Below, one piece after another: positions 1 to 29,428 of a stretch of 29,428 nucleotides of DNA (positions within the stretch are counted from its first letter, which is position 1; each line of letters begins with the position of its first letter). Location of the stretch: positions 1 to 29,428 of IMG/VR virus record IMGVR_UViG_3300032214_000073, one strand, 5' to 3'. A program made the position numbers and the translations under genes. A model generated the notes under the pieces. The model saw only the letters and a program-made list of their open reading frames with translations. It had not been told where the DNA came from and did no database searches. This DNA is from a virus (Duplodnaviria > Caudoviricetes).

Positions 1-274
1 CTATTGTAAGGGGCAAAACGAATGCAGTTGAGCTCTCATATACCTGGTAAACGTACTGACCCTTTCTGAGTGTTATATCTGTAGGCTCATCTAGGGCAAA
101 CAGGTTGTATCTTTCAGGGTAAGCACTCGTATCAGCAGATGTAAAGAGCTGTGGTGTGCTTGTGGTATTCATTTCATTGGTGAACACAAATAAGTAGTGC
201 GGTGTTGTAACCGTAGTTACCTCTGATAGGGTAAGTACAAACTGATTAATAACACCTTGATCTAAGTATATCAC
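1..274 (-). CDS. Putative virion/head-completion protein, N-terminal part (continues across the circular junction into 29370..29428; ~110 aa total)
   Basis: Not in the ORF track. GTG at 274..272 directly after a late-promoter motif; open frame MIYLDQGVINQFVLTLSEVTTVTTPHYLFVF...YPERYNLF...GQYVYQVYESSTAFVLPLTI runs to base 1. It lies between tail tube and portal in circular order. Confidence 0.7.
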   Translation of the reverse strand, partial: MIYLDQGVINQFVLTLSEVTTVTTPHYLFVFTNEMNTTSTPQLFTSADTSAYPERYNLFALDEPTDITLRKGQYVYQVYESSTAFVLPLTI

Positions 275-304
275 ACCTATATTAATTTACGTTTGTCAAA
301 TGTT
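275..304 (-). promoter_or_regulatory. Candidate phage late promoter (AACA-N16-TAATATAGGT) for the adaptor-portal-lysis operon
   Basis: Minus strand GAACA-TTTGACAAACGTAAAT-TAATATAGGT-GTG; one of five copies; immediately downstream of a terminator. Confidence 0.75.
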
Positions 305-307
305 CAT

Positions 308-337
308 AAAAAAAGCCCCACCATAGTGGCAGGGCTT
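308..337 (-). terminator. Rho-independent terminator after the head/tail-tube operon
   Basis: Minus strand AAGCCCTGCCA-CTA-TGGTGGGGCTT followed by a T-run, about 20 nt after the stop of 358..891. Confidence 0.85.
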
Positions 338-357
338 CAATATAGAGAGGCAGAATT

Positions 358-891
358 TTAAGGAGCAAGTAATGCTGATACGATAGCAGGATCTACTTCG
401 TATGCAAGGTACTCATTCTCAGCTACCAAAGTAACTGCGTATTTAGAGCCATCCGCACGAGCTGTTCCAGAGCCCTCAGCAGTTGCAGATACCTGCAAGT
501 ACGGGAAGTACCAATACTTACCGTTAGCATCAAGTACGATAGCTACTAAGTACTGTTGTCCTGCACCTAAGATTTTGATAGCACGAGACTTTGCAGCCTC
601 ACGTCTATGAAATACTAGGTTGATTGTTTGAGTTACAAAAGAGCTACCATTGACTAAATCAATAGTGCTATCCTCAGTGAAGTTAGATGTGTTGCGACGA
701 ACATAGTAGTTTTCAAATAGTACAGGAGGAGCCTGAAGAGTGATTGCTGTTATCGTCCAACCTGCACCCGCTGATGGGTCTGCAGGAGTGATAGACAAAA
801 TCTCATCTTGTTGGTTAATCCAGATACCATAAATACCACCACTGTTGTTGTCACATGATTTTGCGATTGCTTCTAATGCTTGACAAGCCAT
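358..891 (-). CDS. Putative major tail (tube) protein
   Basis: 177 aa, beta-rich, directly after the capsid gene in the same operon; size and the C-terminal GSGTARADGSKYAVTL segment fit a siphovirus tube protein. Assignment is mainly by context. Confidence 0.6.
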   Translation of the reverse strand: MACQALEAIAKSCDNNSGGIYGIWINQQDEILSITPADPSAGAGWTITAITLQAPPVLFENYYVRRNTSNFTEDSTIDLVNGSSFVTQTINLVFHRREAAKSRAIKILGAGQQYLVAIVLDANGKYWYFPYLQVSATAEGSGTARADGSKYAVTLVAENEYLAYEVDPAIVSALLAP

Positions 892-905
892 TGTGTTAAA
901 GTATT

Positions 906-930
906 AAAGAGCCCCCATCACTGAGGGCTC
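906..930 (-). terminator. Hairpin/weak terminator between capsid and tail-tube genes
   Basis: Minus strand GAGCCCTCA-GTGA-TGGGGGCTC (GNRA loop) followed by only TTTAATAC. Confidence 0.6.
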
Positions 931-941
931 ATGGTTATTTA

Positions 942-1862
942 TTAATTGTAGAAATAGATATCAGATGGGTTCACGAAGTTGAAACCAACTTTCATGTTAG
1001 CACGAGTTCTGATGTAAGGCTCAGCTACAGTATCAGCTAAGTTAACTGCACGTAGGTCAGAGCTATCTCCCTCAGCATCGAATGCGTAGATAAGGTTGTC
1101 TTTCAAAGTGATAACAAATTTGTTATTGCTCATTCCCGGGCAGATAACTATTTTGATACCTAAGTAAGTCAAAGATAAATCTTGAGTGATGTATGCTTGA
1201 GTGTTACCTGAAGCTACTCCTAATCGGTACATATTAACTAACTGAGTAGGCATAAAGATACGCAAGTCAGATGTACGAGTAGCAATAGTAGCAGGAAGTG
1301 CAGATAAAGCAGCAGATAAAGCAAGCTCTAATGCAGCAAAGTTAGCGATTGCAGGAGCAGTAGCAGGATTGATAACGTTCACATCAAGACCTAATACTTT
1401 TTCATAACCATCACACAAAGCAAGTGTTGGGTTTAATGAAGCAGTGTCACCTTGCCAACGGATAAGCTCGATGTTACCATTGATTTTGTTAGCCATCTCA
1501 CCCCAATAGAAAGACATGAAAGATGCAACAGAGAAATCTCCGTTAGATCCTTGGCTCATTTGAAGAGATAAGAAAGATTGCTCTAAGTCAAACTGACAAA
1601 TTTGAGCCATTGCAGACAATGCACAAACGTCAATCTCTTTCGCATCTAAATCATCATTAGGAGCTGAGAAAGAACAGCTAGATGGTTGTAAGATGTTACC
1701 GAAAGTAACAGTTGCTAATTTAGTCTTGTACTTTACACCTGGCAAAGTTCTGTAGTTGTCAGCAGTATCTTCACTCAAGTAGGCTTGAGAATAGAATGCC
1801 TCAGGGTTAGCTGCTAATAAAGCAGTTGGGTCGATTTGCAAATCGAATTTTAATTTACGCAT
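942..1862 (-). CDS. Major capsid protein
   Basis: 306 aa directly downstream of the protease/scaffold gene and followed by a hairpin; size and segments such as ELIRWQGDT and YLGIKIVICPGMS are compatible with an HK97-fold capsid. Confidence 0.8.
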   Translation of the reverse strand: MRKLKFDLQIDPTALLAANPEAFYSQAYLSEDTADNYRTLPGVKYKTKLATVTFGNILQPSSCSFSAPNDDLDAKEIDVCALSAMAQICQFDLEQSFLSLQMSQGSNGDFSVASFMSFYWGEMANKINGNIELIRWQGDTASLNPTLALCDGYEKVLGLDVNVINPATAPAIANFAALELALSAALSALPATIATRTSDLRIFMPTQLVNMYRLGVASGNTQAYITQDLSLTYLGIKIVICPGMSNNKFVITLKDNLIYAFDAEGDSSDLRAVNLADTVAEPYIRTRANMKVGFNFVNPSDIYFYN

Positions 1863-1866
1863 GGTT

Positions 1867-2835
1867 TTATTTGTTTATAAATTTGTTTACACTAGAAAAT
1901 CTTTGCTGTGCACTCATGGCCACAGCCTCACTCACCACCTCATCTTCTACCTCAGCAGATAGAACTTCCTCTAATTGGTTTTTAAGGTCAGCTATCATAG
2001 CAAGTAAAGCATTCATTTGCTCATCAAGCACAGGCTTAACAATAGCAAGGATTGCCTCTGCATCAACTACAGGGTCAACCGCCATTGTCTCTTCCTCTGC
2101 AGGAATTTCTGCTGTTACTGTCTCTTCTACGACAGTATCTTCTAGGGCTACCTCTTCAGAGGCCTCCACTACTTCAGCATCACGTATCTCAGTAACCTCT
2201 CCGTCAACTACGACATAGATTTTACCCTCGATTAGATGCTCTCCATCAGGTAATTTGTTCATTTGTATATTGTTTGTTTGTTGCTCTTTAAGCTTCATCC
2301 CAAGGTATCCCTCTATGCTGAAACCAATCTGCTCTTGGCTAACTAGTTCTGCATAGTACTCTTTATCTGTTACCTGGGCCGTTACCATCAATGTGCCCTC
2401 CGGTACCTCAATACCAAATGATGAATAGGCTTTGTCCTCCATTGGAGTATCTACTATCCATGCCTCAAGGACATAGGCAGGAACTGTCTTAGATTGATCG
2501 TGCTCAAGATTGAATAAATCTCGGTTGACCATCTGCTTCATGAACTTGCCATGGATTAGCTCAATCTCTTCCTTAGTAAACTTGACATTGTACTCCTCTT
2601 TGCTATCCTCATCAAAGCGGTAAATCTCCATAGGTATCAAAGCAGGTGCAGTGATACGGTACTTTAATTCATCCGAAAAGAATAAAGGTTTAGCTTGAGA
2701 ACTGAATGCCATCCCCTTAACTTTGATTGCAGGTGTAGCTGTGAAAGCTATTTGCTCAATGCCAAGGTCCTCACCATTTTCAGCGTATGCCGGGTCAATA
2801 GTGATTTGATAGGTAGGGATATTCTTTTTAGCCAT
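1867..2835 (-). CDS. Prohead maturation protease (XkdF-like) fused to an acidic scaffold domain
   Basis: N-terminal half has PALIP, FNLEH, VPEGT and GFSIEG motifs typical of XkdF-type phage serine proteases; C-terminal half is E/V/A-rich and helical; sits upstream of the capsid gene. Confidence 0.8.
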   Translation of the reverse strand: MAKKNIPTYQITIDPAYAENGEDLGIEQIAFTATPAIKVKGMAFSSQAKPLFFSDELKYRITAPALIPMEIYRFDEDSKEEYNVKFTKEEIELIHGKFMKQMVNRDLFNLEHDQSKTVPAYVLEAWIVDTPMEDKAYSSFGIEVPEGTLMVTAQVTDKEYYAELVSQEQIGFSIEGYLGMKLKEQQTNNIQMNKLPDGEHLIEGKIYVVVDGEVTEIRDAEVVEASEEVALEDTVVEETVTAEIPAEEETMAVDPVVDAEAILAIVKPVLDEQMNALLAMIADLKNQLEEVLSAEVEDEVVSEAVAMSAQQRFSSVNKFINK

Positions 2836-2837
2836 CT

Positions 2838-2866
2838 ACCTATATTAAAAAAACTCTATATTTGTT
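2838..2866 (-). promoter_or_regulatory. Candidate phage late promoter (AACA-N15-TAATATAGGT) for the head operon
   Basis: Minus strand GAACA-AATATAGAGTTTTTT-TAATATAGGT-AG-ATG(2835). Confidence 0.75.
2857..2864 (+). promoter_or_regulatory. Bacteroidota-type -7 promoter element (TAnnTTTG) for the inverted gene pair
   Basis: TATATTTG ending 16 nt upstream of ATG 2880, followed by an A-rich leader; no clear -33 TTTG. Confidence 0.6.
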
Positions 2867-2879
2867 CAAAAATTAAAAC

Positions 2880-3428
2880 ATGATAACTATATTAAACAGG
2901 GAAATTCCCAACCAACTTGAAGAGCTGACCATTGAGCAGTTCGAAGCCATCACTGATATCAATAACAATCAGGAACTTGACCCCATTGATAAGCACCTCC
3001 AAGTGTTTGCATACCTAGGCATTCCTGAAAGTGAGTTTTGGGACTATGATGTGGCTGATTTTGTGGGGATGGTCAAAGAATTTAACTCTGCAGAACGCAA
3101 AGAATATCCAACAGTAGAAGAGCTTGAGATTGATGGATATGTGTACAAAGCACAAATGAAGTTAACTGTAAGAGATACTAAACTGATTGAAAAGATAACA
3201 CTGAAAAAAGAGAAAGGATATATCTCCGAGATGTTAGCGGTCATGTTCAAACGTGAGGACCTTACACCAACTGAACACTACACAGATGCACACATCAAAC
3301 AGAAAGCAAAGCTAATCCGTAAACTGAATGCAGCTATCTCCATTCCATACGTTATGTTTATCGCACAAAAAATAGGACAACAAGCCAATGATCAAGCTAC
3401 CGCAGAATTGGAGCCAAGTAACGCTTGA
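2880..3428 (+). CDS. Conserved phage protein, paralog of 3388..4128 (possible tail assembly chaperone)
   Basis: 182 aa with its own promoter; N-terminal IPNQLEELTIEQF motif matches LPQNWSQVTLEQF of the next gene. Function is inferred only. Confidence 0.6.
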   Translation: MITILNREIPNQLEELTIEQFEAITDINNNQELDPIDKHLQVFAYLGIPESEFWDYDVADFVGMVKEFNSAERKEYPTVEELEIDGYVYKAQMKLTVRDTKLIEKITLKKEKGYISEMLAVMFKREDLTPTEHYTDAHIKQKAKLIRKLNAAISIPYVMFIAQKIGQQANDQATAELEPSNA

Positions 3429-4128
3429 GCAGTTCATTGAATTTAGTGCAATAGATAGAGAACAGGGAGCCTACCACTACAACAGTGAGGCTCTCTCTAT
3501 TTTATCAGATGAGCCTATTGAGGTCATTGAAGATATGGATGTGGATGAGTTGGCAGAACTTGTAGCAGAGGCCAAGTGGTGTACCTCCGAGCCATCCAAA
3601 AGATATAAGCATGAACTGCTTGGCATGAAGTTCAAACCATTCAACAAGCTCACCCTGTATGAGTACATAGACCTGGACTATTTCTTTGGTGATAACTACA
3701 TAACCAATCTTGACAAGGTGTGTGCTATCTGCTACCGGCACAGCAAGTTGAATGAATGGGGGGATGAGGTCCTTGAGCCTTATGAATTTGACTGCAACAT
3801 TAGAGCAGAGAAATTTCATGACCTACCAATCACAGATGTGTATGGAATTGTGCATGAGTTCATGAAGTACAGGGAGGACTTTCTTAAAAAGTATGAGAAC
3901 TTATTTAGTGGTGACCTTGATGAGGATCTAAGTGATGAGGAACGCAGGGAGTTAGATCCCGAAGAGGTTAAGGAAATTGAGAAAGAACAGGCTCAAGCTA
4001 AGTGGTCATGGGAACAAACAATCTACGGGTTGACCAATGGGGATATAACCAAGAGTGATAAGGTTGGTAACCTACCACTCATCTATGTGTTCAATATTCT
4101 TTCAATGAAGAAAGAATTAGACATCTAA
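3388..4128 (+). CDS. Conserved phage protein, paralog of 2880..3428 (possible tail assembly chaperone)
   Basis: 246 aa, acidic and helical; overlaps the previous gene by 41 nt and the convergent gene by 12 nt; C-terminal KWSWEQTIYGLTNGDITK segment. Confidence 0.6.
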   Translation: MIKLPQNWSQVTLEQFIEFSAIDREQGAYHYNSEALSILSDEPIEVIEDMDVDELAELVAEAKWCTSEPSKRYKHELLGMKFKPFNKLTLYEYIDLDYFFGDNYITNLDKVCAICYRHSKLNEWGDEVLEPYEFDCNIRAEKFHDLPITDVYGIVHEFMKYREDFLKKYENLFSGDLDEDLSDEERRELDPEEVKEIEKEQAQAKWSWEQTIYGLTNGDITKSDKVGNLPLIYVFNILSMKKELDI

Positions 4129-4587
4129 CGGGAAGCCCTGCTGAAATCCTGCAGGAGGGTCAAGTGCCTCAAATGTGTACACAAGTTTGTACTGTCTTTC
4201 AAGCACCTCAACTGCTTGGACCAATGGATACTTTTTTGTAATCCATTCAGTGTACTGCCGATAGATTTCTGCAACAAGTCCTGCCTCCATCATTGCATCT
4301 GTAAATTGTGCAACGAAATCTCTAGGAGCAATAGAGCCACCATTCGGCCCATAGGCATTAGCTGTTTGTGGCACCCCATTGTTCAGGAAGATAAAGTAGT
4401 ACATGGCCACAATTTGTATCTCAAGTTTTTGAAAGCCTGTTACCTTGGCATTGATACGCACACTTTCTACAAGTGTACCCTCACCATCTACTACTTCGTT
4501 TCTAATTATTCTCTTTAAGATGGTAGCCATCTTTCTCCTAGTAGGATATAGGATGTTAAACTCCCCTGTGTTTGCGTATCTAGCCAT
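4117..4587 (-). CDS. Putative neck/tail-completion protein (HK97 gp10-like)
   Basis: 156 aa; VDGEGTLVESVR and YYFIFLNNG...PRDF loosely resemble the gp10-family DTGxLxxSI and YxxxxExG...PRPF motifs. Confidence 0.45.
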   Translation of the reverse strand: MARYANTGEFNILYPTRRKMATILKRIIRNEVVDGEGTLVESVRINAKVTGFQKLEIQIVAMYYFIFLNNGVPQTANAYGPNGGSIAPRDFVAQFTDAMMEAGLVAEIYRQYTEWITKKYPLVQAVEVLERQYKLVYTFEALDPPAGFQQGFPLDV

Positions 4588-4723
4588 TGATTAATTCTTT
4601 ATATATATCCATTGTATCATCCACTAGAATGATACCCTTGTCCGTTTCAACATGAAGCTGTGTATCACTAACCACCTCAATAGGTCCTGTGATTGTGTAC
4701 TCTATTCCGTTAATACTAAACAT
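4580..4723 (-). CDS. Small hypothetical protein (47 aa) coupled to the tail fibre gene
   Basis: MFSINGIEYTITGPIEVVSDTQLHVETDKGIILVDDTMDIYKELING*; exactly fills the gap, with 8-nt overlaps on both sides. Confidence 0.65.
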   Translation of the reverse strand: MFSINGIEYTITGPIEVVSDTQLHVETDKGIILVDDTMDIYKELING

Positions 4724-6071
4724 ACGCAAATACTTTATACATATCTATGTTAGCTACATCGGCAATGTTTTGACATTGAATAGTAAATAAGATATATTGG
4801 TTAACTGTTCTATTGAATGCAGTGGTTTGTATAGTGGAACCTGGATTATATTCAATTGTATTTCCTCCTGTTGCCCTAAGACTTGTGCCATCATAGCTAT
4901 AGTTACGCTCGCAGTAAAGTATGAACTGCCCAGCATTGAAACTAAATATACCACTAATCAATGTGGCACCTGTTAAGCTGTTGGTAGTGTTGAAGTAGAT
5001 ACGTCCATACATCTGCCCTACATTGCCTGATTGTCGGTACATCCTAAATACTACCTGCAGGATATTGTTGCTGTTTAATGTATTGGCAGGGATGAGTAAT
5101 GAGTGACATATAGTAATTGCAGTACCTGTAGTAGGGGTGCCTAGTATTCCACTATATCCCATTAGCCTGGGGCCGATGGTTAAATTCCCACTACCTAGCA
5201 GTGAGTTGTTGTTCACCGTTTTAATGTTGGTACCTGATACCAATGCATCTTGCTTAGCGTTGAATGTACTCCAATTAGCACTGCTCAATGCACCCCTATT
5301 GGTAGCGGATGCTGTAGGTATATTAAACTCATGGTTACTACCACTAGATACCACGTTGAAGTCAGTGCCTGTTGTGCCTGTGCTAATGGTCTGCACATCC
5401 GCACTCAATCCATTCAATGCAGTCATGCCTGTTCCTGCTATGATACCTGCTTGTTGTGTTACGGTGAAGATAGCAGATGCTGTTGATGGAGGAGGGCTAC
5501 CTGCAGGATAGTATTCCATACTAACATCTAAGCTAGTTGCACTCCAATAGAGCTCGTAGTAATCTCCACCTACTGCATCAAGTAGATAATTCCAAGATGG
5601 AATGCAGTGACCAGGTGTGCCACCATGTGAAGATACCACAGCTACAAATCCTGCACTACCTGCTACATCTGCACCATTCTTTCTTAGCCATATAGTAACA
5701 TTATGCTCTTGAACATCTATGTTTTGAAACTGAAAAGAAAACTGCAGATTGTATATCCCTGTATTAGCTATGGTTATTTCAGTATCACTCACAACAGTTA
5801 CCCCATTGCTAAAGTCCATTGTCCTGAACTTAGTAGGTTGACCTACATTCACTGCACCTAATGGCTGAGTAATATCATCCTGGTATTGTGCATAGTAACC
5901 TACTGCACCTGCACCACCTGCTCCATCAATGATTTGTTGACCGGTGATAACAGTGTTCACAGGCAAGCCACCCACTATCATGGTACATTCGATTAAATCA
6001 GTAGGCTGTAAATCTCCTGTGTGAGGTGTGAGGGTTGGCCTCCAATCACCCCACCAATTTGGTGCACTCAT
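4716..6071 (-). CDS. Tail fibre/receptor-binding protein
   Basis: 451 aa, G/S/T-rich and modular: a C1q/BclA-like beta segment (ITIANTGIYNLQFSFQF), a linker KQDALVSGTNIKTVNNNSLLGSGN typical of fibre proteins, and a beta-rich C-terminal domain. Confidence 0.7.
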   Translation of the reverse strand: MSAPNWWGDWRPTLTPHTGDLQPTDLIECTMIVGGLPVNTVITGQQIIDGAGGAGAVGYYAQYQDDITQPLGAVNVGQPTKFRTMDFSNGVTVVSDTEITIANTGIYNLQFSFQFQNIDVQEHNVTIWLRKNGADVAGSAGFVAVVSSHGGTPGHCIPSWNYLLDAVGGDYYELYWSATSLDVSMEYYPAGSPPPSTASAIFTVTQQAGIIAGTGMTALNGLSADVQTISTGTTGTDFNVVSSGSNHEFNIPTASATNRGALSSANWSTFNAKQDALVSGTNIKTVNNNSLLGSGNLTIGPRLMGYSGILGTPTTGTAITICHSLLIPANTLNSNNILQVVFRMYRQSGNVGQMYGRIYFNTTNSLTGATLISGIFSFNAGQFILYCERNYSYDGTSLRATGGNTIEYNPGSTIQTTAFNRTVNQYILFTIQCQNIADVANIDMYKVFAYV

Positions 6072-6101
6072 ACCTATATTATTTTAACCTCCTGAAATGT
6101 T
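6072..6101 (-). promoter_or_regulatory. Candidate phage late promoter (AACA-N16-TAATATAGGT) for the fibre operon
   Basis: Minus strand AAACA-TTTCAGGAGGTTAAAA-TAATATAGGT-ATG(6071); fills the whole intergenic gap. Confidence 0.75.
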
Positions 6102-6538
6102 TAATTAAGAGGAACAGCACAGTCAGTCCAATCATTGACGGTTAGTGTAATGTTCATAACATATCCTGCAGCGTAGTCAAGTAGATCATTGTTAAGTGCC
6201 TGGAATGATGGCACCCCTACCACGTCAAAGGCATAGTCAGTACCATCCATGTAGTATATGTACAGGTCATTAAGTATCTGCTGTGTATCACTAAGGATTG
6301 TAATGATGTTAGCCCTATCTTTTTGGATGATGTCAAAGCAATAGATGTCAAAGTTAAACTCGCTTGTATTCTCAGTAGGGATAACACTAACAGGCACCAC
6401 AAAAACAATAGGATATTTCTCATCCTTAGTAGCGAAGTTGTATAGCTGTTCCTTGAAGTCACTGCCTACTTTCTTAACCTGCAAATGGTTAGTATAGAAC
6501 AGCTCGATGTGGTCAATGATTGCTTGTAGTGAGTTCAT
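6101..6538 (-). CDS. Putative tail terminator protein
   Basis: 145 aa, acidic; KYPIVFVVP near the N-terminus and a C-terminal AGYVMNITLTV strand fit lambda gpU/SPP1 gp17-like terminators; adjacent to the tape measure gene. Confidence 0.55.
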   Translation of the reverse strand: MNSLQAIIDHIELFYTNHLQVKKVGSDFKEQLYNFATKDEKYPIVFVVPVSVIPTENTSEFNFDIYCFDIIQKDRANIITILSDTQQILNDLYIYYMDGTDYAFDVVGVPSFQALNNDLLDYAAGYVMNITLTVNDWTDCAVPLN

Positions 6539-8742
6539 TATAGTTCAGCGTTTTTGTTAATCTTGTTTATCTTATTTTGTACGTTGGTTACTTGGGTCTC
6601 AGATACTACAGCGGTAACGGTCATGGAGCTTTCATTGGTAGTACCTCCTGCACTCATTGTACCCCCAGCATTAGCTGAGCCAAAGAGCTGTGCCGCTTGT
6701 GGTACTGATTGTGCTACGTTGGCACTCTCACCACCACCACCTGTACCACCACCACCACCACCACCTGAGGTAGGAGTACCACCTGAAGTAAGTATCTGCT
6801 TAGCTTTTGCAATGTTGGTAGCAATCTGTATGATACCGGTAGCAAACTGAGCTACACCTGCAGCACCTGCAGTTACACCATTCAATGAGTTGGCATTTGA
6901 TGCAGCAACGAGGGATGAGATGGCCTTACCTGTATCAATACCTATCTGCACCAATGCCATACTCTTGTTGAATTTCTCAAGTTTCTTTTGGTCCTTGATG
7001 AATGCAGCACCTACTGTCTGAATACCATTGGCAATATCTGCAGCAAGTTGTAGTCTTGCATCCCTTTCTTTTTGTGCCGCTTCAATTTTAGCTTTGGCTG
7101 CATCCTCTACTATTTTAGTTTCATCGGTTTCATACTTAGCCTTAAGTGCTGCCTTAAGTATCTCATTACCCTCCGCTAGTTTGTACTCCTCTTCATACTT
7201 AGTCTTAAGGGCTTGCAGTTTCTTTTGGTCCTCAGTGAGTTCGCTATCTGCCAAGGTCTTAGCAAGTGTCTGCTGTTGCTTCAACTTAGCATCTGCACGC
7301 TTTTGATTTTCCGCCTCCTCTTGATCGTTGTATAGTTGAGTTAATGTTTTCTTTTGCTCTTCCGTTAGTGTGGTATCTGCCAAGGTTTGAGCTCGTAGCT
7401 TGTCATACTTTGCCTTAGTCATGGCTAGCTCTTTCTCCGTTCCCTCCTCCATTAGTTGGAGCTGTAAATCAGCTATGATGTCATTGCCTTTCTTTAAGTT
7501 GTCCTGTTCAGTCTTAGTCTTATCTGCTGCAAGCTTATCAAGTTCCTGTTGCTGTTGAGTTAGATACATCGCATTGAACTTAGCTTTCTCTTCTGCTGTT
7601 TTGTTAGCATCATTCTTAAGGTCATTCATTAACCTGGCATACTTCTCATTTACGATAGCTACCTCTCTTGCATTGGCATCCTTAATCTGTGATAGCTCAA
7701 AGTCTCTCAATGTCCTTGCATTGTCAAGTCTGTTCTTAGCATTCTGCTTAGCTTTCTCCCTAGCCTTTTCTGCTGCAGCTGCTGCCTCATCTCCTGCTTT
7801 CTTTTCAGCCTCTTTCTCATCCGCTAACTCTTGAGCCTTAATTCTCTTGCGGTCATTTACACCACCTCGGATAATTTTATTTTCTTCCTCAATCTGCTTT
7901 CTTAATTCAGCTCTTTTCTTAGTTGCCTCTTCACCCTCTTGGTGCCTCATTGCCTCAAGTGCTTTCTTAGCTGCAGCCTTTCTCTTGATAGACTCTTTCT
8001 CCAGTGCTCTTGACTTGTCAAGCTCGAGCTGTGTCGTATCCTTGCCTGCAATCTTAGCCATGGCAATCTCTTGGTCGTAGCTTTCAGAGATTGTATCAGC
8101 CCGTTTCTTAGAACTCTCGGATGTTTTCTCATTAGCCTTAGCCATCTTCTCCGCATTCTCATCGGCAGCAAAGCTAGTCAACCCTAGGTAATCACCTAAT
8201 GCTTTGAGACCCTCAATCAATGCATTGATAGGTATCATTAAAAAGTCAAGTACTTTCTGTAGCACCCCTATCTTGTGGAGGAATATCAGGATGGCAGCAA
8301 CAATAGCCACAATCACAGCCACCAATAAAAAGATTGGGTTAGCTAGGATGGTAGCACCTAATGAAACGAATGCACCACCAACAGTTGTGATAACGGATGT
8401 AAGTGATTTGAATGCACCACCAATAGCCTTGGGGTCAATGTTCCCTAAACTCTTAGCAAACACCTTAGACTTTTGTGCAGCCTCATCAAAGTCAAGGCTC
8501 ATCAAACTATCTTTGATACCACCCAATCCATTGCTCACCTGCTCAAACTTGGAGCCTGTAGCAAAGGTATTCACTGCCTCATTGGCATCTGCTAGTTGGT
8601 CCTTAAGTTCCCCTGCTCGCTGTGATAACCTGGCAATATCTTCAGGGTCAGTTGCCTCAGCAATGGCACCCTTTAATGATTTTAATTCTGCCTTGATGGC
8701 ACCAATTCCACCGAGCTTTAATGGGATTTCAACTTCATTCAT
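6538..8742 (-). CDS. Tape measure protein
   Basis: 734 aa with long A/K/E/Q-rich coiled coils, a hydrophobic ANPIFLLVAVIVAIVAAILIFL segment and a Gly-rich C-terminal linker. Confidence 0.85.
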   Translation of the reverse strand: MNEVEIPLKLGGIGAIKAELKSLKGAIAEATDPEDIARLSQRAGELKDQLADANEAVNTFATGSKFEQVSNGLGGIKDSLMSLDFDEAAQKSKVFAKSLGNIDPKAIGGAFKSLTSVITTVGGAFVSLGATILANPIFLLVAVIVAIVAAILIFLHKIGVLQKVLDFLMIPINALIEGLKALGDYLGLTSFAADENAEKMAKANEKTSESSKKRADTISESYDQEIAMAKIAGKDTTQLELDKSRALEKESIKRKAAAKKALEAMRHQEGEEATKKRAELRKQIEEENKIIRGGVNDRKRIKAQELADEKEAEKKAGDEAAAAAEKAREKAKQNAKNRLDNARTLRDFELSQIKDANAREVAIVNEKYARLMNDLKNDANKTAEEKAKFNAMYLTQQQQELDKLAADKTKTEQDNLKKGNDIIADLQLQLMEEGTEKELAMTKAKYDKLRAQTLADTTLTEEQKKTLTQLYNDQEEAENQKRADAKLKQQQTLAKTLADSELTEDQKKLQALKTKYEEEYKLAEGNEILKAALKAKYETDETKIVEDAAKAKIEAAQKERDARLQLAADIANGIQTVGAAFIKDQKKLEKFNKSMALVQIGIDTGKAISSLVAASNANSLNGVTAGAAGVAQFATGIIQIATNIAKAKQILTSGGTPTSGGGGGGGTGGGGESANVAQSVPQAAQLFGSANAGGTMSAGGTTNESSMTVTAVVSETQVTNVQNKINKINKNAEL

Positions 8743-8743
8743 C

Positions 8744-11464
8744 TTATGGCTTGTAATATCTTATCTCAATAGGTGTGTAGAATAGCAAGTTATCTGCTAA
8801 GCCTACACCTATTTGAGTTGTGTTAATAACTATTGTATTGTTGGTCACATTGTATAGTGCTGAGATAAGGCAGTCAAAAATAGTGTTGCTTACCATTACT
8901 ACTATCTCACTCGGTAGGATAGTACCTATGTCATAATTTTGTATAGTGCCTAGGTAATCTCCTGCACCAACTCGAGTCCATACTATGTCTCCAAAGCTAG
9001 ACTCTTTCACGTCAACTGTTGGGTTAGCTGTTCCGCTTTGATTAAGTAGTGCAACATAGCTAAAGTATGGAGGGTCAACAGGTATGCCATTGATTGTACC
9101 ATACACTCTCAAGTTATCAGTGTAGATACCATCCTCTTCTATCGTAGCATCATCTGCCACCACTACTACCTTGAGCCCAGGGTTAACATTGTTACCCTTT
9201 CCTGTGACTAATCCCGATGTACTGTTAGGTATGATGTTGCTGTTGGCAGTCTTAGTCTTAATGATCGTATCATTGGCCACTTGAGTTATGGGACCCACAC
9301 TACCTGTACCTACACCTGGTGATGGGGAGCCAAGAGCAAAGGGCATCAAGTTCACCTCATTGTCTATGCTGATAAGTTCTACCTGTGTGAGCTGATTGCC
9401 ATTGGCATTGTAATCTATGACCTTGTTAATGTTCCACCATGAGTTATCAATGCGTATCTTATCATTGAGCTCCAATGGTTGGATGTCAGACTCTTTAAGA
9501 TTAAAGAATGCAGTCAACATCTTACCGTTGTTTATCTGCCCCATGGTACGTCTCCAGTACCTGTTGTAGAGATTGTTCTGCGTTAAGGTACTTGGCATGT
9601 AGTAGTAGTATGCACAAGTCGCAAAATTCAAATCCCATGTAGGGTTGAGTGGGTCATCAAAGTGTCCAACATACGGGTAGCTTGTGACGTTGGTCATACC
9701 CGTAGTACCATAGTCAAAGATGTTAAACCCTTGGCATGTGGTTAGTCCTACCTCCGCTGTTGAGTCATACAGGATACGGATGTTAGTATCAGGCTGTGCA
9801 CCTGCTAACATTGGAACGTATGCACCAAAGACTGTATCAATGATTGGTGTAGGGCTGAATAGAACATCCTTAGTAGTTACATCCTTGACATACTCATTGT
9901 CAAACACTACCTCTGCCTGCCCGTATATTTGATTGGTAGCATTCGTGTAGATGGTATTGGCTCCATCCTTATCTGCCTTGTATGTTAGAATTACTTTCTT
10001 ACTCGTTAGTTCAGGGAGGAATGACAGTGACTGCTCTCTATCCTTGGCTAGTAGCAAGGTCCAATCTACCTCTTTACCTGCATCGTAGTAATCATCCCTG
10101 TGGATGAGGTTGAGCAGGTTAGGCTGTGACTTGTCCACCTCAGCATAGAGGTTGAACATGTTAAAGATAGCCTTAACAAATTCATTCTGCTTTATCTTCT
10201 TAGGCACATAGTCATTCACATCAATGGTACCACCAATGGCCACGATGTTACTGCTAGGGGTGATGGTTATCTTAGCTGATAATATGTTTAGTGCTAGCTG
10301 TACGTTGGGTGTGTAGAATGTACTTAACGAACTTTGTACAGCCTGTATCTGCATCTGTACGTTGGTGAGCTGATTCAGTATGTTAGGGTCACTCAACTGT
10401 TGGGTGAACGCTACCGTATCAGTTGCGAATGTAGTTGTACCTACAGGTACGGATGCTGGCCCCACATGAGTAGGTCCTTGCACAATAAAGTTGTTGTATG
10501 TGTTCCGGTACTTGACCCTGTAGAATGGAGGTAATGATACTGTTGCAGGAACAGTTCCCGTGTTGATGAGGTCAAGGGTGTAGCTTACCACCACATTAAA
10601 CTCATAGTACTGTGCATTGGCAGAACTGATGTTAAACGGTGTAGTGTAAATCCCTGTGATAGGGTCAAAGATACCCTGTAAATCTTCTATCTCCGTTAAG
10701 CCTGCAAAGGTATAGAATGGGGTTTGCTGTACTACCTGAGCAGGTGAGGTTACTGTGCTAGGTGTAGTCTTTTCAGCTCGCACCACATAGTCTAAATAAT
10801 CAAAGTTATCTATCCCTCCATTGTATGGAATGACTAGCTTGTCAAACTTGGTAGCACTAAGGCTAGCCCAATTGTACTGAAACCCTGAGTCACTGAATAT
10901 CCTATCGAAGTAAGTCTTAGCAAAGATGGCAGGCTTAAATTCCTGTGTGGTGTAGAACACATCCCCACTACCTGGGAGGAAGTACTTGAAGCCATCCACC
11001 ACCGTATTGCTAAACCTGTTCACTACATTGAATGCATCGTATGTATGGTTGAGGTCACTGAAGTCTATATCGGTTAGCTCCTTGTTATTGATGGCTGTAA
11101 AGAAGTCTGCTTTGCTTTCCTTGACCAATACCTCATACTCCACATGCTCCTCGTATGCATCGGTAACCTGTACCTTTTTAACTGCTGTGAGCTGTAGGCT
11201 TGCATCCTCCATGACAGGTATTCCATCCTGTATAACTGAACAGGTAGTGACTGCATTGATGTCAAAGGTACCGGCAATGATGTTAACATCATAGTAGTGA
11301 TTAAGCAGGTCGTTGTTGTTCTTACTGCCTACCAATGTAATGGTCTTAGAAAAGTTACCTTTCCTTGAAGAGATATCTCTAATGTCCCCTACCTGAAAGT
11401 TAAGAGGGAATGATGTACCCTCCTTTACCTCAAGGTAGCCCGTTGCTAATTGTATCTTAACCAT
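8744..11464 (-). CDS. Large tail-tip/baseplate hub protein
   Basis: 906 aa, beta-rich, next to the tape measure gene; N-terminal DIRDISSRKGNFSKTITL motif and a C-terminal appended YVALLNQSGTANP...WTRVGAGDY domain. Confidence 0.65.
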   Translation of the reverse strand: MVKIQLATGYLEVKEGTSFPLNFQVGDIRDISSRKGNFSKTITLVGSKNNNDLLNHYYDVNIIAGTFDINAVTTCSVIQDGIPVMEDASLQLTAVKKVQVTDAYEEHVEYEVLVKESKADFFTAINNKELTDIDFSDLNHTYDAFNVVNRFSNTVVDGFKYFLPGSGDVFYTTQEFKPAIFAKTYFDRIFSDSGFQYNWASLSATKFDKLVIPYNGGIDNFDYLDYVVRAEKTTPSTVTSPAQVVQQTPFYTFAGLTEIEDLQGIFDPITGIYTTPFNISSANAQYYEFNVVVSYTLDLINTGTVPATVSLPPFYRVKYRNTYNNFIVQGPTHVGPASVPVGTTTFATDTVAFTQQLSDPNILNQLTNVQMQIQAVQSSLSTFYTPNVQLALNILSAKITITPSSNIVAIGGTIDVNDYVPKKIKQNEFVKAIFNMFNLYAEVDKSQPNLLNLIHRDDYYDAGKEVDWTLLLAKDREQSLSFLPELTSKKVILTYKADKDGANTIYTNATNQIYGQAEVVFDNEYVKDVTTKDVLFSPTPIIDTVFGAYVPMLAGAQPDTNIRILYDSTAEVGLTTCQGFNIFDYGTTGMTNVTSYPYVGHFDDPLNPTWDLNFATCAYYYYMPSTLTQNNLYNRYWRRTMGQINNGKMLTAFFNLKESDIQPLELNDKIRIDNSWWNINKVIDYNANGNQLTQVELISIDNEVNLMPFALGSPSPGVGTGSVGPITQVANDTIIKTKTANSNIIPNSTSGLVTGKGNNVNPGLKVVVVADDATIEEDGIYTDNLRVYGTINGIPVDPPYFSYVALLNQSGTANPTVDVKESSFGDIVWTRVGAGDYLGTIQNYDIGTILPSEIVVMVSNTIFDCLISALYNVTNNTIVINTTQIGVGLADNLLFYTPIEIRYYKP

Positions 11465-12908
11465 TTACTATATCGTTATTGGCTAGCTTAATTGTAATGC
11501 TCTGCTTAATCAAGTTCTTATTCCGTTGCTTGAATTTCTCGTAGTTAGATGTCACGATGTTACAGCTCACATACTCTGTACTTGCAGGGATGTCACAGCT
11601 CTCATCGTAGTTGCTTATCTTGAAGTAGGTGTATGGTGAACTGACAAGCTCAGTGAAGTACTCAGCCATCTGCTCATTCATCCAATTGGTATTTAGGTCG
11701 ATGGTGTTATCTACACTCACATAGCTGTTGATGTAGCCTCTATCTGTGAGGTCATAGGTCCACTCACTTGAGTCAATGTATCCTGCTACATCCTGATTGT
11801 ACTGCTCACGTGTTACGTTGCCTCTCTCATAGTATCTGCCTGTGAATGCAAAGCTACCCCATGAACCATAGCGGTCAAGGAAGATAATGCTAATCTCTTT
11901 AGTCTGGACTCTACGATCTATGTTTACTCTGTAGCTCTGTGTGACCTGATTGCCATTGTGCTCATAGTAGAACTCATACCACTCAGTGGTAGGCTTAATC
12001 AATGGCAGTGTTCCTGTTACCACTGTCAAGGTGCCTGCATTGTTTGGACCTACTGCGTTCCCTGTTACGTGGTCAGTGGCTAATACTGATTTCTCAAATA
12101 TCTCAGCTGCATCATTGGTGAATATAATCTTGTGTGTACCTGGTCCTGGGCCACCATAGACTGCGTTCATCCAAAGGTCTTGAGATAAGGTAGCATAGAA
12201 CTCCTGAGCAGGGATAGAGCTAAGGAACTTATCTGTTGGAGATGTGAGGTAGTAATCTTGAAATTGGTAGCTAGGCCATTGTGTCCAAGGGATAGCTCCA
12301 TTAAACACATAGTTGTTCAGGTCAGTTATGATATCTCTTGTGATTGTCTTTCTACCATCGGCATAAGTTACATCTCCATTGATGGTTGCATTGGTTACCA
12401 ATGACCATGCACTGTTAACTACAAAGAAACCAACCCCCACTGATAGCACAGTGAAGAGGCCCTCAAGGCTAGGGTTAGCTACACCACCATCTGCTTGAGC
12501 TATGACTATTTGGTCACCTACCACAAAGGTATTGGCTACATTTATCTGAACGTTGCCAGCATTGTTGGTAAGGTTAGAGAAGTACTGCACAATGGTAAGG
12601 TACTCTTCACCTACCTTGACATCATACTTGTAGTGGCTGTTAGGTGCATCGTACACCGTGGTGTTGAATGGGAATAGGTCAAAGCTAACCTTGGATTGTA
12701 AGAGCTTGCTTAGGTCAATCTCCCCGTAGAATGTTGAGGCATTAGGTAGCACCCTGTACTCTGCTATCTTGTTAGCTGTTCCACTCTCATAGATGTCAAA
12801 GATAAACTTGAAACCTGCAAAGCCAGAGTTAGTGCTTGCATAGAAATACTTTACCGGGTTGTACGCAGGAGTTAATACCTGCGGTACAGCTATTGAGAAC
12901 ATTGCCAT
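11457..12908 (-). CDS. Tail structural protein (distal-tail-like)
   Basis: 483 aa, first gene of the tail operon, beta-rich; C-terminal FLDRYGSWGSFAF...LNTNWM...ELVSSP segment. Confidence 0.55.
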   Translation of the reverse strand: MAMFSIAVPQVLTPAYNPVKYFYASTNSGFAGFKFIFDIYESGTANKIAEYRVLPNASTFYGEIDLSKLLQSKVSFDLFPFNTTVYDAPNSHYKYDVKVGEEYLTIVQYFSNLTNNAGNVQINVANTFVVGDQIVIAQADGGVANPSLEGLFTVLSVGVGFFVVNSAWSLVTNATINGDVTYADGRKTITRDIITDLNNYVFNGAIPWTQWPSYQFQDYYLTSPTDKFLSSIPAQEFYATLSQDLWMNAVYGGPGPGTHKIIFTNDAAEIFEKSVLATDHVTGNAVGPNNAGTLTVVTGTLPLIKPTTEWYEFYYEHNGNQVTQSYRVNIDRRVQTKEISIIFLDRYGSWGSFAFTGRYYERGNVTREQYNQDVAGYIDSSEWTYDLTDRGYINSYVSVDNTIDLNTNWMNEQMAEYFTELVSSPYTYFKISNYDESCDIPASTEYVSCNIVTSNYEKFKQRNKNLIKQSITIKLANNDIVNG

Positions 12909-12938
12909 ACCTATATTATTTTATCCTGGTGTTTTGTT
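12909..12938 (-). promoter_or_regulatory. Candidate phage late promoter (AACA-N16-TAATATAGGT) for the tail operon
   Basis: Minus strand AAACA-AAACACCAGGATAAAA-TAATATAGGT-ATG(12908); fills the 31-nt gap after terL. Confidence 0.75.
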
Positions 12939-12939
12939 T

Positions 12940-14091
12940 CTAAAAAGCATAGTAACTATCATCGGTGTAGTACTCCTGTCTTATGTGAGTGGTCGCGTAC
13001 CTGATTGCATCCATTGCATCATCCCACATCTTGACCGGCTCATCAGTGATCATGTCCCCTACTTTTTTCCACTTGTAATTCTCATACTCTTTACGTATGG
13101 CCTTATCATCTTGGCATAGCACCCCAAAGGTCTTGATGTTGTCGATACCTTTCTTGACTACCTTGTTTGCGTTCTGCACATCATACCCTGCATTGTTCAG
13201 CTCTGCTATTATTTCAGGCCTTGCATAGTCAGCTACAATGGTAACCGTCTTTTCTACGTTGAAGCTTTGCATCTTATCAATGAGCATTGGAGTAGTGAGG
13301 TAGCTCTCATATATGACAGGCTCAATGTAGATGTCATTGTCACACCAATAGACACGCATCAAAGCTGTGGGGTGATTGTATCCAAAGTCCAACCCATAGA
13401 CGTAGTTGACAAACCTAGCAGGACGATGAGGAATGAATGACCAGTTAGAGTAGATGTTACTCTTGCTGATTGCTTTCTCACCTAGGGCATAGATTTGATA
13501 TAGTGCCTCATCCGTTCTCTTGAGGTCCTCTATCTGTGACCTAATGCTTTGAGGTAGGAATGGGTTATCTTTGTAGGTAGATTTGATTAGCACACTCTCC
13601 TCCGTTGGTAGCTCATACAGCCATGAGGTGCTCTCACTTGGGTTGTAGTCAAAGATTAGCTTAGACTCAGTCCTCATGTTGAGCTGAGTGAAATCATCGA
13701 AGTACAGCTCATTGGCTTCGTTACACCATGCTATGTCTCTCTTCCTACCCCGTATCTTCTGCTCATCATCCACACTAAAGAACTCCACAATGGATCCATT
13801 AGGGAACGTGTAGATATGCTCACTCTTATTGTGGTCCTCCACTGAGTAGATGTTCAGCTCCTTGAGTATCTCAATGAAGTCCCTGAGCACTGTAGCCCTT
13901 AGAGCAGGGAACGTCTTTCTAATGATAGATACTACCTTGTTGTTGTTCTGCAGGCAGTAGATGATAACCAACTGACAAAGGCTGTATGTCTTGGAGGAAC
14001 GTGAGCCACCCTCGTTAATTACGAACCTAAGGCTAGGGTCATTCAGTGCCTCGTAGTTTTTCTCAAATATGACCGTGCTCTTTATCTCCAT
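12940..14091 (-). CDS. terL: Terminase large subunit (PBSX/SPP1-like)
   Basis: Walker A GGSRSSKT, Walker B AWCNEANE, motif III DYNP, nuclease GLDFGY and DDAMDAIRY. Confidence 0.95.
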   Translation of the reverse strand: MEIKSTVIFEKNYEALNDPSLRFVINEGGSRSSKTYSLCQLVIIYCLQNNNKVVSIIRKTFPALRATVLRDFIEILKELNIYSVEDHNKSEHIYTFPNGSIVEFFSVDDEQKIRGRKRDIAWCNEANELYFDDFTQLNMRTESKLIFDYNPSESTSWLYELPTEESVLIKSTYKDNPFLPQSIRSQIEDLKRTDEALYQIYALGEKAISKSNIYSNWSFIPHRPARFVNYVYGLDFGYNHPTALMRVYWCDNDIYIEPVIYESYLTTPMLIDKMQSFNVEKTVTIVADYARPEIIAELNNAGYDVQNANKVVKKGIDNIKTFGVLCQDDKAIRKEYENYKWKKVGDMITDEPVKMWDDAMDAIRYATTHIRQEYYTDDSYYAF

Positions 14092-14233
14092 TAGATGCTA
14101 TTTGGTATGCATGCATTAACATAGCCATCTGCCTGCCATCACTTGCTACAGCTTTTCTATCTATCTTTACCTGGACACCTTTCATTCGGTAGATGTAGTC
14201 CTCCACCACTGCACACATGAAATCAATCTGCAT
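14063..14233 (-). CDS. Small hypothetical protein (56 aa) between terS and terL
   Basis: MQIDFMCAVVEDYIYRMKGVQVKIDRKAVASDGRQMAMLMHAYQIASNGDKEHGHI*; fills the gap and overlaps both neighbours. Confidence 0.55.
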   Translation of the reverse strand: MQIDFMCAVVEDYIYRMKGVQVKIDRKAVASDGRQMAMLMHAYQIASNGDKEHGHI

Positions 14234-14645
14234 CAGGCCGTACTATGGTCACCTTGATGCTGTCAATCTTTTCTCCCTTGGTTGTTGTGTCCACCCGTTC
14301 AGTTAGGTTGTTGAGTCGTTGAGTAATGGATGCATTGTACTGCCCTGTCATGCCTCCCTCGATTTGGTCCATGCGGATTGCTTCCTCTATGCGTGAGCAG
14401 ATTGTCGTGTACGCTGAATATCTCCCCTCGTAGTTTGCAAAATAATCCTGGACACTTTGCCCCTTATCTGCAGCAAAAGTCCTGAAACCCACTTGAGTAA
14501 GCGGCCTTTCTAATGGCACTGCTGTAGCTTCACCCGTCTTAGTAGATAAAGAATAGGAGTACCTAGGGTTTTCTTTACACCATCTCTTGTAGGCTTCAAA
14601 TAGATCCCACATTGCTTCAGGGGTCTCGATGTGTTTAGGCCTCAT
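14223..14645 (-). CDS. terS: Terminase small subunit (P22 gp3-like DNA-packaging protein)
   Basis: RPKHIETPEAMWDLFEAY, RPLTQVGF and IEGGMTGQYNASITQRL match gp3-type TerS patterns; upstream of terL. Confidence 0.85.
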   Translation of the reverse strand: MRPKHIETPEAMWDLFEAYKRWCKENPRYSYSLSTKTGEATAVPLERPLTQVGFRTFAADKGQSVQDYFANYEGRYSAYTTICSRIEEAIRMDQIEGGMTGQYNASITQRLNNLTERVDTTTKGEKIDSIKVTIVRPDAD

Positions 14646-14841
14646 TACCCTCGTTCTCTACTGCTTTGTACTTTTTACTCTTAGGCTCTGCATCTTCAAA
14701 GAGATAGCCAAAACCTACCGATGTTAAATACTCTGCTTGTTCAGCAGTTTCTTCTGTTACCGTGAATGGAGTTTCAAACCCCAACGGATTGTACCGGACC
14801 ATGTACTGGCCTAGATACTCATTCTTTACTTTCTTTGTCAT
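14635..14841 (-). CDS. Hypothetical protein (68 aa)
   Basis: Track ORF 14635..14910; the start at 14841 (MTKKVKNEYLG) is preferred because the upstream part is occupied by another gene. Confidence 0.6.
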   Translation of the reverse strand: MTKKVKNEYLGQYMVRYNPLGFETPFTVTEETAEQAEYLTSVGFGYLFEDAEPKSKKYKAVENEGNEA

Positions 14842-14995
14842 ATTCGTATTGTTCTGTAAATAGCCATGCGTAATAAAGTATGACCCATACCCCAAAGGCC
14901 CTGCATCCATAAAAGTAGTTATCTCTCACTAGAAAGAATGCACCAGTCAAGGCAGTGAATGTTGCCAAGATACTAATTATTTGAGATAGTCTCAT
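14819..14995 (-). CDS. Small two-TM membrane protein (58 aa), first gene of the packaging operon
   Basis: MRLSQIISILATFTALTGAFFLVRDNYFYGCRAFGVWVILYYAWLFTEQYEYDKESKE*; its ATG directly abuts a late-promoter motif. Confidence 0.65.
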   Translation of the reverse strand: MRLSQIISILATFTALTGAFFLVRDNYFYGCRAFGVWVILYYAWLFTEQYEYDKESKE

Positions 14996-15518
14996 ACCTA
15001 TATTGTAATTTGCGTAAATTTTGTTTAATTTCTTTAATCAGATAGTGTGCTGAGGTAACAGGAATATCAAAGTACTTAGCCATTGCTCGAGCTGTGGTAT
15101 ATCCCTTGTCGATGTATGCCTCAAATACTATCCTGTGAACGTGGTCCACTATCTCACTGCGGTATATTTCAATCATCCCCTTGTGAGTGCTGTAGATTTT
15201 ATCTTCCAATATCTTAGCATGTAGATCCTGCTCATCATCCACCTCATCTTTATCCTCATACTCCATGGAGTTCACCCTATCATCCTTGTGGCTCAGTGAC
15301 GTGTTCCATAGAATTTGGTACTTTATGGTGTTGAGTAGATAGCTCTTCACCTGGTCCTCACTCTCAGCATCCTCATTGATGGTCAGTACATGCAGGTAAC
15401 TATTGTTGATAACTGTGTCCGCCTCGATATTGCTCCCCATCTTAGAGAGAAAGTACAGGGTGTAAGCCCTGACCTCATCGTAGTGGTTACTGATGTACCT
15501 GTCTAAGACTTTTTTCAT
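14973..15518 (-). CDS. ECF-like RNA polymerase sigma factor (regions 2 and 4 only), putative late sigma
   Basis: 181 aa; region-2-like HYDEVRAY...EADTVINNSYLHVL...VKSYLLNTIKYQ and region-4-like HRIVFEAYIDKGYTTARAMAKYFDIPVTSAHYLIKEIKQNLRK; located at the early/late boundary. Confidence 0.7.
   Translation of the reverse strand: MKKVLDRYISNHYDEVRAYTLYFLSKMGSNIEADTVINNSYLHVLTINEDAESEDQVKSYLLNTIKYQILWNTSLSHKDDRVNSMEYEDKDEVDDEQDLHAKILEDKIYSTHKGMIEIYRSEIVDHVHRIVFEAYIDKGYTTARAMAKYFDIPVTSAHYLIKEIKQNLRKLQYRYETISNN
14996..15025 (-). promoter_or_regulatory. Candidate phage late promoter (AACA-N16-CAATATAGGT) inside the sigma gene 3' end
   Basis: Minus strand AAACA-AAATTTACGCAAATTA-CAATATAGGT-ATG(14995). 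Confidence 0.7.
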
Positions 15519-15705
15519 ACCATACCATGAAGTCCTTGTACCACACTTTCCGCCTCACTGATGCACAGAAACATTCCCTAGGCTGTGGTCCATCATACTT
15601 GACCCGTATCTTGTAGAGCTGAACGCATGAATGCTTAGAGTATTTCACAGCATCTGCAGTACTATCAATTGAGTCTATTAGGTCTATGTCAGTTTGTTCA
15701 AACAT
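15487..15705 (-). CDS. Small Cys-containing hypothetical protein
   Basis: 72 aa with HSC and CFC; overlaps both neighbours. Confidence 0.6.
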   Translation of the reverse strand: MFEQTDIDLIDSIDSTADAVKYSKHSCVQLYKIRVKYDGPQPRECFCASVRRKVWYKDFMVWYEKSLRQVHQ

Positions 15706-15932
15706 AATTCAAGTAAATAGGCACCAATGGCTGCTTGACAAGCTAGGATAAAATCATGATGCCATGCCAATGTAAGCCAAAAGGCCACACACTTACTGCA
15801 ACTCAATGCATCTAGTAAGGGTATGGCCCATGTGCCTGGTCTTAAAGACATGTATACCCATGTCAAGGTTGCTTGTAGTGGTTCGAAATTGCACCACCAC
15901 CAAGCCAAAGGTATCAGAGTTAAGAGTTCCAT
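15684..15932 (-). CDS. Small membrane protein with CxxC motif
   Basis: 82 aa, hydrophobic, LSCSKCVAFW motif; preceded by TATATTTG. Confidence 0.6.
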   Translation of the reverse strand: MELLTLIPLAWWWCNFEPLQATLTWVYMSLRPGTWAIPLLDALSCSKCVAFWLTLAWHHDFILACQAAIGAYLLELCLNKLT

Positions 15933-16141
15933 TGCCTCAAATATACTCTAAAAAAGCTATCATAGATCTCTGTGCCTACATTTTTTCCTCTCATGAACCG
16001 GTATAGCTTGGCATAGTTGACATTCATATCCTCAGATAAGTGAGTTAACTTGTAGCGTTTGCCCAGCATTCCGTTAATCTCTCTTCTCATCCAATCGGAC
16101 AGCTGTTGGTCCTCAGAAAGGTAAATCGTCACTGCTCTCAT
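15920..16141 (-). CDS. Cro/XRE-like HTH DNA-binding protein
   Basis: KLTHLSEDMNVNYAKLYRFMRG resembles an HTH; start at 16141 (MRAVTIYL) preferred over the track start 16189 because of the shorter overlap. Confidence 0.55.
   Translation of the reverse strand: MRAVTIYLSEDQQLSDWMRREINGMLGKRYKLTHLSEDMNVNYAKLYRFMRGKNVGTEIYDSFFRVYLRQWNS
15938..15945 (-). promoter_or_regulatory. Bacteroidota-type -7 element for the sigma-factor operon
   Basis: Minus strand TATATTTG-AGGCA-ATG(15932). Confidence 0.5.
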
Positions 16142-16469
16142 CGGTAGTATCAAAAGTTTTTCGTAATTTATCAACAGCACTATTTTCAATCTTTGAGCTC
16201 AGGCTCATGGTCCAAGCCTCAATGGAGTTAAAGTACTTGATTGTACCATCCTGTGCCTCCCATTTGCGGCCTCTTAGGTTATACTGCACCTCTACCACTT
16301 CACCTGTTTTTAGGTTGTTTGCTAGATCGCATTTATCCTGGGTTAGTTGGAATGTTACGTACTGAGGATACTCATCCTGAGACTTCAGGGTTACTTCTCT
16401 TTTTTTGAATTTGTCAGATACTGACGTTGTAGGGGTAACGAATACCACCTCTCCTTTGAATTTACTCAT
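16113..16469 (-). CDS. Single-stranded DNA-binding protein (DUF3127-like OB fold)
   Basis: FKKREVTL, YPQYVTFQ, NLRGRKW and YFNSIEAW motifs plus an acidic DDLPF C-terminal tail. Confidence 0.85.
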   Translation of the reverse strand: MSKFKGEVVFVTPTTSVSDKFKKREVTLKSQDEYPQYVTFQLTQDKCDLANNLKTGEVVEVQYNLRGRKWEAQDGTIKYFNSIEAWTMSLSSKIENSAVDKLRKTFDTTDESSDDLPF

Positions 16470-16557
16470 GGTTGTTTATGTATTTGATATAGTTTATTGT
16501 GCTAATCCATCCCCACACTATTGCAGGGGCTAATAAAATTGCTGCTAATATAATCAT
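16462..16557 (-). CDS. Small single-TM protein (31 aa)
   Basis: MIILAAILLAPAIVWGWISTINYIKYINNHE*; ATGA overlap upstream and 8-nt overlap downstream. Confidence 0.5.
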   Translation of the reverse strand: MIILAAILLAPAIVWGWISTINYIKYINNHE

Positions 16558-16802
16558 TGTATTAAAGTTATTACTATTACTGTTCCTACTATGTACCCAA
16601 AAGACAGTGCAACTGCATTAAGTACTCTTTCACTCCAATTAGTAGCCTCTATCATGTACCCTAGAAACGGGAGCCCAAGGAATGGACCAATGGCTGCGAA
16701 TAATATCATACCAGGTGCATTGCCCTCTGATACAAATCTAATGTAAAATGTAGAGCATATCTCTATGACTAGAGCTGATAAGAAAATTATAGGGTATCTC
16801 AT
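16554..16802 (-). CDS. Small multi-TM membrane protein
   Basis: 82 aa with three hydrophobic segments; ATGA-coupled to the upstream gene. Confidence 0.6.
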   Translation of the reverse strand: MRYPIIFLSALVIEICSTFYIRFVSEGNAPGMILFAAIGPFLGLPFLGYMIEATNWSERVLNAVALSFGYIVGTVIVITLIQ

Positions 16803-17020
16803 TTGTCTAGGTTTATTTCGTTATCATTAAGGCTACTGATTAGAAAGTCCTGTATTTTCTCCACTATCTCATATTGTGCATCCGGTAGGTCTCCATACTT
16901 CAACATACTACGGAGCTCTGCTTTGAGCTCCCATAGTACATTTAGCATATCAGCACCTTTGATTGCACAGTAGTGTTCTGCCTGCTCATCAGGGAGTAGA
17001 AATTCTAGTGTTGCTTTCAT
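16799..17020 (-). CDS. Hypothetical protein
   Basis: 73 aa with an A-rich leader, coupled to the next gene. Confidence 0.65.
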   Translation of the reverse strand: MKATLEFLLPDEQAEHYCAIKGADMLNVLWELKAELRSMLKYGDLPDAQYEIVEKIQDFLISSLNDNEINLDK

Positions 17021-17038
17021 ATCATTTCTATTTAGTTA

Positions 17039-17095
17039 AAGGGGTAATTTTTACCCCTTATTATTAATCGAGGGCAATTTTTACCCTTATTATTT
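17039..17095. repeat. Tandem pair of palindromic elements
   Basis: AAGGGGTAA-TTT-TTACCCCTT (17039..17059, perfect 9-bp arms) and AGGGCAA-TTT-TTACCCT (17071..17087), both followed by TATTATT. Confidence 0.75.
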
Positions 17096-17332
17096 TCCAG
17101 TTTTTTGTGCAAGAAACTTGACATCTTGCTTCAGCTTCTCTATATAAAGAGTAGCATCCATCAGCTCCTCCTGTAGATGGTTAAGCCATCCATGCAGATC
17201 TACATCCTTCCTATCCAGGTTAGTACCGTACTTAGCCTGCCCCCTCTTACTTCTCTCATAGTACTTAGCCATGACTGCCAATAGGATGCTATCCTTCTGC
17301 TTAATGGGCTCTTGTTCGTGTGTTATGTTCAT
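17090..17332 (-). CDS. Putative all-alpha nucleotide pyrophosphohydrolase-like protein
   Basis: GQAKYG and WLNHLQEELMDATLY (EExxD) motifs resemble MazG-like/dNTP-PPase helical proteins. Confidence 0.5.
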   Translation of the reverse strand: MNITHEQEPIKQKDSILLAVMAKYYERSKRGQAKYGTNLDRKDVDLHGWLNHLQEELMDATLYIEKLKQDVKFLAQKTGK

Positions 17333-17952
17333 TTGTTCTTTAATTGAGTTAATACTTCGTTATAGAATTCAGTAGCTAGGATTAATCTCTCAGCCATTTG
17401 TATCTCTATCTCCTTATCTCTTTCAAAGGTAATGGATGTGATACGCTTCTCAGGTGCAATATGATCCACATAGTGCAGTGCTCCATTCTCATACTCACCC
17501 ATAATCTCAGGAGCAGTAGTTACCATGACATAGCACAGCTCAAAAGATGGCATGTCATATAGCCACATGTAGGCACGTCCTTGCCATTCATAGTCAGATA
17601 GATCCTTTAGCTCATAGCTAGTAGCAGGGAACGTATCTAAGGACCATGAGGTCTTAATATCTATGATGGATGTATCAGTGATAATATCACAGCATCCGGA
17701 TAACCACTCATTCTCTACCCTGTCCTCATTCTTTTTGTAGTCCTCTAGCCTAACCAGGTTAAGTAGGTCAATACTGTCCTGCTCCTGAGCTAATCCCTTA
17801 GTGATGTACTTGCTGTTCACCTCACTCCTGTACTTAAAGAAATCCTCTTTCGCCTTTTGAATGATGTAGCTCTTAGCTGTTTGACTTAATGCCTCCCCCT
17901 TAGTCCTGGAGGAGGTCATTAATTTTCCTAATGATGATGCTCTAAATTTCAT
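17329..17952 (-). CDS. YqaJ/lambda-exonuclease-like PD-(D/E)XK nuclease
   Basis: FRASS, G..QE, SGCCD, IDIK and YEWQGRAYM motifs; coupled to the ERF gene as a two-component recombination module. Confidence 0.85.
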   Translation of the reverse strand: MKFRASSLGKLMTSSRTKGEALSQTAKSYIIQKAKEDFFKYRSEVNSKYITKGLAQEQDSIDLLNLVRLEDYKKNEDRVENEWLSGCCDIITDTSIIDIKTSWSLDTFPATSYELKDLSDYEWQGRAYMWLYDMPSFELCYVMVTTAPEIMGEYENGALHYVDHIAPEKRITSITFERDKEIEIQMAERLILATEFYNEVLTQLKNK

Positions 17953-18482
17953 AGTTGTGCCTCCTGCTCTTTAGTTAGGTTATACATCTCTTTAATCTGC
18001 TCAGGAGTAAACTTACCACTCTTCACTGCATTCAATGCCTTGGTCCATCGGTCACCATCTAGCGTAGGCTTTGCCTTAGGTGCCTTGCTTGCAGTCTCAC
18101 CGTCATCATCTACTGCCTGCAGGGATAGTAAACTAACTAGCGTATATCTGCGGAAGTAAGTAACTGCACTCCCTAGCTTTTGTGCATCCGTAATTGGAGG
18201 CAATGTCATGTATGACTCAAATCTATCCCCATTCTCAATGTCAATGATGATGGTATATACCTTGTCATCCTTAACCGGCTGCATTAAGATTAGGCCGCAG
18301 TCCATTAGGATAGGCTCAACGGTCTCAATGATGCTGTTAATATCAGCGTATGAACGCTTGAAATGTGGGTTAGTGGCATTCTTAATGACCTTACCCATTG
18401 ACTGCTTAGCACAGTGCAATTTTTGAAAGATGTTTAGTGCTGTTTTTGGCTCTTCAGCTTGAGCTGTTTTCCTTGTTGTCAT
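17949..18482 (-). CDS. erf: ERF-family single-strand annealing protein
   Basis: KNATNPHF..YA and the signature GSAVTYFRRYTLVSLLSL...DDDG. Confidence 0.9.
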   Translation of the reverse strand: MTTRKTAQAEEPKTALNIFQKLHCAKQSMGKVIKNATNPHFKRSYADINSIIETVEPILMDCGLILMQPVKDDKVYTIIIDIENGDRFESYMTLPPITDAQKLGSAVTYFRRYTLVSLLSLQAVDDDGETASKAPKAKPTLDGDRWTKALNAVKSGKFTPEQIKEMYNLTKEQEAQL

Positions 18483-18504
18483 AATTTTAAGGTGTTAATT
18501 TCTA

Positions 18505-18537
18505 CAAATATACAAATTAATTGCACTTATTTACAAA
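18505..18537 (-). promoter_or_regulatory. Bacteroidota-type promoter (-33 TTTG, -7 TATATTTG) for the recombination operon
   Basis: TTTG at 18537..18534, 21-nt spacer, TATATTTG at 18512..18505, then leader ATTAACACCTTAAAATT-ATG. Confidence 0.75.
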
Positions 18538-18975
18538 ATCATTAAAAAATTCAACGAAATCATCAAAGTTTCTAGCGATGTAATAGGTACCTCCTGCTTT
18601 CTCTATGTTCTCCTGGTATCTCTTCTGTGCTTCACTCTGCCTATCCTTGCCTATCTTGACCTCAATCTTAACTGAACGGCCTTTGATGGTAGCAGATATA
18701 TCGGCACTCCCTGCAGTAGAGGTGCCCTTTGTCCAGGTAACACCTAATACTCTGCCATCCGTAGCTGTTTTGGTACGAGCCACACCCATAGTGTTGATGC
18801 GTTCTGCTTGGTAGCCATGGTAATTGATATAATCACAGATTGCTTTGGTTAGGCCGTTGGCCGTTGAGTCTTTGTACATAGTTTTTGGGATATAATCAGG
18901 TGGTAAATTAGGGTGAGTGATTGCATAGCGTTTAATTTTTAACTCATGCATTAACGTTTTATATTCTTTTTTCAT
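18517..18975 (-). CDS. VRR-NUC domain nuclease (possible Holliday junction resolvase)
   Basis: GSADI...VKIEVK...RQSEAQK...GG pattern. Confidence 0.85.
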   Translation of the reverse strand: MKKEYKTLMHELKIKRYAITHPNLPPDYIPKTMYKDSTANGLTKAICDYINYHGYQAERINTMGVARTKTATDGRVLGVTWTKGTSTAGSADISATIKGRSVKIEVKIGKDRQSEAQKRYQENIEKAGGTYYIARNFDDFVEFFNDFVNKCN

Positions 18976-18983
18976 CTTATAGG

Positions 18984-19613
18984 TTAAAATAGTTTTTGTT
19001 GTGCCATGTGATTATTTAACCGTTCCATTGCCTTGTCATAGTATTCCTTGTCAAGTTCACATGCTGTTAGGTCAAAGCCATAGTCATGGCAGGCTATTGC
19101 AATACTTCCTGAGCCTAGATGAGTATCAAGTATTTTATCACCTTTCTTTGCGTATTTGTCAAGAATCCATTTGTAAAGTTTTATAGGGTTTTCAGTTGGG
19201 TGGAATGTATTTTGTGAAATTAATTGCGCTCTGTTTATTTCCACTTGACGTGTAACCGTTTCAAATGAAGTCCAAGCCATTTCACCATCGGACATAGTCA
19301 AGTCGTTTTGTCCTTTGTACCAAAAAACCCAAGCTTTTGTTGGTTCAAGATATTTCGTGAAATAATTACCCCCCCAAATAATCTGGTGTTTTGAAACACG
19401 AAACAATTCATTGAAGTATTCTTGTGAAGGAATTGAATTGTCCCAATTTTTTCTTGAATGTTCTTTTCGATTATGTTTCGGATTTTTATTAATACTTTTC
19501 TTTTGTCCGTCAATTCCAATCCCATAAGGCGGATCAACAATCGCCAAGTCGAAGTGTTTGTCAGGAAAGCGCGACATCAATTCCATGTTGTCTTCGTTTG
19601 TTATCTGTATCAT
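18984..19613 (-). CDS. DNA amino-methyltransferase (N6-A/N4-C, beta class)
   Basis: Catalytic DPPY precedes SAM-binding ILDTHLGSGS; HPTENP segment. Confidence 0.9.
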   Translation of the reverse strand: MIQITNEDNMELMSRFPDKHFDLAIVDPPYGIGIDGQKKSINKNPKHNRKEHSRKNWDNSIPSQEYFNELFRVSKHQIIWGGNYFTKYLEPTKAWVFWYKGQNDLTMSDGEMAWTSFETVTRQVEINRAQLISQNTFHPTENPIKLYKWILDKYAKKGDKILDTHLGSGSIAIACHDYGFDLTACELDKEYYDKAMERLNNHMAQQKLF

Positions 19614-19615
19614 GA

Positions 19616-21931
19616 TTAATCTTGTTTAGTGAGTTCAAAGTACCTGCCATGCTGGTCTCTATTTTTGGTGAATTTATAGCCTTTATAGCTTGCATAGGCT
19701 TGCACCCATTTGATGTACTTCCTGCTGTCAAGGTCTTTGAAGCCATTGGTATCTGCTTGAAATGCCTCAAATGATGCTTTGTTGTAGTGTCTAACATCCA
19801 ATGAGATATTCCCATCATGTACAAAGTCATAGAACTCTTTGCAGGTGTTTTGGATGAAACGCTTAGCATCTGCATTGATGGATACACTTCTCACCAATCC
19901 ATTCTGCAGGTACATCTGCAGGTTAGATAGCATGTAGTTATCAAAGTGAGCCCATTCATCTTTATTCCATTCATCAAACAATAGCTTGCCATACTCATCC
20001 TGTGGGTTACGTTGGCTATTAAAGTACTGAAAAAACTCTATCTCATGCCTCCTACGATCATGTGAGGTACCTGCACCACTGATAACATAGTTAGTAGTGA
20101 TAACTATCTTGGGTGAACGTTCAAATGGGATGTATATCTCATCCTTATTCTTTCGGTTTACCGGTATGCCCTCAGTAATCAGGGAGAATAACTGCTCAAA
20201 GTCAAAGTGCTTTTTAACATCATCAAATGCTAGCACCTGAGTATCCATATTAACACGTTGGTACACAAAATCATTCTTTGAGGGGTTGTAAGCCTTACCA
20301 TCTATCTTAATAATCTTGCGGATATTGCCGATGGCTGTCAACATCAAGCTCTTACCACTACCTCCATTAGGGTTATCATCAATCTCTTGGTCATTGAAAA
20401 TGATTGCCTTTTGGTCAGTCTTATCTTTGAACGTGTGGATGAGGTATCCAAGGGTTGACTCCATTGCTTTAATGCGTTGCTCATCCTGGGCTGAAACCTT
20501 ATGTACAAAATCTTGAAAATTATTATCATGAATCGCGATTCGGGTATAATTTCTTTTAATGATTTGCTCCCTCCAAATGTACCCATCTATATCAATGTAG
20601 CTCATTAGCTCCACTTTGTCCTTGGATACCTTGGCCACTCCATTAAGAAATGGGATATAAGATGAGTAGCGATCATCCTGCAGGATACGCATATCAATGG
20701 ACTCTAGCATGTTCAGGTGTGACTCGGTGAACAGCTGAGCACTCTTAGCACAGTGATTGTAGATATCAAGTTCACCCTTAGCTAGGCAGTACTTGAGTAC
20801 AAAGTCCTTGATTAACTCCACTGAGCTCTCACTAACCTTGTTTTCCTCAATGTAAACATAGGTAGGCTTGTTACTCCGTTCCGGATAGTACTTAGCAAAG
20901 CCATGTTTTTGTAGAAATTTAGCATAGTCATGCGGCACGATAGTAATTTTCTTGCCATCTGCCTGCCAAAATACGTCATCTGAGTTCTGCACCTCCTCTT
21001 TTACTGACTCAATGATTGAGCTACTAACACCTAGCTGTTTTTGGATGTCCTCATCCTTGATACCCTCTTTTAATTTTAGCTTTACTTTGTTAACAGTGTT
21101 GGCATCCTCAAAGTACCTGGTATTGAAGTTGCTACTTTTGTATGCATTGGCCACAGTGTTATTGATTTCACTCGCTGTGAAGTCCTCCTGTGCATATTGC
21201 AGGAGGTAATTCTTAGCAGCATACTGATCTACACCATACTCACACATGCAGCAGGCCACCTTAAAGGTCCAATTATTCCTGCCCTGTTCAAATACCCCAT
21301 GATTAAACTTCATGATGAGGTCAATGATACGGTCCTCATTAGCAATGGGTAGCACTGCTATCTTTTCTGCTTTGTGGTATCCCTTATCCTCGGTGATACC
21401 TTGAAACACATCACAGAACTCATTGAGATAGGCATCAGGGTCATAGCTTTCAAAGCATACCCTTGACACGTTGCTATTGGCCACGTCAAAATAATCACTT
21501 TGGATATATTCCTTGTATGCTTCAAACCTCCTCTTGTGTTCAAACTTATTGCTTTCAGGTGTACGGATAACTACCTTGAGTCCATTTCCACTGGGAGATG
21601 TGAACATCATGTAAACGTAGGGACATTCCTTAAGCCTGTTCCGTTCAGCTTTCAAGGTCTTGGCATCCGGATACTTATCAAAGTCCAGCACGCACAATCC
21701 TGAGTGCTGTATCAGGCCATCATCCTTACGCTCACTAAATGTGCCGTTGAACATGATAGCCATTAGCTGCATTTTGCTTTCTGCATCTCCTGCTCTTAGT
21801 TTCTTTATCTTATTAATCAGCTCGGGGTTTCCTTGCTTGATTCTGTTGTACACTTCTATGGCCTCAAGTGTGAAAGGCGTTTCTTTGGAGTTATACAAAC
21901 TCCTGAAAACTGATATTTTTGGGTTAAACAT
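19616..21931 (-). CDS. Primase-helicase (BT4734/VirE N-terminal domain + PriCT-like + SF3 helicase)
   Basis: HSGLCVLDFD and FTSPSGNGLK (VirE_N/BT4734-like), GRNN (PriCT-like), Walker A GGSGKS, Walker B LAFDD, motif C IVITTN. Confidence 0.85.
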   Translation of the reverse strand: MFNPKISVFRSLYNSKETPFTLEAIEVYNRIKQGNPELINKIKKLRAGDAESKMQLMAIMFNGTFSERKDDGLIQHSGLCVLDFDKYPDAKTLKAERNRLKECPYVYMMFTSPSGNGLKVVIRTPESNKFEHKRRFEAYKEYIQSDYFDVANSNVSRVCFESYDPDAYLNEFCDVFQGITEDKGYHKAEKIAVLPIANEDRIIDLIMKFNHGVFEQGRNNWTFKVACCMCEYGVDQYAAKNYLLQYAQEDFTASEINNTVANAYKSSNFNTRYFEDANTVNKVKLKLKEGIKDEDIQKQLGVSSSIIESVKEEVQNSDDVFWQADGKKITIVPHDYAKFLQKHGFAKYYPERSNKPTYVYIEENKVSESSVELIKDFVLKYCLAKGELDIYNHCAKSAQLFTESHLNMLESIDMRILQDDRYSSYIPFLNGVAKVSKDKVELMSYIDIDGYIWREQIIKRNYTRIAIHDNNFQDFVHKVSAQDEQRIKAMESTLGYLIHTFKDKTDQKAIIFNDQEIDDNPNGGSGKSLMLTAIGNIRKIIKIDGKAYNPSKNDFVYQRVNMDTQVLAFDDVKKHFDFEQLFSLITEGIPVNRKNKDEIYIPFERSPKIVITTNYVISGAGTSHDRRRHEIEFFQYFNSQRNPQDEYGKLLFDEWNKDEWAHFDNYMLSNLQMYLQNGLVRSVSINADAKRFIQNTCKEFYDFVHDGNISLDVRHYNKASFEAFQADTNGFKDLDSRKYIKWVQAYASYKGYKFTKNRDQHGRYFELTKQD

Positions 21932-21937
21932 AGGTTA

Positions 21938-21945
21938 CAAATATA
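21938..21945 (-). promoter_or_regulatory. Bacteroidota-type -7 element for the primase operon
   Basis: Minus strand TATATTTG-TAACCT-ATG(21931); TTG 18 nt upstream. Confidence 0.65.
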
Positions 21946-22130
21946 ATAAATGACGATAAATTCCAACTAATGACGATAAAATAAAATCATCGTCCACTCT
22001 ATAAGCTAATGCTGTATTGACTTACAGCTATTTATGGACGATAAGACGATAAATTTTCCAGAACGGAAACTTTTTTAGTGGTCTATATATTAAGTACCCC
22101 CCATAAGAGAACCGTCACATCGTCATACGG
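21946..22130. repeat. Iteron array, putative replication origin
   Basis: GACGATAA at 21952, 21972, 22037 and 22045; inverted ATCGTC at 21989 and 22119; AT-rich non-coding region directly upstream of the primase-helicase gene. Confidence 0.75.
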
Positions 22131-22134
22131 TCAT

Positions 22135-22160
22135 AAAAAAGAGGGAGCCTAAACCCCCTC
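22135..22160 (-). terminator. Rho-independent terminator ending the first early operon and the candidate sRNA
   Basis: Minus strand GAGGGGGT-TTAG-GCTCCCTC-TTTTTT. Confidence 0.85.
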
Positions 22161-22189
22161 CCCCATATTAACCCTTAAAAAATTATGGT
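22135..22189 (-). ncRNA. Candidate ~55-nt trans-acting antisense small RNA
   Basis: TATCTTTG at 22200..22193, then ACCATAATTTTTTAAGGGTTAATATGGGG plus terminator; the 5' part is complementary to the leaders at 18480..18499 and 24942..24961. Confidence 0.5.
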
Positions 22190-22646
22190 CCTCAAAGATA
22201 GATAGAATCTCGCTTACAGTCATCTTGTCTTGGAATTTTGTTAATAACTTTGGAGGCATATTCCCTGTGATTGTTACCCTTGCTTCCTCGTCACACATCG
22301 GCATAACACTGACATCAAAGATATTAATATCGTCTCTTTTCTGCTTAATTAGGTCAGGTAATGGGTGAATGTACTTGAGGTATCTCTCATCTTTTCTACC
22401 ATACCAATAGCTATGCTCTTTCATGCCATGAATTACGGAGCTATGATCTCGGTTAAAGAATTTACCAATCATGCTCAAGGTCATGTGCCGGTAGTTGTAC
22501 ATATAGTTGTACAGGTAGTACCTCTTGTATGCTGATATTTCTACCCTACTAGGTGTGTTTAGTTGGTATTCCAGGATAAGCTTCATTAGGTCCTCATTTT
22601 GTAGTTTTGTGAGCTCGAATACTGTCTCATCTATTTGTCCTCTCAT
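22149..22646 (-). CDS. DNA-binding protein with DnaA C-terminal-like HTH
   Basis: MTLSMIGKFFNRDHSSVIHG matches the DnaA domain IV signature (SLxxIGxxFxxRDHxTVxH); no AAA+ domain. Confidence 0.75.
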   Translation of the reverse strand: MRGQIDETVFELTKLQNEDLMKLILEYQLNTPSRVEISAYKRYYLYNYMYNYRHMTLSMIGKFFNRDHSSVIHGMKEHSYWYGRKDERYLKYIHPLPDLIKQKRDDINIFDVSVMPMCDEEARVTITGNMPPKLLTKFQDKMTVSEILSIFEDHNFLRVNMGEGV

Positions 22647-22837
22647 TTTTTCTCTATGTAATATTTGTAGTAATTATCTCGTTTTACGTTATACTCTAGC
22701 TTTTCAAATAGCTTAAGGTACCTGTATGCTGTCCTTTCACTTGTGCCTAAGTACCTAGCCATCCCCATTACGGTCCTGGGCTTTTCCTGTAGCATCTGCA
22801 GGAGTCTGAGCACCCTGTATATTTTGTGCTGGTTCAT
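22643..22837 (-). CDS. Small winged-HTH protein
   Basis: RVLRLLQML...TVMGMARYLGTSERTAYRYL is an HTH_11/DeoR-like pattern. Confidence 0.8.
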   Translation of the reverse strand: MNQHKIYRVLRLLQMLQEKPRTVMGMARYLGTSERTAYRYLKLFEKLEYNVKRDNYYKYYIEKK

Positions 22838-24147
22838 AATGGTAGATTATTAATAATTTTCTCTAATACTCTTACTACTATACTATTGCCTGCTTGCTTG
22901 TAGGCTTGACTATCTGATACAGGCCATGTAAATGTATCAGGGAAGTCCATTAATCGGAAGCATTCACGAGGAGTTAGTCTACGGATTTTGTAGTCATTGA
23001 TATAGCCTTGTGCATATCCATGTGTGCCAGCTGATAATGTAGGAGATATTCCATTTGTACTATAAACTTGAGATGCTTGTGTATCTTGATTTATATAACC
23101 AATGTTTTGAATTACCGCCTGATTGCATTGAGTATCCAAAGTCTGAGCTACTTGTTTACCTACTCTACCTCTTCTAGTTTCAGATCCTGGGAATGAAAAA
23201 TTAATACTATCTTCCTCAGTAGCTTCCTCATATCCTTTAAATGTGCCTGATTTGATTTTTATGGTATCCCAATTATGTTTATTAGACATGGTACCCTTTC
23301 CTCCTGTTCTAATTGTATTACATATTTCACTTCCTTGAAAATTGGTTACCTTAAGATATTGTTGATCACGTCCACCCATCTTAAAATATCCGGCGTGAAT
23401 ACATGCACTATTGTTAGGATTTTCATTTTCAATAATTGGATTTTTGTGATGGGCTAAAACATTAATCATTTTTTCACTCAAAAAATACTTATCATCTACA
23501 CTATCCTCTAGTACATCCTTTAATCTTTTAGTTAACTCCTCCTCATCTGGCCATGAGAATGTATTATCCTGATCATCTCTAATGCCTATTAAAAATACCC
23601 TTTCTCTATTTTGTGGAATTCCATGTTTTTTAGCATTCAATACTTTGTAATGAAGATGATAAGGTACAGCCCCATCTATTGGCATCATAGTAGTTATTCC
23701 ATTAACTGATTTACCTCCTAGGTAATCTATCCATTCCTTAAAAGTTCTGCCAATCTTATCCTTTTTATTATCCTTATCATGAGATAGTAACCCTCTTACA
23801 TTCTCAAAAATAAAGAAACGTGGATTATTAACCTGGATAAATTCTAAACTGTTAAAGAATAAAATACCTCTTGCATCCTCTTTACCTAATCTCTTACCTG
23901 CCATACTAAATGCTTGACATGGAGGTGATGTCATATAGATATCTAAACTCTCCTTTGGTATCTCTCTATCATATACATTCATAGGATAGTACTCCGGCTC
24001 TCCATAGTTATGGATGAATGTTTGCCTCGCATATTTATCCATATCACAGGAAAATACTTCCTGATAGTCTATCCCTAATCTCATTAGGGCTTGATTAAAC
24101 GCTCCTACTCCTGAGAAGTCGCTACCTATTTTAATTGTTGTTTTCAT
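22834..24147 (-). CDS. DNA (cytosine-5) methyltransferase with long variable region
   Basis: Motifs I FSGVG, IV PPCQAFS, VI ENV, VIII QNRER, IX RRLTPRECFRLM and X QAGNS. Confidence 0.95.
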   Translation of the reverse strand: MKTTIKIGSDFSGVGAFNQALMRLGIDYQEVFSCDMDKYARQTFIHNYGEPEYYPMNVYDREIPKESLDIYMTSPPCQAFSMAGKRLGKEDARGILFFNSLEFIQVNNPRFFIFENVRGLLSHDKDNKKDKIGRTFKEWIDYLGGKSVNGITTMMPIDGAVPYHLHYKVLNAKKHGIPQNRERVFLIGIRDDQDNTFSWPDEEELTKRLKDVLEDSVDDKYFLSEKMINVLAHHKNPIIENENPNNSACIHAGYFKMGGRDQQYLKVTNFQGSEICNTIRTGGKGTMSNKHNWDTIKIKSGTFKGYEEATEEDSINFSFPGSETRRGRVGKQVAQTLDTQCNQAVIQNIGYINQDTQASQVYSTNGISPTLSAGTHGYAQGYINDYKIRRLTPRECFRLMDFPDTFTWPVSDSQAYKQAGNSIVVRVLEKIINNLPL

Positions 24148-24287
24148 ATTTTTTCAATTACAAAGTGTCCGTAAACGTGAGTACCTGCTGCCCTGAATTG
24201 GTTAAGTTTCCAATGGCAGAGTGCTTTGGTAGGGAATTCATAGCTCTCTGCGAGCCTTGAGTCATAATAGTAGAGTAATCTGTACAT
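24144..24287 (-). CDS. Small hypothetical protein (47 aa)
   Basis: MYRLLYYYDSRLAESYEFPTKALCHWKLNQFRAAGTHVYGHFVIEKI*; ATGA overlap with the MTase start. Confidence 0.55.
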   Translation of the reverse strand: MYRLLYYYDSRLAESYEFPTKALCHWKLNQFRAAGTHVYGHFVIEKI

Positions 24288-24406
24288 GAGTTCTTACATT
24301 TTAAGTATTCTAAATAAAGGGAGGTATTAAAGGAGCCTCCCTTGTCTCCTGCGAATGACTGCTTGGTCCACCATCTGGCCATTTCTGTGAGGTCTCTATG
24401 CATCAT
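24158..24406 (-). CDS. Hypothetical protein (MMHRDLTEMARWW...)
   Basis: Part of track ORF 24158..24550; the start overlapping the upstream stop is preferred. Its 3' half overlaps 24144..24287, so the extent is uncertain. Confidence 0.4.
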   Translation of the reverse strand: MMHRDLTEMARWWTKQSFAGDKGGSFNTSLYLEYLKCKNSCTDYSTIMTQGSQRAMNSLPKHSAIGNLTNSGQQVLTFTDTL

Positions 24407-24686
24407 ACCTCCATTCATCTTCATCAAAGTAGTTGTCAAAGTCCTGCATATCTCTGACCATGTTAGTATCCTGGATGCACCAAATAATCTCTTCATTGAG
24501 TTGGTCAAGTTGCATGTCAGTAAGGATATAATCAAGCTCCACCTCACCAATAACCTGAGTAGCTTTTATTTCACTTAGCTCCACCTCATAGTCCTCATCG
24601 GTAATGTTAGTGATCTTGAACTCACAGCTCCCATGGAACTCATCAAAGTCAAAATAGGCTGTGTTGTTTTCTAATGTTACTTGCAT
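24396..24686 (-). CDS. Highly acidic small early protein
   Basis: 96 aa with about 27 D/E versus 4 K/R by hand count. Confidence 0.7.
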   Translation of the reverse strand: MQVTLENNTAYFDFDEFHGSCEFKITNITDEDYEVELSEIKATQVIGEVELDYILTDMQLDQLNEEIIWCIQDTNMVRDMQDFDNYFDEDEWRYDA

Positions 24687-24775
24687 ATCATAAAGATTAA
24701 AGTGTGATACATTAATACCATGGTACCCACGACCACAGCAAAACTTGCTACTACATCAAATAGTTCTTTTTTCAT
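24677..24775 (-). CDS. Small single-TM protein (32 aa)
   Basis: MKKELFDVVASFAVVVGTMVLMYHTLIFMICK*; ATGA overlap with the upstream gene. Confidence 0.55.
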   Translation of the reverse strand: MKKELFDVVASFAVVVGTMVLMYHTLIFMICK

Positions 24776-24939
24776 TTGTTTGCGTTTAGGATGGTTAAAA
24801 AATCTTCTGTGTTATCCAGTGCTGTCTGAGTCATTTCCTCAGTAGCTTCTACAAGCAGTTGCTCTAAGAATAAAGCAAGTGTTTCTGCGTTGTTTTGGTT
24901 GGTCTTGATAAAGTCAAGGGCTCTTTCAAACTGTTTCAT
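24772..24939 (-). CDS. First early gene, small acidic helical protein (55 aa)
   Basis: MKQFERALDFIKTNQNNAETLALFLEQLLVEATEEMTQTALDNTEDFLTILNANK*; follows a full Bacteroidota-type promoter and A/T-rich leader. Confidence 0.7.
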   Translation of the reverse strand: MKQFERALDFIKTNQNNAETLALFLEQLLVEATEEMTQTALDNTEDFLTILNANK

Positions 24940-24966
24940 AAATAATTTTTAAGTGTTAATACCTGA

Positions 24967-24996
24967 CAAAGATATAAAAAGTTTCATAACTGCAAA
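24967..24996 (-). promoter_or_regulatory. Bacteroidota-type early promoter (-33 TTTG, -7 TATCTTTG)
   Basis: TTTG at 24996..24993, 18-nt spacer, TATCTTTG at 24974..24967; a second TAAATTTG at 25034..25027. Confidence 0.75.
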
Positions 24997-25040
24997 ACAT
25001 TTTGCACAAAAAAATTTAATTTTCCACAAATTTAAGATAA

Positions 25041-25191
25041 GGAACTCACATTATAAGTGTAGAATTGTGGTGAAAATCACATAAAAACATGGTCATAACG
25101 TGAAACTCACATTATAATGGGTAATAAAGGGGATAAACTACAGCAGTTATGCGTGCTATAAGGGGATAATCTCAGTAAAAATAAGGGGATA
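25041..25191. repeat. Short-repeat array in the non-coding gap between the late and early regions
   Basis: AACTCACATTATAA at 25043 and 25104; TCACAT at 25046, 25077 and 25107; AAGGGGATA at 25127, 25160 and 25183. Confidence 0.65.
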
Positions 25192-25194
25192 GCC

Positions 25195-25971
25195 TTACGA
25201 AATGTTTTTCTTTCGGGTGTAAAGATACTCTTGGTACTTAGTAAATACCAGGTTATTTACTTTGTTATGCTTTTTGCAGTCTCTACATTGGAGCCAATGG
25301 TGCACTGTTCCTGCAGCTGTGACTACTTTCTTATTGTACCGGTGATTAATACCACCACATTCAGCACATTCGTATCTATCACCACCATACTGCACAGCAT
25401 AGTTATGGTTTACTAAGGCATAGCTGTTGAGTTTCTCAAATACTGACTCAAGGACCTGAACATCCATCTTACAATACTCCACCATCTTATCAAGTGCCTC
25501 TTGGTCCTTGCGAAAAACTATATCTTTCCACAGGTCAAGGCCTCCCGTTTCCATCTTTGCCCCTACCTTTAGGAGCTTGGCAATATAGTCTAGTTTGTTT
25601 GAGTTAAAATTAAAGTACCTTTTAGCCCATTTAAGCGTATCTATGGTCTTAGGGGATGGCATAACACCAATGCCATGGAATAAAGCTCTTGTACGTATCC
25701 ATTTAAGGTCAAACCTATCACCATTGTGTGCCACAATCTCATCCGCTTCATGGAGTACTTTGACAAATGCCTCAATCATTTTCTTATCACTCTGTGATTT
25801 GCTCCATGTTAGGCTGTGAATTTCATCTTCACCCTCCCATTTGTAGCATATGCATATGATAGCCCGTTCATGAATGATATCACCTGGGTTAATTGTTAGG
25901 TTGTATCCTGTTCTCCAGAATACTCCGACATTGAAAGAGGTCTCAATGTCATAAAATAGTCTTTTTCTCAT
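25195..25971 (-). CDS. DnaQ/RNase H-like 3'-5' exonuclease with C-terminal zinc ribbon
   Basis: ExoI YDIET, ExoII HNGDRFD, ExoIII YCKMDV; CAEC...CRDC. Confidence 0.85.
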   Translation of the reverse strand: MRKRLFYDIETSFNVGVFWRTGYNLTINPGDIIHERAIICICYKWEGEDEIHSLTWSKSQSDKKMIEAFVKVLHEADEIVAHNGDRFDLKWIRTRALFHGIGVMPSPKTIDTLKWAKRYFNFNSNKLDYIAKLLKVGAKMETGGLDLWKDIVFRKDQEALDKMVEYCKMDVQVLESVFEKLNSYALVNHNYAVQYGGDRYECAECGGINHRYNKKVVTAAGTVHHWLQCRDCKKHNKVNNLVFTKYQEYLYTRKKNIS

Positions 25972-26414
25972 AGCTTAAACAGCAGGGCAATCCTGTCAAG
26001 TAGCCCCTTTTGAATTAAAAAACGGAGCAATATACCTAGAATAAACGCAACAATAACAGGCCACCATAGTATTTTATACTTGATTACCTCTTTAGCTTGA
26101 GCAGTTTTGTAGATAGTCTTACCTCGTATCTTTTCAACCTTGGTCTTGTATCTATATTCTATCCTTGTTTGCCATCTAGTCTTTGGCACATAGATGTTAT
26201 TGAACTTTATAACCGTATCGCGATACGCGATAAACTTTTCCCAAAAGATAGTGTCATTGTGTACTATTGGGAATGAGTCCACAGTAGCTATGCGGATGGT
26301 ATCACTATCCTGGACAACTTGCAATCCATTCTTAAGTGCTTTTTTGTAATGCCATTGAGCTCGTTTAGGAGCGGAGCAGGATAACAGGATGAGTATAGGT
26401 ATCAAATATCTCAT
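25968..26414 (-). CDS. Putative unimolecular spanin
   Basis: N-terminal MRYLIPILILLSC lipobox-like signal and C-terminal TM WWPVIVAFILGILLRFLI; follows the endolysin gene. Confidence 0.6.
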   Translation of the reverse strand: MRYLIPILILLSCSAPKRAQWHYKKALKNGLQVVQDSDTIRIATVDSFPIVHNDTIFWEKFIAYRDTVIKFNNIYVPKTRWQTRIEYRYKTKVEKIRGKTIYKTAQAKEVIKYKILWWPVIVAFILGILLRFLIQKGLLDRIALLFKL

Positions 26415-27058
26415 AGGCTTTGTAACATTGCTATCATTCTAGGGCATGGGTAAATATCGGCCTTGTCTTTTCTCACTGAGTTGTGAGTATAGATCCCTGC
26501 AGTACCTTTGAATGCCTCTTTATCAATGGCAAATATCTCTGACCGGTATGCCTTGGGAATGTCATAGGTATCACACAGGTACTCCACCAATTGTCGAGTG
26601 CTTTCAATCTGCTCATCCGTATATTTGTACCAATACTTATTACCCTTGTAGGGTGTATCTAATGTAGTTACCATTGACGGGTCCACTACTCCCTTGACAT
26701 AGTTGTAGTACTTGCCATCTTTTAGCTTCAATGGACCCCAATTGCAAATTTCAATTCCTACAGATAGCTTGTTTAGGTTTTGGTACTTGAGGCCATGAGC
26801 TGAGAAGTCCTGACTATCTATGCCTAGATGATAAGCCCAGTGCTTGGAGGAGAAACATTGAACAATAGATCCTTTCTCACCTACCACAAATGCGGTTGCA
26901 ATCCTATCTCCGTTACTATTCCACCAACGTGATACAGCTACGGGGTTCCCATTGCCTGCAGTGTGGTGTAGATAGATTTGTTTTTTCTCAGACTCCTCAT
27001 GGAAGTACTGAGCATTAGATAGGCGTTCCTGTAATATCTTGCTTGTGTCTAATTTCAT
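26411..27058 (-). CDS. Endolysin, N-acetylmuramoyl-L-alanine amidase (Amidase_2)
   Basis: IYLHHTAG, AYHLG, SVGIEICN and THNSVRKDKADIYP zinc-amidase motifs. Confidence 0.9.
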   Translation of the reverse strand: MKLDTSKILQERLSNAQYFHEESEKKQIYLHHTAGNGNPVAVSRWWNSNGDRIATAFVVGEKGSIVQCFSSKHWAYHLGIDSQDFSAHGLKYQNLNKLSVGIEICNWGPLKLKDGKYYNYVKGVVDPSMVTTLDTPYKGNKYWYKYTDEQIESTRQLVEYLCDTYDIPKAYRSEIFAIDKEAFKGTAGIYTHNSVRKDKADIYPCPRMIAMLQSL

Positions 27059-27506
27059 CCACCTCTTTTTTAATATCCTTAGCTCTTGAAAATAAGTTTT
27101 TCATTGCCTTCCATAGGTCAAGCCCTTTCACTGCTTTGTAGTTTTCATTGATACTCATAACCTCGATTGATACCAGAATAAGAGATAGTACTTTGGTAAG
27201 CATGAGCTCCACCGAGAAAAACTGCAGAATGATTTTATTTAGTATGAATTGGTCAATCATGTAGAACATAATCACAGTAACTTCATACAGCAACATCTTA
27301 CTAATGATAGCAGATAGGCCCCTGCTTGTGATTGGCACCTTGTGTTTGATGCTCTTCCATACTCCTGTAATGGTATCAAGTAAAATCACAAACCCAACTA
27401 GGAACAATAGCCCTGATATTGGCATTAGGAATGTACTGATAACAGCTAACAACTTAAACCAATTGGCTTTCATTGTAGCAAGTAGTATGGTGAGCTGTGA
27501 GTTCAT
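27015..27506 (-). CDS. Holin (phage holin family 4-like)
   Basis: Multiple TM segments with LDTITGVWKS and EVMSINEN motifs; directly upstream of the endolysin gene. Confidence 0.85.
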   Translation of the reverse strand: MNSQLTILLATMKANWFKLLAVISTFLMPISGLLFLVGFVILLDTITGVWKSIKHKVPITSRGLSAIISKMLLYEVTVIMFYMIDQFILNKIILQFFSVELMLTKVLSLILVSIEVMSINENYKAVKGLDLWKAMKNLFSRAKDIKKEVDEIRHKQDITGTPI

Positions 27507-28072
27507 TACAAGATTAGGATGCTGTTGTTGTATCCGTTCTCAAGGAAGTTACCACACATACCTGTGCAAGTCAACTGATACTGATTGATGCATGAGCAAT
27601 GGTTGAACATTGGTCTAAGGTCAGTGTCCATGTTAGTGGTACTGATAAACTGAGGGAACAGGTTGCGGTTAGCTAGTAGCCATCTGATTAGACGCTGCTC
27701 AAAGAAACTAGCTTTCTGTGCATAGTGCTCCATGCCAAATGCTACCTCTGAACGGGATACGCTTGCAGAATAATCTCCGTTTTGAGTTTGAAGTCCTTTG
27801 TTTTTTAACTGATATGTCAACCCAAACACTGCATCCTCTGCAGATCTCCAAGCTATCACTGGCTGTATAAACTCCACCAAATTAATCTCATCAGGGTTAA
27901 GTGCTGTGTTATTATACTGAGTTAATAAATAGTTATAGAAAGTAGTGCCTAAAATAGGCTGTACCCGTAGTGCTGCCTGAGTAGCTATGTATGGGGTTAC
28001 ATCCGTCACATCCACATTGGCTGTAATGGGTGTGTTAGTTTTTAGGTAGGTTTCGGTGATAAAGTACAGCAT
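27506..28072 (-). CDS. Putative head-tail adaptor protein
   Basis: 188 aa, helical, directly after the portal gene; FITETYLK...VQPILGTTFY N-terminus. Assignment is mainly by context. Confidence 0.55.
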   Translation of the reverse strand: MLYFITETYLKTNTPITANVDVTDVTPYIATQAALRVQPILGTTFYNYLLTQYNNTALNPDEINLVEFIQPVIAWRSAEDAVFGLTYQLKNKGLQTQNGDYSASVSRSEVAFGMEHYAQKASFFEQRLIRWLLANRNLFPQFISTTNMDTDLRPMFNHCSCINQYQLTCTGMCGNFLENGYNNSILIL

Positions 28073-29367
28073 TACTGAGCAGGGTTTGTAGGTTCATCAA
28101 TTGGAGGTAAAGAGGCTAGAGCTCTAATCTCATTGGTAGTCATTTTTTCAAGTACTTTGCTTAGCAGTGCATCACTCAAGTTGTTTAATGCATCCTTAAC
28201 TTTTGCCGTTTCCTCATCCACCTCAACAATAGCATCACCAATGATTTGAAAGTTATTGATAGTGAACTCAGCAGGGATGCGTGCAATGGTTAGTATCTCA
28301 TTAAAAATAGTTACTACCTGTTGACGTAACTCCATTACCACGTTTTTCTCAAAGATAACATAGGCCTGCTTGATATCAGAGCCACTGCCTAAGCTTCCTG
28401 TGGTACGTACACCCATTAAAATGGGGTCAATGGTGTGAGCAAAACAAATCTGCTCAGTGTTCAGTGCAGATGCCTCATGGAATAGCTTGTCATTGCCGTT
28501 GGTAGGTAGGCTTTCAATCTTTGGAAGTTGGTCCGCTGAGTTAGCAAAGAATGCAACAGCTTTACCTGCATTGGCTGCACCTTTTAACCTGTCAATAGTT
28601 TCCTTGATCATGTGTTTTTCCTCTTCAGACTGTGGTCGTTTAGGGAACATCATAGCGAATGATGGGAACACACTATTTTGAATGTTACTTTTTGCGAAGT
28701 AAGATAGCTCACCACTCAAAAACGCAAAATTTAGACAGGAACTATATGTTGGTATTGGATAGTAGTCCTGCCCAACTGACTTAACCTCATAGCAATATAG
28801 CTGAATTTCATCTGTACAGGTGATGTGGTAAGGCTTAATTACCTCCGTATCTATCCTGGTACTCCAATCATCTGATAAATAGTAGTATCTTTTGCATGGT
28901 GATACCCTTACTTTCTCAGGTGATACATTCTCAATCTTGATAAGTTTCTTTTTTTCACCAAAAAATAGCTTAAAATATACACGATTGTGGATGATTAACT
29001 GCTTAGTCACAGCTTTTACGGTGTGTTTTAAGTTAGCTTTTTTCTCAAAGCTGAACATCTCTAGCTTTTCTTGTGGTGTAAGCTTGTCAGTTGTAAGGTT
29101 GAAACCTCCACCAATAACAGCATTGGTCTTAAAGTCCACAATTGCACCATGTAATGGCGAGCTGTAGTACATTTGATTCAACATTTCTGGATAAAGGTTC
29201 CCCTCACCAAAACGCACCCATGACTCCTGTACATATCTACCATTGATGTATGGCAGTGTTAAGTTACCTCTCCCTACCGGTAGAAATGGGGTGCTAAATG
29301 ATTGATAGCCCTCCACCATTTCGGGGCCTTTTGGTTTGCTGTTAAATAGTCTTTCGTACCAAGCCAT
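28072..29367 (-). CDS. Portal protein
   Basis: 431 aa; FGEGNLYP, SPLHGAIV, KGAANAGK, ICFAHTIDPILMG and C-terminal MTTNEIRALASLPP typical of portals. Confidence 0.85.
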   Translation of the reverse strand: MAWYERLFNSKPKGPEMVEGYQSFSTPFLPVGRGNLTLPYINGRYVQESWVRFGEGNLYPEMLNQMYYSSPLHGAIVDFKTNAVIGGGFNLTTDKLTPQEKLEMFSFEKKANLKHTVKAVTKQLIIHNRVYFKLFFGEKKKLIKIENVSPEKVRVSPCKRYYYLSDDWSTRIDTEVIKPYHITCTDEIQLYCYEVKSVGQDYYPIPTYSSCLNFAFLSGELSYFAKSNIQNSVFPSFAMMFPKRPQSEEEKHMIKETIDRLKGAANAGKAVAFFANSADQLPKIESLPTNGNDKLFHEASALNTEQICFAHTIDPILMGVRTTGSLGSGSDIKQAYVIFEKNVVMELRQQVVTIFNEILTIARIPAEFTINNFQIIGDAIVEVDEETAKVKDALNNLSDALLSKVLEKMTTNEIRALASLPPIDEPTNPAQ

Positions 29368-29369
29368 AG

Positions 29370-29428
29370 TTAATCGTATATTGAAGTTCCTGCAGGACCA
29401 CTGACTACAAGCCTACCCTCTTCAATAA
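29370..29428 (-). CDS. C-terminal part of the protein starting at 274 (across the circular junction)
   Basis: (G)TT ATT GAA...TAC GAT TAA = VIEEGRLVVSGPAGTSIYD*, ending 2 nt before the portal ATG; in frame with 274..1. Confidence 0.65.
   Translation of the reverse strand, partial: IEEGRLVVSGPAGTSIYD

Follow-up and report, generated by a model that had tools for sequence, protein, structure and literature searches.

A conserved promoter, anti-start-codon stretch and terminator predict a FopS-like small RNA in a phage genome

Introduction

The c4 antisense RNAs of phages P1 and P7 are processed, multi-stem molecules of temperate enterobacterial phages and act on dedicated target boxes. Ribosomes of the Bacteroidota ignore Shine-Dalgarno sequences and read A-rich leaders. 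In Bacteroides thetaiotaomicron, the small RNA FopS, present in 14 copies, combines a canonical promoter with a single-stranded 5' seed and a terminator, represses its targets at their start codons, binds RbpB and acts on host transporters (PMC11697453). That paper mentions one copy of FopS in Caudovirales and leaves the spread of FopS by phages open. GibS represses by pairing over start codons (PMC7366714), and VpdS of phage VP882 and PreS of phage lambda are short trans-acting phage RNAs that influence phage replication (PMC12197685). In the literature on phages of Bacteroidota, with subscription journals thinly covered, we found no such RNA beyond the phage copy in the FopS paper, and the available part of a phage sRNA review contains no occurrence of "Bacteroid".

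Here, we describe a short unit that joins a host-type promoter box, a stretch complementary to phage start codons and an intrinsic-terminator-like hairpin, which is conserved among related phages and is predicted to give rise to a small RNA resembling FopS in design. The unit was first proposed in a preliminary description of this DNA.

The phage genome and its early region

The window, that is, the whole stretch of DNA analysed, is the 29,428-nt (29.4-kb) virus record IMGVR_UViG_3300032214_000073, which is rated 100% complete. Nearly all of its long ORFs are carried by the minus strand, and these include structural and lysis genes (portal, terminase, protease, tape-measure, holin and endolysin) and an early region that encodes Erf (called with both PHROGs and Pfam), an exonuclease, SSB, a primase-like protein and methyltransferases. 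Two plus-strand ORFs at 2880-4128, with a host-type box at 2857, lie amid a late region that is otherwise on the minus strand. A scan of 27 phage proteins recognised no integrase or immunity region, and BLAST against annotated phages found nothing. The first early gene, the primase-like gene and erf each have a TAnnTTTG box in an AT-rich context ahead of them (24974, 21945 and 18512, respectively), and on these grounds a Bacteroidota host is predicted for the phage. Direct and inverted repeats of GACGAT(AA) cluster at 21949-22128, between the terminator of the unit described below and the primase-like gene, which is near-leaderless; they can also be seen in relatives and are likely the iterons of a replication origin.

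On the late side, AATATAGGT occurs in five exact copies on the minus strand (275-283, 2838-2846, 6072-6080, 12909-12917 and 14996-15004), four of which stand 0-2 nt before an ATG; the count of one-mismatch copies is not above chance. This motif is likely a phage late promoter that would give leaderless mRNAs. A lead for a cognate factor is the 181-aa protein encoded at 14973-15518 (minus strand), a candidate late sigma factor: it has no Pfam sigma match and no PHROGs match, and in the Atlas a cluster with the name sigma-70 family ranks 17th, with a score of 0.97.

Anatomy of the unit

The unit lies at the 3' end of an ORF (22646-22149) that matches Bac_DnaA_C with an E-value of 3.8e-6, under the Pfam cut-off. 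Here the box TATCTTTG is followed by AGG, then by ACCATAATTTTTTAAGGGTTAATAT and then by a hairpin and a U-run ending at 22135 (Table 1), which confirms the order of box, anti-leader and terminator given in the preliminary description; as was also stated there, no -33 TTTG is evident. The promoter consensus TAHHTTTG, with transcription starting 4-5 nt 3' of the box, has been described together with the weakness of the -33 element in Flavobacterium promoters and the role of leader adenines in determining initiation (PMC6847099). With this spacing, the 5' end of the RNA would be 22188 or 22187.

Table 1. Coordinates of the unit, of its parts and of its predicted targets in the window
Feature	Position	Strand	Remarks
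Unit from the TAHHTTTG box through the 22-nt anti-start-codon stretch to the hairpin and U-run	22200-22135	-	
Host-type -7 promoter box TATCTTTG (TAHHTTTG)	22193..22200	-	sequence
Predicted small RNA, 53-54 nt	22135..22188	-	5' end inferred from box spacing, 3' end from terminator
Seed CATAATTTTTTAAGGGTTAATA, single-stranded, anti-AUG first	22166..22187	-	unpaired in predicted fold
Intrinsic-terminator-like hairpin and U-run	22135..22164	-	-15.4 kcal/mol, z -2.0
ORF with weak DnaA C-terminal HTH match, 3' end overlapping the unit	22149..22646	-	
Predicted target 1: leader and AUG of the erf operon	18480..18499	-	box 18512-18505; rank 1/38, -15.5 kcal/mol
Predicted target 2: leader of the first early gene	24937..24961	-	box 24974-24967, ATG 24939; rank 2/38, -12.0
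Possible minor target: start of the near-leaderless primase-like gene	21916..21937	-	box 21945-21938; 12-nt inverted repeat with the seed
Possible occasional target: start of the 80-aa gene after the exonuclease	17330..17355	-	-10.7, rank 3/38

The predicted fold of the RNA is one hairpin; in two clades, the folds show weak self-pairing of the seed. The U-run is confined to the minus strand. Since the unit sequence doubles as the predicted 3' end of the mRNA of the first early operon, the RNA could accumulate both from its own promoter and from that mRNA. An all-family Rfam scan of 21800-22700 at E-values up to 10 returned only a weak match to L20_leader, an identity that we rejected because the terminator accounts for the match. 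Two sequencing runs contained contigs of related phages, 85-99% alike, and are uninformative on expression.

Conservation among related phages

Relatives were picked by protein search, which gave 64 loci. The box, the seed and the start of the terminator are present in 58 of these and thus in all 58 intact loci; five of the other six end before the site and one (L033) has a deletion. The box and the seed also occur in each of 20 further protein-selected loci. The unit is kept in relatives down to 59% protein identity. Read at the level of sequence, TAHHTTTG sits 5-6 nt before CAT in 58/58 and 20/20 loci, and the box variants (TATC, TATA and TACA) all fit this consensus. Every complete relative has a terminator after the seed. 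In L033 (4300-4330), about 110 nt are missing between two similar Ile-Phe-Asp/Glu codon sites, with the seed and the terminator kept and the first letters of the box gone; the gap arose either naturally or in the assembly. The phage's own gene end, together with the unit, also occurs on a 2.6-kb contig assigned to a bacterial MAG (L333 in genome_contigs); the contig is probably mis-binned phage DNA and hence not evidence of the host.

Conservation was quantified over 440 nt in 63 distinct haplotypes, which were chosen by motif; counting the box among them would be circular. No 19-mer is more conserved than the seed (mean conservation 0.996), compared with means of 0.74 for the hairpin and 0.66 for the third codon positions of the gene, 3/105 of which are invariant. 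Just 47/63 haplotypes retain a sister copy of TATCTTTG at 22323, where the gene has similar codons. Despite sequence change, the hairpin is retained in all 16 full-length variants that were folded, with whole-RNA energies from -14 to -19, and an alignment of 14 ranges, of which two were mis-set, shows double changes at one of its base pairs.

The reading frame offers a separate view of this constraint. The gene stops at the TAA within CATAA in 26 of the 58 relatives, so that the remainder of the seed is non-coding there, and the seed is read as codons in the other 32. Being kept both in frame and past an earlier stop, the unit owes its conservation to something other than the protein. These observations support a strong constraint on the promoter-seed-terminator unit at the nucleotide level, independent of the reading frame.

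Predicted pairing with phage gene starts

The 22-nt seed was scored against 38 hand-picked starts and against 40-nt windows of the sense strand at a step of 4, along with 1000 dinucleotide-shuffled seeds. The matches at 18480-18499 and 24942-24961 stand as they were first written, and both follow host-type boxes (18512 and 24974). With these leaders first and second of the 38, the ranking against shuffled controls places both above chance: 4/1000 shuffled seeds pair as well with the erf leader and 16/1000 with that of the first early gene, and 29/1000 reach -15.5 at any of the 38 starts. Over all sense-strand windows tested, the erf leader is the best site (-15.5 kcal/mol). With self-structure counted, binding amounts to -12.8 at erf and -10.4 at the first early gene, compared with -1 to -4.4 at five other starts. 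The caveat that the pairing is AU-rich is upheld. These results support the erf and first early leaders as the best predicted partners of the unit.

Pairing at the starts of structural and lysis genes named by PHROGs is at background (-3 to -6). An ordinary leader precedes the probable capsid gene, which by its sequence would escape through poor pairing rather than through leaderlessness. For the start of the C5-methyltransferase gene, the match proposed at 24145-24157 exists; its pairing (-6.7, rank 13/38) is background and the leader differs in the six relative variants shown, and we dropped it as a target. Binding at the primase-like start is -7.8 to -11.3. The pairing at 17330..17355 spans -5 to -19 in 33 relative variants, and this target is thus not conserved.

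Among relatives, 29/33 distinct variants of the first early leader and 24/31 of the erf leader beat 95% of shuffled seeds, as do 2/12 primase starts and 0/7 other box-led starts. The seed is constant where the leaders differ between relatives, and pairing in some of these falls to -7 to -10; compensatory changes between seed and leaders, which had been expected to turn up in relatives, were looked for there and none was seen. With 2/12 variants and no covariation, the primase start finds no support as a conserved target, and an apparent match of the seed tail to it failed a permutation test (p 0.21-0.25). The tag in the first early leader is kept in several relatives in which the downstream protein begins differently. 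Indeed, the first early ORF (24775-24939 and its equivalents in L205, L207, L209, L072 and L184) starts very differently among relatives; the promoter is kept in these and a GTATTAAC..TTAAAAA leader in most. L209 has an extra box-led leader of the same style about 3.1 kb downstream of the unit.

Proposed mode of action

The anatomy, the complementarity and its rank are the observations from which we infer transcription, pairing in the cell, repression and their timing. On balance, we favour a trans-acting RNA, made from its own promoter, as the 3' end of the early mRNA, or both, that would pair with both early leaders and lower their translation. Transcription by the RNA polymerase of the host would begin at the TAHHTTTG box and end at the hairpin, yielding an RNA of about 54 nt that would pair with the leader and start codon of two early operons and likely block the loading of ribosomes. 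A stable RNA would build up with transcription and with genome copy number and would thereby feed back negatively, with a delay, on the recombination/SSB operon and on the first early operon, sparing the structural genes, whose starts pair poorly. A promoter of the host type would itself fire early, so the timing in this scheme is an assumption.

Host gene starts

The preliminary description had also envisaged a broader effect on host mRNAs with similar A-rich leaders. Stand-in hosts were used, namely 400 kb from five genomes with 269 starts. Of these, 7 reach -12 and 1 reaches -15.5, and shuffled seeds did as well, so that a broad shut-off of host mRNAs finds no support at the stand-in starts. 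Near-exact complements of the seed gave 10 matches in 9/301 host genomes against 9 control matches and, in 68 genomes of one family, 8 against 7. The host genes behind these complements are unrelated to each other, and no single conserved host target was found among near-exact complements in either set. A further host search yielded four matches, one a copy of the phage region and three in reverse gene-start or non-terminator contexts. The pattern of promoter, anti-AUG and terminator occurs near control level in 151 genomes from the order of a Flavobacteriaceae genome and is absent from three genomes. Because the seed mirrors a leader style common in Bacteroidota, some host mRNAs would probably be hit too.

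These searches bear on a reading in which the RNA is made and is mainly directed at the host, acting on a subset of mRNAs with A-rich leaders or occupying an RbpB-type protein, with the match to phage leaders as a by-product of shared leader style. The seed is more invariant than its phage targets; a near-identical seed occurs in an apparently unrelated phage (L075), in which pairing with the phage's own starts is modest; some host genes, such as an HU-family gene and that of glutamate dehydrogenase, have a near-perfect complement ahead of them; and host FopS acts on host transporters and binds RbpB (PMC11697453). All the same, near-exact host complements stay at control level in the 301 and the 68 genomes, the 269 stand-in starts do no better with the seed than with its shuffles, and the U-run that FopS has before CAU is absent from the phage unit. 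We regard a mainly host-directed role as rather unlikely.

Alternatives at the DNA level

The seed and both leaders contain TTAA-N3/4-TTAA, which is its own reverse complement, and the three sites, each just 3' of a host-type promoter, could be operators for a phage HTH protein. TTAA-N3-TTAA occurs three times in the window where about one is expected, a count reached by 8/100 shuffles; the N3 form is found at the seed and the first early leader and the N4 form at the erf leader; and the same operon holds two HTH-type genes. Yet several leaders and 23/183 fetched loci, a set that includes duplicates, have a broken palindrome, its spacing is either 3 or 4 instead of being fixed, the non-palindromic CATAATTTTT is invariant, and units in other phages keep the anti-AUG and the terminator with no such palindrome. 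The operator reading is in our judgement improbable, and as the terminator is present in every complete relative, the promoter would make a short RNA even then.

We give similarly little credence to a role at the replication origin or as part of an early terminator, with the unit as an AT-rich unwinding element or as the source of an RNA primer by the GACGAT repeats, or to a copy-number RNA for the primase. The unit does adjoin the repeat cluster ahead of the primase-like gene, and the 3' part of the seed can pair with the start of that gene, at energies that reach -15 in some clades. Against this, only 2/12 variants beat shuffles, covariation is absent, the pairing is lost in L205, L075 and most of the other-phage units examined lie by other kinds of gene, and the anti-AUG is left unexplained.

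It is highly improbable that the unit reflects chance similarity of AT-rich sequence, a constraint on coding, or a mini-ORF or relic gene start on the plus strand: the pairing is AT-rich, 29/1000 shuffled seeds reach the best energy at some start and TATCTTTG can arise from Ile-Phe-Asp/Glu codons, but the unit is invariant in two reading contexts and at synonymous sites, the plus-strand peptide is just 5-7 codons long and differs between clades, and the U-run is on the minus strand only.

Similar units in other phage contigs

A motif scan returned 104 loci. Among them, L075 (3833-3905) is a stand-alone copy between divergent genes, on a phage contig of 8.5 kb that is apparently unrelated to the window; its seed is near-identical and its hairpin differs. 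The gene set of that contig is different and the promoter ahead of the seed has a -33-like TTTG; the predicted 5' end would fall within the anti-AUG. For the L075 seed, the erf leader of our window is a better partner than the starts in the L075 contig, and a search for a close relative of L075 turned up none.

A first, loose viral pattern gave mostly noise and was discarded. The scan then relied on consists of the box, CATAATTT and a terminator-like end, looser than the motif scan, and gave at least 120 loci in 40 of the 64 parts of the collection. With the real box, 66/120 loci (39/78 distinct) have a hairpin of -8 or lower and no long opposite-strand ORF, compared with 16/71 loci (7/45 distinct) for a scrambled-box control run to the end of the collection; the promoter-seed-terminator design is enriched with the real box. 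Dozens of distinct units of promoter, CATAATTT, U/G-rich stretch and hairpin are thus seen in other phage contigs (for example L426, L435, L412, L379, L369, L360, L339, L346 and L350). Many directly follow a stop codon, L075 and most of those examined adjoin genes other than primase genes, and they keep the anti-AUG and the terminator in the absence of the TTAA palindrome.

Preference of the seeds for their own loci was tested in 17 phage groups with 33 loci, made up of this window, L075 and 31 loci from the scan, each 6 kb or longer. It is weak (permutation p 0.024), so that for the most part the seeds mirror a leader style that the groups share. A model derived from the sequences alone of 23 other-phage units, with no base pairs, found neither the unit described here nor host FopS. 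By their sequence, the look-alike units in other phage contigs constitute a predicted, uncatalogued class of RNA, in which some groups with short seeds may be plain terminators.

Significance

A FopS-like unit is thus fixed in one group of phages, and dozens of distinct look-alikes occur in others. For a phage in a host whose ribosomes read A-rich leaders, an RNA that mirrors the leader would be a compact means of controlling whole operons with no repressor protein. Tentatively, and on more doubtful ground, we suggest that Bacteroidota phages widely carry an uncatalogued family of FopS-like RNAs that start with an anti-start codon; that the RNA described here might serve as an autoregulatory timer which, from the 3' end of one early operon, silences this operon and the other one and acts with a phage late promoter in the switch from early to late expression; and that such RNAs could be a pool for the origin or spread of host FopS. 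The analysis provides a named set of targets for RNA control of phage development in Bacteroidota, and the unit may possibly find use as a small portable repressor in Flavobacterium genetics.

Comparison with known RNAs

The preliminary description recognised no described counterpart of this arrangement; FopS and GibS of Bacteroides do share its design and proposed mechanism. VpdS and PreS are Hfq-dependent and belong to Proteobacteria; the comparison with these was made by the Rfam scan, which gave no match. The unit would share with c4 the repression, in trans and by partial complementarity, of the phage's own genes, a role that is predicted here. Its fold is a single hairpin and not multi-stem, and Rfam C4 has no match at the locus at E-values up to 10.

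GibS (RF04182) likewise has a long AU-rich unstructured 5' seed in a phylum that does without Shine-Dalgarno sequences. It differs in length (about 145 nt, with a model of 142 positions, against a predicted 54 nt or so), in having two seeds, in its promoter class and in its metabolic targets, and it gave no Rfam match at the locus at E-values up to 10 (its cut-off is 115 bits).

The unit resembles FopS (RF04319), which also has a host promoter, a single-stranded 5' stretch with CAU and a terminator hairpin, and which pairs near the start codons of the first genes of operons, as is predicted for the phage unit. Host FopS copies and the phage unit share CATA..TTTAAGG(G)TTAA, where the host copies read CATAGTATTAGATTTAAGGTTAA and the phage unit reads CATAATTTTTTAAGGGTTAA. 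The predicted phage RNA is shorter (about 54 nt versus about 70 nt) and is without GUGUUUUU, the 5' U-run that FopS has before CAU, so its predicted pairing extends only from the AUG upstream. Moreover, it is a single copy that overlaps a coding 3' end and has early phage operons as predicted targets, whereas FopS has many paralogues per host genome.

Covariance scores agree with this picture of likeness short of identity. In the whole phage genome, RF04319 has one match (22131-22179, E 0.16, model positions 21-71), and its 15 bits compare with a cut-off of 56 bits; FopS is absent from the all-family Rfam scan at E-values up to 10. Host FopS copies that we fetched score 59-81 bits, with 6/10 loci over the cut-off, and 20 short loci from other phages are all below it, with L426 at 31 bits. 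As the same search is weakly positive in 8/14 control genomes, the score of 15 bits is in itself slight. The phage unit thus resembles FopS and falls outside the family as modelled; from its sequence, it would work like FopS by design.
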